A DNA stretch of 64,000 nucleotides, from positions 124,001 to 188,000 of IMG/VR virus record IMGVR_UViG_3300047445_000186, one strand, 5' to 3'. This document shows positions 1 through 64,000 of this stretch, piece by piece; positions within the stretch are counted from its first letter, which is position 1; every line of letters begins with the position of its first letter. The translations under genes were made by a program, and so were the position numbers. The notes below the pieces were generated by a model. That model was not told the DNA's origin and ran no database searches. It saw only the letters and a program-made list of their open reading frames with translations.

Positions 1-2
1 CC

Positions 3-164
3 GGCCCGCTCATTCGCGAGAAGATCCGGCCGTACGATGCGGAGCGGATCGCCGAGCTGGAAGAACAGCGGAAGTTCGAGATCGCTCGTGCCGAGTACGA
101 ACGCCGCCAATCAGTGAAGGCTCTCGCCGAGATCGACAAGATCAAGAAGAAGCTGTTCGCCTGA
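3..164 (+). CDS. 3' end of hypothetical protein (runs in from left edge)
   Basis: Open frame GPLIREKIRPYDAERIAELEEQ...KKLFA* ends at TGA 164, followed by a GC hairpin at 173-202. Confidence 0.6.
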   Translation, partial: GPLIREKIRPYDAERIAELEEQRKFEIARAEYERRQSVKALAEIDKIKKKLFA

Positions 165-228
165 TCCCACCCGACGCCGAACCTTATTTGAGGTTCGGCG
201 TCGGCGTTTCCGGAGCTAGAATCCGGGA

Positions 229-1170
229 ATGGCTGAAATCACAGAACAGGTTCGAGCGAAAATTCAAGCAGATGCCACGGCCCGGCTGAAGGAGCTTCGT
301 GCTCGGAACGTAGGCTCGGAGGAACCAGGGGCCCTCTGTGGCACCGTTCCAACCAAGCCCAATTGGCTAATCATCGGCAGCACGGCGGCGTACCGGTGGT
401 TCCCGGACATGCGGAAACCGGCCGATCTCGATCTGCTCACGCCAGCAACGATCAAGACCTCGAGCACCCAGCTCTGCTTCGTAGACACGCAGTGGCACGC
501 AGCAGCCGAGCATGTTCTGTCCGTGAATCGCGACCCAGTGTTCGCGGATCCAGACGTGCTGTACACGCTGAAGGTCTCGCACGCGCACTGGAACATCAAG
601 TGGCAGAAGACGATGGACGACATCGAAATTCTCCGCCGCAAAGGGTGCAAGCTGAACTTCAAGTTGTACGAACATCTCGTCGAAGTCTGGACAGAGATTC
701 ACGGCAAGAAGCACGTGAACATGAACCAGTCGATGGACACGTTCTTCAAGGATGCCGTTCAGCGCGAGTACGATCACGAGTACCTCCATGAGCTCGTCGC
801 GTTCAACGGTCGACCAATGCACGAGCGCCTTCGTCCTGACATCGGTACCGCATGGTGTGACCAGAATCTGTTCAATGCTCTGACCCCTGATGAACAGGCG
901 CAAACAGTCCTAGAAGAGATAATGGCTACTGCTATCGAGCGTTCCCGTCTGAACAATACGGCCCGTAAGAGCCAGAAGTTCGCGGCGATGAACAGAGCAC
1001 ACTTCCTGCTTTGCACATCCATGACCAAGGGATGGTTCGCGCGGTACCTGATTTTGAATCGATTTAACTTACTTTATGAGCGAAAAGAAGAATGGCTGAC
1101 GATAATGAACAAAGCGCTTTCGGTGATTTCGACAGCACCGACTCGAGCGTGTACACCTCGAAGCAATTGA
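229..1170 (+). CDS. Conserved phage protein with Pol-beta nucleotidyltransferase-like N-terminal motif
   Basis: LIIGSTA...PADLDLL (GS...DxD); TAGAAT-N6-ATG start. Confidence 0.55.
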   Translation: MAEITEQVRAKIQADATARLKELRARNVGSEEPGALCGTVPTKPNWLIIGSTAAYRWFPDMRKPADLDLLTPATIKTSSTQLCFVDTQWHAAAEHVLSVNRDPVFADPDVLYTLKVSHAHWNIKWQKTMDDIEILRRKGCKLNFKLYEHLVEVWTEIHGKKHVNMNQSMDTFFKDAVQREYDHEYLHELVAFNGRPMHERLRPDIGTAWCDQNLFNALTPDEQAQTVLEEIMATAIERSRLNNTARKSQKFAAMNRAHFLLCTSMTKGWFARYLILNRFNLLYERKEEWLTIMNKALSVISTAPTRACTPRSN

Positions 1171-1553
1171 CCCTGCTTGCTCTGACCGATCCTTGCGAGG
1201 CCCTGCAGATTGTGTTCGCTGGTTTGTCTGGCGACGCTGAAAAGGAGGACTTCGATTTGGAACAGTTCTGGAGCGAATGCTATCCCGAGCTTGAAGATTT
1301 CTCGGACGGTAAGGAGCACTACCTCGGCCTGACGTACCAGCTCGTGCATCAAGAAGGCGGCCACGAAGGTGGCGGCGAATCTGTCGATCGCGTGTACGCG
1401 CTGAAGGACTTCGTGAGCGGTGATGTGCACGCATTCATTCGCCAAACTGGTTACTACTACAGCCATAACGGCACAGAGTGGGACGATGGTCTGAACCAGG
1501 TGTATGCCCGCGAAGTAATGATCACGATCTACGAGGATAATCCGCATGTCTGA
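1092..1553 (+). CDS. Hypothetical acidic protein (true start may be TTG ~1167)
   Basis: ORF track; end overlaps start of next gene. Confidence 0.6.
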   Translation: MADDNEQSAFGDFDSTDSSVYTSKQLTLLALTDPCEALQIVFAGLSGDAEKEDFDLEQFWSECYPELEDFSDGKEHYLGLTYQLVHQEGGHEGGGESVDRVYALKDFVSGDVHAFIRQTGYYYSHNGTEWDDGLNQVYAREVMITIYEDNPHV

Positions 1554-1887
1554 AGAACTCACCAAGAAATTCGCGAAGAAGGATCCTGTCGCGTTCGTGA
1601 CGGCGCTGATCCGCTCACTCGGATATTCCACTAACCAGGCCGGTCGGTACAAGTACAAGAGTGATCTTGAACATGACGACTTCACGATGAAGCTCGTAGC
1701 CGAAGACGGTGGTGAGGGCGACGGCGCTCCGATCAGCCTCGTGTTCGAGGTCCAAGAGAACGGAAAGCATGTTCTGTACTTCGAAGTGACGGGAACGTAC
1801 AGCTCGTGGGCCGACACCGAGTACGATAGCGATATCGTGATCGTGAAGCCGAAGCAAGTGAAAGTAACCCAGTGGTTCCCCGTATGA
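1546..1887 (+). CDS. Hypothetical protein, distant paralogue of upstream gene
   Basis: Both share GGxxGxG...F...TGxYxS...V.pk.V motif pattern. Confidence 0.65.
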   Translation: MSEELTKKFAKKDPVAFVTALIRSLGYSTNQAGRYKYKSDLEHDDFTMKLVAEDGGEGDGAPISLVFEVQENGKHVLYFEVTGTYSSWADTEYDSDIVIVKPKQVKVTQWFPV

Positions 1888-2051
1888 TGCTCGAGGATTA
1901 TGTCGCGCATCTGAAGGAACTGGCTGAACAGTTCCACACGGAGTGGGTCAAGAGCCGGGTAACCAATCCACGGGAGTGGCCTCTGATGATGAACCAGGCA
2001 GATTGGGACGAGCAGTTCATGGCGTTCCTCACAGGCGATATCGACGTATGA
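1884..2051 (+). CDS. Small hypothetical protein (55 aa)
   Basis: MMLEDYVAHLKELAEQF...GDIDV*; ATGA overlaps at both ends. Confidence 0.55.
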   Translation: MMLEDYVAHLKELAEQFHTEWVKSRVTNPREWPLMMNQADWDEQFMAFLTGDIDV

Positions 2052-2386
2052 AGCTCTGGCGCTGGGAGCACGGTCGTCAGGGCGGTGGATACTCGAAGTT
2101 TACTCTCGCGTATTCCACTCGTCTGAATTTCGACATGTACATTCTGCGCCTACCCAAGGGCTCAATGGTTCAGGAACATACCGATCCAAGCCCAGAGGGT
2201 TTCGAGCATCATCGTGTGAACATCACGCTTCGCTCTGCAAGAACAGGTGGATGCACGTACTTCAGCCGAATGCGAGCGCCACTGCATTATCACTTCAGGC
2301 CGGACGTCATGAAGCATCATGTGACGGCGATCATGAAGGGAAATCTCTGGTTGCTCTCGATTGGTTGGCTTCGCCGAGCCCGCTAA
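2048..2386 (+). CDS. 2OG-Fe(II)/cupin-fold protein
   Basis: HTD...HHRVNI...H motif. Confidence 0.55.
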   Translation: MKLWRWEHGRQGGGYSKFTLAYSTRLNFDMYILRLPKGSMVQEHTDPSPEGFEHHRVNITLRSARTGGCTYFSRMRAPLHYHFRPDVMKHHVTAIMKGNLWLLSIGWLRRAR

Positions 2387-2440
2387 ATAAACAGCCTGAC
2401 ATTCAGTCAGCAATTTCTGTTTCTATTTTGGAGTTTGATA

Positions 2441-3484
2441 ATGAAGACATACTTTGGCGTTTCCCGTGATCACTCGGTCAGCATGCGAACAATCGTACAA
2501 GCTGCTCAGAAGGATTACAACGCAACTATTCTCGCCACTCAACGCGCAGCAGCCGCGAACAACATCGAGACCGTGCTCTCTGTTGTACGATGTGGTGGTA
2601 ACGTCGAACGAGATCTGACTCTCGTACCGATCGGTTCCGTTCCCCAACTGAAATCCTACGACGCTTACGGTAGCAGCACTCCGCTGTTCGAATCCGTGAA
2701 CGTGCTGATTGACGACTTCCTTCGCCTGCCTGATGCGCAAGACCCTGAAGTCACGTTCATCGTGATGGCCACGACTGACGGTGAGAACAACTCTGGCCGC
2801 ACCACTGGTCCGCAACTCGCAGCTCGCATCAAGGAGCTCCAGAAGACCGATCGTTGGACATTCGTGTTCCGCGTTCCGAAGGGCGATGCTCGTGATCTGA
2901 TTCGCCTTGGCATCGAGCCAGGGAACATCCTCGAGTGGGACCAAACCGAGCGTGGTGTTCAAGCTGCGTCGCAAGCGAACGATCAAGCGTTCGATGAGTT
3001 CTACAAGAACCGCGCATCTGGCACGAAGAGCACGAAGACGTTCTACACCTCGATGAAGGACGTGACTGTTTCCGAGGTGAAGGCTGTGCTGACAGACATC
3101 TCGAGCGAAGTGAACCTCTGGCCAGTCGCCACGAAGGAAGAAGGCACGGCGATTCGTGAATTCGTTGAAGGACGCCTTCATGGTCAAGCGATGCTGAAGG
3201 GCGCTGCGTTCTATCAGCTCGTGAAGAAGGAAGACAAGATCCAAGCGAACAAGAAGATCGTGATCCGTGACAAGAACAGCGGTGCGATTTACTACGGTGA
3301 CGCGGCACGCGACATGGTCGGTCTGCCAAAATTCCAAGACGCTCGTGTCCGCCCTGAAGATCATGGCCTGTTCGATGTGTTCATCCAATCGACTTCGGTG
3401 AACCGCAAGGTGAATGCGAACACGCAGCTGATGTACTGGCCTGGCGTAGGTAAGGCATTCAAGGAAGGGATTAGCGCGCGATGA
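2441..3484 (+). CDS. von Willebrand factor A domain protein
   Basis: MIDAS-like DHSVSM, TPLFES, TDGENN; SD GGAG; TAAATA at 2384. Confidence 0.75.
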   Translation: MKTYFGVSRDHSVSMRTIVQAAQKDYNATILATQRAAAANNIETVLSVVRCGGNVERDLTLVPIGSVPQLKSYDAYGSSTPLFESVNVLIDDFLRLPDAQDPEVTFIVMATTDGENNSGRTTGPQLAARIKELQKTDRWTFVFRVPKGDARDLIRLGIEPGNILEWDQTERGVQAASQANDQAFDEFYKNRASGTKSTKTFYTSMKDVTVSEVKAVLTDISSEVNLWPVATKEEGTAIREFVEGRLHGQAMLKGAAFYQLVKKEDKIQANKKIVIRDKNSGAIYYGDAARDMVGLPKFQDARVRPEDHGLFDVFIQSTSVNRKVNANTQLMYWPGVGKAFKEGISAR

Positions 3485-3777
3485 GCACACCACTTCTGAA
3501 AAAGCCGTTCAAAAATGAACACGGCCAAGTGATCAACATCGGTGATACGGTAATTGCGATCGCTCAAGGGTACAGCAAGCGCGTTCACGTTCGACTCGGC
3601 GTGTACGTTGGTCTTCGCGAAGACTCGCGTGGGAACGTGACAAGCGTGACTGCTCGAGTGAACGTGCGTGATTGGAAGTACGATCACATCAAAAAGGCTG
3701 GTGAGTACCGAACGATCTCTCGCCTGAGCACGCTGCCGAATCAACGAATTTATCCAACGGAGGCCGTTCATGGCTAA
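3481..3777 (+). CDS. Hypothetical protein
   Basis: ATGA-coupled ORF; GQVINIGD motif similar to next gene. Confidence 0.6.
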   Translation: MSTPLLKKPFKNEHGQVINIGDTVIAIAQGYSKRVHVRLGVYVGLREDSRGNVTSVTARVNVRDWKYDHIKKAGEYRTISRLSTLPNQRIYPTEAVHG

Positions 3778-4063
3778 GAAAACAACTCTCACTTGGGAAG
3801 AAATTCCGGTCATTGGTAATCTTGGGCACACCATTCAGCCTGGCGATCAAGTGTTCACGTTCACGCAAGTGTACGGACGTGGAACTCGCGTTTGTCGTGG
3901 TACGTACGTTGGAACAAAGAAAGTACCTCACAGGTACAATCCAGGCGAGTTCCGTGAAACGTACGTCGTGCAACGCGAGGATGAGAGCTACACTGTGCTC
4001 CATTACGCAGGGATGGTCCCGACTGGGACGTCGCTGGATGACCTCCATGATCGCGTGATCTGA
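3770..4063 (+). CDS. Hypothetical protein
   Basis: SD GGAGG; followed by terminator. Confidence 0.6.
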   Translation: MAKKTTLTWEEIPVIGNLGHTIQPGDQVFTFTQVYGRGTRVCRGTYVGTKKVPHRYNPGEFRETYVVQREDESYTVLHYAGMVPTGTSLDDLHDRVI

Positions 4064-4083
4064 TACTTTCGTTTTCAAATCCA

Positions 4084-4110
4084 AAGGGCCTTCGGGCCCT
4101 TTTCTGTTTT
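4084..4110 (+). terminator. Rho-independent terminator
   Basis: AAGGGCC-TTCG-GGCCCTT + T tract. Confidence 0.8.
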
Positions 4111-4252
4111 CGGCTTCAGGTTCATTCAAGAGTAATCGCATGTATCCTCTGTCCTGGACCGGCCCGGTTGGCCGGCGTGACATAATTAACACATCCACTT
4201 AGTAAACATCCGCAGTTTGCTAAGTAGGATACGTTCCAATTCTCTAAACACA

Positions 4253-5359
4253 ATGACCCGAATTCTCTTCATTCTCAAAAAGCGCCCCGCTGGGCCGTAC
4301 GATTCCTGGAGCTACACCACCGACGGCCGCATGCTGCCATCTGGTCTCTCCATCTCCGCCACTCAAATGGCATACGCACTTGACGATCTCGGCATCGAGA
4401 ACAAGCTCGTGCAAGTGATCGACAACAACTGCATCGATCGCGAAGTGACGGCTTACAAGCCAACGCACGTGATCATCGAGGCATTCTGGGTTGTCCCAGA
4501 GAAGTTCGACATCCTTCGCAAGCTGCACCCAACGGTCCGCTGGATTGTTCGGAATCACTCGAAGTCCGACTTCCTTGCGCACGAAGGTGGCATGATCGGT
4601 TGGGCGGTTGATTACATCCGTAATGGCATCACGCTCGCGTGCAACTCGCCAGAAGCGACGGTTGATTTCCAGCGCGTCGCAATCGCTGCTGGTGCCGATC
4701 CGAAGTACGTGATCTACCTGCCGAACTTCTACCGTGTCGAGCCATCTGACACGGGCCTGCCTTCCATGCTCTGGAAAGCTCTGCGTTACTTCCGCATCTA
4801 TGGGAAGCCGCCTGAGCGCACTGGCGTGATGAACGTCGGTTGCTTCGGTGCCGTGCGTCCGCTGAAGAACCACATGCATCAAGCGATGGCTGCAATCATC
4901 GTGGCCGACAAGCTTGGCCTGAAGCTGAAGTTCCACATAAACGGCAATCGGATCGAAGGCAAGGCCGAGTCGATCATCTGGGCTCTGCGCGCTCTGTTCA
5001 AGCGATTCCCTCAGCACGAGCTGATCGAACTCGGCTGGCTTGCGCACAAGGAGTTCACTGAAGTCGTGCACACGATGGATGTTGTGATGCAAGTCTCGAA
5101 CAGCGAGACGTTCAACATCGTGTCCGCTGATGCGGTCGCGCATGGCGTTCCTGTTCTTGTCTCGGACGAAATCCCTTGGCTTGACGGTGAGTACCACGCG
5201 AATCCGAACGATGTGCACGACATCTCGCATCGCCTGATGAACCTGTACCTCGGTAGCGGGAACGGCATGCTCCAGTCCGATCAACGCAATCAGCTGCACA
5301 AGTATGCTGATCGTTCGACCTGGATCTGGGGTCAGTACCTTCTGGGTTCCGACGCCTGA
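4253..5359 (+). CDS. Glycosyltransferase, GT-B fold (GT4-like)
   Basis: FGAVRPLKNH and SETFNIVSADAVAHGVPVLVS motifs. Confidence 0.75.
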   Translation: MTRILFILKKRPAGPYDSWSYTTDGRMLPSGLSISATQMAYALDDLGIENKLVQVIDNNCIDREVTAYKPTHVIIEAFWVVPEKFDILRKLHPTVRWIVRNHSKSDFLAHEGGMIGWAVDYIRNGITLACNSPEATVDFQRVAIAAGADPKYVIYLPNFYRVEPSDTGLPSMLWKALRYFRIYGKPPERTGVMNVGCFGAVRPLKNHMHQAMAAIIVADKLGLKLKFHINGNRIEGKAESIIWALRALFKRFPQHELIELGWLAHKEFTEVVHTMDVVMQVSNSETFNIVSADAVAHGVPVLVSDEIPWLDGEYHANPNDVHDISHRLMNLYLGSGNGMLQSDQRNQLHKYADRSTWIWGQYLLGSDA

Positions 5360-5489
5360 GCGACACCCGGTTCGATCTGAACTGAGCTAAACAAGAGGGA
5401 CTCTTCGGAGTCCCTCGGCCGTTTCTGGTGGCACGTCGTCCGTCCTGGAACCGCAGTGCTCCATGCAATGCTGATCATTACAATTACAC

Positions 5490-6044
5490 ATGAGAATCGT
5501 AAATTTATTCGCAGGCCCGGGCACCGGCAAATCCACCACCGCTGCCGCGCTGTTCACTGAGCTGAAGTACCGCGGCATCAACTGCGAGTACATTCCAGAG
5601 TACGCGAAGGACGCTGCTTGGGAGGGCCGCGGCAAGAAGTTCTTCCGCGCTCAACAGCTCATTTACGGGAAGCAATCGTTCCGCATCGAGCGCGTCGCCG
5701 AAGAAGTAGATCTGATGGTCACTGACTGCCCGCTGATGATGGGCTTGGTGTACATGCCAGAGGATTATCCAATGCCTTCGCTACGTGATGTGATCGTCGA
5801 AGATCACGATCGGTACGACAATCTGAACATCTTCCTGAAGCGGAACAAGCCGTTCAATCCAAAGGGCCGGAATCAGAACGAAGCAGAAGCGAAGGAGCTC
5901 GATCGCGACATCAGGAACATGCTCATCGATCGTGACGTGAACTTCCATGAGCTGGATTTCAGCCGAAAGAACGTGAAGGAAATCATTCGTCAAATGATCA
6001 ACGTTGGTTGGGCGAATGACATCCCTGCGCTTCTAAATAAGTGA
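5490..6044 (+). CDS. P-loop nucleotide kinase / AAA_28 (NadR-like) protein
   Basis: Walker A GPGTGKST; EYAKD; GRNQ. Confidence 0.75.
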   Translation: MRIVNLFAGPGTGKSTTAAALFTELKYRGINCEYIPEYAKDAAWEGRGKKFFRAQQLIYGKQSFRIERVAEEVDLMVTDCPLMMGLVYMPEDYPMPSLRDVIVEDHDRYDNLNIFLKRNKPFNPKGRNQNEAEAKELDRDIRNMLIDRDVNFHELDFSRKNVKEIIRQMINVGWANDIPALLNK

Positions 6045-6841
6045 TGCTCAAGTATCTCTTCGCTCTTCTTTTCTTCGTACACACGAGCACATTCGCTGCG
6101 CAACTTCCTCCGCTCCCAATGGAGGAGTGCGTCGCTCAAGCTCCGTACGGTTTTCCTGAATCCCAAAAGCAGAACACCACCAAGGTCTGCCGAGTAGGGT
6201 ACGCACTCGAACACGACAACGTCGCGAAGATTCCTGCATGGGTCTCGTACACGTTGACGCCAAAGAAGGCGACTGGTTGCTTCGCACGCACTGACGATTT
6301 TGATCGTGATCGCTCGCTGCCAGTTCTGTTCGCAAGTACGCCAAAGGATTACGCTAAGAGCGGGTACGACATGGGCCATCAAGCGAATGATGGCGACATG
6401 CGCTGGGACCTGCAAGCAGAGGAAGACTCGTTCATCCTCTCGAACATGGCACCACAACTGCCTGGTTTCAATCGTGGTATTTGGAAGAAGCTTGAGGATT
6501 ACACGCGTGGTTGGACGATCAGCCGCGACAACGAGCTCCTGATTTATGTCGGCCCCGTGTACGATCGTGCACAAGACCCGACGATTGGTAAAGGTTTCGT
6601 GACTGTGCCGCACGCGTTCTACAAGATCATCGTGGACACTGAGACGAGGGAAGTTCAGCCGTTCCTGTTCAAGCATGAACCGTCACGTGCTGATCTGGGG
6701 ATGTTCATCTCGTCGATCGCTGAGATTCAGCGTCAGACCGGGTTGGTGTTCCCGCTGCCAAAGCGCCCAAAGATGTCGAAGACTCTTTGGCCAGTGAAAC
6801 TTAAGAGCGCAATCTCTTCAAAGACCTGCAGCATCCAATGA
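6044..6841 (+). CDS. DNA/RNA non-specific endonuclease (NucA-like) with signal peptide
   Basis: GYDMGHQA, SNMAPQ..FNRGIWKKLE, VPHAFYK; hydrophobic N-terminus ending TFA-A. Confidence 0.9.
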   Translation: MLKYLFALLFFVHTSTFAAQLPPLPMEECVAQAPYGFPESQKQNTTKVCRVGYALEHDNVAKIPAWVSYTLTPKKATGCFARTDDFDRDRSLPVLFASTPKDYAKSGYDMGHQANDGDMRWDLQAEEDSFILSNMAPQLPGFNRGIWKKLEDYTRGWTISRDNELLIYVGPVYDRAQDPTIGKGFVTVPHAFYKIIVDTETREVQPFLFKHEPSRADLGMFISSIAEIQRQTGLVFPLPKRPKMSKTLWPVKLKSAISSKTCSIQ

Positions 6842-7110
6842 GCGAAATCAATCCAAAGAAACCTGTTGTTCGAGGTCGCGCCTCGATCGTGCACTCATCA
6901 CTCGAGGTCACTGTGCTCTGGAAGAGCCAGCTCGAGAAGGCGATCGCATGGTTGATTGAGCGTGAATTCGAATTCAGTTGGGAGGTGAAGGTTGGCGACA
7001 GCATCACCCCAAACACGTACACCTTGACGGTGCACGACATTCCTTGGGCGGACAATCTGAAACAGTTCGCCAAGGTTCTTGAGAAGTGTGATTTTCAATC
7101 TGACATATAG
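6838..7110 (+). CDS. Hypothetical protein
   Basis: ATGA-coupled ORF. Confidence 0.55.
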   Translation: MSEINPKKPVVRGRASIVHSSLEVTVLWKSQLEKAIAWLIEREFEFSWEVKVGDSITPNTYTLTVHDIPWADNLKQFAKVLEKCDFQSDI

Positions 7111-7196
7111 GAGGAAGCTATGTCACAGCTAAACGCGGAGAACACAACGGTGTTCCAAAACACTCTGTAAATGGAGTCTCAAAGAAGTTCAGACGG

Positions 7197-7511
7197 ATGT
7201 CTGAGCTTTACAAGCACTTCGCTATCAATATGTCCAGCACTCTGGACTTCAGCGACGAGGCTTTACTTTCCCTGTACAATCACGAGTCATACGGCCGTCC
7301 GCTCAGTGCGAACAACGGTTTCGGTTATGGCAAGCAGTACCTGAATTTGCAGGTCACGTCTTGGCGTGAAGACCTCAGACGAGGTTGGATCTTCAAGCAT
7401 GAGCTGTACTCAGATCCGAACTACCCGCATTGGTGGCTCGATTCGGTACTCGCTAATGTGTTCTCAGGTTCGACGTACCAGGAGATCCTGAAAGAGTGCA
7501 CGTTGTTCTAA
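7197..7511 (+). CDS. Hypothetical protein
   Basis: ORF track. Confidence 0.55.
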   Translation: MSELYKHFAINMSSTLDFSDEALLSLYNHESYGRPLSANNGFGYGKQYLNLQVTSWREDLRRGWIFKHELYSDPNYPHWWLDSVLANVFSGSTYQEILKECTLF

Positions 7512-7534
7512 GCTTGCAGAGCTACAATCCTTGA

Positions 7535-8110
7535 ATGGATCAAGAACTAAAAGCTGTATTTCTGGACATTGACGGTGTGCTGAACAACTCGCGTTCAGTC
7601 GCCGTCAAAATCGGCCCTTCATCTGAGGGTCTAGCAAAGCGTGTCCGAATCGAACCACTGCCGTTCGTTGTTCAGTACGCGCTGAAGACGATCGATCCGG
7701 TCTGCGTCGCATTGCTGAACAAGCTTTTCGATGCAGATCCTGAGCTCGCATTGGTGCTCAGCTCGTCGCATCGCGCATATCTGATGGAGACCGGGTACTT
7801 ATTCAGGTCGTCTGAGCACTTGGCTGCTCTTCGCCATTATCTGACAGCAATGGGTGTGAACGTTCCGCGGACATTCTCCGCGACTGCACGTTTGCATAAA
7901 GAACGAGGATACGAAGTCGATGACTTCCTTTGCCATGCGTACGAGAACGGAATCGACATCGATCGGTACATCATCCTCGACGATTCGAAGGATTTCCTGC
8001 CAGGGCAGCCACTGATCTGGTGCGACCCTGAGTATGGATTCAGCTACGCGAATTACGTCGAAGCGTGCAAACAACTCGGCCTCCAAGAACCAAGCGTGAT
8101 CCTTTTCTAA
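7535..8110 (+). CDS. HAD-superfamily phosphatase (HAD_SAK_2, RNA-repair-associated type)
   Basis: FLDIDGVLN, LVLSSS, YIILDD motifs. Confidence 0.8.
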   Translation: MDQELKAVFLDIDGVLNNSRSVAVKIGPSSEGLAKRVRIEPLPFVVQYALKTIDPVCVALLNKLFDADPELALVLSSSHRAYLMETGYLFRSSEHLAALRHYLTAMGVNVPRTFSATARLHKERGYEVDDFLCHAYENGIDIDRYIILDDSKDFLPGQPLIWCDPEYGFSYANYVEACKQLGLQEPSVILF

Positions 8111-8111
8111 C

Positions 8112-8630
8112 ATGATCAGAACAAAGCACAACCCAACGATGAACCTCGATAAGAACACTTTCGGAAAAGCCCCAGCGGCAATGTACCTGGTTGTGCTGCT
8201 GCAAGAGCGAGACAATCAAGCCCTGACTCGCAAAGTCGCTCGCGTGATCGAGAGCTTCCGTGAACTGCTGAACGACATCGTGGCGTGTCACTACCAGACC
8301 GAAGAGCTGAAGACCGCGTCGTTCAACAAGCTCCTCGAGATGATGCACGATCGGATCAAGATCGCGACCGCTCAGCTGCCTGATGAATTCATTGGCCACA
8401 TCGTGCGGAACATCCTGACTGGCGAGCTGAAGACGCTGAAGCGGCGCGCAGCCCGTACCGGCCATCTGCAATCGAGCATTGCACGGAAGACGCCAAGCGG
8501 CTGGACCGTGCCGATGGTGAAGGCCACGCCACTGATGAACGAACCGTCTGAAGAAGAACGGATGAAGCAGCTCCAAGCGAAAAGCTCGGCCTATCTCGCT
8601 CGCAAGGGCAAAAAGAACACGTTGTATTGA
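8112..8630 (+). CDS. Hypothetical protein
   Basis: ORF track, operon packing. Confidence 0.6.
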   Translation: MIRTKHNPTMNLDKNTFGKAPAAMYLVVLLQERDNQALTRKVARVIESFRELLNDIVACHYQTEELKTASFNKLLEMMHDRIKIATAQLPDEFIGHIVRNILTGELKTLKRRAARTGHLQSSIARKTPSGWTVPMVKATPLMNEPSEEERMKQLQAKSSAYLARKGKKNTLY

Positions 8631-8631
8631 A

Positions 8632-9006
8632 ATGTACGAATTCGAATTCATGAAGGACTACTCGTTCAACAGGCACATTGAGCCTGGCGAGAAGGCGACC
8701 ATTCGGATCTTGGACGCTACCCCGTTCAAGAAGTTCTACTACGTGCACTCGCACAAGCCGGACTTTAACGAGATGATCTTGCGGCCTGAGCTCTGTGAGA
8801 AGGCCGAAGATCGGTACCACATGCCGATCGTTCACGATGGTGAGCCCAAGATTCTGAGCATGCGTGGCGCAACGTACAAGCAGCTCATGCGCAAGGTCGA
8901 AGAGATCGAGCGTGAACGCAAATACTGGGAGGGCCTTGCACTGAGTCAGAAGGAGGCCGCCCGCCGATTCAAACTTTCAAGGATGCAATATGACCGCAAG
9001 AAATGA
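8632..9006 (+). CDS. Hypothetical protein
   Basis: ORF track, operon packing. Confidence 0.55.
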   Translation: MYEFEFMKDYSFNRHIEPGEKATIRILDATPFKKFYYVHSHKPDFNEMILRPELCEKAEDRYHMPIVHDGEPKILSMRGATYKQLMRKVEEIERERKYWEGLALSQKEAARRFKLSRMQYDRKK

Positions 9007-9280
9007 CATCACTGGCGACTCGATCGCCACCAAGAGTTCCACTGAAGCGTACCGCGACGGTTGGGACGCAATCTTCGGCAAGAAGGCCAAGACCGCAACC
9101 GTGATCAAGGTCGAAACGCCTGCACCGACCGTGGAAGTCGAAGTGCAGAACGAGCGTGACGCACTGACCCGTCAATGGTGGGCGTTCTGTGAGAAAAGCC
9201 AACCGCGTTCCAAGCCGTTCCCAACGTTCGCGGAATGGGAACACGCAGTGTCAGCAGGGAAGTCGCTCGATGAGCTGTGA
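8990..9280 (+). CDS. Hypothetical phage protein
   Basis: NDITGDSIATK...YRDGWDAIF motif. Confidence 0.6.
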   Translation: MTARNDITGDSIATKSSTEAYRDGWDAIFGKKAKTATVIKVETPAPTVEVEVQNERDALTRQWWAFCEKSQPRSKPFPTFAEWEHAVSAGKSLDEL

Positions 9281-9491
9281 GTGCTACAAGATCGGCGGGC
9301 GCTTCATAGCTGAAGACCCTGACTGTCCTGCACACGGGACAGTCGCGCAGATGGAGCGCGATCAAGAGCAACTCGAGCATGCTGAGATGGAAGATCGTAT
9401 CGCCTCGCTCGAGTCTGAAGTTCAAACGCAACAAGCGCTGATTGAGAAGCTTTCAGAGGTTCTCTCTATCTTGCTCGGTGCACTAACCTAA
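9270..9491 (+). CDS. Small Cys-containing coiled-coil protein
   Basis: MSCECY...DPDCPAHG followed by coiled coil. Confidence 0.55.
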   Translation: MSCECYKIGGRFIAEDPDCPAHGTVAQMERDQEQLEHAEMEDRIASLESEVQTQQALIEKLSEVLSILLGALT

Positions 9492-9499
9492 GGAAACAT

Positions 9500-9784
9500 A
9501 TGTCTACTATTCTCCAAGAAGCACTTGACGCAGCCGATGAGGTAGTTGCTGCACTGAAGGCAAAAGGCATCGATGCACAAGAGTATCGCGAAACCATTGC
9601 CATCGAACTCTTCGACGAAGGGTTGCTGGAAGGTAACTATGATTCGTCTTGCGATATTGGCACGCACGGTCTGCGAGCAATTCAGGAAGACGAATACGAC
9701 CAGCACATGGAATTCTCGGACGACAAGCCCGATTGGAATGACATGCTGTGCCAAACGAACCTCAGCTATGTTTGGTTGACCTAA
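9500..9784 (+). CDS. Hypothetical acidic protein
   Basis: SD AAGGA upstream. Confidence 0.6.
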   Translation: MSTILQEALDAADEVVAALKAKGIDAQEYRETIAIELFDEGLLEGNYDSSCDIGTHGLRAIQEDEYDQHMEFSDDKPDWNDMLCQTNLSYVWLT

Positions 9785-9786
9785 GT

Positions 9787-10170
9787 ATGCTTAAATTTAA
9801 GAGTAGAAACGTGATCGAGGTCAGCGACTGGGATGATCTCGTAGAGAAAACGTACGGCAAAATCTACAGCTTCCAACAACAGGAAGGGTGCCAATCACGA
9901 GGTGTTCACACCATTCGTGTTCCGGAAGAATGCGAAGATTATGATCAAACCTCAATTCCTGAAGTGATCAATGGCGAAGAAATGGGCGTGTCGTTCGCGG
10001 CATGGCTGGCCCGCAATCCGAAAGAATGGAACGGCGATCCTAAAGAGAAGCGATTCCTGGACTTGTTCTGGAGTCGAAACTTCTATCCAGAACTCCAGGT
10101 CGTCGCGAATGATCTGCACGCAAAGGGCCTGATTCCGGACGGCGAGTACGACATCAACATCGATTGGTGA
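9787..10170 (+). CDS. Hypothetical protein
   Basis: ORF track. Confidence 0.6.
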   Translation: MLKFKSRNVIEVSDWDDLVEKTYGKIYSFQQQEGCQSRGVHTIRVPEECEDYDQTSIPEVINGEEMGVSFAAWLARNPKEWNGDPKEKRFLDLFWSRNFYPELQVVANDLHAKGLIPDGEYDINIDW

Positions 10171-10257
10171 GACCTGATCCTTCGTTGAAGTGGCCAAAGG
10201 GTGGCTAACACTTAGAATTGCAAGTGTTAGCCATTTTAATTTCAACAAAGGATCGAA

Positions 10258-10914
10258 ATGATTTTGTTTGGTTTGGGGCTCCTCGAGCTCGCGTTTCTGG
10301 GTGTGTTCTTTCTGCTCCTGATCATTGGTGCAGCACTGGACCGTCGCGGTGAATCTTCACCGAAGTGGTGGGTCACTGGTATCGGTGGTGTCGTGATCGC
10401 TGCATACTTCTGGAAGGACTTCACGCTCGCCACCCTCTGGGCTGACGTTCAAACGTTCGCATTCTGGAAGCCATTCGCGCTGTACCTGATCGCTGGTGTT
10501 CTGTACTCCGTGGTCGAATTCGCGCTGAACGTGAAGCGTGCTCGTACATTCCTCGGTGATGCATGGAGTTCGGCTCTGAAGAGCGCCGAATCGAAGCTGA
10601 AGGTCGATGAGTTGACGGACGCAGAAGCAACTGGTCGGAAGCAGGCATTCGTTGCACGCTTCCTGGGCGACAATCGTCGTGCTCACGAGATCGTTGCAGT
10701 CACGTCGAACGATGGTCTGACGATCGAACCAGTCGTGAACAAGAAGGTCCTCGCTGATCACATCTCTGCATGGACCCTGTTCTGGCCGTTCTACCTGATC
10801 GCACTGGTCGTTGGTGATCTGTTCGTCGAGATCTTCAACCTGATCGCTGAACTGTTCCACTCGCTGTCGGCACGGATCGTGAAGCTCTCGTTCGGAAATC
10901 TGTTCAAGTTCTGA
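10258..10914 (+). CDS. Integral membrane protein
   Basis: Several hydrophobic helices; SD AAGGA. Confidence 0.7.
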   Translation: MILFGLGLLELAFLGVFFLLLIIGAALDRRGESSPKWWVTGIGGVVIAAYFWKDFTLATLWADVQTFAFWKPFALYLIAGVLYSVVEFALNVKRARTFLGDAWSSALKSAESKLKVDELTDAEATGRKQAFVARFLGDNRRAHEIVAVTSNDGLTIEPVVNKKVLADHISAWTLFWPFYLIALVVGDLFVEIFNLIAELFHSLSARIVKLSFGNLFKF

Positions 10915-11255
10915 TGTCCGCTCAGTACTACGTCTATCGAAATCTGCGAATTGAGAATACGTTCTCCGTAAGATTTCGTGGACGAGTAGTTGATCGCCTC
11001 ACTGACTTCGTCGCGCGTAATGTGCGATTCCAAGTCAGTGAGGTTGGTCGGCTTCGAGTCCTACGGGAAAGGCAGAAGAATGTTCACGCGTTCGTTCGGG
11101 CGCGAGAATACGAGCCTTTCGAATTCAATGGATCTGGAATGAAGCAGATCTCATACAACCCATACAGAGCCAGCACGTTCATGTGCGATGGGGAACCAAT
11201 CATGAAGGCAGACGTCGTTCTCTTTCGTGGAGGAAAGTGCTACCTAGTAGAATGA
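10914..11255 (+). CDS. Conserved hypothetical phage protein
   Basis: VYRNL..FSVR..GRLRVLRERQKNVHAFV..YNPY. Confidence 0.65.
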   Translation: MSAQYYVYRNLRIENTFSVRFRGRVVDRLTDFVARNVRFQVSEVGRLRVLRERQKNVHAFVRAREYEPFEFNGSGMKQISYNPYRASTFMCDGEPIMKADVVLFRGGKCYLVE

Positions 11256-12211
11256 AAAACATAATCAAGACATTTGAGCCGAACACGAAGGGGAGAGACT
11301 TCGTGATCGGTGATTTGCATGGTGCAATCTCTTGCCTGCGCAATCTAATGAAGAATCTGAACTTCGACCCTGCGGTCGATCGGATGTTTTCAGTTGGGGA
11401 CCTTGTTGATCGTGGTGAAGACAGCTTGGCCTGCCTTCGTCTCCTTCGCGAGCCGTGGTTCTGTGCTGTTCTGGCGAACCACGAGCAGATGATGTACGAG
11501 GCGTTCAACGGTGGTTGGATGGGATCGTACTGGTACCAGAACGGCGGTGGGTGGGGGTACAACTCTGCCTTGTTCGCCGATGCACTCAAGAAGCGCGATA
11601 GGGACCCCGAGTACCCCCTGCCTGCAATGACTGATGAGGACTATGAACTCATTGATCTATTGCCCCTGGTGGAGGAGATGCCATTCCTGATCACGATCAA
11701 TATGACCGATGGTCGGAAGTTCCACGTGCTTCATGCTGAGCTGCCGCCAGGTCACATTGGTCTGACGGACTCGGATCTGAGCTCGCCAGGTCGAGTGAAG
11801 GAGCTCGCAACGATTCAAGCCGGTGACGGTGACGCGTTCATGTGGAGTCGGTTCATCTTCGGCCCGTTCAACGGTGCGAATCTGATTGATCAGCGTAACA
11901 AGGTCATTCGAACTGTGCAGTTCCGATTCAAGGGTTCGACAGGTCCGTTCAATGATAAGCTCTCGCACATTATCAGCGGGCACACGATCATGCGCGCTCC
12001 GTTCACCCTGTTCGGACAGACGAACATCGACACGTGCGCGTACGCGACTGGTGACAAGGAACCGCCGAAGTACGCGGCCCTGACATGCGTGGAACTTGGA
12101 AGCTGGTCGTTCTATCAGGCAACCCCGACCACGTTCAGAACTGTGGAGCCGTTCGTCGTAAATACCGACGTAATCAATTCTCTGAAAGAACCAAATGAAG
12201 CTCCTCTCTGA
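11252..12211 (+). CDS. Metallophosphoesterase, NinI/PphA-like Ser/Thr protein phosphatase
   Basis: GDLHG, GDLVDRG, NHE, GHT motifs. Confidence 0.88.
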   Translation: MKNIIKTFEPNTKGRDFVIGDLHGAISCLRNLMKNLNFDPAVDRMFSVGDLVDRGEDSLACLRLLREPWFCAVLANHEQMMYEAFNGGWMGSYWYQNGGGWGYNSALFADALKKRDRDPEYPLPAMTDEDYELIDLLPLVEEMPFLITINMTDGRKFHVLHAELPPGHIGLTDSDLSSPGRVKELATIQAGDGDAFMWSRFIFGPFNGANLIDQRNKVIRTVQFRFKGSTGPFNDKLSHIISGHTIMRAPFTLFGQTNIDTCAYATGDKEPPKYAALTCVELGSWSFYQATPTTFRTVEPFVVNTDVINSLKEPNEAPL

Positions 12212-12389
12212 AGCTACTGTTGACACGCAATTCACTGCTCTGATGGACAAAATCCAGCAAGCGATCATCAAGCTCGAGGGCTTCGTTGGCGAAGATTTCG
12301 TTCCGCTGAACTCGCAAGTTCTGATGGTCGAAGTTGCTGGTGAAGATCTGTCGAAGCTCGCAAAGAAGCTGAAGGCGCAGCGCGGATAA
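12195..12389 (+). CDS. Small late protein (possible head-internal)
   Basis: TAAATA at 12159; MKLLSEA N-terminus. Confidence 0.55.
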   Translation: MKLLSEATVDTQFTALMDKIQQAIIKLEGFVGEDFVPLNSQVLMVEVAGEDLSKLAKKLKAQRG

Positions 12390-12595
12390 TGACCAAGGAA
12401 CTTCGGTTCCCCTGCTCACCTGAACAAGAGGACGTGATTGCTGATCACGTCCTTTTAGGGACTGAGCTTGGGATGCAACCAGATGAACGCGCCTGGATTC
12501 TGAGTCACGCCAGAAAAGTGTATCCAGAAGGCAAGGTTACAGCGGCCGATCTCGATATCGAGAATGGTCAGTGGGTCGTGCAGATTCAATCGTAA
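12389..12595 (+). CDS. Hypothetical protein
   Basis: TAATG coupling. Confidence 0.55.
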   Translation: MTKELRFPCSPEQEDVIADHVLLGTELGMQPDERAWILSHARKVYPEGKVTAADLDIENGQWVVQIQS

Positions 12596-12645
12596 CCAAG
12601 ATCCCTGGACGGCCACTTCCACTCAAATCTTACAATAGCTTTATC

Positions 12646-12810
12646 ATGTCGAAACAACCGCGTACTACCAAGATCAAGCTCCCTAAAGAGCGAAATCAAA
12701 AGCTGCACCAAGATCTTCTTGGCTGCAAGGGTGGTCGTATGCGTGACAAGAAACGTGAAGCTCAGCAAACCCCAGATCGCCGCATTGACGGCGACACTTT
12801 AACTTTTTGA
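12646..12810 (+). CDS. Small basic hypothetical protein
   Basis: TACAAT upstream; MSKQPRTTKIKLPKERN. Confidence 0.45.
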   Translation: MSKQPRTTKIKLPKERNQKLHQDLLGCKGGRMRDKKREAQQTPDRRIDGDTLTF

Positions 12811-12818
12811 TTCTTTAC

Positions 12819-13217
12819 ATGCTTCCCATTCTCGCTCTCGAAGACCTGACCTCTGACGCCACGATCCTGTTCACGCGTGCATTGCTGAACAAGGAAGTGT
12901 CCTGCTTTGGAGAAGACGGAAATGGTCTTCATGGCACGAACGACCGTGCAAAGTTCTTCACGGTCGATAGCCTCCGCGTTATCATCAACGAAGACATCGA
13001 TGAAAACCTGACCGGCATTCTGCAGTTCCATCTGGATGGTTATCACGAAGCACAGTGCGGTGCTGCCGTGACGGACAACAATCTCCGCATTTCCCTGAAC
13101 AAACTGTTCGCAGCCGAGATCATCGACTCCAAAGACTGGTCTTGGGCTCCTCTGAAAGATCAAGGTGACGAATTCGTCGCGATCAATTTCGACGTCTATA
13201 AAGTCCTGGGCTGGTAA
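12819..13217 (+). CDS. Hypothetical acidic protein
   Basis: ORF track. Confidence 0.55.
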   Translation: MLPILALEDLTSDATILFTRALLNKEVSCFGEDGNGLHGTNDRAKFFTVDSLRVIINEDIDENLTGILQFHLDGYHEAQCGAAVTDNNLRISLNKLFAAEIIDSKDWSWAPLKDQGDEFVAINFDVYKVLGW

Positions 13218-13397
13218 GCTCTTTTGCAAGCACGATTGGTGCTTCATTGGTCTGACGTACGAACCTTTGGACAAGCCTGAACTTCACGTTCACGTTTGTT
13301 CAAGGTGCCGGAAAGTGAGTACGGTCGAGATCCCGAATTCGGAGTCCCGTCCTCGCTCCTAAGTCAGTACAATCACAGAACTTTTGGAGAATAAGAA

Positions 13398-13961
13398 ATG
13401 TTGATTCACGGTAAGAACCTGTTCCCTCTGGAACGCGCCATTCACGGCATCAAGATCGGCTACTTCATGGACGCCGCTGGAAATGTGTACAGCACCAGGA
13501 CCGGGAACACGCTGAAGCAGCTCAGCGGTTCGTACACGAACAGCGGCCGATACTTCTCGCTGACGCGGGTGAACGGTTCGCGGTACAGCCCGTCGATCTC
13601 TCGCCATGCCACGCTTCTGGTCGCCGATGCAAAGGCGCACAAGGACTTCGTGAAAGAAACCTCGGTTCCCGCCTGGCCGACCGAGCCGACCGCTTCCGTT
13701 CAACCGCACAAGAAAGTCATGATCATTCCGACCGCTCGCAATCACGCCGCCAATGTGCATGCTGGTATCGCCTCCAAGGGCTGGCTGATCGGCCAAGTCG
13801 TTGGCGAAGCGATCATCTTCGGCTCGAAGCCGACGGTGCACACGACCGATGACAGCGTACTGAACGAACTCCGCCGTCTCGCTTCGAAGAAGCCTGGTAC
13901 GAAGTTCGTGAAGCTCAAGATCGAGTCGGCCCTGACCCTCGGCGCCGAAGTCTGGGAATGA
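13398..13961 (+). CDS. Hypothetical protein
   Basis: SD GGAGA; TACAAT promoter upstream. Confidence 0.65.
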   Translation: MLIHGKNLFPLERAIHGIKIGYFMDAAGNVYSTRTGNTLKQLSGSYTNSGRYFSLTRVNGSRYSPSISRHATLLVADAKAHKDFVKETSVPAWPTEPTASVQPHKKVMIIPTARNHAANVHAGIASKGWLIGQVVGEAIIFGSKPTVHTTDDSVLNELRRLASKKPGTKFVKLKIESALTLGAEVWE

Positions 13962-14143
13962 CCACGTTCGAAATCGTTATCGCAGTGGCCGTGATCTGCG
14001 TGGTCTGGTCATGCGCAAGCGTGTACTGGGTGGTCACGAAGATGGTTCGACGAGGCGGCAAGAAGGACGCAACGACCGACGCGATCATGATGATCCCGAT
14101 TCTGATCTTTCTCTGGATCGCGCAACTGGCGCGGCGGCGCTGA
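13958..14143 (+). CDS. Small two-helix membrane protein
   Basis: Two hydrophobic segments; ATGA coupling. Confidence 0.55.
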   Translation: MTTFEIVIAVAVICVVWSCASVYWVVTKMVRRGGKKDATTDAIMMIPILIFLWIAQLARRR

Positions 14144-14235
14144 ACCTGGAATTATTACAGGTTTATTTCGGTCCTGGCCCTGTAGTCCTAAGACTACAGG
14201 TTAGAATACCCTATCTTCACCGCAGTTGAGGCCTC

Positions 14236-15330
14236 ATGAAAGTTTACTTAGTTGGTGGCGCAGTTCGTGATAAGTTGATGGGACTTCAGCCGAAGGACCG
14301 AGATTGGGTTGTGGTTGGCGCCACTGAAGCCGATGTTCAGAAAATGTTGGCGGATGGTTACACGCAAGTGGGGGCAGACTTTCCGGTCTTCCTCCACCCA
14401 GAGACGAATGAAGAGTACGCGCTTGCTCGCGTTGAACGCAAGAACGGCGTTGGGTACCACGGTTTCACCGTGCAAGCCGATGCATCCGTGACGATCGAAG
14501 AAGACCTGGCCAGACGCGATCTGACCGTGAACTCGATGGCCATGGACGACGATGGCAAGATCATCGATCCTTTCGGGGGTCTCCGGGATTTGCGAAATGG
14601 CGTTCTGCGGCACACGACCGAGGCATTCGCTGAAGATCCTCTTCGCGTTCTTCGCCTTGCTCGCTTCGCTGCTCGACTCCCTGCATGGCGCGTCGACGAA
14701 AGCACGAAAGCGCTCTGTTGGAAGCTCGCGTCTGAAGGTGAGCTGAATCACCTCTCGATCGAACGGATCTGGGCCGAGTTGGAGAAGGGATTCGCCGCGA
14801 AGAACCCAGGCCGCATGCTCGAAGTTCTCGAGCGGACTGGTGCTCTCCTGTTCTGCGACACTCTGTCGGCCGTGTTCGGCCCTGGTCTCGAAGACTCGGC
14901 GTTCAAGGTCTTGAACACCTTGGCTGCGGTGCCCCAGGAGAAACGATTCGCGGCCTGTGTAGGAGCTATCGCTCTTCCAGACAGTGATCTCCCGGGCGCA
15001 TCGGCACGTGTCCGTGAGTGCCTGAAGAACGTGACTGCCCTGAGGAACGCGAAGTTCACGTGCCACGATCTGGCCGAGGTCTTGAAGCGCTCTCGTGCTC
15101 TTGGCGAAGGTCCAGCGTTCAGCGACTTCTTGTCGGCAGTCGTTGCGATCGAGAGTGCTGGAACTCGACTGCCGTTCTCGATGAAGCAGCTCGCCTTGGC
15201 CGCGCACATCATGAAGGGCGTGAAAGCGATCCAGTTCCCTGGTATCGTCGGGAAAGCTCTCGGTCAGGCGATCGAGAACCAGCGAGTCCAGAACCTCCAA
15301 CAAGGCTTGAACATCCCGATCAACGTGTAA
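14236..15330 (+). CDS. cca: tRNA nucleotidyltransferase (class II CCA-adding enzyme)
   Basis: YLVGGAVRD, DRDWVVVG, EEYALAR, DLARRDLTVN, EDPLRVLRLARFAAR. Confidence 0.95.
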   Translation: MKVYLVGGAVRDKLMGLQPKDRDWVVVGATEADVQKMLADGYTQVGADFPVFLHPETNEEYALARVERKNGVGYHGFTVQADASVTIEEDLARRDLTVNSMAMDDDGKIIDPFGGLRDLRNGVLRHTTEAFAEDPLRVLRLARFAARLPAWRVDESTKALCWKLASEGELNHLSIERIWAELEKGFAAKNPGRMLEVLERTGALLFCDTLSAVFGPGLEDSAFKVLNTLAAVPQEKRFAACVGAIALPDSDLPGASARVRECLKNVTALRNAKFTCHDLAEVLKRSRALGEGPAFSDFLSAVVAIESAGTRLPFSMKQLALAAHIMKGVKAIQFPGIVGKALGQAIENQRVQNLQQGLNIPINV

Positions 15331-15386
15331 TTCTCGATTGGCGTGACGTTACAATAACCTTTTGCTTCAAACACATTAGGAAATAA

Positions 15387-15620
15387 ATGTCACGTCAATC
15401 GAAGAACGCGAAGAACATTGCCCGCCGGAAGATGTACACGGCAATGCACCTCAAGGGTGAAAAGGGCCCGTCGCGTACCACGCCGCTGCATGGCAAGCGT
15501 TGGACCTATCGCTCGAACCCAGAGGTTGCGAAGCGAAATGCTGAAGCCGCAAAGGCTGCAGCGCCGCAAGCTCGAGGCGGCAAGAAGATTCTCGAAGGCG
15601 CCGGCTCCGCAGCCGCGTAA
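15387..15620 (+). CDS. Small basic protein
   Basis: SD AGGA; own TACAAT promoter. Confidence 0.6.
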   Translation: MSRQSKNAKNIARRKMYTAMHLKGEKGPSRTTPLHGKRWTYRSNPEVAKRNAEAAKAAAPQARGGKKILEGAGSAAA

Positions 15621-16123
15621 TGGGAACGCCGAGCTCAGCTCGGTTCTTCAACGTCTTTCTTGACAGCGACGGTCCAGTCGCTGAGTTCGACAAGTCGTTG
15701 GCGGAATCGGGCCTCCACGCTGAAGAATTCAAGATGCTTCCAGGGATTTATCTCTGGCTTGACATCACTCCTGGCGCTGAGACCGCGATCGAGACTTTGA
15801 AAGCTCTCGATGATGCTGGTCTGATTCGCGTCTGGATTCTGACGAAGACCCCAAGCAACTCGCCGTACGCGTACACCGAAAAGGTTCTGTGGTACCGCAA
15901 GAAATTCCCATGGCTTGAAGATCGCGTGATCATCACGCACGACAAGCACTTGATGGGCGGGCCTGGCGATTACCTGCTTGATGATCGGCCGCACAAGGCG
16001 AATGCCGATAAGTTCAAGGGGAACTTCGTGTACTTCGATCCAATGCTGCCGCGCACCTGCTGGGAAGACTTCATTGTCTTGATCTGCAAAGATCTAGAGG
16101 CACGTGGAGTTGAACATGGTTGA
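15620..16123 (+). CDS. 5'(3')-deoxyribonucleotidase-like HAD protein (NT5C)
   Basis: FLDSDG, EKVLW, LLDDRP. Confidence 0.8.
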   Translation: MGTPSSARFFNVFLDSDGPVAEFDKSLAESGLHAEEFKMLPGIYLWLDITPGAETAIETLKALDDAGLIRVWILTKTPSNSPYAYTEKVLWYRKKFPWLEDRVIITHDKHLMGGPGDYLLDDRPHKANADKFKGNFVYFDPMLPRTCWEDFIVLICKDLEARGVEHG

Positions 16124-16310
16124 CCTGTTTGGTGGCCGCCCGATGAGGTTCGTGCGACATGCTTTCGTGGATGTCGTTTCCGGCGCGACTGTGAACTACT
16201 ACATCGATCGGAACGGCAAGCACTGGTTGGCATGCGGGCCTTGGTCCCTGTTCAGGATCGAAACGGCGCATTCTTCGCGGGAATTTTTCCAGCAAGAAAA
16301 TCGGCGCTGA
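16116..16310 (+). CDS. Hypothetical protein
   Basis: SD GGAG; overlaps end of upstream gene. Confidence 0.5.
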   Translation: MVDLFGGRPMRFVRHAFVDVVSGATVNYYIDRNGKHWLACGPWSLFRIETAHSSREFFQQENRR

Positions 16311-16554
16311 AAATTCCGCATGTCAGAATTTTGGCTAGGCTTTGTCGTTGGTGCGGTGGCTGTCATAACACCACCGTTCCTCGTGTACGAGTGCCTTCGC
16401 AGGATCAAGCGAGCGAATCCAAACATGTGAATTAGTTAACACTTTCGCACCTTGCTCATCCCGCGTTACACAATCCACGTGTATCTTGTTGTACAATCAC
16501 CTATCAGCACAATGATGTGGTGAAATTAGTTCAACAACGAAAAAGGTTTTGTAA

Positions 16555-17412
16555 GTGAAAAAGATTCTTTTGGCAGTCGCTCTGACCCTGAGCATGGGCC
16601 TCGCATTCGCAGGCAACGGCCATGGCAATGATAAGACCCCGACGATCGGGAACAACGGCGGCGGGAACGGTGGTTGCGGTGTCGGCCAGCAGACGAATGG
16701 TTGTGGTAACACCGTCCCGCCAGTTGTGGTGCCTCCAGTTGTGGTGCCTCCAGTTGTGGTGCCTCCAGTTGTGGTGCCTCCAGTTGGCAACGGTGGTCAC
16801 AACGGCCATGGCGGCGGCGGTCACGCGCACTCCCATGTTCCGCAGCCGCCGATTCTGATCCCTGGTCAGACCGGGCCGCAAGGCATCCCTGGTGTCGGTA
16901 CTCCGGGTGACACAGGAGCGACTGGAGCGACGGGCGCCACTGGTGCGCAAGGCGCCCCTGGTGTCGGCCTCGCTGGTGACACTGGTGCGACCGGAGCCAC
17001 TGGTGCAACGGGTGCTGCTGGTGTCGGCACTCCGGGTGCGGCCGGCGCCGAAGGCAAGGCTGGTGCGAATGCTCCGGATGCAGTCACTGCACAGCAACTC
17101 GACAGCTCGATCGTTGCATCGCAGAAGGTGAACCAAGCGCAGATCAACAGCTTGCGTGAACAGGTCGAGTCGAACGCGAAGGCCGCTTACGCTGGTACCG
17201 CCGCTGCTCTCGCGCTCCAAATGCCTGCTCTGAATCCGAACAAGCCCGATGCCACGACCGTTCGCCTTGGTGTTGGCTCGTACAAGGGTCAGTCCGCCGT
17301 TGGTATCAGCTTCCGTCGCGGCAACAAGGACGGTGACTGGTCGGTCTCGGGCGGTGTGTCTACCACGTCGCAAGGTACTGGCGTTGCAGTCGGAGTCGAG
17401 CACTCGTTCTGA
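16555..17412 (+). CDS. YadA-like trimeric autotransporter adhesin with collagen-like and (PPVVV)n stalk
   Basis: Signal peptide, Gly-X-Y repeats, AYAGTAAALA...GVGSYKGQSAVGIS...C-terminal F anchor. Confidence 0.88.
   Translation: MKKILLAVALTLSMGLAFAGNGHGNDKTPTIGNNGGGNGGCGVGQQTNGCGNTVPPVVVPPVVVPPVVVPPVVVPPVGNGGHNGHGGGGHAHSHVPQPPILIPGQTGPQGIPGVGTPGDTGATGATGATGAQGAPGVGLAGDTGATGATGATGAAGVGTPGAAGAEGKAGANAPDAVTAQQLDSSIVASQKVNQAQINSLREQVESNAKAAYAGTAAALALQMPALNPNKPDATTVRLGVGSYKGQSAVGISFRRGNKDGDWSVSGGVSTTSQGTGVAVGVEHSF
16720..16785 (+). repeat. Perfect 15-bp tandem repeat CCAGTTGTGGTGCCT x4.4
   Basis: Read directly; encodes PVVVP repeats. Confidence 0.95.
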
Positions 17413-17432
17413 TCTGACCTGATCGCTCCCTG

Positions 17433-17458
17433 AAGGCCTGCCTCGTGCAGGCCTTTTT
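17433..17458 (+). terminator. Rho-independent terminator
   Basis: AAGGCCTGC-CTCGT-GCAGGCCTT + TTT. Confidence 0.8.
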
Positions 17459-17512
17459 AGTTTGTCCCATTCGTGGGACGAGGGGGCGTTCAGTTCCGAG
17501 TACAATACGGAT

Positions 17513-17944
17513 ATGGGCATGATTAAGATTTACGCGGGCAAATCAAAGCCCGCAAAGAAGAAACCAGGCTGGAAAGAAGCGGAAGCTGAACACCAGGCCT
17601 GGTTGAAGAGCGTGAACTCGATGTCGAGCGGTTTCCTGAGTGGTATCCAGTCGAAGGGCCGCGGACTTCGTGGAAAGAAGATCGATCCGGTCGTTGTACC
17701 GGTCGCGAATGCACGTGGGGCTGCTCCAGTCGGACGGTCCCTGGCGACACCAGGAGGGTCTACAGGCACACGGTACGTCGCGCCTGAGGTGCTATACAAG
17801 GAAAGTCCGGAGATGCTCCAGCGTGAACTGGCAGCACGAGAACGAAAGTTCAATGCAGCTCCAGCTTACAACAAGGGCGGTGACGTCCTGATGACAGACG
17901 ACATGATGGCCGACATGATGGCAGGAAAGTTACGACGCAGATGA
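17513..17944 (+). CDS. Conserved basic phage protein
   Basis: C-terminal APAYNKGG motif; TACAAT-N6-ATG. Confidence 0.65.
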   Translation: MGMIKIYAGKSKPAKKKPGWKEAEAEHQAWLKSVNSMSSGFLSGIQSKGRGLRGKKIDPVVVPVANARGAAPVGRSLATPGGSTGTRYVAPEVLYKESPEMLQRELAARERKFNAAPAYNKGGDVLMTDDMMADMMAGKLRRR

Positions 17945-18276
17945 CAAATCAAGAATTCGCAAAGCGCCTGATCGAGATCGCTCGTGTTTACGGGTGGTCG
18001 GGCGACTACATCGAGATCAGCGAGTTCGTGCTGTACGTCGCGAACCGATGCGGTGTTCCGACGACGCACGACGATGTTCAGCCATACGAGTTCGAGACTG
18101 ACGCCGAGCTCGATGCATTCGAAGACAAGACTTTCAACGAGGTAAATCATGAAGCTGAACGAACTGGTGAATGTCCAAACGCTGGAAGCTGTGCAGAAAG
18201 CTGTGCAAAACTCCCAGAAGCTGCTGGCCGCGGCGGACTTCTTGGCGGACAACTCACCCGAGGTTCTGGCTGCTGA
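17941..18276 (+). CDS. Hypothetical protein
   Basis: ATGA coupling; 3' end overlaps next gene. Confidence 0.45.
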   Translation: MTNQEFAKRLIEIARVYGWSGDYIEISEFVLYVANRCGVPTTHDDVQPYEFETDAELDAFEDKTFNEVNHEAERTGECPNAGSCAESCAKLPEAAGRGGLLGGQLTRGSGC

Positions 18277-18415
18277 ACAAGCGGTGTACGAGCTATGGAA
18301 AATCGATCCGAAAAAAGCGCAAGCCCTGTGGGAGGAAGCGTTCCCACCTGCCCCGAAGGGTGTGACTCCGTCGTTCATCCACCGGAAGGCGATGTCGGAG
18401 GGCCTTCCGTCCTGA
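18149..18415 (+). CDS. Hypothetical protein (MKLNELV N-terminus)
   Basis: SD GAGG. Confidence 0.55.
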   Translation: MKLNELVNVQTLEAVQKAVQNSQKLLAAADFLADNSPEVLAAEQAVYELWKIDPKKAQALWEEAFPPAPKGVTPSFIHRKAMSEGLPS

Positions 18416-18618
18416 AGACCTTGCGATCGCTGGCAGATGGAGTCTTGAATGGTGATCTGCCAGCGTCAGCAGCGAAGGACATTGCGAAAGAGCGAGTAAA
18501 GGTTTGCGAGTCGTGCGTGCACTTCACGTCGATCAGTCGCCAATGCAGACTCTGCTGGTGCTTCATGGATCTGAAATCGAAGATGCTCTCTGCAACCTGT
18601 CCTGCGAAGAAGTGGTAA
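18295..18618 (+). CDS. Small Cys-rich (Zn-binding) protein; true start probably downstream
   Basis: RVKVCESC...CRLCWCFM...CPAKKW. Confidence 0.55.
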   Translation: MENRSEKSASPVGGSVPTCPEGCDSVVHPPEGDVGGPSVLKTLRSLADGVLNGDLPASAAKDIAKERVKVCESCVHFTSISRQCRLCWCFMDLKSKMLSATCPAKKW

Positions 18619-19139
18619 TGTTTTTCCTCGAGCAGTCAATCACGAAACCTTACTGGGAGCCAACGCAAGAGTACATCTGGCGCAGGATCAGGAATGGAAA
18701 GTACGCTGACGTTGGAAAAACCGGCGTCGTGAAAATTATCGGTGGGAAACAGACTGTGACGTTCGCGATTCACGATCATGGTTTCCCAGTCGCTTGGTTG
18801 TACCTTCGTGCTCGACCCGGTTGGAGGGCTCATGAGGTCCATCAAGCGTTCACGCTGAAGAAGTACCGAGGTCAAGGGCTCGCTCAGAGGTTGTACAAAG
18901 CCGCGATAAACACTGACGGAATTCTTCTTGCAAGCGGTGAAACGCACACGAAGTATTCCGCAGCGCTCTGGAAGAAGTTCATCGCCAAGAAGCAGTTCAA
19001 CATCTGGGCGCATGACTTCAAGAACACGAGATCGACGAGTACAGTCGAGGTAGAGGACGGCGAGATTCAGTGTGCTCTGCCGATCTATTTGTTGTCCGCA
19101 AAATACGACGTTAGATTCGTCGCAGAAAGAAAAAGATGA
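18618..19139 (+). CDS. GNAT-family acetyltransferase
   Basis: KYRGQGLAQRLY acetyl-CoA-binding motif A. Confidence 0.7.
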   Translation: MFFLEQSITKPYWEPTQEYIWRRIRNGKYADVGKTGVVKIIGGKQTVTFAIHDHGFPVAWLYLRARPGWRAHEVHQAFTLKKYRGQGLAQRLYKAAINTDGILLASGETHTKYSAALWKKFIAKKQFNIWAHDFKNTRSTSTVEVEDGEIQCALPIYLLSAKYDVRFVAERKR

Positions 19140-19831
19140 ACTTTGCTCCGCTCCATGTCGGTACCCCGACGTACAACGCAATCGAGACCGTCTCTGGCCG
19201 GTACTTCGACCCGGTGAAACCAGATCCGGCTCAGATCGACATCAATGACATTGCATGGGCTCTGTCCCGTCAAGCTCGATTCGCTGGGCACACGATCGGT
19301 GAACCGTACTACGTTGCTCAGCATTGCCTGCTCGTCGATACGATCGTTGATTACGTGGGCTCGGACGACTCGACTGGAGCTGCGCGGAAATCGCACCGTT
19401 GGTGGTTGGAAGATCGTGGACATAATGTCAGCGATGTTCGGATCAATCACGTGGCAATGGGCGCACTGATGCATGACGCAAGCGAAGCGTACCTGATCGA
19501 TCTGCCATCGCCAATCAAGCGTCATCCTGATCTTCGTGCACCGTACAAGGAGCTCGAGAATCGAGTGCAAGCCGTGATCGCGGAAGCGCTGGAGCTGCCT
19601 GAGCTGAACGAGGCTGAGCTGTGCTCGATTGAATGGGCGGACCTGGTTGCCCTGCAAGTCGAAGCAGTTCACCTGATGCCGTCCCGTGGCCGAGGCTGGG
19701 GCAATGATCTGCCACAGATCACGTTCGACGATCATGCTCTGTTCGAGCAACCCAAGAAGTGGAGAACTGTCCAGACGGAGTTCCTCGCTCGGTATGACAG
19801 AATCAAGACAGACTTGTTCTTGGCAAGGTGA
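19136..19831 (+). CDS. HD-domain phosphohydrolase (YfbR-like 5'-deoxynucleotidase)
   Basis: DIAWALS..RFAGH..VAQH..ALMHDASEAY..DLPSPIK. Confidence 0.85.
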   Translation: MNFAPLHVGTPTYNAIETVSGRYFDPVKPDPAQIDINDIAWALSRQARFAGHTIGEPYYVAQHCLLVDTIVDYVGSDDSTGAARKSHRWWLEDRGHNVSDVRINHVAMGALMHDASEAYLIDLPSPIKRHPDLRAPYKELENRVQAVIAEALELPELNEAELCSIEWADLVALQVEAVHLMPSRGRGWGNDLPQITFDDHALFEQPKKWRTVQTEFLARYDRIKTDLFLAR

Positions 19832-19864
19832 GAGTTATACAGGCATTAGGTGACAGATAGCGTT

Positions 19865-19888
19865 CAGCCTCCTTCGGGAGGCTGTTTT
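19865..19888 (+). terminator. Rho-independent terminator
   Basis: CAGCCTCC-TTCG-GGAGGCTG + TTTT. Confidence 0.85.
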
Positions 19889-19936
19889 GTTTCCGGAACA
19901 CGCTAAATAACGAATCATCTGCCCAGGAGACTTTAG

Positions 19937-20272
19937 ATGTCTGATTTGACCCGCCTTCGTGAACTCGCTGCTCTGCTCCGTCCTAAGGAACAAGTCGTCG
20001 AAGACACGCGTACTCAATCCGCTACTGATGCATTCGACGGTATCAAGTCGATCGTTGAGGACGCACTTGGTGATCTCGAAGACAAGCTCGGCGAAGGTGG
20101 TTCGCTTGAGACGCTTCTCGACAAGCAAGGTCTGACCGACCTGGATAAAAAGGCTGACGGTGATGGCGCTACGATGCTGCACCGCCTGGCTGTTCGCACG
20201 GAACAGTACAAGAAGGAAGTTTCCGACGTCCTGCTTGAAATTGAGCTGATGCTCGTTTCCGACGGTAAGTAA
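19937..20272 (+). CDS. Late protein, candidate head-internal
   Basis: TAAATA 19904, SD AGGAG; MSDLTRLRELAAL. Confidence 0.65.
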   Translation: MSDLTRLRELAALLRPKEQVVEDTRTQSATDAFDGIKSIVEDALGDLEDKLGEGGSLETLLDKQGLTDLDKKADGDGATMLHRLAVRTEQYKKEVSDVLLEIELMLVSDGK

Positions 20273-21162
20273 TGAACTTCCGCCAGCTGAATGAAACCGA
20301 CGGTGGGTTCGATTATTCGGGCCGCACCGCTGCAGGGATCGACAAGATCGGTGCCCTTGCAAAGCACGTCGTGAATAAGTTCGCGGGTGCAGCAGCTGGC
20401 GCGAAGTACGGTCTTCAGCGCGATCAAGCGATTGCCGCGAAAGACCAGGCAAAAGACCAAGCGAAAGCTGGTGCTGATGCAGAGGCTGAACAAGCCATGA
20501 ACACCCCAGGGTTTGCCTCGTTCACTGACGTGAACACAGCGCAAATCACGATCGCCGGTTTGATCGTTGATGCTGAACCCCGTGAAGGTGTGCAGATCGC
20601 TCCGTTCGAAAGCTTGAATGCTGCGCACTTCTTGAATGCTCAGAAAGCAGTTGAAGTGATGCAGAAGCGCTTTGACAAGTTCATGAAGGAACTCGTTGCA
20701 GACATTCGCTCTGCCTCGTACATCAAAGACTACGAGAAGAACGAAGTTCAAGAGCGCTTTGAAGACACGAATCCAAAGCGTGAAGCGAACTCCGAAGAGC
20801 TGCTCCATAAGAACGGATACGGCGAGCGGAATGCATGGATGCTCGCTCTGACGAGAGATGACCCGAACATCGGTACACGCGCGATCGTGCAGATGATCGG
20901 CAAGATCTCGAAAGACCACGAAGACAAGAATGGCTCTGGCGCTGACAAGACGAAGTACTTTGCCACTGGTTTGAACCTGGTGAACGTCGCCGGTTTCCAG
21001 ATGCGCGCAGTTCAATCTCGTCTGGAAGGCGTGATCGCAATGCTTGATGAGCTCGAGAGCGAGCCACGTCAAGAGACCGCTCCTGCAGAGAAGCCTGGCG
21101 CTGATCAAGTTGATCACGCGCAGAACAAAGAAGTCCTGACGGGTCTTCGCAAGTACAAGTAA
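20272..21162 (+). CDS. Late protein, candidate head-internal
   Basis: MNFRQLNE N-terminus; TAATG coupling. Confidence 0.65.
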   Translation: MNFRQLNETDGGFDYSGRTAAGIDKIGALAKHVVNKFAGAAAGAKYGLQRDQAIAAKDQAKDQAKAGADAEAEQAMNTPGFASFTDVNTAQITIAGLIVDAEPREGVQIAPFESLNAAHFLNAQKAVEVMQKRFDKFMKELVADIRSASYIKDYEKNEVQERFEDTNPKREANSEELLHKNGYGERNAWMLALTRDDPNIGTRAIVQMIGKISKDHEDKNGSGADKTKYFATGLNLVNVAGFQMRAVQSRLEGVIAMLDELESEPRQETAPAEKPGADQVDHAQNKEVLTGLRKYK

Positions 21163-21543
21163 TTCGTAACGGTTACACACCGTTACCCAGGATTACGACT
21201 TTGGTGGTATGATTTCATCATGCACACCACTCCTGAACTCTGGCTGGTAATCTTCGTAGTCGCAGTCTTTGCGCTTACGATAATCGGCGGCCTGATCGGT
21301 TGCTGGTGGTTCTCCCATCATCCGTCGAATGATCTGGACCTCTGGAACGAAACGGGGTTCGGTCGATTGACGGATCTGTGATACAATAGAATCCACAAAC
21401 CCGCAGCAAAATCATGAATCCCGACACCGCAATCCTCCTACTCAAAATCTGCTTTGGCGCAGTAGGCGCGGTCGCGATGACGGTCTCGATCGTCGGTGCT
21501 TTGCGCTCCGTCGAGCGCCTGGACAAGAAGGATAAAGAAGAAG

Positions 21544-22497
21544 ATGCGATCTGATTTCAACAAGCTCCTGACCGAGCGCGAGCGTTACGGCTCTGACCGT
21601 TCGTTCCACAGCGTTCGTCACTCGAAGCAGTCCGCTGCGGACGACTACTACGGTGGTCGCCAGAGCATGAAGAAGCGTCACCGCCTGGCCCAAGGTCGCG
21701 GTCACGGTCTGAAGCAGTTCAACGAGAACTTGAACCCGCTGAAGAACTTCCTGCGCGTGAACGTGGGCCGTCCTTGGGACAAGATCTACAGCGAGATCCG
21801 CACGAACTTCGATGCTCGGAAGGTGATCAACAACCACATCCTCGAGCACCTGTTCCAGTACGTCGAGAAGGACGTGAAGATCATCGACGGGAAGCCACAC
21901 GTCCTGTTCCAGTACCGCGGTGGCGGGAAGTGGGAGCACGTCTCCGAGTCGTACAGCGACTACTACATCGATCCTCGCGATGGGATCATGAAGGAAACCA
22001 AGCGGAACGAGACCAAGCGTCGTCGCGAAGCTCGCCAGGCCGAGAAGACCGAGCAGCTCCTGCACAAGGTGAAGCGCGTGATCGATGGCGGCACCGAGCT
22101 CCATCGCCTGAACGGGATCTGGTACGTCATCGAAATCAAGGACGTTCCTCCCCCTCGCATCGAGTACCAAATGCCGTACGGCTGGAACATCGCCGATCGC
22201 ATTCGTTGGCGGAATATGACCGACGCTGAACGTGTCGAGCACGGCACTCGCCGCGAAGTCCACGATCACCACCCGATGTCGCTCGAGTCCGACGATGGCG
22301 AAGCGTACAAGTACATCGATCACCAGCGCTTCAAGTACAGCCACGGCTGGAACGCCACGCTCTTCAAGAAGTACTACGCTTCGAAGGTGACCGCCTCGGC
22401 GAAGATCCTGAAGGAGCACGGTCTTGTCGGAACCGCGCTGCACGACGATGACGTCGGTGTTCTCTCCCATCGCGAACGCTCGAAGTACCGCGAATGA
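21544..22497 (+). CDS. Conserved basic hypothetical protein
   Basis: LNPLKNFLRVNVGRPWDKIYSEI; GC-rich third codon positions. Confidence 0.7.
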   Translation: MRSDFNKLLTERERYGSDRSFHSVRHSKQSAADDYYGGRQSMKKRHRLAQGRGHGLKQFNENLNPLKNFLRVNVGRPWDKIYSEIRTNFDARKVINNHILEHLFQYVEKDVKIIDGKPHVLFQYRGGGKWEHVSESYSDYYIDPRDGIMKETKRNETKRRREARQAEKTEQLLHKVKRVIDGGTELHRLNGIWYVIEIKDVPPPRIEYQMPYGWNIADRIRWRNMTDAERVEHGTRREVHDHHPMSLESDDGEAYKYIDHQRFKYSHGWNATLFKKYYASKVTASAKILKEHGLVGTALHDDDVGVLSHRERSKYRE

Positions 22498-22621
22498 GCT
22501 GGTTCCTGCTGCTGATCTGGTTGCTGTTCCTCGAAGTGAGGAGCCGCAGGCCAGGTAAGCGCAGGAAATACCGAGACTCGTACCGCTGGCCAGCAAAACG
22601 CAAACCTCCTCGGAGACGCAG

Positions 22622-22816
22622 ATGATGATCGGCAAGAGCAAACTCGCGTTCCTGAAGCTTGGATACGACAAGCCGTTCAAGCCGCACTCAAGACCTGCGA
22701 TTGCCGATTGCCAGAAGCTCGTTCAAAAGGGCCTGCTTCTCGACTACGGTGATGACCACTTCAAGGCCTCTGAGAAGGGTCGAGCGCACTGGACAGTGCA
22801 CAAAAACCGACCATAG
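22622..22816 (+). CDS. Small hypothetical protein (winged-helix-like C-terminus)
   Basis: LVQKGLL...F.ASEKG; SD GGAG. Confidence 0.45.
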   Translation: MMIGKSKLAFLKLGYDKPFKPHSRPAIADCQKLVQKGLLLDYGDDHFKASEKGRAHWTVHKNRP

Positions 22817-22906
22817 CCGGTCTGCGTAAATACTTTCGCGAACACAACAGACTTTAATTTTGCGGCCTTAGTCTGTGGCCGGTTGAAGATGTTCGGAAAG
22901 TAGAAA

Positions 22907-23794
22907 ATGATGTACTCATCAAAGTTTGCCGTCGCCATCAAGAACGCCGGCAAGATTCTCCGCGAAACGTCGAACTCAGATGCTTTCTCGGTCGCTCTCC
23001 CATTCGGTGCAGAGTATCAAATCCACCTGAAGAACATGAACTCGGTTCGAGCCTTGGTGAAGGTCGAAATCGATGGCGTTGACGCAACTGGCGGAACGCG
23101 ACTGATCGTGCCTGCAAATGGCGTGATTGACCTCGAGCGTTTCATCAAAGAGAACGATACGAACATCGGCAATCGGTTCAAGTTCATCGAGCGCTCTGCG
23201 AAGATCGAGAACGGTCCTCGCGGAATTCGCGTCGAAGACGGCCTGGTCCGAGTCGAGTTCGAATTTGAACGTGAACCTACGCCAATCAACGACCATCAGA
23301 TCCGTCACCAGCTCCTAACAGACACGTACTTCACGAAACATCTGGGCGGTTCGCTGAGCGGCCATGGGTACACGACCACGAATGCGATCGGCGACACCTG
23401 GCTGAACGGAGGGCCTCGCGGTCAGATCACCTATAGTGCTAACAGCGCTTCGGCATCCGGTGTCTCCGGCGTCGCCTCTGGGGCTCTGGGCAGTACTACG
23501 CATACCTTCACGCCATCTTCTGTGAAACAGGCGGCTTTCTCGGCACAAGTAAATGACGTCGGGATCACGGTTCCTGGCTCGATCTCTGAACAGAAGTTCG
23601 TCCAAGGCGCGTGGTTCCCAACTGACGGCGTGAAACACGTAATGGTGCTTAAGATCGTTGGCGAACTTCAGGGTAAGCTCGTCGAGGTCCCCGTTACCGT
23701 GAAGGCCAAACCAACATGCGTAACATGCGGCACGGTTAACAAAGGCAATGCTAAGTTCTGTCGCGAATGCGGCACAGCACTGACTGTCGTATAA
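22907..23794 (+). CDS. Hypothetical protein with C-terminal zinc ribbon
   Basis: CVTCG...AKFCRECG; TAAATA 22827. Confidence 0.7.
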   Translation: MMYSSKFAVAIKNAGKILRETSNSDAFSVALPFGAEYQIHLKNMNSVRALVKVEIDGVDATGGTRLIVPANGVIDLERFIKENDTNIGNRFKFIERSAKIENGPRGIRVEDGLVRVEFEFEREPTPINDHQIRHQLLTDTYFTKHLGGSLSGHGYTTTNAIGDTWLNGGPRGQITYSANSASASGVSGVASGALGSTTHTFTPSSVKQAAFSAQVNDVGITVPGSISEQKFVQGAWFPTDGVKHVMVLKIVGELQGKLVEVPVTVKAKPTCVTCGTVNKGNAKFCRECGTALTVV

Positions 23795-23878
23795 AAAGGC
23801 GGCGCCGTACAAAACACCGATAAACCGCCCGAAATCGGCGTGGAGCTGGAACCACGTACGGCGCCGCATAAAACCACC

Positions 23879-24343
23879 TTAGCGAGCATCACCTTCAGTC
23901 GAGTAGTCCGCTGAGTACTCCGGAAAGTCGGTCGGCTTTAGAACTCGCTTGTGCAGAGCTAGGGTGAAAGCCCATAGCTCTGATTTGATTCCTCGTATCG
24001 AACTGCAGTCCTCTGAGTAGATTCCAATTGGTGTCTCAGAAAATCTGCATGGCACACCATTGTCGTCATAGTAAACGGCGCGAATGTCTCTCCACGATTC
24101 TCCATCTTCAGTGAACTCCATTATCCGGTAGTTCCAATGTCTCAAGGCAACTTTATCGTCCTCGATAGGAAGCTCATTACGGTTTGCCGGCCGTGCAGAT
24201 CGACGGCGCGGTGAAGCAGGCGATCCGCCCTTTGGTACCCGTGGTTCGTTAGCTGGTCGAAGTCGACGCACAGGTCGATCTTTTCCTGATTCGTCATCTT
24301 TGTCCATTGTGCCTGTCCATAAGTCTTGCGTATCTTGAGCCAC
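23879..24343 (-). CDS. Hypothetical protein (true start probably ~24145, HWNYRIM)
   Basis: WNYRIM...VYYDDNGVP phage motif. Confidence 0.5.
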   Translation of the reverse strand: MAQDTQDLWTGTMDKDDESGKDRPVRRLRPANEPRVPKGGSPASPRRRSARPANRNELPIEDDKVALRHWNYRIMEFTEDGESWRDIRAVYYDDNGVPCRFSETPIGIYSEDCSSIRGIKSELWAFTLALHKRVLKPTDFPEYSADYSTEGDAR

Positions 24344-24402
24344 ACATGCGCGATTGGCATGTGCAACTCAAGTGCAAAACTCTCGTCTAGTTCATCATTC
24401 AC
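24142..24402 (-). CDS. Hypothetical protein
   Basis: ATGA-coupled to H-NS stop. Confidence 0.55.
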   Translation of the reverse strand: MNDELDESFALELHMPIAHVWLKIRKTYGQAQWTKMTNQEKIDLCVDFDQLTNHGYQRADRLLHRAVDLHGRQTVMSFLSRTIKLP

Positions 24403-24815
24403 GCTGCTTTGACGCGGAATTCTTCCTTGTCATGGCCAGCTTGAACAGCTTCCCGCAGCCAGCGTGGCGTACTCCCTCCACCCGACCACTTGTTCCCATT
24501 CTCGTCCGAGTACTTCACCGCCTTCGGAACTCCAGCGAGAGGTCCACGGTGAACCTTCTCCTTCCTCGACTTGCTGTGCACTGCTTGAGCGCGCTTTGAC
24601 ACGACCTTCTTCGCGGGTTTCTGCTTCGCGACTGCCTTGACCTTCTTGAGCGACACACCATCTGCAGCGTACAGATCGGCCGCGGTGATGCTGTACACGG
24701 CGATTGCTTCGCGAATGCGCTTGATCACGCCATCAGCTTCGCGCTGACGCATTGCGTTCGCTTTGTCTTGGAGCGCAGCTATTTGCGCCATCAATGCTTC
24801 GTACGATCTTGCCAT
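24399..24815 (-). CDS. hns: H-NS family nucleoid-associated protein (Burkholderiales type)
   Basis: SYEALMAQIAALQ..IREAIAVYSITAADL..KYSDENGNKWSGGGSTPRWL; SD GAGGAG. Confidence 0.88.
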   Translation of the reverse strand: MARSYEALMAQIAALQDKANAMRQREADGVIKRIREAIAVYSITAADLYAADGVSLKKVKAVAKQKPAKKVVSKRAQAVHSKSRKEKVHRGPLAGVPKAVKYSDENGNKWSGGGSTPRWLREAVQAGHDKEEFRVKAA

Positions 24816-24825
24816 TCTTTGCTCC

Positions 24826-25188
24826 TCAGATTTGCTTCAACCATTCACGGATTTTCTGGCCGTCAGATTCGACGTTCGCCAGAATGCGGCCGATCAAGGC
24901 CTTGTCGCGCTCATTGAACGTGACACAGTTAACCTTCAGAGCATGCAGCAAATTCGCGCAGTACCCCTCAGTGATGTACAGAGCCCACGCAAGTTCGCGT
25001 TGTCTGAGTTGTTCAAATGATTTGGCTGGGTGATTCTGCTTGGCTCCAAGTCCGTTCAGATAGTTCGTCAAGACTCTGGCAGGCGGCTTTGGCGTCTTAT
25101 TCCGCTCTCGTACTATTGACTCGAAGTCGATGATTTTGGCGGTACGTGGCTTCATTGCGGGCCGTCTTTTCGGTGCAGCTGCTGGCAT
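24826..25188 (-). CDS. Hypothetical protein
   Basis: SD AGGAGG on - strand. Confidence 0.65.
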   Translation of the reverse strand: MPAAAPKRRPAMKPRTAKIIDFESIVRERNKTPKPPARVLTNYLNGLGAKQNHPAKSFEQLRQRELAWALYITEGYCANLLHALKVNCVTFNERDKALIGRILANVESDGQKIREWLKQI

Positions 25189-25328
25189 GTATCCTCCTAG
25201 AGGTTGGGCGATTTAATAAAAAGTGTCCTGAATTAGGACACGTGTTCATTTTAATTCGTGAACCTGAGTCCGACTCCTTGTTACCTTCGTTACGAAGTGG
25301 AACAATTAAATAGACCGGAGGTCATGAT

Positions 25329-25874
25329 ATGAAATACTGGTCGCGCGTGCATTTGCCGAATTACGAAGAAGGTGCAGCGAAAATTATGGAGTGGGTCGAG
25401 CAGCGGAGATACACCAAGAACGGACACTTCTGGAACCACGTTGGAGCGACAGTGCTAAGGGCGCTCGCTCCTGGACTGTTCGAAGATTTGAAGCCATATG
25501 GTGTCGTCACGTACGCAGCAATTCTCGTCTCCCCTCCAGGCCTGATGAACATTCACATCGATGACGAAGCAACGAATCTCGGTGTTCAAGCTCGTATTCA
25601 GATTCCACTGAAGAACACTGCTGGTACCGAGACCCGTTTTTACTCAATTGAGCACGCAGTTCCTATCAAGACTCCAACCACGAATGGTCTGCACTTCTGG
25701 CGGTACGATGAGGAGCAGTGCGAGCAAGTTGACATGGTCAGCGTGACTGAGCCGACCATTCTCCGAATCAGCGCGCCGCACGCAGTTTACGTGCCGCCAA
25801 ATGCGCCGAAGCGATACGCCTTGACTCTCCGCCTTACCAATGATCCAGTGAGATACCTAGATGAGCACTCCTAA
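25329..25874 (+). CDS. 2OG-Fe(II)/cupin oxygenase-like protein
   Basis: HID...PHAV...R; TAAATA 25307, SD GGAGG. Confidence 0.7.
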   Translation: MKYWSRVHLPNYEEGAAKIMEWVEQRRYTKNGHFWNHVGATVLRALAPGLFEDLKPYGVVTYAAILVSPPGLMNIHIDDEATNLGVQARIQIPLKNTAGTETRFYSIEHAVPIKTPTTNGLHFWRYDEEQCEQVDMVSVTEPTILRISAPHAVYVPPNAPKRYALTLRLTNDPVRYLDEHS

Positions 25875-26484
25875 AAACATTTCAAGCCTGTTCAAAATCG
25901 AATGGGACAAAGTTATCAGTCAAGTTCAAGAAATCTCGAAGCTCGAGAAGGTTAGTTTCACTGGTGGTGGATGGGGAGGCTGGAGCCTGACGTCAAACAC
26001 CGGGAAGTTCGCCGATGGTTGGGAAGCCGGTCAGCTCGCGTTCAAGCGCGACGAGGACGGGAACATCTACAAGGATGAAGAGCTTGCCAAGAAGCTTGGC
26101 GTTCAAAAGCACGGTGCCCATAACAAATACACCGAGATCGCCACGCCAGAGTTGATGTCGTGCGTTCAGCAGGTTGCGAAGTACGGTCTCAGACCTGATC
26201 GTGCCAGAATTACGCAGCTCTCTCCGACTCAACACGCGCAATGGCACACAGATGGAACGCCGGAGATCGACACATTCCGCGTGCACTTCGTATTTGAGAC
26301 GAACCCCGAGGCGTTCTTCTATACTCAGGCCGGAACATTCCATCTTGAAGCACGGCAAGTGTACATGGTGAAGGTGAATGATCTGCACAAGGTCGAGAAC
26401 CTTGGTGAGACAAAGCGAACCCATCTGATCATGGACATCTTCGCTCCACGGGCAAAGTACTTCTACTATGTTGCCGCCCTATAA
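25861..26484 (+). CDS. Asp/Asn beta-hydroxylase-like 2OG-Fe(II) oxygenase
   Basis: WHTD..RVHF..TNP..LHKVENLGETKRTHLIMD. Confidence 0.75.
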   Translation: MSTPKNISSLFKIEWDKVISQVQEISKLEKVSFTGGGWGGWSLTSNTGKFADGWEAGQLAFKRDEDGNIYKDEELAKKLGVQKHGAHNKYTEIATPELMSCVQQVAKYGLRPDRARITQLSPTQHAQWHTDGTPEIDTFRVHFVFETNPEAFFYTQAGTFHLEARQVYMVKVNDLHKVENLGETKRTHLIMDIFAPRAKYFYYVAAL

Positions 26485-27055
26485 GTCACTCGACTTCAAG
26501 TTGTTGTCTGATGAGGCGATCAAGAAGATCGCTGATTTTGTTCTGGCAAAGCCTGAAGTAATCCAATCACACGTGTCTACCGTGACTGGTAAGTACGATG
26601 GGATCAGCTATCCGAAGCCACAAGCATTGACGGCGATCTTGGGGCTGATCAGAGCCGAGTACAAGATCATCCGTGAATCTTGCACGCTGCCATTCGAACC
26701 GTCTCTGATTTACTGCAAGCCAGGCACTGTCGTTCAGCGCCATGCCGACGGAAAGAAGTCAACTCGGATGTGCACGATCATTACGCCGATCCATCCATTG
26801 ACTGAGTACGCGCCAACAATGTTCTGGCAGAGCTGGAACGCGAGATCACCACGCGCGGTGCTTACGATTGATAAGCTCCCTGCACTCGTGAACATCCAAG
26901 AGCTGCACAGTCTGACGAACGGCTCTGAGCCTCGATTCAACTTCCAACTCGGCTTTGGCGAACCGTACGAGGTCGTTCTTGACTTACTTCAGCGGGGTGA
27001 GTTGTTCAAGAAGCTCGGTGAACGTGCAAGTCCACTTGTCTCTGAACTGAATTGA
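26468..27055 (+). CDS. 2OG-Fe(II)/cupin oxygenase-like protein
   Basis: HAD...LHSLTN..RFNFQ. Confidence 0.7.
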   Translation: MLPPYKSLDFKLLSDEAIKKIADFVLAKPEVIQSHVSTVTGKYDGISYPKPQALTAILGLIRAEYKIIRESCTLPFEPSLIYCKPGTVVQRHADGKKSTRMCTIITPIHPLTEYAPTMFWQSWNARSPRAVLTIDKLPALVNIQELHSLTNGSEPRFNFQLGFGEPYEVVLDLLQRGELFKKLGERASPLVSELN

Positions 27056-27916
27056 TCGAGCCTCAAGCAGGGGCGTGTGATTCCGATGGTACAGAACTGG
27101 AACCATCTCAGCACCAGTGAACTTCATTCGATTGGCAAGCTCAGGCCAATACTTCTTGTACACTTTGTACTTCACGTACCTTGAGTTCTCGAAGATTTTC
27201 GTGGCGATCTTGTCTTCACCCATAGCGAGTCGTTCAATTAATGGCTCGCGCATCATCGACAGAACAATCTCAGGCGTGTGCTCAAAGAATCCGAGTCCAC
27301 CGAGAATACCTTCGGAGATTGCATATCGATACCAAGCGAGAATGTGCTCGAGCTGAACGTACTTCCATTCAGTGCCGAACTTCTCGAGGTACATGTCACC
27401 GTTCCCCATCACTGGCAGACCGTTCCACTCGTTCCAAATCACATTCATGAGCTTCATGTGTGGAACCATGCCGAACGTATCAGCCTGAGATTGAGTGAAC
27501 ATCGTCCGAGCTTCATTCGTCACGATCCAATTCTCGATCGTGATCATGTAGTACTCGGGATTCAGATTCATGCTCTTGCAGAACTGTTCAACATACGCGA
27601 TCTCATGAACGTTCTTGTCTTGCGTGAATCTGAACGTGGCGATCTTGAACGGCACGTCGGCCTCAATGAACGCCTTCACGACTACTTCGCTGTCCATGCC
27701 GCCACTGAGCATCACAACTGGAATCCGACCGAGGCTCTTTGCCTGTTCGCTCAGGAGCTTTGCAACGTTCACGCACTCTTCACGGAATGTACCAGGTTCG
27801 CGAGTGCAACGAGAGAACGAACATTGCAAGGTGTTCTCAGCGATCTTATCGTTCGGGTTGAACAGCCCGCCCTCGTATCCGAACTGAACGTGATCATCAA
27901 GTGTAAAGGGTAGCAT
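26984..27916 (-). CDS. PP-loop adenine nucleotide alpha-hydrolase (Asn-synthase-like)
   Basis: VMLSGGMDSE; TAAATA on - strand at 27944-27949. Confidence 0.7.
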   Translation of the reverse strand: MLPFTLDDHVQFGYEGGLFNPNDKIAENTLQCSFSRCTREPGTFREECVNVAKLLSEQAKSLGRIPVVMLSGGMDSEVVVKAFIEADVPFKIATFRFTQDKNVHEIAYVEQFCKSMNLNPEYYMITIENWIVTNEARTMFTQSQADTFGMVPHMKLMNVIWNEWNGLPVMGNGDMYLEKFGTEWKYVQLEHILAWYRYAISEGILGGLGFFEHTPEIVLSMMREPLIERLAMGEDKIATKIFENSRYVKYKVYKKYWPELANRMKFTGAEMVPVLYHRNHTPLLEARSIQFRDKWTCTFTELLEQLTPLK

Positions 27917-27961
27917 TTTGGAATCGGTAAATACTCGAGCAAATATTTAGAAGTGCCCTCG

Positions 27962-28519
27962 ATGTCAAAGTACTCCAAGAATCTCGTGATCCCTTTCGAA
28001 CTCGATCTGTTCCCTTCAGTGAAGGCTTCAGGTGAAGGAGCGCCACTGGACAAGCTTGGTCACTTCAAGTACGACAAGAGCTCGCTGCCGCAAGAGCTGA
28101 TTGAGTTCATGCGCGAGCGTGATCTACAACCAGGACATTGTGAGGTGTTCTACACTCCGCCTGGCGCGTCACTGCCGATTCACGTTGATGGCGAGAAGCT
28201 CTCTAATTTGGCGAAGATCAATTGGTGCTACGGCGGACCAGGGAGCATGATGACTTGGTACAAGCTTCTCGTGCCTGAATCAGAGGTTGAACAGAAGCAA
28301 ACTGGTCTTGAGACCAGCTATCTGATTCCGTCGTTCAAGCAGTGCCGAATGATTCACTCTGCGAAGATCGGGTTGCCTACTCTCGTGAACGTTGGAGTGC
28401 CGCATGCCGTGATCAATCCTTCACGTGTCGGACGATGGGTGCTTAGCGTAGTGCCGTACGACCTGCAATTAGGCAGCAATCTGTCATTCGACGTTGCTCT
28501 GGAGCGGCTCAGCCGATAA
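27962..28519 (+). CDS. 2OG-Fe(II)/cupin oxygenase-like protein
   Basis: IHVD...PHAVIN..R; TAAATA 27928. Confidence 0.7.
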   Translation: MSKYSKNLVIPFELDLFPSVKASGEGAPLDKLGHFKYDKSSLPQELIEFMRERDLQPGHCEVFYTPPGASLPIHVDGEKLSNLAKINWCYGGPGSMMTWYKLLVPESEVEQKQTGLETSYLIPSFKQCRMIHSAKIGLPTLVNVGVPHAVINPSRVGRWVLSVVPYDLQLGSNLSFDVALERLSR

Positions 28520-29264
28520 ACTCTGGGAGCGCTTTCTTACTGAGGTGTGCGAGATTACCGTACTTCTGAACAGAGCGCTCGAGCAGATCTTCGCACTTCT
28601 CCAAATTCATCGTGGCTCGAGTGAAGATCATCAAGATCTTGATGTGATCGTCGTGATAGGAACTGCCATGCTTTGCTCGCACGTTGTTCCAACCGAATAC
28701 GTTCGTGTCTGTCCGCGCCAGTGGCAGAATTGGATTTGAATTGCTCGCACCAGGAACGCATTGGCGAATGAACAACGTCTCTCTTGGGTTGTTGTCGTAC
28801 AGCATGATTCGGAAGCTGGACGGCATGTCTTCCCATGGAGACTGATCACGATGAAGACCAACTGGTCGTTCACTTGACCATAGCGAGAACTCAGGCTCTC
28901 CATCAAATGGAAGCGCCTTGATGCCTTCTGCAATCTCAGGGAATTCAGTCAGAACATCGTGCTTGTTCTGCTCCCAGATATCGTCAAGCTGATTCGGAGA
29001 GTTCACACTCAAGAACGTTCGGTCTGCTTTGTACGCATCACCCGCAACGTCAGCTCGGACCTTGTTCACGGTTTTTGCGCGCTCAAGGAACCACGACAAG
29101 AACAGCTCAGGATCGTTCGGCTTGATTGATGGAATATCAAGCGGAAGGTACATGTACTTCCCGTACTTGTGCTCAAGAAGACCGAGCTTGATCCGCTGGC
29201 CCTTGTACCTCTTGTCGAGATACGCGTTCCGCCATTCAATGATGTTCTGTCGTTCAGTGCTCAT
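28509..29264 (-). CDS. Oxygenase-like protein (HxD...H)
   Basis: LHRD...KHGS; TAAATA-N4-ATG on - strand. Confidence 0.6.
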   Translation of the reverse strand: MSTERQNIIEWRNAYLDKRYKGQRIKLGLLEHKYGKYMYLPLDIPSIKPNDPELFLSWFLERAKTVNKVRADVAGDAYKADRTFLSVNSPNQLDDIWEQNKHDVLTEFPEIAEGIKALPFDGEPEFSLWSSERPVGLHRDQSPWEDMPSSFRIMLYDNNPRETLFIRQCVPGASNSNPILPLARTDTNVFGWNNVRAKHGSSYHDDHIKILMIFTRATMNLEKCEDLLERSVQKYGNLAHLSKKALPEFIG

Positions 29265-29300
29265 GGGTTATTTAGCCTAGCCGCGCCCCGTAAATATCAG

Positions 29301-29888
29301 ATGAAAGCACGCCAAACTACCATTGCAGATCGTCCCCAGATTGAAGCGATCGTGAAGTCTAACCCGAAGATGTACGGAGCTGACATCACTCGGTATCACA
29401 GCATCACGATCCATCGATTCGTTGGGCACGTGGTTGGCGATCTGGCGAAGACTGCATGGTGTGTCGAAGACGACGAGGGTCAGATCGTCGGACTGGCGAT
29501 TCAGTTCTGGTGGACCTCAATGCCGGCCTGGTCGATTGCCTCTCTGTTCTTCAAGAATGAACCTGGCAAGAATCAGTTCAACGCGCACAAGATTGGCGCC
29601 GTCCTGGTGAATGCGATGTGCAAAGAAGCCGAATCCCGAAAGATGTACGACTTCTACTACGTAGTAAGAGATAATGAATCTCTTCGTAAGAACATGAGCT
29701 TGAGCGTGAACGACGAATTCACGGAGAGGTACGAGATCAACGATCTGTTCCTGCTGCATCCGTACACTTCGCCGATCTACCCGATGTTCAAGAACATGCT
29801 CGGACACGTAATTGGGCGGAACCGCAAACCAGTGGTTTTCCGCCTTGCATCGCTTAAGAGCAAATATAGGCCGTCTGTATGGGTGTGA
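29301..29888 (+). CDS. GNAT-like fold protein
   Basis: VEDDEGQIVG...KIGAVLVNAMCKEAE; TAAATA-N4-ATG. Confidence 0.5.
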   Translation: MKARQTTIADRPQIEAIVKSNPKMYGADITRYHSITIHRFVGHVVGDLAKTAWCVEDDEGQIVGLAIQFWWTSMPAWSIASLFFKNEPGKNQFNAHKIGAVLVNAMCKEAESRKMYDFYYVVRDNESLRKNMSLSVNDEFTERYEINDLFLLHPYTSPIYPMFKNMLGHVIGRNRKPVVFRLASLKSKYRPSVWV

Positions 29889-31333
29889 ACGTTCTGATCT
29901 TCACTTGCGTCTCTGGACGATTGTTCCAGCGCGCGATTGGAGCGTACCAGGTTGCTGGGTTTCTGCGGCAGCATGGGTACTCAGTGCAGGTCGTTGACTT
30001 CACAGACAACTTCACTGAACAGGAATTGAAGAAGGCCGTCGATCTTTACGTCGACGAGACAACCCTCGCTGTCGGCGTTTCAACCACGTTCTACAGTCAT
30101 CTCGAAAACAAGTTCATCGCCGCGAAGAAGACCTTCGACGCGATCATTCCACAGGAACTTGAGAACGCGATCGTGTACTCGAAGGAGAAATTCCCGAAAG
30201 TAAAGATCGTTTTCGGTGGTTCGCGATCACTGGCAGGCGAGGCAATGCCTTGGGTTGACATGGTCATTCACGGGTACGGTGAAGACAAGTTCCTGACGTA
30301 CTTGGATGGTCTGTCTGGGCGCGCACCAAAGATCTTCTCGATCGGCAAGCCCTTGCGCGTGATCATGGACGATCCGCCGAAGAAGCGATTCGACATCCAA
30401 GAGCTGAGCCATCAGTTCGCGCCACAGGACTTCGTTCTACCTGGTGAAACGCTCCCGATTGAAATCAGCCGTGGCTGTATCTTCAAGTGCAAGTTCTGCG
30501 CGTACCCGCTGAATGGCAAGAAGAAGATGGACTTCCTTCGTTCCGCTCAGTGCGTTCAGGAAGAGCTGTTGCACAACTACGAGAAGTACGGAACCACGTC
30601 GTACTTTATCGGCGACGACACGTTCAACGACAGCACATTCAAGCTAGAGGCATTGCACAAGGTAATCACCGAGCTGCCGTTCAAGCCGAAGTTCACGTGC
30701 TATCTGCGACTCGATCTGCTGTACGCTCATCGCGAACAGATCCAGCTCCTCGATGAGATGGGTCTTGCTTCACCGTTCTTTGGGATCGAATCGCTGAATC
30801 AAAAGTCAGCCACCTCGATCGGCAAGGGCATGAAGACTGGCAAGGTCAAGGATTTCCTACTCGAGCTCTATCACGATCACTGGCGCGGAGAGAAGCCATT
30901 CACGTGCTCGTTCATTGTCGGTCTGCCGCATGAGACCCGTGAAACCGTTCAAGAGACATTTGAGTGGGTGAAGAAGACTGAACTGAGCTCGACGTTCTTT
31001 CCGCTGAGCATCTCAATCAAGTCGTTCTACCAGTCCGAGTTCAATCGGAACTACAAGGATTACGGGTACGATCTGAAGGATCCAGAGACCGGGTACTGGG
31101 AGAGTGAGAATTTCACGCTCGATTCGGCCACTGAGATTGCCGAGCAGTTCAACAAAGAGCTGATGTACACGAACGATCGGCCGAGCTCTTGGTTCCTGAT
31201 GACGATGCTGAATCACGGGATGACCCTTGAAGAGGCACGAAAGGTCTTGGTGAAGGACCTGCCTTGGCCGAAGATTCTGCGGACAAAGCGGGACAAGGTC
31301 GCCGAGTACAAAAAGCTTGTTCTGCAGAGCTAA
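29879..31333 (+). CDS. Cobalamin-binding radical SAM enzyme (class B methyltransferase-like)
   Basis: N-terminal B12-binding-like domain; SRGCIFKCKFC; GIES; IVGLPHET. Confidence 0.88.
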   Translation: MGVNVLIFTCVSGRLFQRAIGAYQVAGFLRQHGYSVQVVDFTDNFTEQELKKAVDLYVDETTLAVGVSTTFYSHLENKFIAAKKTFDAIIPQELENAIVYSKEKFPKVKIVFGGSRSLAGEAMPWVDMVIHGYGEDKFLTYLDGLSGRAPKIFSIGKPLRVIMDDPPKKRFDIQELSHQFAPQDFVLPGETLPIEISRGCIFKCKFCAYPLNGKKKMDFLRSAQCVQEELLHNYEKYGTTSYFIGDDTFNDSTFKLEALHKVITELPFKPKFTCYLRLDLLYAHREQIQLLDEMGLASPFFGIESLNQKSATSIGKGMKTGKVKDFLLELYHDHWRGEKPFTCSFIVGLPHETRETVQETFEWVKKTELSSTFFPLSISIKSFYQSEFNRNYKDYGYDLKDPETGYWESENFTLDSATEIAEQFNKELMYTNDRPSSWFLMTMLNHGMTLEEARKVLVKDLPWPKILRTKRDKVAEYKKLVLQS

Positions 31334-31358
31334 ATATCCGGTTAAACTTGGAAGACTC

Positions 31359-31667
31359 ATGCACAAAGTTACCTACAAATACACGCATCCGACAGATGCC
31401 ACTGGCCTGATCTCGATGACGACAGAGGAACTCGCGTACCGCGACACGTTCCTGACATGGGCGTATCAGAACGGCCTCGTTGCAACAGAGACCAGCATTG
31501 TCGACACAAAGACGATCATGCACGAAGTTCTGTGGAGCAACAAGATCGCGTTCGACGCTTTCCGTGGTCACTTCGGTCAAGAGTACCACACGTTCGTTGA
31601 TAACATCCTCGCTCAAGTTGAAGCGAAGGGTGGCTCGCACGAACTGATCGAAGCTGACATCGCCTAA
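31359..31667 (+). CDS. Small hypothetical late protein
   Basis: TAAATA 31331. Confidence 0.6.
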   Translation: MHKVTYKYTHPTDATGLISMTTEELAYRDTFLTWAYQNGLVATETSIVDTKTIMHEVLWSNKIAFDAFRGHFGQEYHTFVDNILAQVEAKGGSHELIEADIA

Positions 31668-32374
31668 TGCTGTCACTGGATGAAGCTCAACGGGCGCTGA
31701 TTCTCAAGAAGCTTGCGCCCCTAGGACGTGTACCTCGGTACGATGCGGAGGCGCAGACCGTCACGCTCTCCGAGACATCAGCACGTCGCTTCATCATTGA
31801 TGGGACCGCGTGCACCCAGCGGCCGCGTTCAATCGCGCTCCAGGACCCAAAGGCGTACGATCCGTCTTATCTCGGATTTGGTATTCACGAAGCCCTCAGT
31901 GTTCTGATCCAAGACGACTACGCACTGTACGCGACTCTGTTCGACACCGTCAGACAGATCGATTCGACAGCAAGCACAATGTTCGGTTCATGCGAGCAGG
32001 CGGCGTTGATTCTGTCGCATAATTCATTCGGTGAAGAGCTGTTCCCGCATGTTCATGCCAGATCGATGATGGACACGCAGACTCTGTCGCTGTTCGTGAA
32101 TTTGACTGGGACTGACTCAGCAACCCTGACGCTATTCGATCCGGTCACTGAAGACTCACGAGTGTTCAAGAACGGATACACCGATCATCGCGTTGTTGCG
32201 GTGCACGCTCGGAAAGCCGATCAGCGTGAAATCAAGATCGAACACGGGTCATTCATCCTGTTCGACGCTGCGAAGACACCACACAAGTTCTCGTACAGCG
32301 ACGACATCTGGCTCACGTTCGTGTACGATCACGTCAATGGAGTCAGAGAAGATGTTCGCGCCAACTCCCTTTAA
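31667..32374 (+). CDS. Cupin/oxygenase-like protein
   Basis: PHVH...LFDAAKTPH. Confidence 0.55.
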   Translation: MLSLDEAQRALILKKLAPLGRVPRYDAEAQTVTLSETSARRFIIDGTACTQRPRSIALQDPKAYDPSYLGFGIHEALSVLIQDDYALYATLFDTVRQIDSTASTMFGSCEQAALILSHNSFGEELFPHVHARSMMDTQTLSLFVNLTGTDSATLTLFDPVTEDSRVFKNGYTDHRVVAVHARKADQREIKIEHGSFILFDAAKTPHKFSYSDDIWLTFVYDHVNGVREDVRANSL

Positions 32375-33107
32375 GATCCTTTTCGTTCAGCTCCTGGCAT
32401 GGATCGGTATTCCGGTCCTGCTTTGGTATGGTTCATGGGTGCACATCATCGGCGCCCTGCTGATGTACACACTGTACGGTGGTGCTGGAGTTTCACTGAC
32501 GTTCCATCGGATCCTGTCGCACGCTGCGTTCAAGTTGAATCCAATTGTGCGGAAGATCATGATCACGCTTGCGAGCTTCGCGAACGTCGGATCACCAATC
32601 ACCTGGGTTGCCGTACATCGAGCGCACCATCGGTTCGTTGACACTGAACGCGATCCGCATTCACCACATCACATGCCGTTCTGGTACATGATGTTCGGCA
32701 CGATGTACTCACAAGTCTCGGTGAAGTTCACTGTCGATCTGCTTCGTGATCCATTCTGTAGGTTCATCCATAAATACTACTTCGCAGTTCAGCTTCCATG
32801 GATCGTTCTGCTGTTCTTGCTTGGCGGGTGGAAAGCCGTTCTTGCGTTCCATCTCGTTCCAGGCGGAATGACATGGCTTGGCGGATCGCTCGTGAACTAC
32901 TTGAATCATCTACATGGGTACAAACCATTCGACGGTCAGGGAACTAGCACGAACAATCTGATCACTGGATTCTTGGTGTTCGGAGAAGGTTGGCACAACA
33001 TGCATCACGCGAAGCCGACCACACCGACTACGAAGCTGAATTGGTGGGAGTTCGATTTGGTTTACCAGATCGGCAGACTGATTGGAACACCAAGGGGCAA
33101 GAGATGA
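32352..33107 (+). CDS. Acyl-lipid/acyl-CoA delta-9-type fatty acid desaturase
   Basis: His boxes HRILSH, HRAHH..DPHSP, GEGWHNMHH; TM helices. Confidence 0.92.
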   Translation: MFAPTPFKILFVQLLAWIGIPVLLWYGSWVHIIGALLMYTLYGGAGVSLTFHRILSHAAFKLNPIVRKIMITLASFANVGSPITWVAVHRAHHRFVDTERDPHSPHHMPFWYMMFGTMYSQVSVKFTVDLLRDPFCRFIHKYYFAVQLPWIVLLFLLGGWKAVLAFHLVPGGMTWLGGSLVNYLNHLHGYKPFDGQGTSTNNLITGFLVFGEGWHNMHHAKPTTPTTKLNWWEFDLVYQIGRLIGTPRGKR

Positions 33108-33718
33108 TTTACTCAGTCGAGAACTGGGAGCTTGTTCAGCGTTTACGGGCTGACAAGCAGGCGTTGATGGATGAGTACACTGGCGCAGCGAACAGAACGC
33201 TGAACAAAGTGAACGCACTCACGAAGTCGAACAAGATGCTGTTCGATAAGCCGATGAGCGTGCTTCCATACATCTGGGATACTAGGCTCTGGACGGCCGA
33301 TGAAAAGATTGGTGCAAAGATCGACACAGTTGGTCTGCTTCAACCGCCGAACCCATTGCCAGTGGGGAACACGATCGTACAAGACTTCCCGTGCATTCGG
33401 CAATTCTTCTGGGCTTCACTGCTTCCAGGTGGAAAGATCAATCCGCACGTTGGCGTGAACGGCATTCTGTACAAGCGAATCCCTGATCATTACCGCATTC
33501 AAATCTGCTGGTTCCCAGGAACGGGCGCTGCATTTCACGTTCAAGATCGATTCATCGAGTACAAGGAAGATGCGTGCTTCGGCTTCGAAGACGGTAATGA
33601 GCTTCACTGGGTCGAGCATCATGGCGATCAAATCAGAACCACTCTCATTCTTGATGTGTGGCGTGATCAAGTACCTGCGCTGCGCGCACCTCATCCAGAT
33701 GCTGTTCTCAAAAGTTGA
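33104..33718 (+). CDS. Asp/Asn beta-hydroxylase (LpxO-like) oxygenase
   Basis: LLPGGKINPHVG...LHWVEHHGDQIRTTLILD. Confidence 0.75.
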   Translation: MIYSVENWELVQRLRADKQALMDEYTGAANRTLNKVNALTKSNKMLFDKPMSVLPYIWDTRLWTADEKIGAKIDTVGLLQPPNPLPVGNTIVQDFPCIRQFFWASLLPGGKINPHVGVNGILYKRIPDHYRIQICWFPGTGAAFHVQDRFIEYKEDACFGFEDGNELHWVEHHGDQIRTTLILDVWRDQVPALRAPHPDAVLKS

Positions 33719-34205
33719 TCTGGACATCTCGTTCACGAAGCAGGCACGTCGTGGAAAGTACGTGCTTAGCTACGGGCCGATCCATTACTACACCGTTCTC
33801 GGTAATCCATTCCCGTTCAAACTGATCAAGGCCTGGAAGCCGGACCTTGTGCGTTGGGTTGAGATCACTGGCACGCAACCAGCTGGTCCGCATCGTGATC
33901 ATGGGATTACGACCACGTTGAATTGCTACATGGATGCTCCGTCTGGCGAGACGAAATTCTGGCGTGAAGGCGCGAACAGTGCTCCATTCCGTGTAAAGGG
34001 CGCCGTGACATCGAACGGGTACGTGCAAAGCACACTGGATTTTGTTGATTCATTCAAGGCGTTCACGGGTGACGCGTACCTGCTGAACGTGTCTGAAATC
34101 CACTCGGTTGAGAAGGAAATCGACGTCAATCGGCGGTTCATCCAGCTCTCTTGGAACACCGTACCGTTCGACCAGGTTCTGAAGCTCGTTCAAACGCCGT
34201 TGTAG
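33699..34205 (+). CDS. 2OG-Fe(II)/cupin oxygenase-like protein
   Basis: PHRD...LLNVSEIHSV...R. Confidence 0.7.
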   Translation: MLFSKVDLDISFTKQARRGKYVLSYGPIHYYTVLGNPFPFKLIKAWKPDLVRWVEITGTQPAGPHRDHGITTTLNCYMDAPSGETKFWREGANSAPFRVKGAVTSNGYVQSTLDFVDSFKAFTGDAYLLNVSEIHSVEKEIDVNRRFIQLSWNTVPFDQVLKLVQTPL

Positions 34206-34221
34206 TAAAATTGGTTCCATC

Positions 34222-35250
34222 ATGGAACCGAAACTTCTGACACGCGATGCCTTCCGAGAAGGTGTGTTCGCACGGGACAAGCACAAGTGCGTGTTCTGCA
34301 GCGAGCCTGCTCAGGACGCGCATCACATTCTCGAGCGCCGTCTTTGGCCTGATGGCGGGTACTACCTCGAGAACGGCGCGTCTGTTTGCGGTGAGCACCA
34401 CATTCTGTGCGAGCAGACTGTCATTTCGGTCGAGCAAGTTCGCGATGCATGTGGCATTCGCCAACCGCACGTTCCTCCGCATTTCTACCCAGATCACCAG
34501 TACGACAAGTGGGGCAACCCTCTGCTCGATGGTGGCAAGCGCGGTCGTGGTGAACTGTTCTTCGACGAGTCAGTCCAGAAGGTCCTTGGCCAAGGTGGCG
34601 TGCTCGATCTGTTCACGTTGTACGCGAAGTACGGACGGACGTTCCATCTGCCATGGTCTCCTGGCATTCACGACGATGACAAGGCGCTGAAGGACTGCAC
34701 ACAGTTCGAAGGTAAGCGCGTGATCATGTCGCTGAAAGCCGATGGTGAGAACACCACTGGGTACTCGGACGGGCACATTCATGCTCGCTCGATTGACAGC
34801 CGAGGCGGTGAAGATCGCGCTTGGGTGAAGCAATTCCTGTCTGAGAACGTGTGCTACAACTTGCCTGAAGGCTGGCGAATCTGCGGTGAAAATCTGTGGG
34901 CCGAGCACTCGATCAAGTACAGCGACTTGAAATCGTACTTCTACGGCTTCAGCCTGTGGAATGAACGGAACGTCTGCCTCTCGTGGGACGAGACGATCGA
35001 GTATTTCGCTCTGTTAAACGTCACTCCAGTCGACGTGCTCTATGACGGTATCTGGGACGAGGCTGCGATCAGGAAAATCGAGAAGACGCTTGATCTTGAG
35101 AAGGTTGAAGGGTACGTGATCCGACTCGCTGAAGCGTACCCGTACAGCCAATTCAAGAGCTCGATCGCGAAGTTCGTCCGACCCGGGCACGTACAGACAT
35201 CTAAGCATTGGCGGGCAGGTAGCCGCTTCACACCGAACAAACTAGCATGA
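34222..35250 (+). CDS. HNH-like domain fused to ATP-dependent RNA ligase
   Basis: N-term CVFC..DAHH..C..HH; C-term KADGEN (motif I), ICGEN, EGYVIR, AKFVR. Confidence 0.85.
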   Translation: MEPKLLTRDAFREGVFARDKHKCVFCSEPAQDAHHILERRLWPDGGYYLENGASVCGEHHILCEQTVISVEQVRDACGIRQPHVPPHFYPDHQYDKWGNPLLDGGKRGRGELFFDESVQKVLGQGGVLDLFTLYAKYGRTFHLPWSPGIHDDDKALKDCTQFEGKRVIMSLKADGENTTGYSDGHIHARSIDSRGGEDRAWVKQFLSENVCYNLPEGWRICGENLWAEHSIKYSDLKSYFYGFSLWNERNVCLSWDETIEYFALLNVTPVDVLYDGIWDEAAIRKIEKTLDLEKVEGYVIRLAEAYPYSQFKSSIAKFVRPGHVQTSKHWRAGSRFTPNKLA

Positions 35251-35846
35251 GTGATCAACTTCCGTTCCTGTTCTCTGACACGTACACGCTCGAAGGGTAC
35301 GTTCCACCGTTCGGGTACTCAGACACGCTCCTGAATCTGGAGTCACGTCGAGTCCAAACCGGTGGCCGAGGCCGAATTCACTTCGGTGTCGGGTACGATG
35401 ATGACGAAGGCGAGCCAACGTACGAGCTGCGGTACTCGGTCACGGTTCTTGGTGTTCCAATGCCAGGTGATCACGACTCGGCGTACGGCGTGAATCGGAT
35501 CAGTCAACATGATGACAAGTTCACGATTGCCGCTAAGTGCGTGAACGCGTTCTTGGATAACAAATGGATGTGCGATAAGCATCCAGAAGCTGCGAAGTTC
35601 TTGAAGGAGAATGCGAAAGCGCTGAATCAGTCGAAGCGGTACTGGTCGGCACAAGAGCACCTGAAAGAGATAGCGAAAGAGAAGATCAAGCTCGCGCAGA
35701 TGCAGCGAAAGATTCAGCGTGCAGAGCTTGTTGCTCAGCTGAAGGCGTTCGAGGTTCTAGAGGGTCGGCAACTGAGCGACGAAGAGCGTCAGCAGAAGTG
35801 GGCCGAGATCAGTGGTGGCTTGCCGTACGGGGAGTATCAACCGTGA
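35247..35846 (+). CDS. Hypothetical protein
   Basis: ATGA coupling. Confidence 0.6.
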   Translation: MSDQLPFLFSDTYTLEGYVPPFGYSDTLLNLESRRVQTGGRGRIHFGVGYDDDEGEPTYELRYSVTVLGVPMPGDHDSAYGVNRISQHDDKFTIAAKCVNAFLDNKWMCDKHPEAAKFLKENAKALNQSKRYWSAQEHLKEIAKEKIKLAQMQRKIQRAELVAQLKAFEVLEGRQLSDEERQQKWAEISGGLPYGEYQP

Positions 35847-35918
35847 ATGAAGACGTTCGATACTACCTTGGCTTGGTGGTCCTGCTCACCCTTCTAGGCG
35901 TGCTCGTTCTGATCAGAT

Positions 35919-35951
35919 AAAAAGAAGGGTCTCCATTTCGGGAGACCCTTT
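35919..35951. terminator. Bidirectional terminator
   Basis: AAAAAG-AAGGGTCTCC-loop-GGAGACCCTT-T. Confidence 0.75.
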
Positions 35952-35987
35952 CAAAGCCCCGAACCAGCAGCGGGGCGGAGACATCCT

Positions 35988-36080
35988 AAAAAGGGGGCTC
36001 TCACTTCACACGAAATGAGAGCCCCAGAGTGAGCCAGCTGAGGAGGAGAAGAGGCTGCCTTGGAACAGCTGCTGGCTCAC
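35988..36080 (-). ncRNA. Putative ~93-nt antisense-strand sRNA with exposed CUUCUCCUCCU
   Basis: TGGATA-N17-TAGAAT promoter on - strand, 10-bp closing stem, terminator hairpin + U5. Confidence 0.6.
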
Positions 36081-36233
36081 GGTTTATTCTATCCAGACTT
36101 CCTGGGATTATCCACGTCCAGGTGAAACAGTCTGTAAGCGCTTCGCGCTTGAACCCGCTCTCAGGATCTCGTGCAATTGCATTGAAACATACAATGATGT
36201 TCTCGCATCAATTTTGTAATTTTGGAGTTTCAA

Positions 36234-36482
36234 ATGTACCTGCACACCGCCGAACCGAAGACCGCCGATCAACTGCTCGCTCGCCTCCGTGAGATCGAGC
36301 GTGGTGCCATTCGTCGCGCTACTCCCGACGGTCTGGAACAACTCCGCGTCGATGCATTCCGCGTTGATGGTCCTGTGTCGGTCGAGACGATGGCCGAAGT
36401 GAAGCGCCGTCTCGATGAAGACTTCGCGAACGCCGGCGATTACAACCAGGGTCAGTACATCGTTCACAAGTGGGCGAGCTGA
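36234..36482 (+). CDS. Hypothetical protein
   Basis: SD GGAG; TACAAT upstream. Confidence 0.6.
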   Translation: MYLHTAEPKTADQLLARLREIERGAIRRATPDGLEQLRVDAFRVDGPVSVETMAEVKRRLDEDFANAGDYNQGQYIVHKWAS

Positions 36483-36769
36483 TGAGCCGTGAGAAGCAAC
36501 AGGCGCTGATCGACATCTGCTTCGAACTCGTCAGTGTTTCACTGAACAGCGTGTTCCTTCAGAAGCTGGATCGCGAGAGCCGGATGGAGTGGGTCGCACA
36601 GCAGCTTCGCGACAGCGGTTTCGACACAGTTCCTTGTGGAGCGAGCTGGGGAGTCTTGAAGCCACCACCCCAGATCGAGTGCCCTGATTGCCGTGGCACT
36701 GGAGAACAATTCGGTTCGTTCGCATGCGATGAGTGCGATGGAGTCGGCACAGTGGAAGCACCAGAATGA
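36482..36769 (+). CDS. Protein with DnaJ-type CxxCxGxG zinc finger
   Basis: CPDCRGTG...CDECDGVG. Confidence 0.65.
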   Translation: MSREKQQALIDICFELVSVSLNSVFLQKLDRESRMEWVAQQLRDSGFDTVPCGASWGVLKPPPQIECPDCRGTGEQFGSFACDECDGVGTVEAPE

Positions 36770-37383
36770 TCGTTTACGTCACTCGCCCTGATAACCACGA
36801 GCTCGTCATGGGTGGGTGGCGTGATGTGCGAGTCTGGACAAAGAAGCCAGACTTCCATCACACCCCGGTTGGTGGCTTCAACCCGCTGCCGCATGAAGAT
36901 CCTCGCGCCACGTACCGTGATCAGGGCTGGGGATCCAATCGAGTCAATCATGGGCAGCCATTCAAGCCGCTCACGAAGCAGGACAAGGATCTTGAGCAGA
37001 ACGCTTGGAACCTGGTTGCCTGGTCCGCCTGCGCGAAGGGTGTCAGTCTCGAAGACTGGCAGACCTGGGCACACACGATGCCATTGAATGACGACGGCAC
37101 AGAGCAAGATCCGACGTGGGGGTACGACAACTGGTCGAATCTGATGTTCCATCGGACCAGAGATTCTGACCTCACTTCGAACGTGCACTACAAGCGATTC
37201 CTGATGGAGGTGAATCTGAAGACGGCCCAGTGCAAGATCATCGTGCCACGCGTTCACTGGTACGATCCGGACAATAAATCGCTCGGTGGCACGTATCACT
37301 CCGCCGAGACGCAAGAAATCTCGCATGATTTCGCAACTCGCATGAACTACGCGATCGCTGAAGACGACGACATCCCGTTCTGA
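36766..37383 (+). CDS. Hypothetical protein with SSB-like acidic tail (EDDDIPF)
   Basis: C-terminus read directly. Confidence 0.6.
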   Translation: MIVYVTRPDNHELVMGGWRDVRVWTKKPDFHHTPVGGFNPLPHEDPRATYRDQGWGSNRVNHGQPFKPLTKQDKDLEQNAWNLVAWSACAKGVSLEDWQTWAHTMPLNDDGTEQDPTWGYDNWSNLMFHRTRDSDLTSNVHYKRFLMEVNLKTAQCKIIVPRVHWYDPDNKSLGGTYHSAETQEISHDFATRMNYAIAEDDDIPF

Positions 37384-37420
37384 TCTGTATTTCATTTCAT
37401 AGAAGACCTACAATACACGC

Positions 37421-38257
37421 ATGACTATCAAATCAAAACACATTGCAGTCGGTGCAGCCGTTCTCGCAGTCATTACCTTCGTCGCCTTCGTTTGTACGTG
37501 GCTGATGTTCATGCACACCGAGACGGTCGATCCTGGCTACCATGGCGTGATCATCGACAAGCCATACTTCGGCGGCCATCAAGGTGTTCGAGACGAACCA
37601 CTGAAAGAGGGCCGGATTCTGCTCTTCCGCACCTCCTCGGTCGAGGACGTTCGAATGACGCCACAGTCGCACGTCGTGAAGGTCGATGACTACTCGTCGA
37701 AGGACAACATTCTGCTTGACTTTGAAACCACGATCCAGTTCCGAATCACGGATGCTGTGAAGCTGGTTGACAAGTTCGGTGCAGGTTGGTTCGACAACAA
37801 CATCAAGAATCAGTACCTGGCGATCGTGCGAGAAGCCGTGAAACGGAAGACGATGACGGAGATGATGTCTGATGTGAATGCTGCGCAGCAGATCGATGAC
37901 GAAGTCACGAAGGGTCTGCAAGCACTGGTCACGAACTCCAATCTGCCGATCGAGATCTTGAATGTGTCTATGGGCCGTGCAAAGCCGAACGAGAACGTGC
38001 TCGCTCAGATGAACGAAACCGCTGCGCAACAGCAACGGAAGAAGACACTGATCGAAGCTGAAGCGGCTGAAGTGCAACGTAAAGCCGAGCAGACAGCGAA
38101 GGCTGCAGCTGATAACGCGTACCGCAATGCGATGGGTCTCTCGCCAGAGATGTTCATCCAGCTTGAGAGCATCAAGCGGTACTCCGATGCTTGTGCAAAG
38201 TCTGCGCACTGTATCGTGACCTCCGGCCAGACGAACATTCAAGTACCGGTGAAGTAA
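37421..38257 (+). CDS. SPFH/band-7 (prohibitin-like) membrane protein
   Basis: N-terminal TM, VDPGYHGV, SKDN, coiled-coil C-terminus. Confidence 0.85.
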   Translation: MTIKSKHIAVGAAVLAVITFVAFVCTWLMFMHTETVDPGYHGVIIDKPYFGGHQGVRDEPLKEGRILLFRTSSVEDVRMTPQSHVVKVDDYSSKDNILLDFETTIQFRITDAVKLVDKFGAGWFDNNIKNQYLAIVREAVKRKTMTEMMSDVNAAQQIDDEVTKGLQALVTNSNLPIEILNVSMGRAKPNENVLAQMNETAAQQQRKKTLIEAEAAEVQRKAEQTAKAAADNAYRNAMGLSPEMFIQLESIKRYSDACAKSAHCIVTSGQTNIQVPVK

Positions 38258-38952
38258 TGTACGACCTGAACGCAACAATTGACAAGATCTTCTCGCTCGC
38301 GAACCGAGACAAGAAGGCCTCGTACGGTCTGCTGGACCTGACGACTCGCCTCGGCAATCTTGCCCTGACGATCGAAGCTCAAGACAATAACGAGCCTCAC
38401 CGGGGCCTCGCAGGTGAGTCGGCCGAAATGGTGATGAGCGCTATTGCTGTGATGGGCCGGGTGCTACAGGGCCACCCTGATGCAACGCAGGTCATGTGCG
38501 GCCTACTGCGAACTCGGATCGAGCGCTGGAACGATGGTCTGCCGCCTCCCGGACCGAGCGTCTCGACGAACGGTATCCTGCAAGCAATCGCCATGCGTCG
38601 GAACAACATCGAGTCGATCGATCTGCCTGAGCCTCCGGCTCCTCCAGTGATCACAATAAAGGTCGCGCCCAAGGTTCCTGATCCAGCTCTGCTCGGTACT
38701 GGCCGTGTGTACGTCACGATTCGGAAGCATCCACTCGGAATGCCTCAGCCGACTGGTACTCGTCGCGTATACCGCATGGATCAGAACGGTGAAATCCTTC
38801 GGATCGGGATCGGCAAGGAAGGTAATCAGGGCTGGACGGTGAACGTGAACAATTTCCAACCAACGTTCCTGACGTTCCGATTGGAGCACGACCGTGGTCG
38901 AGCAGTGCCGATGCTCGAGGCGCTGGAATATTTCAAACGACACAACCAGTAA
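38257..38952 (+). CDS. Hypothetical protein
   Basis: TAATG coupling. Confidence 0.55.
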   Translation: MYDLNATIDKIFSLANRDKKASYGLLDLTTRLGNLALTIEAQDNNEPHRGLAGESAEMVMSAIAVMGRVLQGHPDATQVMCGLLRTRIERWNDGLPPPGPSVSTNGILQAIAMRRNNIESIDLPEPPAPPVITIKVAPKVPDPALLGTGRVYVTIRKHPLGMPQPTGTRRVYRMDQNGEILRIGIGKEGNQGWTVNVNNFQPTFLTFRLEHDRGRAVPMLEALEYFKRHNQ

Positions 38953-38986
38953 CGTAAATAAGGCTGACTTAATTTAAGATTCAGCC

Positions 38987-39958
38987 ATGGCATTTTCCCT
39001 CCTGCAAGAAATGGCGAAGCGTACCTCCGCTTCGCAGTTCTACGAACTCGGCAAGAAAAAGTACGGAGCCGAGAAGGTGAAGTCTCTGACTTGGCCTGAA
39101 ATCGTAGTGATCGCAAAAGAGAACGACGTTCTCATTCCTAGCGGCCTTCCTAAAATGAAGGTCGCTCGGGGGCGTTTTACTCTCGTTCCAGCAGATCATG
39201 TTGAGAAGGAAGAGCCAAAGGCTGCCGCCCCCGCACCAGCTCCAAAGGCTGAACCAAAGGCTGCTCCTGCACCTGCACCAGTTGCAGCTCCTACGCCAGT
39301 CGAAGCCCCAGCCGAATACAAGCGTCCAAATCTGCACGGTGCAGCGTACTTCTCCGAGTGGAGCCGTTTCTACGACGCCATGAAGAAAGAATGGGGCGAA
39401 TTCAAGCTGAAGCGAGTCGAATCCGGTAAGCAGACACGCGATCGTCTCGGCACAATGTGTGGTGACAAGCTCATGGTCGACGAGAACACGCACAACGTGA
39501 TGGGTATCTGGACCGTGTCCGGTTCCGACAAGATGATGGGCCGCGGCTTTGTCGTGTACGGCAGCGGTTACGTTGCTAAGAAATCTGCTGCGAAGGCAGA
39601 AACTCCGAAGGCTGAACCTGCACGTGAAAAGCGCAAGGGTGGTACAGCTACTGACGCAGAAAAGAAGGCCGCGCTTCTTGACGTGAAGCTTGCAATGCGT
39701 GATCGCGATGCACAAGGCGCCGATTGGGGCGAGTTCAGCACGAACGGGAACGCCATGACTCTTGACGTTCGCTATTGGGGCCGCTGGGAAAACCCAGAAG
39801 GTGAAGAAGACGAAGAAGACTACGACTGGCAGAAGCTGTCGGCCGAGTCACGTAAGAAACTGGAGCGAATCCTCGGTGACATCGAAAAGCGTCATCCAAA
39901 GGTCGCATTGTCGTACAGCACAGAAGAGAAGAACTGGCTGGTCATTCTCGCAAATTAA
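38987..39958 (+). CDS. Late protein with Ala/Pro linker, candidate head-internal
   Basis: TAAATA 38955; MAFSLLQEM. Confidence 0.7.
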   Translation: MAFSLLQEMAKRTSASQFYELGKKKYGAEKVKSLTWPEIVVIAKENDVLIPSGLPKMKVARGRFTLVPADHVEKEEPKAAAPAPAPKAEPKAAPAPAPVAAPTPVEAPAEYKRPNLHGAAYFSEWSRFYDAMKKEWGEFKLKRVESGKQTRDRLGTMCGDKLMVDENTHNVMGIWTVSGSDKMMGRGFVVYGSGYVAKKSAAKAETPKAEPAREKRKGGTATDAEKKAALLDVKLAMRDRDAQGADWGEFSTNGNAMTLDVRYWGRWENPEGEEDEEDYDWQKLSAESRKKLERILGDIEKRHPKVALSYSTEEKNWLVILAN

Positions 39959-39969
39959 GGTATACAATC

Positions 39970-40485
39970 ATGAAGATCCAAGAACTCCTCTCTGAAGGCA
40001 TGTACGTAGTCAAATCCAAAGACGGCGTTGAAAAGCGCTTCAAAAAGTCCGACTCCCCTGAAGCCAAGGACTGGGCTGCTAGCACCCAGAAGAAGGCAAC
40101 GCTCGCGAAATACTCGCAAGCATGGTGGAAAGACAAGGAAGACAAGGCAAAGTGGAAGTGGAATGACGCTGATGCTGTCTATCCATGGACCGAGATCGAT
40201 GACGATGAGCTGAACTCGAGCATGGTCTCGAAGGCCACGTTCAGTGGTGATCAGAAGATCAATGATTACCACATCCAAAAGGAATACTCGACCACGGTCG
40301 ACGGCGTGAAGTGCGCTACCGTTGATGTGTTCGCGCAAGTTGTTCACAACGTGCATGACCTCGGATACGACGACGAAACGATCAAGGGCATGGATCTTGA
40401 TAATGAAGACGGCGATGTTATGGACGGCGAAACCGTCACGTTCCACCGTGATCCAAAGAATCCAAAGAAGCTCGTGAGTGCATAA
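39970..40485 (+). CDS. Late protein, candidate head-internal
   Basis: MKIQELLSEG. Confidence 0.7.
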   Translation: MKIQELLSEGMYVVKSKDGVEKRFKKSDSPEAKDWAASTQKKATLAKYSQAWWKDKEDKAKWKWNDADAVYPWTEIDDDELNSSMVSKATFSGDQKINDYHIQKEYSTTVDGVKCATVDVFAQVVHNVHDLGYDDETIKGMDLDNEDGDVMDGETVTFHRDPKNPKKLVSA

Positions 40486-41222
40486 TGAAGCTCTTTGAAC
40501 TGACTGCCGATCTCGAAGCAGCGCTGAACGACAAAGCGAATGGCGCTGATGAGGTCGAGTACAAGGGTAAGCGGTACCGCCGCTCCGGCCCAAAGAACGC
40601 GACGAGCAAGCCAGGTCGCTGGAAGCTCGTTGAGGCAGTCGTTCAGGCCAGCTTCGGCAAGCGCCGAGGCGTCGAGCAGGACACCGGAATCGAAGTGCCT
40701 AAGGGCTATGACCGCTTTGAAGTCGAACACACCGAGGGTGAGAAATCTGCTTGGGTGATCGGCATCAAGGGGAACACGAAGACGAAGATCTCCCGTGCAG
40801 ATCTGGTTCTCGCTCGTGAGCTCGTGAAGGCGTACAACAAGGGTGGTAAGACGGACAGCGGCTTGAAGCCAATCTCGCTGATGCAGGCGTTCGGCTCGAA
40901 GGAAATGAACGTCTTGCACGACAACGGTATCACGTTCGCTGAGAAGCCATACTGGCACGACTTTGAAGAAGATGGTCGGCGCGCCGACAAGAACATCCAT
41001 CAAATCGCGCTCAAGAAGGTCGAGAAGCTGATTGGCAAGATTCCTGAGTACTCGGCCAAGGAAGTGTACGGCACGGACGTGAAGCAGAACGGTATGCTTG
41101 GTGATGTGAAGAACATGCCAAAGGAAGCCGTCGTGATCATTAAATTCAGCGACGGAACGCGCTATCTTGCTGACACCACGCAAGCTCGCTCGTACATTCG
41201 CATGTGGCAAAAGATCGTGTAA
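40485..41222 (+). CDS. Late protein, candidate head-internal
   Basis: MKLFELTADLEA. Confidence 0.7.
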   Translation: MKLFELTADLEAALNDKANGADEVEYKGKRYRRSGPKNATSKPGRWKLVEAVVQASFGKRRGVEQDTGIEVPKGYDRFEVEHTEGEKSAWVIGIKGNTKTKISRADLVLARELVKAYNKGGKTDSGLKPISLMQAFGSKEMNVLHDNGITFAEKPYWHDFEEDGRRADKNIHQIALKKVEKLIGKIPEYSAKEVYGTDVKQNGMLGDVKNMPKEAVVIIKFSDGTRYLADTTQARSYIRMWQKIV

Positions 41223-42100
41223 TGTTGACCTTCAAAGACTTCATCGCAGCTCAGGCCCTTTACGAGGACATCTTCGTAAAGGGTGATGAGCTTCTGGCTG
41301 CCGTGAATACGAGCAGCACCGTTCGTAAGCCATCAACTCCTACGTCGATCAGCACGAATCTCCGTCCACTTGGCCGTCAGACAGGTCTCACTCGTGGTCT
41401 TGATGTGTGGTACGCTTTCTCGTACAAGCCATCGGACGAATCTGGTGGCTCCACTGATCTGCTGAAGTCTTTCAAGGGTAAGGGCCCGTTCAAGTTCACC
41501 GATGCTCGTCGTGAGAAGTTCATCGATGACACGACAACGCACATGGCATCCGAGTTCAAGAAGATGAACCGCGTTCCAGACGTGATCGTCACGCCTCAGT
41601 CTTCGAGCGTTGTGGTTGCTGAGTTCGCTACCGCTCTCGCAAAGAAGCTTGGCGTTCAATCAGCTAAGATCGGCGCGTTCAAGAAGGCCGACGCTATTCA
41701 GCTCCCTGAAGACAAAGAGAAGGCGCTCACTCTGATCCAGTCGAAGTACATCGACTTGGACTACATCCTCGAGAAATTCAAGGGTGACGACAAGCAGATC
41801 GACGTCGTGATGCGCGAAATCTCGCTTGCTGTCTATCGCTCGATCAAGAAGCACGGTCACATCGTCGCGAAAGAGCTGCCGAAGATGTTCAGCAAGTTCG
41901 TGAAGAACATTGTTGACAATGCGCTCGAAGGCGATGATCAGTACATCCTGTGGGACAAAGACGTGATGGTCGTCGATGACGTGCTCTCGTCTGGTGCCAC
42001 AATGAGCGATCTGTTCCGCGCTTGCAAGGACCTGCTTGCAGCAAAGGTCTGGGGCTGTACCCTGTTCGCACGCACATCAGCCGCTAAAGAAGCAGAATGA
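41222..42100 (+). CDS. Type I phosphoribosyltransferase-fold protein
   Basis: PRPP-binding loop VMVVDDVLSSGATM; N-terminus MLTFKDFI. Confidence 0.8.
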   Translation: MLTFKDFIAAQALYEDIFVKGDELLAAVNTSSTVRKPSTPTSISTNLRPLGRQTGLTRGLDVWYAFSYKPSDESGGSTDLLKSFKGKGPFKFTDARREKFIDDTTTHMASEFKKMNRVPDVIVTPQSSSVVVAEFATALAKKLGVQSAKIGAFKKADAIQLPEDKEKALTLIQSKYIDLDYILEKFKGDDKQIDVVMREISLAVYRSIKKHGHIVAKELPKMFSKFVKNIVDNALEGDDQYILWDKDVMVVDDVLSSGATMSDLFRACKDLLAAKVWGCTLFARTSAAKEAE

Positions 42101-42720
42101 AAATCAAAGAACTCCTGACCCTTCGTGAGGCTCCGCAAGAGGAGTCTTTTGAAGCGTACATTGATCGCCTTCAAGCAATGGGCTTGAATCCGCTTGGTAA
42201 CGGTACGAATTCGTACGTGTTCAAGCACCCAACACTGCCAAACGTCGCTGTCAAAATCTTCCTTGACGACGATCGCGGGTACCGTGATTACCTCGAGTTC
42301 TGCATCAAGCATCCGTCGAACAAGTACTGCCCGAAGGTCTTTGAGACCGACGAGTTCTCTGAACAGCGTCGTACAAAGTACTTCACGAAGGAACTGCACG
42401 CGAACTGGAACGTCGCGCGCAGCGATAACGAGCCGTACTCGATCACCTTCCTTGAAAAATTAGATCCAATCACCAATGAGGCGATGGACTCAATGTTCGA
42501 GCGTCTTGGCAAGATCGCTGGTAAGAAGCTTGGAGCTCTCGCCAATCTCGGTGCTGATGGCTGGACAGCTATTGCAGCTGACGGCAATGATCATGATCTG
42601 CAGCAGCTTGCTCAGTACTTCGTCAGCGAGCTCAAGAACGGTCACAAGCTCGACATGGGCAATCGGAAGAACTTCTGTCTGCGCGGCGATCAATTCGTTT
42701 TCATTGATCCCTTCTTTTGA
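42097..42720 (+). CDS. Protein kinase-like protein
   Basis: LGNGTNSYVF Gly loop, VAVKIF, LD....NF, FIDP. Confidence 0.65.
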   Translation: MKIKELLTLREAPQEESFEAYIDRLQAMGLNPLGNGTNSYVFKHPTLPNVAVKIFLDDDRGYRDYLEFCIKHPSNKYCPKVFETDEFSEQRRTKYFTKELHANWNVARSDNEPYSITFLEKLDPITNEAMDSMFERLGKIAGKKLGALANLGADGWTAIAADGNDHDLQQLAQYFVSELKNGHKLDMGNRKNFCLRGDQFVFIDPFF

Positions 42721-42755
42721 TCGTGCCTGAGGATGTTCTGCTCTATAATGAGGGC

Positions 42756-43181
42756 ATGAAATTCTCACATGTTAAACAAGCCGATACGCCCTGGAAGTCT
42801 GATGGACTCCGGGGCTTTTTCGAATATCGCGATCTCGGCATCAAGGACGCGACCGATGGTCAGGTCATTTGCCATCTGGTCCGCGCCGCGAAGCCAGCAG
42901 ACGAAGGCACGGGCTGGCACATCCACGTTCTGAACTTCCAGATCGTGATCATGAACAAGGGCTGGGCGAAGTTCATGTACGGCGATCAATCAGTTCTCGT
43001 CGAAGCTGGCGACGTCGTTCATCAGCAGCCAGGCCTGATCCACTACCTGTACGACTACTCACGCGACATGGAGTACACCGAGATCTGTTCTCCTGCCGAT
43101 TTCGGATCGCTTGAGGTACATGGTCACAACGTCCCAGTCCCGAAAGCATACGGCGTCTTGATCGTACCTGAGGTAGAATAA
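42756..43181 (+). CDS. Cupin domain protein
   Basis: FFEYRDLGI..TGWHIH..AGDVVHQQPGLIH. Confidence 0.85.
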   Translation: MKFSHVKQADTPWKSDGLRGFFEYRDLGIKDATDGQVICHLVRAAKPADEGTGWHIHVLNFQIVIMNKGWAKFMYGDQSVLVEAGDVVHQQPGLIHYLYDYSRDMEYTEICSPADFGSLEVHGHNVPVPKAYGVLIVPEVE

Positions 43182-43371
43182 GACCTTCACGCGAACAAAC
43201 CTTGAAGTTTCGAGCAAGTTCGCTAAATACAAATGTCCTGAAGTGATGTCGCAGAACATCGATCGTGATCCCGAAAGTGATTACACAAAGATCGAGAACA
43301 TGTTACATTACTTCTATCGACTCTAACGAGTCACCAAACTAATTCATTCAGAAACACTTCGGTAGCACAAC

Positions 43372-43506
43372 ATGAACACCGCACGCATGATCAATACGAA
43401 TCGATTCTGGCAGCAACGCCAGACGTTCGATCGTGCATGCGAGATGAAGCATGAGATTGATACCAAAGGAACGCCCCAGGTAGGAGGCTCGACGGAAACG
43501 CTCTAA
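43372..43506 (+). CDS. Putative leader peptide (44 aa) of the tRNA array
   Basis: MNTARMINTNRFWQQRQTFDRACEMKHEIDTKGTPQVGGSTETL*; codons match array anticodons. Confidence 0.7.
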   Translation: MNTARMINTNRFWQQRQTFDRACEMKHEIDTKGTPQVGGSTETL

Positions 43507-43566
43507 GCGAACCGAAAAGCAAACCAAACCTGGGGAACTACGAAAGTGGTTCCCCAGGGTCGTTTC
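43474..43566 (+). promoter_or_regulatory. Putative attenuator: antiterminator (CCCCAGGT/ACCTGGGG) competing with terminator hairpin 43529-43558
   Basis: CCTGGGGAACTAC-GAAA-GTGGTTCCCCAGG; its 5' arm is also complementary to 43474-43481. Confidence 0.7.
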
Positions 43567-43579
43567 TGGAACACCTTAA

Positions 43580-43796
43580 CGATCGTGACGATCGAGACCC
43601 TCGGTTTAAGAGACACCGAGCTACCAAAACTCCGGACCGCGATAACTCTGGCGAGTAGTCTTCAGCCAGACGAGTGCGAAAAAGGCAAATTGGTTTTATG
43701 CCTCTCGATTCGAGAGGCGTTATTTCAAAACGTGCAGATAGGATTCCGAGGAAAGCTGAAGGCCAGGATTCGGAGGAAGCAGTACGTTTTGAAATA
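43580..43796 (+). ncRNA. Multi-hairpin structured RNA preceding first tRNA
   Basis: CTCGGT/ACCGAG, CTGGC/GCCAG, GCCTCTCG/CGAGAGGC and TATTTCAAAACGTGC/GTACGTTTTGAAATA stems. Confidence 0.45.
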
Positions 43797-43798
43797 AC

Positions 43799-43874
43799 GG
43801 GTCGTTGACAGAGCGGCAGATGTACCTCCCTCTTAAGGAGATCTAGCAGGGTTCGACTCCCTGGCGACCCACCA
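43799..43874 (+). tRNA. tRNA-Lys(CTT)
   Basis: Cloverleaf, loop CTCTTAA, CCA end. Confidence 0.85.
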
Positions 43875-43879
43875 AACAT

Positions 43880-43990
43880 GCCGAGATAGCACGATGGTCG
43901 TGCACTTTATGTAAGAGCGAGTGTCTACGGGAAACACGGCACTTGACAGAAAAGAAACGGATGGTGGTTCAAATCCATCTCTTGGCGCCA
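43880..43990 (+). ncRNA. tRNA-like RNA with extended anticodon arm and no anticodon loop
   Basis: Acceptor GCCGAGA/TCTTGGC-GCCA, D arm, TTCAAAT T-loop; ~50-nt irregular hairpin in place of anticodon arm. Confidence 0.7.
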
Positions 43991-43996
43991 AACAAT

Positions 43997-44072
43997 GGGA
44001 CTTTCGTATAGCTGGTGCGTACGGGAGCTTGAAAACCTTCAGGAAGCGGTTCGATTCCGCTAGGTCCCACCA
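43997..44072 (+). tRNA. tRNA-Phe(GAA)
   Basis: Loop TTGAAAA, CCA. Confidence 0.85.
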
Positions 44073-44076
44073 ATTT

Positions 44077-44151
44077 GCTTCGTTCGACTACCGGTTAGGT
44101 CGCTAGCCTTTCAAGCTGGAGAAACGGGTTCGACTCCCGTACGAAGCACCA
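44077..44151 (+). tRNA. tRNA-Glu(TTC)
   Basis: Loop CTTTCAA, CCA. Confidence 0.9.
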
Positions 44152-44158
44152 GAACAAT

Positions 44159-44237
44159 AGGGTTGAAATCGAAGTGGCACGAGATACATGGCTTTGACCC
44201 ATGGTAATATCAGGTTCGAGTCCTGACAGCCCTGCCA
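44159..44237 (+). tRNA. tRNA-Gln(TTG)
   Basis: CATGG-CTTTGAC-CCATG, CCA. Confidence 0.88.
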
Positions 44238-44242
44238 AACAT

Positions 44243-44320
44243 ATCAGCGTCGTCTAAATGGTCTAGGACATCAGACTTTCAATCTGAGCAATGCGGGTTC
44301 AACTCCCGTCGCTGATGCCA
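44243..44320 (+). tRNA. tRNA-Glu(TTC)
   Basis: TCAGA-CTTTCAA-TCTGA, CCA. Confidence 0.9.
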
Positions 44321-44326
44321 AACAAT

Positions 44327-44401
44327 ACCTTAGTAGCTCAGTGGTAGAGCACCGTCTTGATAAGGCGTAGGTCGTTGGTTCGATTCCAACTTAAGGTACC
44401 A
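44327..44401 (+). tRNA. tRNA-Ile(GAT)
   Basis: Loop TTGATAA, CCA. Confidence 0.88.
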
Positions 44402-44408
44402 GAATAAT

Positions 44409-44482
44409 GGGACGTTCGTATATGGGTATTATGTGGCGCTGTCTACGCTACGAAACGGGTTCGAGTCCCGTACGTCCCGCCA
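44409..44482 (+). tRNA. tRNA-Asp(GTC)
   Basis: TGGCG-CTGTCTA-CGCTA, CCA. Confidence 0.88.
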
Positions 44483-44486
44483 AATT

Positions 44487-44561
44487 CGTGCGGTAGCATT
44501 ATGGTAATGCGCCACCCTCATAAGGTGTCCCAAGTGGGTTCGATTCCCACCTGCACGACCA
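44487..44561 (+). tRNA. tRNA-Met(CAT), elongator-type or Ile2
   Basis: Loop CTCATAA; C1-G72 paired so not initiator-like; CCA. Confidence 0.8.
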
Positions 44562-44573
44562 AGTGTCCTTTGC

Positions 44574-44645
44574 TCCGGTGTAGCTCAGCGGTAGAGCAGC
44601 TCGCTGTTAACGAGTTGGTCGTTGGTTCGATCCCAGCCTCCGGAG
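44574..44645 (+). tRNA. tRNA-Asn(GTT), no encoded CCA
   Basis: Loop CTGTTAA; ends G-CAA. Confidence 0.85.
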
Positions 44646-44661
44646 CAAAGAACATTTCTAT

Positions 44662-44756
44662 TCCCCTGTACTCTAATTGGTAAGAGACCTGGCTGTTAAC
44701 CAGACGTAAAGGCCGTAAGGCGTAATATGCAAGTTCGAAGCTTGCTGGGGGAGCCA
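44662..44756 (+). tRNA. tRNA-Asn(GTT) with long variable arm
   Basis: Loop CTGTTAA; ~25-nt variable region with GCC-GTAA-GGC hairpin; CCA. Confidence 0.78.
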
Positions 44757-44806
44757 AGATTAAGAAACCTTACTCACGCGGTCACTCGCGGTCCCGTAGG
44801 GTTTAT

Positions 44807-44882
44807 GCGCGGTTAGCTCAGTTGGTAGAGCAAACGACCGATAATCGTTAGGTCGCTGGTTCGAATCCAGCACTGCGCACCA
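44807..44882 (+). tRNA. tRNA-Ile(GAT), C at position 33
   Basis: AACGA-CCGATAA-TCGTT, CCA. Confidence 0.88.
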
Positions 44883-44890
44883 CAAATTAT

Positions 44891-44967
44891 GCCTCTTTAG
44901 CTCAACTGGATAGAGCACTGGCCTACGAAGCCGGGGGTTGCAGGTTCGAATCCTGTGAGAGGCACCA
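44891..44967 (+). tRNA. tRNA-Arg(ACG)
   Basis: Loop CTACGAA, CCA. Confidence 0.92.
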
Positions 44968-44973
44968 GAATAT

Positions 44974-45034
44974 TCCGACCGTCAGTGCAAGGTTATCCTT
45001 CTACGATTCCCCCTTGCGCGATCTCTTTGTCGGA
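44974..45034 (+). ncRNA. Y-RNA-like ncRNA inside tRNA array
   Basis: TCCGAC/GTCGGA stem, CCG-N9-GGTTATC, GTGCAAGG/CCTTGCGC stem, 3' ATCTCTTTGT shared with 54929-54985. Confidence 0.7.
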
Positions 45035-45042
45035 CGAAACAT

Positions 45043-45116
45043 AGGTCCTTGGTGTAATGGCAGCATGACGGTCTCCAAAACCGTTCGTGGGGGTTCGAGT
45101 CCCTCAGGACCTGCCA
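45043..45116 (+). tRNA. tRNA-Trp(CCA)
   Basis: ACGGT-CTCCAAA-ACCGT, CCA. Confidence 0.92.
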
Positions 45117-45185
45117 AGATAACGGTGCGTTTAGGAACGGACGCTTAATTGCCAACCCCACATAATCTGGCGGCCGAATAACAAT

Positions 45186-45260
45186 GTGCACTTGACAGAA
45201 TGGTAATGTCGCTGGCTGCAACCCAGTTGTTCGGGGGTTCGATTCCCTCAGTGCACTCCA
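45186..45260 (+). tRNA. tRNA-Cys(GCA)
   Basis: Loop CTGCAAC, U73, CCA. Confidence 0.88.
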
Positions 45261-45416
45261 ATTACGACAGGAGCAAGGCGCCCTCGGGCTTGTGGCTAGC
45301 TGTGGAAAGTGACCCTCCACCTCCAACGTCGTTCCAATCAAAGCTTCGTCGTTCCATTCACACGGGTACGCGACTCCGTTTCTCGCAAGAGGTGCAGGGC
45401 GAAGCAACGCAATTAT

Positions 45417-45489
45417 AGGTGAGCCAGCGGCGCTGGACAAGAGCATCCAAAGCTCGAAGTTGGTAGTTCGACTCTGCCATCGCCTGCCA
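45417..45489 (+). tRNA. Atypical tRNA-Trp(CCA), minimal D arm
   Basis: D arm CCAGC-GGC-GCTGG; loop ATCCAAA; TTCGACT; CCA. Confidence 0.7.
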
Positions 45490-45494
45490 ATTAT

Positions 45495-45566
45495 AGGTGA
45501 TCCATGGGCCGTGGACATGAGCCTCCAAAACTCGTTGGGACAGTTCGACTCTGTCATTGCCTGCCA
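45495..45566 (+). tRNA. Atypical tRNA-Trp(CCA), minimal D arm
   Basis: D arm CCATG-GGC-CGTGG; loop CTCCAAA; CCA. Confidence 0.7.
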
Positions 45567-45574
45567 AAATTTAT

Positions 45575-45650
45575 GGTGTACGTAGTGTAGTGGTCTGCAC
45601 CCTAGGCTGTGAACCTGGTAGTGGGAGTTCGATCCTCCTCGTACACCCCA
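45575..45650 (+). tRNA. tRNA-His(GTG)
   Basis: G-1/C73, loop CTGTGAA, CCA. Confidence 0.9.
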
Positions 45651-45658
45651 GAATATGT

Positions 45659-45731
45659 TGCCTCGTGATATGGAAATCGCCCCTGGCTCTGACCCAGGTG
45701 GATGACGGTTCGATTCCGTCCGGGGTTGCCA
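45659..45731 (+). tRNA. tRNA-Gln(CTG), short D arm
   Basis: CCTGG-CTCTGAC-CCAGG, CCA. Confidence 0.8.
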
Positions 45732-45736
45732 AATAC

Positions 45737-45812
45737 GCCTTGTGAGTGAATGTGGAGAGCACAGCGGTTTCGTATTCCGCAGGACGCAGTTCGACTCTGC
45801 GACAAGGCACCA
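45737..45812 (+). tRNA. tRNA-Thr(CGT)
   Basis: GCGGT-TTCGTAT-TCCGC; GCC acceptor start, A73, CCA. Confidence 0.78.
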
Positions 45813-45819
45813 GAATTAT

Positions 45820-45892
45820 TGGGGTATGACATGGACGTTGGCCTGGGCTTTGACCCCGGTGCCGGTCGGTTCGATTCCGACTACCCTTGCCA
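45820..45892 (+). tRNA. tRNA-Gln(TTG), short D arm
   Basis: CTGGG-CTTTGAC-CCCGG, CCA. Confidence 0.78.
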
Positions 45893-45895
45893 AAC

Positions 45896-45973
45896 ACCGC
45901 ATTAGCTCAACTGGATCAGAGCGTCGCACTCCGAAGGCGACAGATGTGGGTTCGAATCCCATGTGTGGTACCA
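45896..45973 (+). tRNA. tRNA-Arg(CCG)
   Basis: Loop CTCCGAA, CCA. Confidence 0.85.
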
Positions 45974-45980
45974 AAATTAC

Positions 45981-46056
45981 GCCGTCATAGCTCAGTTGGT
46001 AGAGCAGTTCCTTGGTATGGAGAAGGTCAGGGGTTCGATTCCTCTTGACGGCACCA
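45981..46056 (+). tRNA. tRNA-Thr(GGT)
   Basis: Loop TTGGTAT, CCA. Confidence 0.9.
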
Positions 46057-46248
46057 GTTTAGCACATGCTCGGCATGATAACACAGGGTCATTGATCCGG
46101 ACATGTTCGATCTGCGGTCTGACGTAGGAGTACGGCAAAGACAAGCTCGGAACGGGAACTCCCATGTGCTGATTCATTACTTGAAAGGAGCGCGTAATGC
46201 GTACGTCAGTTTCGACGCCTAGCGCGTCTGGTAAACGCCATACACTTT

Positions 46249-46324
46249 GGGTGTATGGCGTAAAGGTTAGCGCATCGGGCTTTTAACCCGTAAGGTCAGA
46301 GTTCGACTCTCTGTGCACCCACCA
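46249..46324 (+). tRNA. tRNA-Lys(TTT)
   Basis: CGGG-CTTTTAA-CCCG, CCA. Confidence 0.9.
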
Positions 46325-46329
46325 ATCTG

Positions 46330-46362
46330 AAGGCCTGCTCGAGAAATCGCGCGGGCTTTTTT
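46330..46362 (+). terminator. Terminator closing tRNA array
   Basis: AGGCCTGC...GCGGGCTT + T tract. Confidence 0.75.
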
Positions 46363-46410
46363 CGTTACATCAACGCGGTGATGTTACAACTCGGGTTGTA
46401 CAATGCAATC

Positions 46411-47256
46411 ATGAAACACGTACTCACCGCCCTTCTGATCGCTGCCTCGCAGTCCGCGTTCGCTGGATTCTTCAGCGACAGCTTCGACATCGAGCTACAG
46501 AACATCCTCACGGTCCGAAAGGATTCCGTGACGGTCGAGCTGCACGCGCCAAAGAAGCAGCTGCAGTCGAAACCTGCCGTGATCTTCATGGGCGGATGCG
46601 ACGGCTCGGTCTCGGACGGTGCGAAGGTCGTGATCAAGAGCCTCGTCGATCGAGGTGTTCTCGTGGCCGAGCTGAAGTCGCTCAGAATCTGGGGCCGCAG
46701 CGCGAACGCCTGCACCGGTGAAAAGGGCGCCCTTGAAGGTTGGCAGCGAGCGGAGGAAGCGTACCGAGCCCGTGATGAACTCGTGAAGCGAGGATTGGCG
46801 AACGAGGAGAACGTCGGCCTGGTCGGTTTTTCACATGGTGGATGGGCGATCTCGTACGCAGTGTTCCTGAACTCGACGGTCACGTACGAGACGAAGAACT
46901 TCAAGCCCTTCAAGGCGGCCGTGGCGTTCTACCCATGGTGCCAAGAGGACTCGCTCTCGCACGATCTGCGAACTCCGACCCTGATGCTGATCGGCGCGAA
47001 GGACACGTGGACTCCGCTCGATCGCTGCACGAGACTCGAAGAACGTGCAAAGAAGGCTGGCACGCATGATCAACCGCTCGAGCTGGTCGTGTACGAGAAT
47101 GCATCGCACTCGTACGACAACGACAAGCCGCGGCGATCCGCTCCGACTGGCAAGGGTTTCGCTGACCTCTGGTACGACAAGGAAGCGACTGACGACTCGC
47201 TCGCCAGGACGATGGCCTGGTTCGAGAAGTACATGGAGCTCGGGTCGGACCTCTAA
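46411..47256 (+). CDS. Exported dienelactone hydrolase-family alpha/beta hydrolase
   Basis: Signal peptide; GFSHGG, AFYPWC, LIGAKDTW, YENASHSYD. Confidence 0.85.
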   Translation: MKHVLTALLIAASQSAFAGFFSDSFDIELQNILTVRKDSVTVELHAPKKQLQSKPAVIFMGGCDGSVSDGAKVVIKSLVDRGVLVAELKSLRIWGRSANACTGEKGALEGWQRAEEAYRARDELVKRGLANEENVGLVGFSHGGWAISYAVFLNSTVTYETKNFKPFKAAVAFYPWCQEDSLSHDLRTPTLMLIGAKDTWTPLDRCTRLEERAKKAGTHDQPLELVVYENASHSYDNDKPRRSAPTGKGFADLWYDKEATDDSLARTMAWFEKYMELGSDL

Positions 47257-47311
47257 TCCGTAACCTGAATTCGCAGTCTACCCCGGCTTTGTCCGGGGTA
47301 GAATCGTTTCC

Positions 47312-47422
47312 ATGAACACCATCAAACGCGTGATCTTCAACCCGTGGTTCATTGCGCTGTCCGAAGCAGCCGCATGGGCCATCATCGTAGTTTGTCTCTT
47401 CCTGGGAACCGCTGCCAAATGA
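47312..47422 (+). CDS. Small membrane peptide (36 aa)
   Basis: TAGAAT-N7-ATG; ATGA-coupled to next gene. Confidence 0.5.
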   Translation: MNTIKRVIFNPWFIALSEAAAWAIIVVCLFLGTAAK

Positions 47423-48180
47423 CCACGCAAACCATCACCCCACCGTCGCCGCTCTTCCTTCTGTCTGAAGGTCGATCACTTTTCGAGGGTGCGCTCGCCG
47501 TTCTCCTCACTCCTGCGCTCTTGGCTGCGGCTCCGAAGGGTGATGGACATTCCGTGTTCTTCATGCCTGGTCTCGGTGCGAACGACCCGACCACGAAGCC
47601 AGCCCGTCTGTTCTTCGATCGACTCGGGTACAACACGAATGGTTGGGGCCAAGGACTGAACTGCGGACCACGACGTGGTGTTCTGGAGACCATGGCCGAG
47701 GACATTGATAGGCTGTACGACGAGACCGGTCCGGTGTCCCTGGTGGGCCACAGCCTCGGTGGTGCGTACGCTCGATATCTGTCCGGTGTTCGACCAACGA
47801 AGATCCGTGGTTGCTACTCGCTCGGCTCGCCTTTCGCTGGTGATCTTGCGCATGCCACGAACGCGTCGCAGGTGTACGAGCTCTTGAGCGGCACGACTGT
47901 CCATGACAGCGAGCTCTTGAATGCGATCGCTGCGACTCCATCCGTTCCAACAACCTCGTTCTTCAGCCGCACCGACGGAGTCGTGGCTTGGCGCTCGAGT
48001 CTGCAAGTCGAAGGTCCGCAGTCCGAGTCGATCGAAGTCCGTGGCTCGCATATCGGCTTGGTCACGAATGCGTCTGTTTGGTACGCGTTGGCCGATCGTC
48101 TTGCTCAACCGCAAGGTCAGTGGGAACCGTTCGATCGTCCGACAGGTTCGGGTTTCCTTTATCCGAATCCGGCACGATGA
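47419..48180 (+). CDS. Alpha/beta hydrolase (lipase/esterase-like)
   Basis: LVGHSLGG, SLGSP, DGVV, SHIGL. Confidence 0.88.
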   Translation: MTTQTITPPSPLFLLSEGRSLFEGALAVLLTPALLAAAPKGDGHSVFFMPGLGANDPTTKPARLFFDRLGYNTNGWGQGLNCGPRRGVLETMAEDIDRLYDETGPVSLVGHSLGGAYARYLSGVRPTKIRGCYSLGSPFAGDLAHATNASQVYELLSGTTVHDSELLNAIAATPSVPTTSFFSRTDGVVAWRSSLQVEGPQSESIEVRGSHIGLVTNASVWYALADRLAQPQGQWEPFDRPTGSGFLYPNPAR

Positions 48181-48444
48181 AATTTCGCGCGATTTTTCTC
48201 ACAAAAATTTCCCACGACGAAAAAAACCGCATGGCGGGAATTCGTTGGGGAATTCACGACGGCAAGAAGTTCCTTCGGTTCGACTTCTGGACCACGAGCT
48301 TTCGAATTACGGGGATGCGATGAAGACAGTGAAAGACATTTTGTTCGTGGCGGCCATGATCCTCTGCATCAGCGGAGTTCTTTACCTGCGGCAGATCTGG
48401 TAGGATGAACTCTCTGTAAATAGTGCATCATTTACGGAGCCGTC

Positions 48445-49602
48445 ATGGAACTTACCAAACTCAAGCAGCTGGCCGAATCTCGCCAGTCCGATTTCAAGTA
48501 CACCGAAAAGCACGTCAAGGGCGCGCTCTCGAAGGTTATCCTCGAGCTGGAAGGTTCGAGCTCCGGTGCGATGTCGCGCTTGATGACTCGTTATCAGCGC
48601 CTCGATCGCTCCGCTAAGCTCCTCGCTGAAAAGCGGAACGAAGTGAACGCGCAAGTCAAGGACGTTGCTGACCGTCTGTTCGATGCCGAAGACGCAGTTG
48701 CTACTCGAATCATCGAGACAATCTCGTACACCGTGATGCTCACGAAGTCCGAGAAGGCTGCTGACAAGGAAGACAAGAAGAAGATCGATTACGAGTCCGC
48801 GTTCGGCGAACTCTCGCGTCTGGTCCCTGATCTCGAAGCTGCCGTGAAGAAGATTATCGAGAAGCACACGGAAATCATTCCAGCGAAGGATACTCCTACC
48901 GCTCTGCGCGTCACATCGAAGATCGCTGAATCCGTTGCTGGAACGATCCTCACGAAGATCAAGAGCTTCGTGACCTCGATCAAGGAATGGGCAACTGGAT
49001 ACGACTCGAAGCTTTCAGCTCTGAAGAAGAAGTTCCCAGTTGGTAAGGTTGTTGCTGAAGCGACCTCGAAGGCATTCGTAAAGAAGACCGACACAGGCGT
49101 GCCATCGACTGCAAAGCAACAGCGCATTGCACGTGACTACTTCGACAAGAAGTTCCCAGACTACGAGCTCCCACTCACGGTCAAGAACGGTCCAGACGGC
49201 TCGAAGTACTTCGCAACGACTGCTTCGACTGACGACTGGGTGACCTCGAAATCCGGCTGCTGCCGCGTAGCCGCTGATGGTACAATCACTGGTGTGACAC
49301 TGAACGCGTTCATGAATCTTCCAACTGCTACCGAAGGAAAGCTGACTGAAGCGGTCGGTTCGAAGAACGTGAAGGAAATTCTGCGTGGTGTGAAGTGGCA
49401 TCAGACAGATAACGACTGGCACTCGGCGAAGAGTGTTGCGCGCGAGATCTTCAAGCAACTCGACGATTCGGATATCGACGTGATGCTCGCTCTGCGAAAT
49501 GCTGCTGAAGTCCAGCGCAAGAAGAATTCGTTCCTCGGCGCTGCTCTGGCTGAACTCGCCAAGGACCAAGCTGAAAAGCTTGGCACCACGAACCGCGACT
49601 AA
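48445..49602 (+). CDS. Late multi-domain protein, candidate head-internal
   Basis: TAAATA 48417; MELTKLKQLAES; internal IAES/VAEA/LTEA sites. Confidence 0.7.
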   Translation: MELTKLKQLAESRQSDFKYTEKHVKGALSKVILELEGSSSGAMSRLMTRYQRLDRSAKLLAEKRNEVNAQVKDVADRLFDAEDAVATRIIETISYTVMLTKSEKAADKEDKKKIDYESAFGELSRLVPDLEAAVKKIIEKHTEIIPAKDTPTALRVTSKIAESVAGTILTKIKSFVTSIKEWATGYDSKLSALKKKFPVGKVVAEATSKAFVKKTDTGVPSTAKQQRIARDYFDKKFPDYELPLTVKNGPDGSKYFATTASTDDWVTSKSGCCRVAADGTITGVTLNAFMNLPTATEGKLTEAVGSKNVKEILRGVKWHQTDNDWHSAKSVAREIFKQLDDSDIDVMLALRNAAEVQRKKNSFLGAALAELAKDQAEKLGTTNRD

Positions 49603-49610
49603 AGATACAT

Positions 49611-49687
49611 GCCTCTGTAGCACAACTGGATAGTGCAGCCCTCTTCTAAAGGGTCCGTTGTAGGTTCAAATCCTATCAGAGGTACCA
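49611..49687 (+). tRNA. tRNA-Arg(TCT), orphan
   Basis: GCCCT-CTTCTAA-AGGGT, CCA. Confidence 0.9.
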
Positions 49688-49692
49688 AACTC

Positions 49693-49728
49693 CTGGCCCT
49701 GTGCAAGAACACAGGGCCAGTTTTGTTT
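49693..49728 (+). terminator. Rho-independent terminator
   Basis: CTGGCCCTGTG...ACAGGGCCAG + TTTTGTTT. Confidence 0.8.
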
Positions 49729-49860
49729 CCGGGGTCCGTTACAACTGCAGTCCGCTGCTTGTCAAGCGTTACATTTGAAATGTGTACAACCATCGCGGTG
49801 GGGATACTATTCAACTGTCAACTTCGACAAACAACCTGTGAACTTAGTTAGGAGATTCTC

Positions 49861-50232
49861 ATGACCGCAGCACAAACCGCCGTTTCCACCCCCGCCCGTC
49901 ATCTGACCGTCGTGTCCAGCGGCAAGGCCCCGAAGGCCAAGGTCGCGAAGACCACGAAGGCCAAGAAGCCCGCCGTCGCCAAGGTCCGCGCCCCGGCCAA
50001 GGAGCTGATGGCCGCTCGCCGCCGGATGTTCTTCGGTGCCTCGTACATGAACGGTGTCCTGGGTGGTTTCCACCGCGACGTCGCCAAGATGGTCCAGCAC
50101 GCCGCCCACCTGAAGCTCGGCTCGCCGTCGCAGCTGAAGGCGCTCAAGGTCGAGACCCTGCGCGAGAAGCTGGCCGACGCCATCCTGTCCACCCCGAACG
50201 GCTCGGAACCGTTCTCGATCAAGCTGCAGTAA
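49861..50232 (+). CDS. Lys/Ala-rich basic protein (histone-H1-like N-terminal segment)
   Basis: KAPKAKVAKTTKAKKPAVAK; SD AGGAG; strong GC3 bias. Confidence 0.7.
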   Translation: MTAAQTAVSTPARHLTVVSSGKAPKAKVAKTTKAKKPAVAKVRAPAKELMAARRRMFFGASYMNGVLGGFHRDVAKMVQHAAHLKLGSPSQLKALKVETLREKLADAILSTPNGSEPFSIKLQ

Positions 50233-50418
50233 TCTCTGCACGCCGATCCACCCTCTCGCCCGCGGCTCATCATCGCGGGCGAGACTGTTTCTGCACGCTA
50301 TCTGTCACCTAATGCCTGTAATCTCGCGCCTCTCAGGTGTCTTTTGACATGTCTGGTCGTGCGCAGGGGGATGTCGCCGCTAAATAGACTATCATAAGAA
50401 TCATCCAGATCCAACACA

Positions 50419-50637
50419 ATGAGCGCCCCCGCCATGAACCACGACCACGAGCTTTTGAAGGCAGTTCTCGACTGGATTGCAGCCAGTCTGACTGTAGCAG
50501 CCTTCGTTTCATGGCTTCCACCTATCGTGACTTTGCTCACAGGAATTTGGACAGTGACACGCCTGTACGAGGCAATCACTGGGAAGCTGTTCAGCAACAC
50601 GCGTATCGCAAAGTGGCTGACTGGACGTAAGCACTGA
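50419..50637 (+). CDS. Holin-like small membrane protein
   Basis: Hydrophobic segments, WLPP..LLT.IW..RLYE; TAAATA 50381. Confidence 0.55.
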   Translation: MSAPAMNHDHELLKAVLDWIAASLTVAAFVSWLPPIVTLLTGIWTVTRLYEAITGKLFSNTRIAKWLTGRKH

Positions 50638-50698
50638 GGATCGTTACAGGATCATCCTGAATTTGGTGTATAATTCACCAACACTTCTGGAGATCCTC

Positions 50699-51106
50699 AT
50701 GATTCAACTCGGTCAAATCCAACAGAACTTCGACGTCCTGCTCTCGAACGAAATCCGCGCAGTGATCAGCGTCTCCCCGTACGGCACGGGGAACATCGCC
50801 CGTCTGTCGAGCACCTTCCCCGAAGGTCCGCGCGCAGTGATCGACAAGGACACCGAGATGCTCGACATCTTCAGCTTCCTCGAGACGTACCGCCGTGAAA
50901 AGGTCGTGATCATCGATGGTGTCGACAAGGCTTCTCCCGAGGTGATCGCCCTGCTGAAAGGCGCGATCGACGGGGCAATCATGTACAACACGCTCCAGGT
51001 GCACCGGAAGTTCGACTTCAAGGCCGCGGTCGTGATGGCCGCGACCGACATCGAGAACGTGGACAAGGCGCTGATCCGCCGCTCGCTGGTCTGCATGCCG
51101 CGCTGA
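50699..51106 (+). CDS. Degenerate AAA+/P-loop-like protein
   Basis: SPYGTG, VVIIDGVD, ALIRR; SD GGAG. Confidence 0.5.
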   Translation: MIQLGQIQQNFDVLLSNEIRAVISVSPYGTGNIARLSSTFPEGPRAVIDKDTEMLDIFSFLETYRREKVVIIDGVDKASPEVIALLKGAIDGAIMYNTLQVHRKFDFKAAVVMAATDIENVDKALIRRSLVCMPR

Positions 51107-51127
51107 TCCAGCGAGCTCCATGAACAC

Positions 51128-51197
51128 GGGACCTTAGGGTCCCTTTCTTTTGCTCGGCTCACCGAGAACGCACGAGGGACCTTAGGGTCCCTTTCTT
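51128..51197 (+). repeat. Two copies of 22-bp hairpin GGGACCTTAGGGTCCCTTTCTT (tandem terminators)
   Basis: Copies at 51128-51149 and 51176-51197. Confidence 0.85.
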
Positions 51198-51286
51198 GTT
51201 TAGACATACAGCCACTGTCTCCGTGGTGCTCTCGTGCGGCCTGTGTAAATACAGGGCAGCACGTGCTGCGTTATCTGGAGTTCCCT

Positions 51287-51400
51287 ATGTTTGATTTGGT
51301 TGCTGGTATCGCAATTGGTACCGCGTTCGCCCCGTTCTGGATTATGGTCTGGAACTTCGCTAAGGCGAAGTACGTCGCTCGCGTGGCCGCTAAGAAGTAA
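51287..51400 (+). CDS. Small late membrane peptide (37 aa)
   Basis: TAAATA 51246, SD GGAG; MFDLVAGIAIGTAFAPFWIMVW... Confidence 0.55.
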   Translation: MFDLVAGIAIGTAFAPFWIMVWNFAKAKYVARVAAKK

Positions 51401-51403
51401 ACA

Positions 51404-51910
51404 ATGAAACTGTTCGAGCTTCAAGACCAAACGTTCGGCGTTCCTCGACTGTCGTGGAACAGCTCGCCAGACATCGGTTGGTGGCGTGACGGAAAGGTTC
51501 TCCGCGGCTACCACGGCTCGAACATGAAGTACCTGGAGTCGTTCGCCAAGGACGGTCTGAATCGAAAAGATTCAAGCACTGGCATGATTTCACTTGCTTA
51601 CGAACCATTCACTGCCCGCGCATTCGCTGCGATGGGTGGTGAAGCAGAATTCAGAAAGGCCGGCGCGAAAGCGAAGACCATTCCTGAAAACGAACGCATC
51701 ACTCTTGTTTTTGATATTCCACAATCGTTTGTTCAAAAGTACGAAGACCCAAACCTCCGAGGCAATGACCCAACCCACCTTGCACGTTTGAGAAACAAGG
51801 AAGAGTACGAAGCATGGACAGGTACGGACCAACAGTACTACCAACTCTGCGAGCTTCGTGTCTCGTCAGAAGTCCCCGCAAAGTACCTCGTAGGATACAT
51901 GATTAAGTAA
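51404..51910 (+). CDS. ADP-ribosyltransferase-fold protein (ART/KptA-like)
   Basis: GYHGS...GL...ISLA...A.AFA...ELRV...VP..YL; MKLFEL N-terminus. Confidence 0.6.
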   Translation: MKLFELQDQTFGVPRLSWNSSPDIGWWRDGKVLRGYHGSNMKYLESFAKDGLNRKDSSTGMISLAYEPFTARAFAAMGGEAEFRKAGAKAKTIPENERITLVFDIPQSFVQKYEDPNLRGNDPTHLARLRNKEEYEAWTGTDQQYYQLCELRVSSEVPAKYLVGYMIK

Positions 51911-52043
51911 GCAGAAGGACCTGGTCGATGATCATGGAGAAGGCTTGCTGCAAGACCTAAATACTTTTTAGATCTTTCTCAACCTGAGTACGGGAGCGGT
52001 TCTTACGGATCGCTCCCGTTTTCGCACATATAATCAGATACAA

Positions 52044-52493
52044 ATGGACACACAAGAAGAACAGTACGAAAAGGCCGCGCGAGCTGGGCTGATTCCGTAC
52101 ATCCGAGACGACGCAGGCACACCGCACTATCTGATGATGGTTGCATCGAATCCGGTGTATGGTGGCCCGCGACCGATGATCAGCAAGGGCAAAATCGAAG
52201 ACGGCGAGAACACTTTCGAGTGCGCAGTTCGTGAAGCCGAAGAAGAGCTTGGGCTTGTTCAGCAGAATATGCAGAGCACCCCGTTCCTCTTGGCCGATGA
52301 GCACGTCACGCTTCGATCGGGTGCGTATCAGTTGACCGTTTACGCCGTTCAGATCTATGATCGGTGGAACTTCGACAAATGGTGCGATGAGACCGAGTAC
52401 ACGGCATGGTTCTCGCTGGAGGAATTCCGTGAAAAGGGACGTAGAGACCACATCCAGTATGTGGAGAGACTTGAAGCGATTTTGAGATCGTAG
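52044..52493 (+). CDS. NUDIX hydrolase
   Basis: KGKIEDGENTFECAVREAEEELG. Confidence 0.9.
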   Translation: MDTQEEQYEKAARAGLIPYIRDDAGTPHYLMMVASNPVYGGPRPMISKGKIEDGENTFECAVREAEEELGLVQQNMQSTPFLLADEHVTLRSGAYQLTVYAVQIYDRWNFDKWCDETEYTAWFSLEEFREKGRRDHIQYVERLEAILRS

Positions 52494-52521
52494 AAAGAGA
52501 AAGTAGTTCAGGAGAATAAAA

Positions 52522-53118
52522 ATGGCTGGCCATAGAATTTTGAAGTTGGATGTTCAGGGTACCCCTGACAAGTGGATTGATTACGAACAAGCGATTACGT
52601 ACCATGCCAAGGGCCTGGTGGCGTGGCAGCTCGGCGATGAAAATCACACACGCTTCCGTGGCGGTGAAAACCGAATCACAGGCCAGATTTCGCAAATCTC
52701 CTCAGCTCCAATCATTGCTGTGCGCGGCGAAGGCGCTGGAAAGCGCGCGAATCGCGTCCCAACTCTGACGAACCCAGAGCTGTTCGCCCGTGATCGTCAC
52801 ACTTGCGCGTACTGCGGACGCACGTTCTCTGAACATCGTCTGACTCGTGACCACATCATCCCGGTCTCCCGCGGTGGTAAGGACATCTGGACGAACGTCG
52901 TGACTGCTTGCGATTACGACAATCACAAGAAGGACGATCACTTGCTGCAGGAAATCGGCATGGAATTGCTGTACGTTCCGTACACGCCGAATCGCGCTGA
53001 GTCGCTGATCTTGAAGGGTCGTAAGATCCTCCCTGTTCAGGCCGAGTACTTGGCACAGTTCATTCCAGAATCGAGCCGAGCGCATTCGATCCTGAACGAG
53101 TTGATGAACGTTCACTAA
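52522..53118 (+). CDS. HNH endonuclease (McrA-like)
   Basis: RDRHTCAYCG..TRDHIIPVSRGG..WTNVVTAC..NHKK. Confidence 0.9.
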   Translation: MAGHRILKLDVQGTPDKWIDYEQAITYHAKGLVAWQLGDENHTRFRGGENRITGQISQISSAPIIAVRGEGAGKRANRVPTLTNPELFARDRHTCAYCGRTFSEHRLTRDHIIPVSRGGKDIWTNVVTACDYDNHKKDDHLLQEIGMELLYVPYTPNRAESLILKGRKILPVQAEYLAQFIPESSRAHSILNELMNVH

Positions 53119-53122
53119 GGAC

Positions 53123-53156
53123 AAAGGGCTGAGATAAATACGTCTCAGCCCTTTTT
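53123..53156 (+). terminator. Terminator hairpin overlapping a TAAATA late-promoter core
   Basis: AAAGGGCTGAGA-TAAATACG-TCTCAGCCCTTT-TT. Confidence 0.75.
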
Positions 53157-53160
53157 ACTT

Positions 53161-53817
53161 ATGCACATCAATCCTGACACCGCTGTCGTCGAGCTTGGCG
53201 ACGTTCCTCTCGATGAGATCGAGCGAGTTCTTGGCGTGATTGAAACCGACTTCGCCGAGAAGTGGGTCTTCCGCGGTTCGAAGCTCATGAATCAGTCTCG
53301 CGTCTTGAAGGCACGGACGATTTCCGAGTTTGATCTTCTTGCGAAGGAAGATGCTGACGCTCTGTTCGAATTGCTCGAGCCGATGACGCGCCCGTACATG
53401 GGGAAGGACGACAAGCTCGTCTATCTCGATGTCTCGTCGCTTCCGAATTCAGCCGCCTCTGCGCTGCACGTCGATTACCTGTGGATGCAGGCCGTCGCTC
53501 GTCGAATCCGCATTCCAATCAAGACAAATCCGAGAGCACTGTTCGCTACAGTCGACTCGAAGAATGAAGTAACCGTGCACAACTTGAAGGTCGGAAAAGC
53601 GTACAGCACGAACAACATGATCCCGCATTCGGCTGCGAACTACGGTCCAGATCGCTGGCACGTGGTGTTCGATATCCTGACGAATGAAGAGTACGAATTC
53701 CTGACGAAGACAAATCGCATTACAGAAGCAGTGTTCAGCCCGTACGTGAACGCAGCTCTGAATCCAGTCCTGGCGCATCGCTGCCGGACTTTAATGGCTA
53801 AATATCCTGCAAATTAA
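53161..53817 (+). CDS. Asp/Asn beta-hydroxylase-like oxygenase
   Basis: LHVD..RIRIPIKTNP..PHSAANYGPDRWHVVFD. Confidence 0.72.
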   Translation: MHINPDTAVVELGDVPLDEIERVLGVIETDFAEKWVFRGSKLMNQSRVLKARTISEFDLLAKEDADALFELLEPMTRPYMGKDDKLVYLDVSSLPNSAASALHVDYLWMQAVARRIRIPIKTNPRALFATVDSKNEVTVHNLKVGKAYSTNNMIPHSAANYGPDRWHVVFDILTNEEYEFLTKTNRITEAVFSPYVNAALNPVLAHRCRTLMAKYPAN

Positions 53818-53834
53818 CTAACTCTGGTAACGAC

Positions 53835-54329
53835 ATGAAAGTCACTGAACTCCTCACAGAAAAGAAGCATTCCGGCGCTTATTACAACGCTGGCTACGAT
53901 GCAGAAAAGAAGGCCGTTGTCGGCGCTGTTAAGGATTGGGTCGAGCGAATCGGCGCTTCCCCTGAAGACCTGGCTGCTGCTTACCTGGAAGCCAAGAAGC
54001 TTCCTTCGTACAAGGCGCTGACCAAGATCGCTCCAGACATCTCGAACGCGCGCGAAGCAAAGAACGGCACATTCTCGTTCAAGCACCCATCCAAAGCCGC
54101 ACACTCTGAGGCTCCAAAGTACAACGTTCGCGCATCAGGCCAAATTCGTGGATCTGACGCAGGTTCGTACTACTCCCCAGGTACACGCCCAACGCACCGC
54201 CTGGCATCACCAAAGCCACGCCTCGTTGCTGGTAATCCAGTGAAGTCGCTCGTGCTCGTGTACGATGGCGCTTTCAAGGAACTCGTTCTGAAGGCCCAGA
54301 AGGTTATTGCCCGCGACACCGTCAAGTAA
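53835..54329 (+). CDS. Late protein, candidate head-internal
   Basis: TAAATA 53799; MKVTELLTEK. Confidence 0.68.
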   Translation: MKVTELLTEKKHSGAYYNAGYDAEKKAVVGAVKDWVERIGASPEDLAAAYLEAKKLPSYKALTKIAPDISNAREAKNGTFSFKHPSKAAHSEAPKYNVRASGQIRGSDAGSYYSPGTRPTHRLASPKPRLVAGNPVKSLVLVYDGAFKELVLKAQKVIARDTVK

Positions 54330-54375
54330 TTGAAACACTGCCGTGGCTTCGGTCACGGCAGAACATGAGTACCAC

Positions 54376-54858
54376 ATGGAATACAACGTTCGAATTGCAT
54401 CCTTCTTCTGCATTTTCGCGACCCTTGCTACGATGGCAGGCCTGACGTACTGGTACTGGTTCGATCCTCTGTACCACGTGTACACGCTAATTGCTGGTAT
54501 TCCACTCCTGTACACATTTGGCGCGATCTTCGGAGCCGTTGCCGAGCTGTTCGGCTTTGAAGCTGTTCAGCCTGAAGAAGGTGAACAGCAGGAAGAACTC
54601 TCGTACACGCCGATCGACCCAACCGAGTACGACGTGACCACATCTGAGAATATCGTCGGCACGTACAAGGGCGAGAACATCTACGAGTACCTGATGAACG
54701 GTGGCGAAAAGTTCTGGTACTACAATGTTCTGCAGGAATCTGAGTTCGAGAACTTCCACGCACCTGAAGGTTCCTCATTCCTTCTGGTCCAGCCTGGAAT
54801 CCTGTACGTCACGGCCCCGCCTGACCACGAACCTGAACCCGAAAATACTGCAGTCTGA
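54376..54858 (+). CDS. Membrane protein with acidic C-terminal domain
   Basis: Two TM helices. Confidence 0.6.
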   Translation: MEYNVRIASFFCIFATLATMAGLTYWYWFDPLYHVYTLIAGIPLLYTFGAIFGAVAELFGFEAVQPEEGEQQEELSYTPIDPTEYDVTTSENIVGTYKGENIYEYLMNGGEKFWYYNVLQESEFENFHAPEGSSFLLVQPGILYVTAPPDHEPEPENTAV

Positions 54859-54921
54859 ACTGCACCCGGCGTCATAGAATTCATTTCTCGACGCTAAATA
54901 CAAACGCTGCAGAAATGCAGC

Positions 54922-54998
54922 GCTGCTTTCGAACCGAAGATAATGGGTTATCGGCTAAGTTTCCCACTATCATCTCTTTGTTCGAGCATTTTAGCAGC
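54922..54998 (+). ncRNA. Y-RNA-like ncRNA 1 upstream of Ro60
   Basis: TCGAAC-C-GAA / TTTGTTCGA bulged-C helix; GATAATGGG/CCCACTATC; CCG-N9-GGTTATC. Confidence 0.78.
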
Positions 54999-55024
54999 CT
55001 CTTCAACACTTACTTCAATCTCAT

Positions 55025-55172
55025 TCAGCCGCAGCAAGTTGGTTATCAACTACTACGACCTGGACCGTCCGCCCTGTAGAAACACTAAACTCTCTACTGG
55101 GTAACCCGTTGACTCCTCTGGTTATTGGAGCGCCTCGCCGAGAGGGCAGACTTTTGTCTGAAGATCGGCTGA
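55025..55172 (+). ncRNA. Y-RNA-like ncRNA 2 with large multi-helix domain
   Basis: TCAGCCG/CGGCTGA closing stem; CCG-N9-GGTTATC; internal hairpins. Confidence 0.6.
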
Positions 55173-55358
55173 TGTTGCAAGTACAAGGAACTTGATCGGA
55201 TACCGCAACTTAAATCGCGGTGTAGGCGGAGCCCATGCTCGAAAGAGATACTCTGCTGAAGTCTCCAACAGCAATTTTTGCTGGATGGGATTGTAGTAAG
55301 TGCTGTCACGCGCCTTTGTTCACTGCGCTAAAGTGAACCGATAATCAGGAGAGAACTC

Positions 55359-56978
55359 ATGAACATGTACACCGACCACGCCGCTTCTCTGAACGCCGTT
55401 CAGACTTCCACCCCACAGACGGAAGCAATTCCTGGCCGCGAAGCCGAGATGAAGCTGAACAACGCTGGTGGATTCACGTTCACTCTTGATCAGTGGGGCG
55501 TCCTCGATCGCTTCATCATGATCGGTTCCGAGAACGGGAACTACTACGTCGGTCAAAAGGACGTGATGAAGCAATCGTTCGCGAACACCCTGAAGTGTAT
55601 CGCTGAAGACGGTCTGCGTGCTGTCGCTCGTGCTCTCGAGTACTCAACCTCTGGTCGCGCTCCGAAGAACGACCCTGCTCTGGTTGTGCTCGCGCTCGCC
55701 GCATCGAAGGGAACGCCTGAAGTTCAATCCGCTGCTTACGACGCCCTGCCAAAGGTCGCTCGTACCGGTACCCATCTGTTCACGTTCGTCTCGATTCTGA
55801 ACTCCCTCGGGAAGTGGAACGCCGCTGCAAAGCGCGGCCTGGCGAAGTGGTACACGAACCGTTCGATCGACAAGCTCGCGATCCAAGTGCTGAAGTACCA
55901 GCAGCGCAATGGCTGGTCGCACCGCGACGTCCTGCGTCTGGCACACGTGAAGCCGCAGAACGACATCCAGACGAATCTGTTCAAGTACATCACGAAGGGT
56001 GGCGACGCTCTCGTGCAAGGCTCGCCGATTCCGCAGCTCGTGATCGACTTCGAATTCCTGAAGCGCGCCGAGTCGGCCAAGGATGTCGTTCGTCTGATCG
56101 AGTCGAATCCATCGATCGCATGGGAACTCGTTCCTACGCAATTCCTGAAGGATCCGGACGTGCTGATGGCGCTCCTCCCTTCGATGGGCATGACCGCTGT
56201 GATCCGTCAACTGGGTAAGCTCACTGCCGCTGGCGTGATCAAGCCGATGTCGGAAGGCGAGAAGTTGGTCGTCGCGAAGCTCTCGGATGCCGAAGCAATC
56301 AAGCGTGGCCGTGTCCATCCGATCACTATCCTCCAAGCCCTGAAGCAGTACCAAGCTGGTCATGGTGAAAAGGGTTCGTTGGTCTGGTCTCCAGTTCAAC
56401 GCGTCGTGTCGGCCCTGGATGACTCGTTCTACTCTGCGTTCACGCTTGGCGAGGACAAGAAGGAGAATCACTTCATCGCTTGCGACATCTCCGGCTCCAT
56501 GACCATGGACAGCGCGAAGGTGATCGGTTCGCCGAACCTCTTGGCTGGTGAAGTGGCTGCGGTGTTCGCGATGGCGATCGCTCGTACCCAATCGAACTAT
56601 TTCCTCGCTGGTTTCAAGCAGAACTTGGAACCACTGAAGATCTCGCCGACGATGCGTCTCGCTGACGCGTTGAACGCAATGCGTGCTATGCACTGGCAAG
56701 GCGGCTCGACCGACTGTGCTAAGGCATTCGAGTACGCGCTCCAGAACGGTATCGCGGTGGACAAGTTCACCGTGATTACCGACAATGAAACGTACGCGGG
56801 TGGCCAAGCCCCAGTGCAGGCGCTCAAGAAGTATCGTGACCGTACTGGTCGCGCTGCGAAGTCGATCGTGATTGCTACCTCGGTATCTGAATTCACGATC
56901 GCCGATCCGAAGGACGGTGGTATGTTGGACATCGCAGGGTTTGACTCGGCTGCTCCACAGATCATCGCTGATTTCTAA
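55359..56978 (+). CDS. rsr: Ro60/TROVE-domain RNA-binding protein with C-terminal vWA
   Basis: NNAGGF..LDRF..GSE.G.YY; KYQQRNGWSHRDVLRLAH; DISGSM; ITDNET; GFD. Confidence 0.95.
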   Translation: MNMYTDHAASLNAVQTSTPQTEAIPGREAEMKLNNAGGFTFTLDQWGVLDRFIMIGSENGNYYVGQKDVMKQSFANTLKCIAEDGLRAVARALEYSTSGRAPKNDPALVVLALAASKGTPEVQSAAYDALPKVARTGTHLFTFVSILNSLGKWNAAAKRGLAKWYTNRSIDKLAIQVLKYQQRNGWSHRDVLRLAHVKPQNDIQTNLFKYITKGGDALVQGSPIPQLVIDFEFLKRAESAKDVVRLIESNPSIAWELVPTQFLKDPDVLMALLPSMGMTAVIRQLGKLTAAGVIKPMSEGEKLVVAKLSDAEAIKRGRVHPITILQALKQYQAGHGEKGSLVWSPVQRVVSALDDSFYSAFTLGEDKKENHFIACDISGSMTMDSAKVIGSPNLLAGEVAAVFAMAIARTQSNYFLAGFKQNLEPLKISPTMRLADALNAMRAMHWQGGSTDCAKAFEYALQNGIAVDKFTVITDNETYAGGQAPVQALKKYRDRTGRAAKSIVIATSVSEFTIADPKDGGMLDIAGFDSAAPQIIADF

Positions 56979-57001
56979 TGTAAGTACGTTTTAGATAGTC
57001 C

Positions 57002-57793
57002 ATGAAAGCTGCAGTTGTAGGGTATGGTTTCGTGGGTAAAGCACTAGGAGAGGCACTTGAGGTGCCTTTTCTCGTTCTTGATCCCAAGTTTGAGAAGAGT
57101 GTTCAAGGACTCGATGACATTCTAGAGTTTCAACCACATGTGATCTTCCTCTGTCTTCCAACTCCCACGGTCGATGGGAAGTGCGATGACACGTTGATCA
57201 TGAAGTACGTGCAAGACTTGAAGGATTACCAAGGTGTTCTCTGTATCAAGAGCACAATCCCAGTAGGGACGGTCGAAAAGATCGAAGCAATTCTCCCGAA
57301 CGCGGTCCTTTGGCCGGAACTGCTCGTTGAAAAGACGGCAGTGTTCGATATGGTCCATCCATCAATCACCGTGATTGGTACTCGCGATCGCGCGCAGTAC
57401 GACTGGATGTACTGGTTCCTGATCGAGAACACGAAGATCAACACAGATCTCGGGAAGTCGATCCATCGCTGCACAATGAAGGAAGCATCCGTGTTCAAGT
57501 ACACGGTGAACTCGTTCCTCGCGATGAAGGTCGTGTTCATGCACGAAATGTACAACTGGCTGCGAGCGCGTGGCGAAGAGCCTTCGTACAAGATCCTGAC
57601 TGACATGCTCTCCGTCGAAGGTCGAGTCGGCGCTTCGCACATGAAAGCTCCTGGCGATCATGGCCTTGGTTTCGCCGGTTCTTGCTTTCCGAAAGATACG
57701 CAAGCGCTTCGTCACCAAGCATCGCTCGATGGCGTGCACCTTGAGCTGCTGAACGCTGGCATTCAGGCGAACGAGAACCTTCGCGCTCTCTAA
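57002..57793 (+). CDS. ugd: UDP-glucose 6-dehydrogenase-like protein (lacks C-terminal domain)
   Basis: VGYGFVG, CLPTP, IKSTIP, KY..NSFLAMKV, GFAGSCFPKD. Confidence 0.85.
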   Translation: MKAAVVGYGFVGKALGEALEVPFLVLDPKFEKSVQGLDDILEFQPHVIFLCLPTPTVDGKCDDTLIMKYVQDLKDYQGVLCIKSTIPVGTVEKIEAILPNAVLWPELLVEKTAVFDMVHPSITVIGTRDRAQYDWMYWFLIENTKINTDLGKSIHRCTMKEASVFKYTVNSFLAMKVVFMHEMYNWLRARGEEPSYKILTDMLSVEGRVGASHMKAPGDHGLGFAGSCFPKDTQALRHQASLDGVHLELLNAGIQANENLRAL

Positions 57794-57862
57794 AGTTCGT
57801 TACAGAAAACACGAGCTCCTAACCCGAGCTCGTGTTATAGTTTCCGGTAACTGGAGAATTTT

Positions 57863-58096
57863 ATGCGAAACAAAGTGGTGCTCGTGCTTGACGTGGACAT
57901 GATCGCTTGCGCTGAGCGATCCCCCGAGGATTTCGTCGAGAAGCTGAAGCTCGCCGTGCGAGAACGTCGGTATCACAACGTGTCTGTCGAAGGTCGAACA
58001 GTCGGTGACGTCGTCTGGTATGGCCGGATGAGCGACTCGCCCACTCTGCAAATCAATGGCCTGCGCGCCGAAGTGATCTCACATGGAGGAACGTGA
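57863..58096 (+). CDS. Hypothetical protein
   Basis: SD GGAGA. Confidence 0.55.
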   Translation: MRNKVVLVLDVDMIACAERSPEDFVEKLKLAVRERRYHNVSVEGRTVGDVVWYGRMSDSPTLQINGLRAEVISHGGT

Positions 58097-58332
58097 TGCC
58101 ACAGAATCAACTGAAGGTCGATCACCCAGTTCTTTTTGACGTGTGGTGCACAGCCACGAAGGAGAACGCCCGATTCTTCGAGTGCAGCTCGCCAGCGTGC
58201 CCACCTGAGTACCGTGAAATGTGGCTCGCGTACGGCCCTTCATCGCAGCGCCCTTCACTTTCGCAAGTGAAAGTTGGCGATCACGGCGTCCTTGAGGCGA
58301 CCGTTCGAGGTTGGATCTTCGTCAAAGACTGA
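58093..58332 (+). CDS. Hypothetical protein
   Basis: SD GGAGG; coupled to upstream gene. Confidence 0.5.
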   Translation: MMPQNQLKVDHPVLFDVWCTATKENARFFECSSPACPPEYREMWLAYGPSSQRPSLSQVKVGDHGVLEATVRGWIFVKD

Positions 58333-58465
58333 CCCGAACCCTGGTTCACCCGAGCGTTCCTAGGCTGTATAGTCTAGGAACGCTTTCTTCATTCAGGTGT
58401 AGATCTTTATGGACTGTTCGGTTCAGTGCAACCGGCGACACCTGAGCCACCTTCAGAGATGCACG

Positions 58466-58732
58466 ATGGTTCCAAATACTCTTGACGAATTCCGCTCCAC
58501 GCTCCTTGACATGTACAAGGGAGACGGACACACGTGCCTCGTTATGCGCGTTCCGAACTCGCTGATTCGCGAGGCGATCGACGAGATCCATGCTCGCGCC
58601 GCGTACCACGAGCTCTTTGGCGACAAGCTAGGCATTCCTGATCCGTGCCAAAAGATCATCGGCCAGTACTTCGTGCAGAACCTTGAAGATCGCATTGATC
58701 TCGACTTCGTAGAAGTGCAAGAAGGAACCTGA
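58466..58732 (+). CDS. Hypothetical protein
   Basis: ORF track. Confidence 0.4.
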   Translation: MVPNTLDEFRSTLLDMYKGDGHTCLVMRVPNSLIREAIDEIHARAAYHELFGDKLGIPDPCQKIIGQYFVQNLEDRIDLDFVEVQEGT

Positions 58733-58775
58733 ATTCGGGAGGGCGCTTTTGGCGCATTGCACTTACAATAGTGCA

Positions 58776-59441
58776 ATGAACCAATTCCAAAAGCTCCTGA
58801 TTTCAGCTCGGTACTGGTTGCTCGGAATGGCCGAGCACGACCCGAAGTACTTCAAAGTCATTGAGGCCATGGAGCTTGGCCTTGAGCATCACGACGGCCA
58901 TCGCAATGGTGGCGACCCAGAGTTCGTGCATCAGCTCGGCATCTTCCACTATCTGCGGACGATGCACAAACACATCCGCAACCCCGTGACCGTGTACATG
59001 CTGGTCTTCCTGCATGACGCGCTCGAGGATCCGAATCAGCAGTCGAAGAAGGAAGGCAAGCCGCGGTACATCGCGCCTTCCGAGATCAGCGAGCAGTTCG
59101 GTGATGCCTTCCTCGTGAAGCTCAAGAAGATGTCCAAGGAAATCCTCGGCCAGACGAATCCTGACTTCTCCCTTGACGTGGTCTTCTCCGATGAGGACAC
59201 CAGCGTTGCGAAGGGCGGCGATCGAGTGAACAACGTTTCCTCGATGATTGGCGTGTTCAAGCGCCCGCGACTGATCAAGTACGTGAAGGAAACCGTCGAG
59301 GAATTCTTCCCACGTCTGAAGCGCTCACGTCGTCTGTTCGCTGATCAAGAGTCGATCTACGAGAACATGAAGCTTGAGCTGTCGACGCAGATCGGTTTGA
59401 TTCAACACATCCTCGATGGGTACGTTCCCCATGAACAATAA
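58776..59441 (+). CDS. RelA/SpoT-type HD hydrolase (Mesh1-like small alarmone hydrolase)
   Basis: H.GHRNGGDPEFVH..LHDALED..KGGDRVNN. Confidence 0.78.
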   Translation: MNQFQKLLISARYWLLGMAEHDPKYFKVIEAMELGLEHHDGHRNGGDPEFVHQLGIFHYLRTMHKHIRNPVTVYMLVFLHDALEDPNQQSKKEGKPRYIAPSEISEQFGDAFLVKLKKMSKEILGQTNPDFSLDVVFSDEDTSVAKGGDRVNNVSSMIGVFKRPRLIKYVKETVEEFFPRLKRSRRLFADQESIYENMKLELSTQIGLIQHILDGYVPHEQ

Positions 59442-59769
59442 CTTCGTTCCTGAAATTGGCGGCGTGTACAAGTTCGCGTCGTGTGGTGTTCAAGTCGTGC
59501 TCTCAGAGCCGATGAAGACAAGTGGTGGAGTGATGTGCGTGAAGACTGCACAGATCTTCATGGACTTCGACGGTGAGAAGCGAATCCTGCTGAACAGTGA
59601 TGGGACCGTGTTCCACTACCCAGCGACTGCGCATCCAGACATCGGCTCGATCACGAAGCACTTGGAACTCGCAGCTGAATCGCACGAATCCAAGGGCTGG
59701 ACGTGGAAGCACTTCAATGAAGTCGTGCTCCGTGTTCCGGCCAAGAAGAAGAAACGGAAAAAGAAGTGA
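59431..59769 (+). CDS. Hypothetical protein with basic tail
   Basis: ORF track. Confidence 0.55.
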   Translation: MNNNFVPEIGGVYKFASCGVQVVLSEPMKTSGGVMCVKTAQIFMDFDGEKRILLNSDGTVFHYPATAHPDIGSITKHLELAAESHESKGWTWKHFNEVVLRVPAKKKKRKKK

Positions 59770-60332
59770 CAGTGAAAATGATCCTTGCTGTTGATCAAGG
59801 GAACGCGATCGGCTGGCAAGATGGGCGCCTGCCCTGGAAGATTTCGCGTGACATGCTCCGCTTCAAGGCGCTCACAACGGGTAGTACTGTTGTGATGGGT
59901 CGGAAGACGTTCGAGAGCCTTGGCCGCCCGCAAGGTCTGCCGAATCGGCAGAACGTCGTGATCACCACGCAGAAGCACGACATGACCGGGAATCCGCTGT
60001 TCTTCCGCGATGGCAAGGATCCGTTCCGCTCGTTCGTGCAAGTGCATCAAGCGTGCCTTGGCTGCGAACCCGCGGATCTGTGGGTGATTGGTGGTGGAAC
60101 GCTGTACGATGCAGCTATCGAACAGAGCTTGGTCGATGAGATTTATCTGACGCTGGTGCACACCAATTCGGGTGCTGATGTTCAGTTGAAGCATGATCTC
60201 GCGGCATGGAAGCTGTTCGTTCTGCGCGAGCAAAGCCGAGGAAATATCTGGAACGTCGCCGAGTACGAGCAACACCAGGTAGAGGGCGATGTTCCCGCGG
60301 TAACTTTCATCACTTTAAAGAAACAAAAATGA
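59766..60332 (+). CDS. folA: Dihydrofolate reductase
   Basis: AIG..LPWK..D..RFK.LT..VVMGRKTFESL..LPNRQN; VIGGG. Confidence 0.95.
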   Translation: MTVKMILAVDQGNAIGWQDGRLPWKISRDMLRFKALTTGSTVVMGRKTFESLGRPQGLPNRQNVVITTQKHDMTGNPLFFRDGKDPFRSFVQVHQACLGCEPADLWVIGGGTLYDAAIEQSLVDEIYLTLVHTNSGADVQLKHDLAAWKLFVLREQSRGNIWNVAEYEQHQVEGDVPAVTFITLKKQK

Positions 60333-60754
60333 ATCCGTTCAAGCGCACTGGTTTCGATTCGATCATTGGCAAGGGCATGGTCGTTCTTGGCGATCTTCTC
60401 CTGCAAGAAGGCACAACCACTGTGATTGACGGCACGCTAGCCGGTCAAGACATCCGCGTTCATAACACGACCCCTGACAAGGTTGATGTGAAGACCACTC
60501 TCGTCGTTGGCGGATCGGTTTCAATCGCGCGTGGTGATCTGAATTCCGGTGGCACGATCCGAGTGCCGAACGTGACGGTCGCTGGTGTCCTCGAATGCGA
60601 AACGCTGATCTGCGAAGGCCGCCTCGCTCTGAAGGCTGGTGCGAAGATCGTTGCGAAACAGATCCAGTACCGTGACATCGTGATCGAGAACGGCGCAATC
60701 GTTCTGAGTCAAATGATGCACCTTGATCACATCTCTGCCGGGGAGCAGACCTAA
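60329..60754 (+). CDS. Bactofilin (polymer-forming cytoskeletal protein)
   Basis: SIIGKGMVVLGDL..IDG..V.G..A.I....I.IENGA beta-helix pattern. Confidence 0.75.
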   Translation: MNPFKRTGFDSIIGKGMVVLGDLLLQEGTTTVIDGTLAGQDIRVHNTTPDKVDVKTTLVVGGSVSIARGDLNSGGTIRVPNVTVAGVLECETLICEGRLALKAGAKIVAKQIQYRDIVIENGAIVLSQMMHLDHISAGEQT

Positions 60755-60984
60755 TGGCCCTCACCTACCTGTTGGTTCAATACGCGGAGGCCGATCACGG
60801 CGCGCATCTCCGCCAGTTCTTCGGCGATCTCGACGAGGTCCAAGCGTTCCTGACCCTGCCAGAGAACGCATGGCAGAAGTGGGAGATCCTGAAGATCGAG
60901 AAGCAGATCAAATACTCGAACAAGGTCGTGGTCAACATCTGGCCCGACGAGTCCACCACCCCACCCAAGGAGGCCTTCCTATGA
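60754..60984 (+). CDS. Hypothetical protein
   Basis: TAATG coupling. Confidence 0.55.
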   Translation: MALTYLLVQYAEADHGAHLRQFFGDLDEVQAFLTLPENAWQKWEILKIEKQIKYSNKVVVNIWPDESTTPPKEAFL

Positions 60985-61238
60985 AATCAGGACTCGGCGT
61001 TTGCGTCGTGATCGGCGCGCTGTTCCTTGGGATTGTCTCAGGTCTGGTCTTGATCAAGACTCGGTACGTGCGTAATCAACCAAAAACTGCTGTGACGGTC
61101 ACAGTGACCGAACCAGTTGCAACCCAAATTATCAATGGCGCCATCAGCGCTCATTGCAAGTACGCCCACTACATCCATGGTGGGTTCGGCCTCGGGAATT
61201 GCGAGGAATCACATCCCAATCCTGAGAAGACCGAGTGA
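60981..61238 (+). CDS. Small membrane-anchored protein
   Basis: SD AAGGAGG; N-terminal TM. Confidence 0.55.
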   Translation: MKSGLGVCVVIGALFLGIVSGLVLIKTRYVRNQPKTAVTVTVTEPVATQIINGAISAHCKYAHYIHGGFGLGNCEESHPNPEKTE

Positions 61239-61368
61239 ATTGCGACTAAACCGCATACAATCAAATCTTCAGTGATTCATTCTGTTGCGTACTTGAGAGA
61301 AGAAGTGCACAATTCATTGGATCGTCGAAACCCTCTCTTTAGCTTTACCACTGGAGCATAACTCGCAT

Positions 61369-63327
61369 ATGTCAGCTCTCAAGTCTCTCTCGGCGAAATA
61401 CGCAGAGAAATTCGCAGCACCGGAAGTCATGTCGCTCGAAGCGTACCTGGACCTGTGCAAAACCGAACCTCTGGCATATGCCACCGCCGCAGAGCGGATG
61501 GTCGCAGCCATTGGCCAACCTGTTGTGGTTGACACGTCGGAAGACCCACGTCTCTCGCGCATCCACAGCAACAAGAAGATCCGCACGTACGATGCATTCA
61601 AGGAATACTACGGCGGTGAAGATCAGATCGAACGTCTCGTTGCGTACTTCCGCAATGCAGCCGCAGGTCTGGAAGAATCGAAGCAGATTCTGTACCTGAA
61701 GGGTCCAGTCGGCGGCGGGAAGTCCAGCCTGGTCGAGCTCCTGAAGGCTCTGATGGAAAAGCACCCGTTCTACGCTCTGTACGATGCGAGCGAAAAGGAT
61801 GCGGAACTGCGGACCTCGCCAGTGTTCGAATCGCCGCTCGGTCTGTTCAACAAGCACGACCCCGATCACCAAGCGGTTCTCGCTGACTCGGGCATCCCAG
61901 TGGGCTACGCTGGTCAAGCAGTTCTGTCGGGCTGGGCACTGAAGAAGCTCGAAGAATTCGGCGGCGACATCACGCGTTTCAGCGTCGTGAAGCTCTGGCC
62001 GAACAAGGACACGCAAGTCGGCGTGATGAAGGTCGAGCCGGGCGACGAGAACAACCAAGACGTCTCTGTGCTGGTCGGCAAGACTGATCTGCGGAAGCTC
62101 GAGAAGTTCAGCCAGAATCACCCGTACGCTTACACATACGGTGGTGGTCTGAATCGCACGAACCAAGGCCTGATGGACTTCGCCGAAATGTTCAAGGCGA
62201 ACATCAAGACGCTGAACCCGTTGCTGATGGCTACGCAAGAGCACAACTACAACGGTACCGAAGCGATCCCAGCGATGCCTTACACCGGCATTATCTGCGC
62301 GCACAGCAACGAGTCCGAGTGGTTCGCGTTCAAGAACAACAAGACGAACGAAGCGTTCCTTGACCGTGTGTACATCGTGGACGTGCCGTACTGCCTCCGC
62401 GTCGACGAAGAAGTGAAGATCTATCAGAAGCTGATCGCGGGCTCCTCGCTCTCGAAGGCACCGATGGCTCCGTACACTCTCGAGCTGCTCGCTCAGTGGA
62501 TGGTTCTGACTCGCCTGAAGGAGCCAGAGAACTCGACGCTGATGGCGAAGATGAAGGTCTATAACGGCGAGAACGTGAAGGACACGATGCCGAACGCAAA
62601 GCCGTACGAAGAGTACCGCGATGCTGCCGGGAACGACGAAGGTATGAGCGGCCAAAGCACTCGATTCGCGTTCAAGATCCTGTCGCAATCGTTCGATCTG
62701 CGCCCTGAAGAACAACAGGCAAACCCTGTGGATCTGATGTACGTGATCGACGCCGCGGTCAAGAAGGAATCGCTGCCGGAAGAAACCGAGAAGAAGCTCC
62801 TGACGCTGATCAAGGATCTGCAACGGAAGTACTTCGATTTCCTCGAAAAGGAACTGCGCGCTGCCTACCTCGACTCGTTCAACAGCTTCGGCCAGAACAT
62901 GTTCGATCGGTACTTCCTGTTCGCTGAAGCCTGGATTGCTGATGAGCAATGCCGCGATCCGGAAACTCATCAGATGATGAACCGCGAGAAGCTGAACGCA
63001 GCTCTCGAAGAGACCGAAAAGCCGGCTGGGATCGTGAATGCCAAGGACTTCCGGAACGAGATCGTGAACTACGTGCTGCGGTACAAGAACAAGCACGACG
63101 TCGCTCCTCGCTGGAACGAGTACGAGAAGATCAAGGTCGTGCTCGAGAAGCGGATGTTCAGCGCAACCGAGAACATCATGCCAGTCGTGTCGTTCGGTCC
63201 GAAGGGTGACAAGGAAGCTGAAGAGAAGCACACGAAGTTCGTCGAGCGCATGATCGAGAACGGGTACAGCGAAAACCAAGTGAAGATCCTGGTGTCCTGG
63301 TGGTCGCAAAACAAGAAAGCTGCATAA
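61369..63327 (+). CDS. prkA: PrkA/YeaG family serine kinase (AAA+)
   Basis: AAERM..AIG; GPVGGGKSS; EPGDENNQD; EMFKA; AHSNESEW. Confidence 0.95.
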   Translation: MSALKSLSAKYAEKFAAPEVMSLEAYLDLCKTEPLAYATAAERMVAAIGQPVVVDTSEDPRLSRIHSNKKIRTYDAFKEYYGGEDQIERLVAYFRNAAAGLEESKQILYLKGPVGGGKSSLVELLKALMEKHPFYALYDASEKDAELRTSPVFESPLGLFNKHDPDHQAVLADSGIPVGYAGQAVLSGWALKKLEEFGGDITRFSVVKLWPNKDTQVGVMKVEPGDENNQDVSVLVGKTDLRKLEKFSQNHPYAYTYGGGLNRTNQGLMDFAEMFKANIKTLNPLLMATQEHNYNGTEAIPAMPYTGIICAHSNESEWFAFKNNKTNEAFLDRVYIVDVPYCLRVDEEVKIYQKLIAGSSLSKAPMAPYTLELLAQWMVLTRLKEPENSTLMAKMKVYNGENVKDTMPNAKPYEEYRDAAGNDEGMSGQSTRFAFKILSQSFDLRPEEQQANPVDLMYVIDAAVKKESLPEETEKKLLTLIKDLQRKYFDFLEKELRAAYLDSFNSFGQNMFDRYFLFAEAWIADEQCRDPETHQMMNREKLNAALEETEKPAGIVNAKDFRNEIVNYVLRYKNKHDVAPRWNEYEKIKVVLEKRMFSATENIMPVVSFGPKGDKEAEEKHTKFVERMIENGYSENQVKILVSWWSQNKKAA

Positions 63328-63349
63328 GCTAAAGCAGCTCTGAGAGGGT

Positions 63350-63384
63350 GAAGGCGGAGTGGAGGATATCCCTCCGCCTTCTTT
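63350..63384 (+). terminator. Hairpin/terminator between prkA and yeaH
   Basis: GAAGGCGGAG...CTCCGCCTTC + TTT. Confidence 0.6.
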
Positions 63385-63404
63385 AGTTTCGAACTAGGAC
63401 AAGT

Positions 63405-64000
63405 ATGGAAAAGCTTCCAGTAGCAACATATATTTTCGTGGATCGTCGGAAGACGGGCCGCGGCAAGTCGCTTCCGAATCGTCATCGTCTGCTGCGTCGG
63501 ATTAAGGACGCGATCCGCGCATCGCAACCGCAGGACATCGATGCTGGTGGTGTGAAGGGCGCTGCATCTCCGCAATCGGCATCATCTGGGAACGCCGTGA
63601 AGGTCACGCGGAACTCACTGCATGAGCCGACGTTTCATTACGCGAGCGGTACCGGGAATCACAACATCGTTCTGATCGGAAATGATCAGTGGGAACGTGG
63701 TGATGACTTCCCTCTGAGTGATGAAGACTCGGGTGCAGGGAACGGCCAAGGCGGACCAGGCGACGATGGTGAAGACGACTTCATCGTGAACATCTCGCGT
63801 GATGAGTTCTACAATGTGTTCTTCGAAGATTGCGAGCTGCCGAATCTGCAAGAGACGCATGAGAAGGAACTGCCTGAGATGGTTCCAAAGCACGCTGGCT
63901 TCCAGAAGGAAGGTAACCCAGCGCAGCTGAACGTGATTCGCTCGTACAAGAACGCGCTGCCACGCCGTCGTGCGCTGACCACCGAAGCACGTGAACAGCT
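63405..64000 (+). CDS. yeaH: YeaH/YhbH family protein (DUF444), runs off right edge
   Basis: FVDRRKTGRGKSLPNRHRLLRRIK..LHEPTF..GNDQWERGD..FEDCELPNL. Confidence 0.9.
   Translation, partial: MEKLPVATYIFVDRRKTGRGKSLPNRHRLLRRIKDAIRASQPQDIDAGGVKGAASPQSASSGNAVKVTRNSLHEPTFHYASGTGNHNIVLIGNDQWERGDDFPLSDEDSGAGNGQGGPGDDGEDDFIVNISRDEFYNVFFEDCELPNLQETHEKELPEMVPKHAGFQKEGNPAQLNVIRSYKNALPRRRALTTEAREQ

What the first reader, a model, noticed from the sequence alone, without database searches (positions are those of the whole stretch)
54870..56978. Phage Ro60 with adjacent Y-RNA-like genes resembling vertebrate Y RNAs
Seen: the ~490-nt gap before the TROVE gene has TAGAAT (54875) and TAAATA (54895) promoter cores and two RNAs carrying CCG-N9-GGUUAUC. 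RNA1 (54922-54998) forms UCGAAC-C(bulge)-GAA / UUU-GUUCGA plus an upper stem GAUAAUGGG/CCCACUAUC with a 3' bulge. RNA2 (55025-55172) has a UCAGCCG/CGGCUGA stem enclosing several hairpins. Established (recalled, not looked up): Ro60 binds a bulged-C helix, and human Y4/Y1 begin GGUCCGAUGGUAGUGGGUUAUC / GGUCCGAAGGUAGUGAGUUAUC. The phage CCGAAGAUAAUGGGUUAUC is nearly identical, with the same spacing. Neither RNA shows the tRNA-like T-loop of YrlA, so standard models may miss them. Inference: a phage Ro-Y RNP with a minimal and a large-effector Y RNA, used in RNA repair or decay.
Basis: partly seen in the sequence, partly recalled or inferred. Interest (0 to 1): 0.82.

Follow-up and report, generated by a model that had tools for sequence, protein, structure and literature searches.

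The report
Jumbo phage Ro60 with Y RNAs
A giant soil phage carries the ring-shaped RNA-binding protein Ro60 plus three small "Y RNA" genes built on the same bulged-stem plan as human Y RNAs; phage Ro60/Y RNA pairs are already known, but one of these RNAs is a long form seen so far only in this group of phages.

Summary
The core of the finding is real. Window 55359-56978 encodes a full Ro60. The 500-nt gap upstream holds two Y-RNA genes on the same strand.

- **RNA1 (54922-54998):** A covariance model built only from other phages' loci finds it at 47 bits (E 2e-9).
- **RNA2:** mis-delimited. Covariation in 19 related loci shows it spans 55020-55289 (270 nt), closed by a 10-bp helix.
- **RNA3 (44974-45034):** a third copy inside the tRNA array.

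All three share one plan: lower stem, bulged C, CG/UG, 9-bp upper stem, UUAUC, 3' bulge. This is the plan of the Rfam vertebrate Y_RNA and nematode sbRNA consensus.

The resemblance is not special to this phage. The same model hits 143 sites in 80 bacterial rsr loci, and known mycobacteriophage Y RNAs carry the motif. Phage Ro60/Y RNAs have been published since 2014.

What looks new is the RNA2 class. It is a ~210-340-nt Y RNA with a conserved effector domain that is not recognisably tRNA-like. It was found only in phages whose Ro60 is at least about 54% identical to this one.

Ro60 binding, expression and function remain untested.

The parts
54875..54900 (+). Promoter-like conserved block, TAGAAT-N14-TAAATA. 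Its core CGCTAAATA lies at 54892-54900.
   Evidence: Conserved in relatives L001, L002 and L005 while the flanks diverge. CGCTAAATA occurs 5 times on the + strand of the window against 0.08 expected; the three sites whose gene context I checked (43221, 50378, 54892) lie outside ORFs of 110 aa or more. It is not a sigma-70-type match. The promoter role is inferred.
54905..54923 (+). Leader hairpin between the promoter-like block and RNA1. Its 3' arm overlaps RNA1's outer stem.
   Evidence: The stem sequence differs but still pairs in relatives (GCUGCA/UGCAGC; GUUGA/UCAAC; GCUGA/UCAGC; GUGAG/CUCAC). The terminator scan saw it as a palindrome.
54922..54998 (+). RNA1, a minimal hairpin-type Y RNA. 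Outer stem 54922-26/54994-98; lower stem 54929-34/54980-85; bulged C 54935; GAA/UUU 54936-38/54977-79; upper stem 54939-47/54963-71; UUAUC 54948-52; 3' bulge 54972-76.
   Evidence: Independent model R2 scores it 47.2 bits, E 2.4e-9. Rfam sbRNA RF01656 gives 30.4 bits, E 3.3e-4. Family covariation: 88.5% of cells paired against 37-49% for slid controls. MFE fold z -2.27.
54999..55019 (+). Linker without any G between RNA1 and RNA2; a possible processing site.
   Evidence: Read directly from the sequence. Similar C/A/U-only linkers (CAACCUCAAC-like) precede RNA2 in relatives. A processing role is inferred.
55020..55289 (+). RNA2, a long Y RNA. Closing helix 55020-29/55280-89; bulged C 55030; upper stem GUUGG/CCAAC 55038-42/55265-69; UUAUC 55043-47. 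The interior holds several hairpins, including one with T-arm proportions (55178-94), a UACC..GGU hairpin (55202-21), GUA (55222-24), a long hairpin (55225-57) and GAA (55258-60).
   Evidence: Closing helix across 19 loci: 93.7% paired against 34-46% for slid controls, with 83 double-change cells against 17-28. RNAalifold: 11 of 17 pairs have compensatory changes. The MFE fold contains the helix, z -2.0. The 3' module is shared by about 26 viral loci at the same position.
55347..55352 (+). Shine-Dalgarno-like AGGAGA upstream of the Ro60 ATG.
   Evidence: Read directly from the sequence.
55359..56978 (+). Ro60 (TROVE ring plus vWA domain; MIDAS-type DISGS motif present).
   Evidence: Pfam, PHROG 850, PDB 2nvo/1yvp/9nen.
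44974..45034 (+). RNA3, a third hairpin-type Y RNA set between tRNA-Arg (44891-44967) and tRNA-Trp (45043-45116). Lower stem UCCGAC/GUCGGA; bulged C 44980; upper stem 44984-92/45012-20; UUAUC 44993-97.
   Evidence: Pattern match. R2 scores it 29.2 bits, E 6.5e-5. MFE fold z -2.31. tRNA coordinates.

Best explanation
The window carries a phage-encoded Ro60 ribonucleoprotein system: the Ro60 gene and three Y-RNA genes.

**RNA-protein recognition.** Each RNA has the conserved Ro60-recognition helix: a lower stem, a bulged C, CG/UG, then a 9-bp upper stem ending in GG followed by UUAUC. Ro60 is inferred to bind each RNA there.

**The three RNAs.** RNA1 and RNA3 are minimal hairpin Y RNAs. RNA2 carries a ~220-nt structured domain. 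By analogy with Yrn1 and YrlA tethering PNPase, this domain is inferred to recruit a partner protein and so direct Ro60 towards structured or damaged RNAs during infection.

**Expression.** RNA1 and RNA2 are probably transcribed with Ro60 from a phage promoter whose core is CGCTAAATA at 54892, and then cut out of the leader. RNA3 is probably released by tRNA-processing enzymes from the tRNA-array transcript.

**Shown versus inferred.** Shown: the gene identities, the conserved architecture, covariation, strand and position linkage to Ro60. Inferred: binding, processing, the partner and the biological role.
For: - **Ro60 identity:**
- **Motif enrichment:** CCG-N9-GGTTATC occurs 3 times against 0.02 expected.
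- **Related loci:** 62 viral loci encode Ro60 relatives. GGTTATC lies on the Ro60 strand, mostly within about 1 kb upstream, in most of them.
- **Independent model:** R2 excludes the window and its closest relatives. It finds RNA1 (47.2 bits) and RNA3 (29.2 bits) and nothing else below E 0.9 in 64 kb with filters off.
- **Strand linkage:** 45 R2 hits in viral loci, all on the + strand. 143 hits in 80 bacterial rsr loci, 139 on the + strand. Motif strand bias is 87:9 in viral and 264:21 in bacterial loci.
- **Pairing:** scores of 17/18 or better occur in 22 and 88 cases, against 0 with shuffled downstream sequence.
- **Short-form covariation:** 183 double-change cells against 29-67 for slid controls.
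- **RNA2:** closing helix covaries and the interior hairpins are conserved.
- **Shared plan with eukaryotic Y RNAs:** Rfam sbRNA and Y_RNA consensus lines show the same layout.
- **Precedents:** Y RNAs encoded next to Rsr and processed from one precursor; PNPase tethering (PMC4201824). Thermus phage Ro60 binds two upstream Yrl RNAs and host PNPase in vitro (PMC12135203).
- **No + strand terminator-like site** lies between RNA2 and the ORF.
Against: - There is no expression or binding evidence. No RNA-seq run was listed for this DNA. The only runs holding it are rhizosphere DNA metagenomes.
- No curated Rfam family reaches its gathering score.
- The short-form seed alignment was chosen by a pairing score, so its paired fraction is partly built in. 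This is mitigated by model R2, the shuffles and the slid controls.
- The promoter is only a recurrent motif.
- No RNA-repair or decay enzyme was found among the neighbouring genes examined. They are a NUDIX protein, an HNH endonuclease, hydrolases, UDP-glucose dehydrogenase, DHFR and PrkA.
- The partner of RNA2 is unknown, and its domain does not match the tRNA-like module that defines YrlA.
Confidence: 0.8

Rival explanations
1. The Y-like modules upstream of the ORF are cis-acting Ro60 operators within the Ro60 mRNA leader (autoregulation). They would not be separate, stable Y RNAs.
For: They lie on the same strand immediately upstream. No + strand terminator-like site separates RNA2 from the ORF. 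RNA2 ends about 70 nt before the ATG in the window, and about 60-70 nt before it in the related loci.
Against: RNA3 has the same module but sits 10 kb away inside a tRNA array with no Ro60 ORF. In M. smegmatis the same layout yields processed, Rsr-bound Y RNAs (PMC4201824). The two readings are not mutually exclusive.
Confidence: 0.12
2. RNA2 is a diverged YrlA: its 3' domain is a degenerate tRNA mimic that still engages a tRNA-binding effector. It would not be a new kind of effector domain.
For: The order of elements matches YrlA: UUAUC (YrlA's conserved YUAY), a variable region, a hairpin with a 5-bp stem and 7-nt loop, a stem-loop, a conserved UA, another stem-loop, then the 3' strand (PMC4201824; bioRxiv 10.1101/312249). 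In some relatives the first hairpin's loop reads xUCGAAx, like a T-loop.
Against: There is no YrlA (RF02553) match at E up to 10, either in the window gap or in nine loci of the RNA2 class. The window's loop is ACAAGGA. A 6-8-nt linker separates the two hairpins, and the 'D' position is a long closed hairpin without a D-loop.
Confidence: 0.25
3. RNA2 is the 148-nt molecule drawn by the first reader (55025-55172), closed by UCAGCCG/CGGCUGA.
For: The pairing exists, and it is the MFE of the 161-nt segment.
Against: That fold is no better than shuffles (z -0.99). The 3' arm aligns to a non-complementary motif in relatives. The alternative 10-bp helix covaries strongly.
Confidence: 0.04
4. The hairpins are chance stem-loops or terminators with no relation to Ro60.
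For: No curated family reaches its threshold.
Against: The evidence against is the model E-values, the strand and position linkage to Ro60 in about 140 independent loci, the covariation and the shuffling controls.
Confidence: 0.01

Closest known systems
Bacterial and mycobacteriophage Rsr with YrlA/YrlB Y RNAs (Chen et al. 2014, PMC4201824; Rfam RF02553)
   Same: Y RNAs are encoded within about 1 kb of Ro60 on the same strand, usually two or more per locus. They share the conserved CGAA-type 5' strand and a conserved YUAY at about nt 22-25. Mycobacterium phage Myrna's two RNAs carry GGCCG..GGUUAUC exactly like the window's. One RNA per locus is a simple long hairpin (YrlB/Yrn2 type), like RNA1 and RNA3.
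   Different: None of the window's RNAs has the T-arm and D-arm tRNA-like module that defines YrlA (no RF02553 hit). RNA2 is 2-3 times longer, with a different conserved domain. One copy sits inside a tRNA array.
Thermus phage phiLo Ro60 with Yrl1/Yrl2 (PMC12135203, 2025; PDB 9KOP, 9L5Y)
   Same: A phage-encoded Ro60 with two Y-like RNAs directly upstream. Binding to Ro60 and to host PNPase was shown in vitro.
   Different: The proteins are only distantly related (E 5.6e-8, against 1e-98 to Deinococcus Rsr). The phiLo RNAs were identified by a CGAA motif. Whether they share the upper-stem/UUAUC plan was not examined here.
Vertebrate Y RNAs and nematode stem-bulge RNAs (Rfam RF00019, RF01656)
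   Same: The layout is the same, position by position: lower stem, bulged C, CG/UG, two unpaired purines, 8-9-bp upper stem ending GGG, UUAUC opening the loop, a 3' bulge, then (A)CUUG (consensus lines). RNA1 scores 30.4 bits on RF01656. A relative (L052:2538-2647) scores 31.7 bits on RF00019.
   Different: All scores are below the gathering score of 38. There is no Pol III-type oligo-U tail. The genes are linked to Ro60 and to tRNAs. The UUAUC/upper-stem role in metazoan DNA replication (PMC4726728) has no obvious phage counterpart.
Deinococcus radiodurans Rsr/Yrn1/PNPase (RYPER)
   Same: It is the closest solved protein relative (2nvo, 1.4e-98). It is the model for how a Y RNA's distal domain tethers an exoribonuclease.
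   Different: No PNPase interaction was tested or is implied by sequence here. The RNA2 domain is unrelated in sequence to anything in Rfam.

Membership tests
Ro60 / TROVE protein | TROVE (HEAT-repeat ring) domain followed by a vWA domain with a MIDAS motif | tested here: met
   Pfam TROVE 6.4e-27 and vWA_Ro60 3.7e-47. Full-length matches to 2nvo, 1yvp and 9nen. A DISGS motif is read from the sequence.
Y RNA (functional class) | Terminal helix formed by the 5' and 3' ends, carrying the conserved bulged Ro60-binding site (..CCGA../..UUG..) | tested here: met
   RNA1, RNA2 and RNA3 all have it. Covariation. Independent model hits.
Y RNA (functional class) | Encoded next to the Ro60 gene (the bacterial and phage rule) | tested here: met
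   RNA1 and RNA2 lie within 440 nt upstream on the same strand. The same arrangement holds in about 60 viral and 80 bacterial loci. RNA3 is 10 kb away.
Y RNA (functional class) | Physically bound and stabilised by Ro60; a discrete stable transcript | not testable with these tools
   No RNA run was listed. RIP, EMSA or Northern blots are needed.
YrlA (Rfam RF02553) | tRNA-like effector module with conserved T-arm and D-arm sequences; score of at least 69 bits | tested here: not met
   No hit at E up to 10 in 54800-55420, nor in nine RNA2-class loci. More distant phage loci do give 37-45 bits.
Vertebrate Y_RNA (RF00019) / nematode sbRNA (RF01656) | Covariance-model score at or above the gathering score (38 bits) | tested here: not met
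   RNA1 scores 30.4 bits on RF01656 and gives no RF00019 hit. The resemblance in layout is real, but membership is not established.
YrlB / Yrn2-type hairpin Y RNA | Long hairpin with the Ro60 site and a small loop, with no tRNA-like module. The class is described in PMC4201824; no curated model exists. | tested here: inconclusive
   RNA1 and RNA3 fit the verbal description. There is no reference model or sequence set to score against.

The most novel reading that the evidence does not exclude
There are two parts to this reading.

1. The RNA2 class would be a new, phage-clade-specific kind of Y RNA. Its ~220-nt domain (UACC-hairpin-GGU, GUA, hairpin, GAA core) would recruit a partner other than the tRNA-type effectors of YrlA, giving these jumbo phages their own Ro60-based RNA-handling machine.

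2. The position-by-position identity of the Ro60-binding stem, upper stem and UUAUC across phages, many bacterial phyla, nematodes and vertebrates would mean all Y RNAs are truly homologous. UUAUC and the upper stem would then be an ancient Ro60-linked feature rather than a metazoan replication invention.
Probability: 0.3. Interest if true: 0.72.

Novelty: new variant of a known kind. Interest (0 to 1): 0.5.

Why it matters
**Effectors.** Ro60/Y RNA particles are conserved from bacteria to humans and are a major autoantigen, yet what most Y RNAs recruit is unknown. Here the Y-RNA effector domain has been rebuilt into a large structured module in a coherent set of about 26 related phage loci. 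That gives a defined RNA for pull-downs and structural work.

**Evolution.** One small model captures the Ro60-binding, upper-stem and UUAUC unit in phages and in many bacterial phyla, and the same unit matches metazoan consensus models. This bears on two questions: whether bacterial and animal Y RNAs are homologous, which some reviews deny (PMC4726728), and what the UUAUC motif is for.

**Annotation.** Hairpin-type Y RNAs are invisible to current Rfam thresholds, although several appear to exist per rsr locus.

Tried and rejected
- **Rfam at gathering thresholds** on the window and on 20 related loci found only tRNAs.
- **Nucleotide search of cultured phages** with 54300-57000 matched only a short, ~75-nt stretch within the Ro60 coding region in mycobacteriophages. 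No cultured relative of the RNA region was found.
- **Sigma-70 promoter scan** gave no hits in 54700-55500.
- **RNA-seq evidence:** none was listed. Only DNA runs from rhizosphere metagenomes hold the locus.
- **Consensus folding of full-length RNA2** (MAFFT plus RNAalifold) recovered only the terminal helices and single hairpins, because the interior aligns poorly. The interior topology therefore rests on per-sequence folds anchored on GUGUAGG and one local alignment.
- **A weak model hit at 47236-47300** (12 bits, E about 1) is a terminator-like hairpin at the end of an ORF. It was rejected.
- **The extended pattern TARAAT-N14-TAAATA** is not enriched in the window. Only the CGCTAAATA core is.
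- **The review PMC10870794** is not held.
- **No third covariance model** (for RNA2) was built, because of its length and the alignment quality.
Full report
**What is in the window**

The window matches a 331,776-bp IMG/VR contig at 100% over the Ro60 gene (L020). The DNA occurs in rhizosphere metagenomes.

- The ORF at 55359-56978 (+) is a complete Ro60. Pfam gives vWA_Ro60 3.7e-47 and TROVE 6.4e-27.
- It is about equally close to D. radiodurans Rsr (1.4e-98), Xenopus Ro60 (2.9e-95) and human RO60 (8e-94). It is far from the one solved phage Ro60, from Thermus phage phiLo (5.6e-8).
- Upstream lies a 500-nt gap with no conserved ORF.
- CCG-N9-GGTTATC occurs three times in 64 kb (44979, 54934, 55029), all on the + strand, against 0.02 expected.

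**RNA1**

- Lower stem UCGAAC/GUUCGA, bulged C 54935, GAA/UUU.
- 9-bp upper stem GAUAAUGGG/CCCACUAUC, UUAUC opening the loop, and a 5-nt 3' bulge.
It is replaced by a different complementary pair of strands in L001, L002 and L005.
- With permissive thresholds the only Rfam match in the gap is RNA1 to nematode stem-bulge RNA RF01656 (30.4 bits, gathering score 38, E 3.3e-4). Stem-bulge RNAs are regarded as the nematode homologues of Y RNAs (PMC4726728).

**Evidence from related loci**

Sixty-two viral loci encode Ro60 relatives at 33-100% identity. In most, GGTTATC lies on the Ro60 strand within about 1 kb upstream, often in 2-5 copies.

A script anchored on CG-N9-10-GTTAYC recovered one recurrent plan:

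- a 7-nt lower strand, C, CG, two bases, a 9-nt upper strand ending GG, then UUAUC;
- a loop;
- a 9-nt complementary strand starting CC, a 5-7-nt bulge ending UU, UG, and the lower complement.

On 32 short examples, 88.5% of cells pair, against 37-49% when partners are slid. There are 183 double-sided changes against 29-67.

Those examples were picked by a pairing score, so I built a second model (R2) from 25 hairpins of other phages only, leaving out the window and its closest relatives.

- With filters off, R2 finds RNA1 at 47.2 bits (E 2.4e-9) and the 44970-45038 copy at 29.2 bits (E 6.5e-5). Nothing else in the window scores below E 0.9.
- In the other viral loci it gives 45 hits, all on the Ro60 strand, including 20 that were not in its seed alignment.
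- The motif's strand bias is 87:9.
- Pairing scores of 17/18 or better occur 22 times, against 0 after shuffling the downstream sequence.

The proposed UCAGCCG/CGGCUGA closure (55025-55172) folds no better than shuffles (z -0.99). Its 3' arm aligns to non-complementary sequence in relatives.

In 19 loci the 5' strand instead pairs with a strand 210-340 nt downstream, about 60-70 nt before the Ro60 ATG.

- Ten pairs are 93.7% paired, against 34-46% for slid controls, with 83 double-sided changes against 17-28.
- RNAalifold on seven sequences gives 11 of 17 pairs with compensatory changes.
- In the window this helix is 55020-29 with 55280-89, so RNA2 is 270 nt. The MFE of 55018-55292 contains the helix (z -2.0).

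The interior is variable, but its 3' third has a fixed topology:

- a hairpin with T-arm proportions (window 55178-94);
- a short linker;
- a hairpin framed by invariant UACC...GGU, whose inner pairs covary;
- GUA;
- a long hairpin;
- GAA, then the upper-stem 3' strand.

The signature GUGUAGG...YYGAA...YCCRA sits at the same place in about 26 viral loci, all with Ro60 at least about 54% identical to the window's. It is at no comparable place in 80 bacterial loci.

The RNA2 class gives no YrlA match even at E 10. The order of elements does parallel YrlA, so a strongly diverged tRNA mimic is a live alternative.

**RNA3**

RNA3 (44974-45034) has the same plan. It is wedged between tRNA-Arg (ends 44967) and tRNA-Trp (starts 45043). 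Release by tRNA-processing enzymes is the obvious inference. It also argues that these modules act in trans and are not merely leader elements of the Ro60 mRNA.

**Transcription**

- No sigma-70-type promoter is called.
- CGCTAAATA occurs five times in the window, all on the + strand, against 0.08 expected. One is upstream of the tRNA array (43221) and one directly upstream of RNA1 (54892).
- No + strand terminator-like site separates RNA2 from the ORF.

I infer one transcript covering leader hairpin, RNA1, a G-less linker, RNA2 and Ro60, with the RNAs cut out. This is how M. smegmatis handles its Y RNAs (PMC4201824).

**Comparison with what is known**

- Phage Ro60 with neighbouring Y RNAs is published. 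YrlA-like RNAs were reported in 254 bacteria and 22 phages (PMC4201824). Thermus phage phiLo Ro60 binds two upstream Yrl RNAs and host PNPase in vitro (PMC12135203). TROVE proteins are noted in jumbo phages (PMC7824862).
- Mycobacterium phage Myrna's two upstream RNAs read GGCCGGA..GGUUAUC and GGCCGAA..GGUUAUC. The YrlA papers mention a conserved YUAY/UA at nt 22-25.
- R2 hits 143 sites in 80 bacterial rsr loci, 139 of them on the rsr strand. The phyla include Verrucomicrobiota, Chloroflexota, Myxococcota, Alphaproteobacteria, Armatimonadota and others. The motif strand bias there is 264:21.

So the vertebrate-like core is the general bacterial and phage Y-RNA core, not a peculiarity of this phage.

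The likeness to animal Y RNAs is nevertheless concrete. The Rfam consensus lines for RF00019 and RF01656 show the same layout. Several phage hairpins score 25-34 bits on them, and L052:2538-2647 scores 31.7 bits on vertebrate Y_RNA. These scores are below threshold, so membership is not claimed.

**Mechanism and confidence**

- Shown: a bona fide Ro60 gene; three RNAs with the Ro60-site architecture; covariation; tight linkage of this architecture to Ro60 genes across about 140 loci.
- Inferred from the Deinococcus, Salmonella and phiLo precedents: Ro60 binds the bulged helix; RNA2's domain tethers a partner (PNPase or another RNA enzyme); the particle acts on structured or damaged RNA during infection.
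- The examined neighbours give no functional hint. They are a NUDIX protein, an HNH endonuclease, hydrolases, UDP-glucose dehydrogenase, DHFR and PrkA.

I put 0.8 on 'Ro60 plus cognate Y RNAs'. I put much less on any specific role.

**Novelty and interest**

The locus is a new member of a known system. The RNA2 class is a new variant: long, clade-specific, not recognisably tRNA-like. The placement of a Y RNA inside a tRNA array is also new.

A specialist would not be startled. They would gain an unannotated Y-RNA class and a compact model that links phage, bacterial and animal Y RNAs. Interest is about 0.5.

**Limits**

- There are no expression or binding data.
- E-values from the shortened calibration are rough.
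- The RNA2 interior rests on anchored per-sequence folds, not a full structural alignment.
- The host is unknown.

Noticed in passing
L050:5289-5416 and 5507-5635; L051:2192-2315; L048:6497-6623: These are tRNA-like genes that score 47-56 bits on the Rfam tRNA model. Each has a 63-69-nt insert in place of the anticodon loop. In L050:5289-5416, read base by base, the insert is a circularly permuted Y module: upper 3' strand, bulge, UG, lower stem closed by a small loop, then bulged C, CG, upper 5' strand and UUACC; the other three loci were not inspected at this level. Such a molecule would be a YrlA with its ends at the acceptor stem instead of the Ro60 stem. ARAGORN calls none of them.
   Followed up: partly
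L065-L144 (80 bacterial rsr loci): The phage-derived hairpin model hits 143 sites, often 2-6 per locus, nearly all on the rsr strand. Hairpin-type Y RNAs therefore seem common and multi-copy in many phyla, but no Rfam family covers them.
   Followed up: partly
window 2381, 19901, 43221, 50378, 54892 (+): CGCTAAATA occurs five times, all on the + strand, against 0.08 expected. The three sites checked for gene context (43221, 50378, 54892) lie outside ORFs of 110 aa or more. It is probably this phage's promoter core.
   Followed up: partly
window 45412-45489 and 45490-45567 (+): These are two tandem 78-nt elements inside the tRNA array. The first folds as a cloverleaf with a 3-nt D-loop, a CCA anticodon, a T-arm-like GUUCGACUC and an encoded 3' CCA. 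Neither ARAGORN nor Rfam (E up to 1) calls them.
   Followed up: partly
window 44662-44756 (+): A 95-nt tRNA with a GUU (Asn) anticodon and a long extra arm. That is unusual for an Asn tRNA. A normal tRNA-Asn lies just upstream at 44574-44646.
   Followed up: no
L009, L010, L011, L015, L021, L031, L032, L040, L044, L004 (RNA2 interiors): A near-invariant hairpin, GCAAGUUGAAAGACAAGCC, sits in the variable region of RNA2 in one subgroup of phages. It is absent from the window's RNA2.
   Followed up: no
window 54999-55019, and the equivalent linkers in the related loci: The spacer before RNA2 contains no G and resembles CAACCUCAAC in many loci. It may be a single-stranded processing site.
   Followed up: no
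window 61369-63327 (+): A full-length PrkA-type AAA serine kinase (Pfam 4e-145). Also nearby: DHFR (59766-60332), a NUDIX protein (52044-52493), an HNH endonuclease (52522-53118) and two alpha/beta hydrolases after the tRNA array.
   Followed up: no
L065 (contig labelled as an Acinetobacter MAG, 36.6 kb): It encodes a Ro60 65% identical to the window's, far closer than any other 'bacterial' locus, with a Y-type motif 520 nt upstream. It is probably a phage contig binned into a MAG.
   Followed up: no
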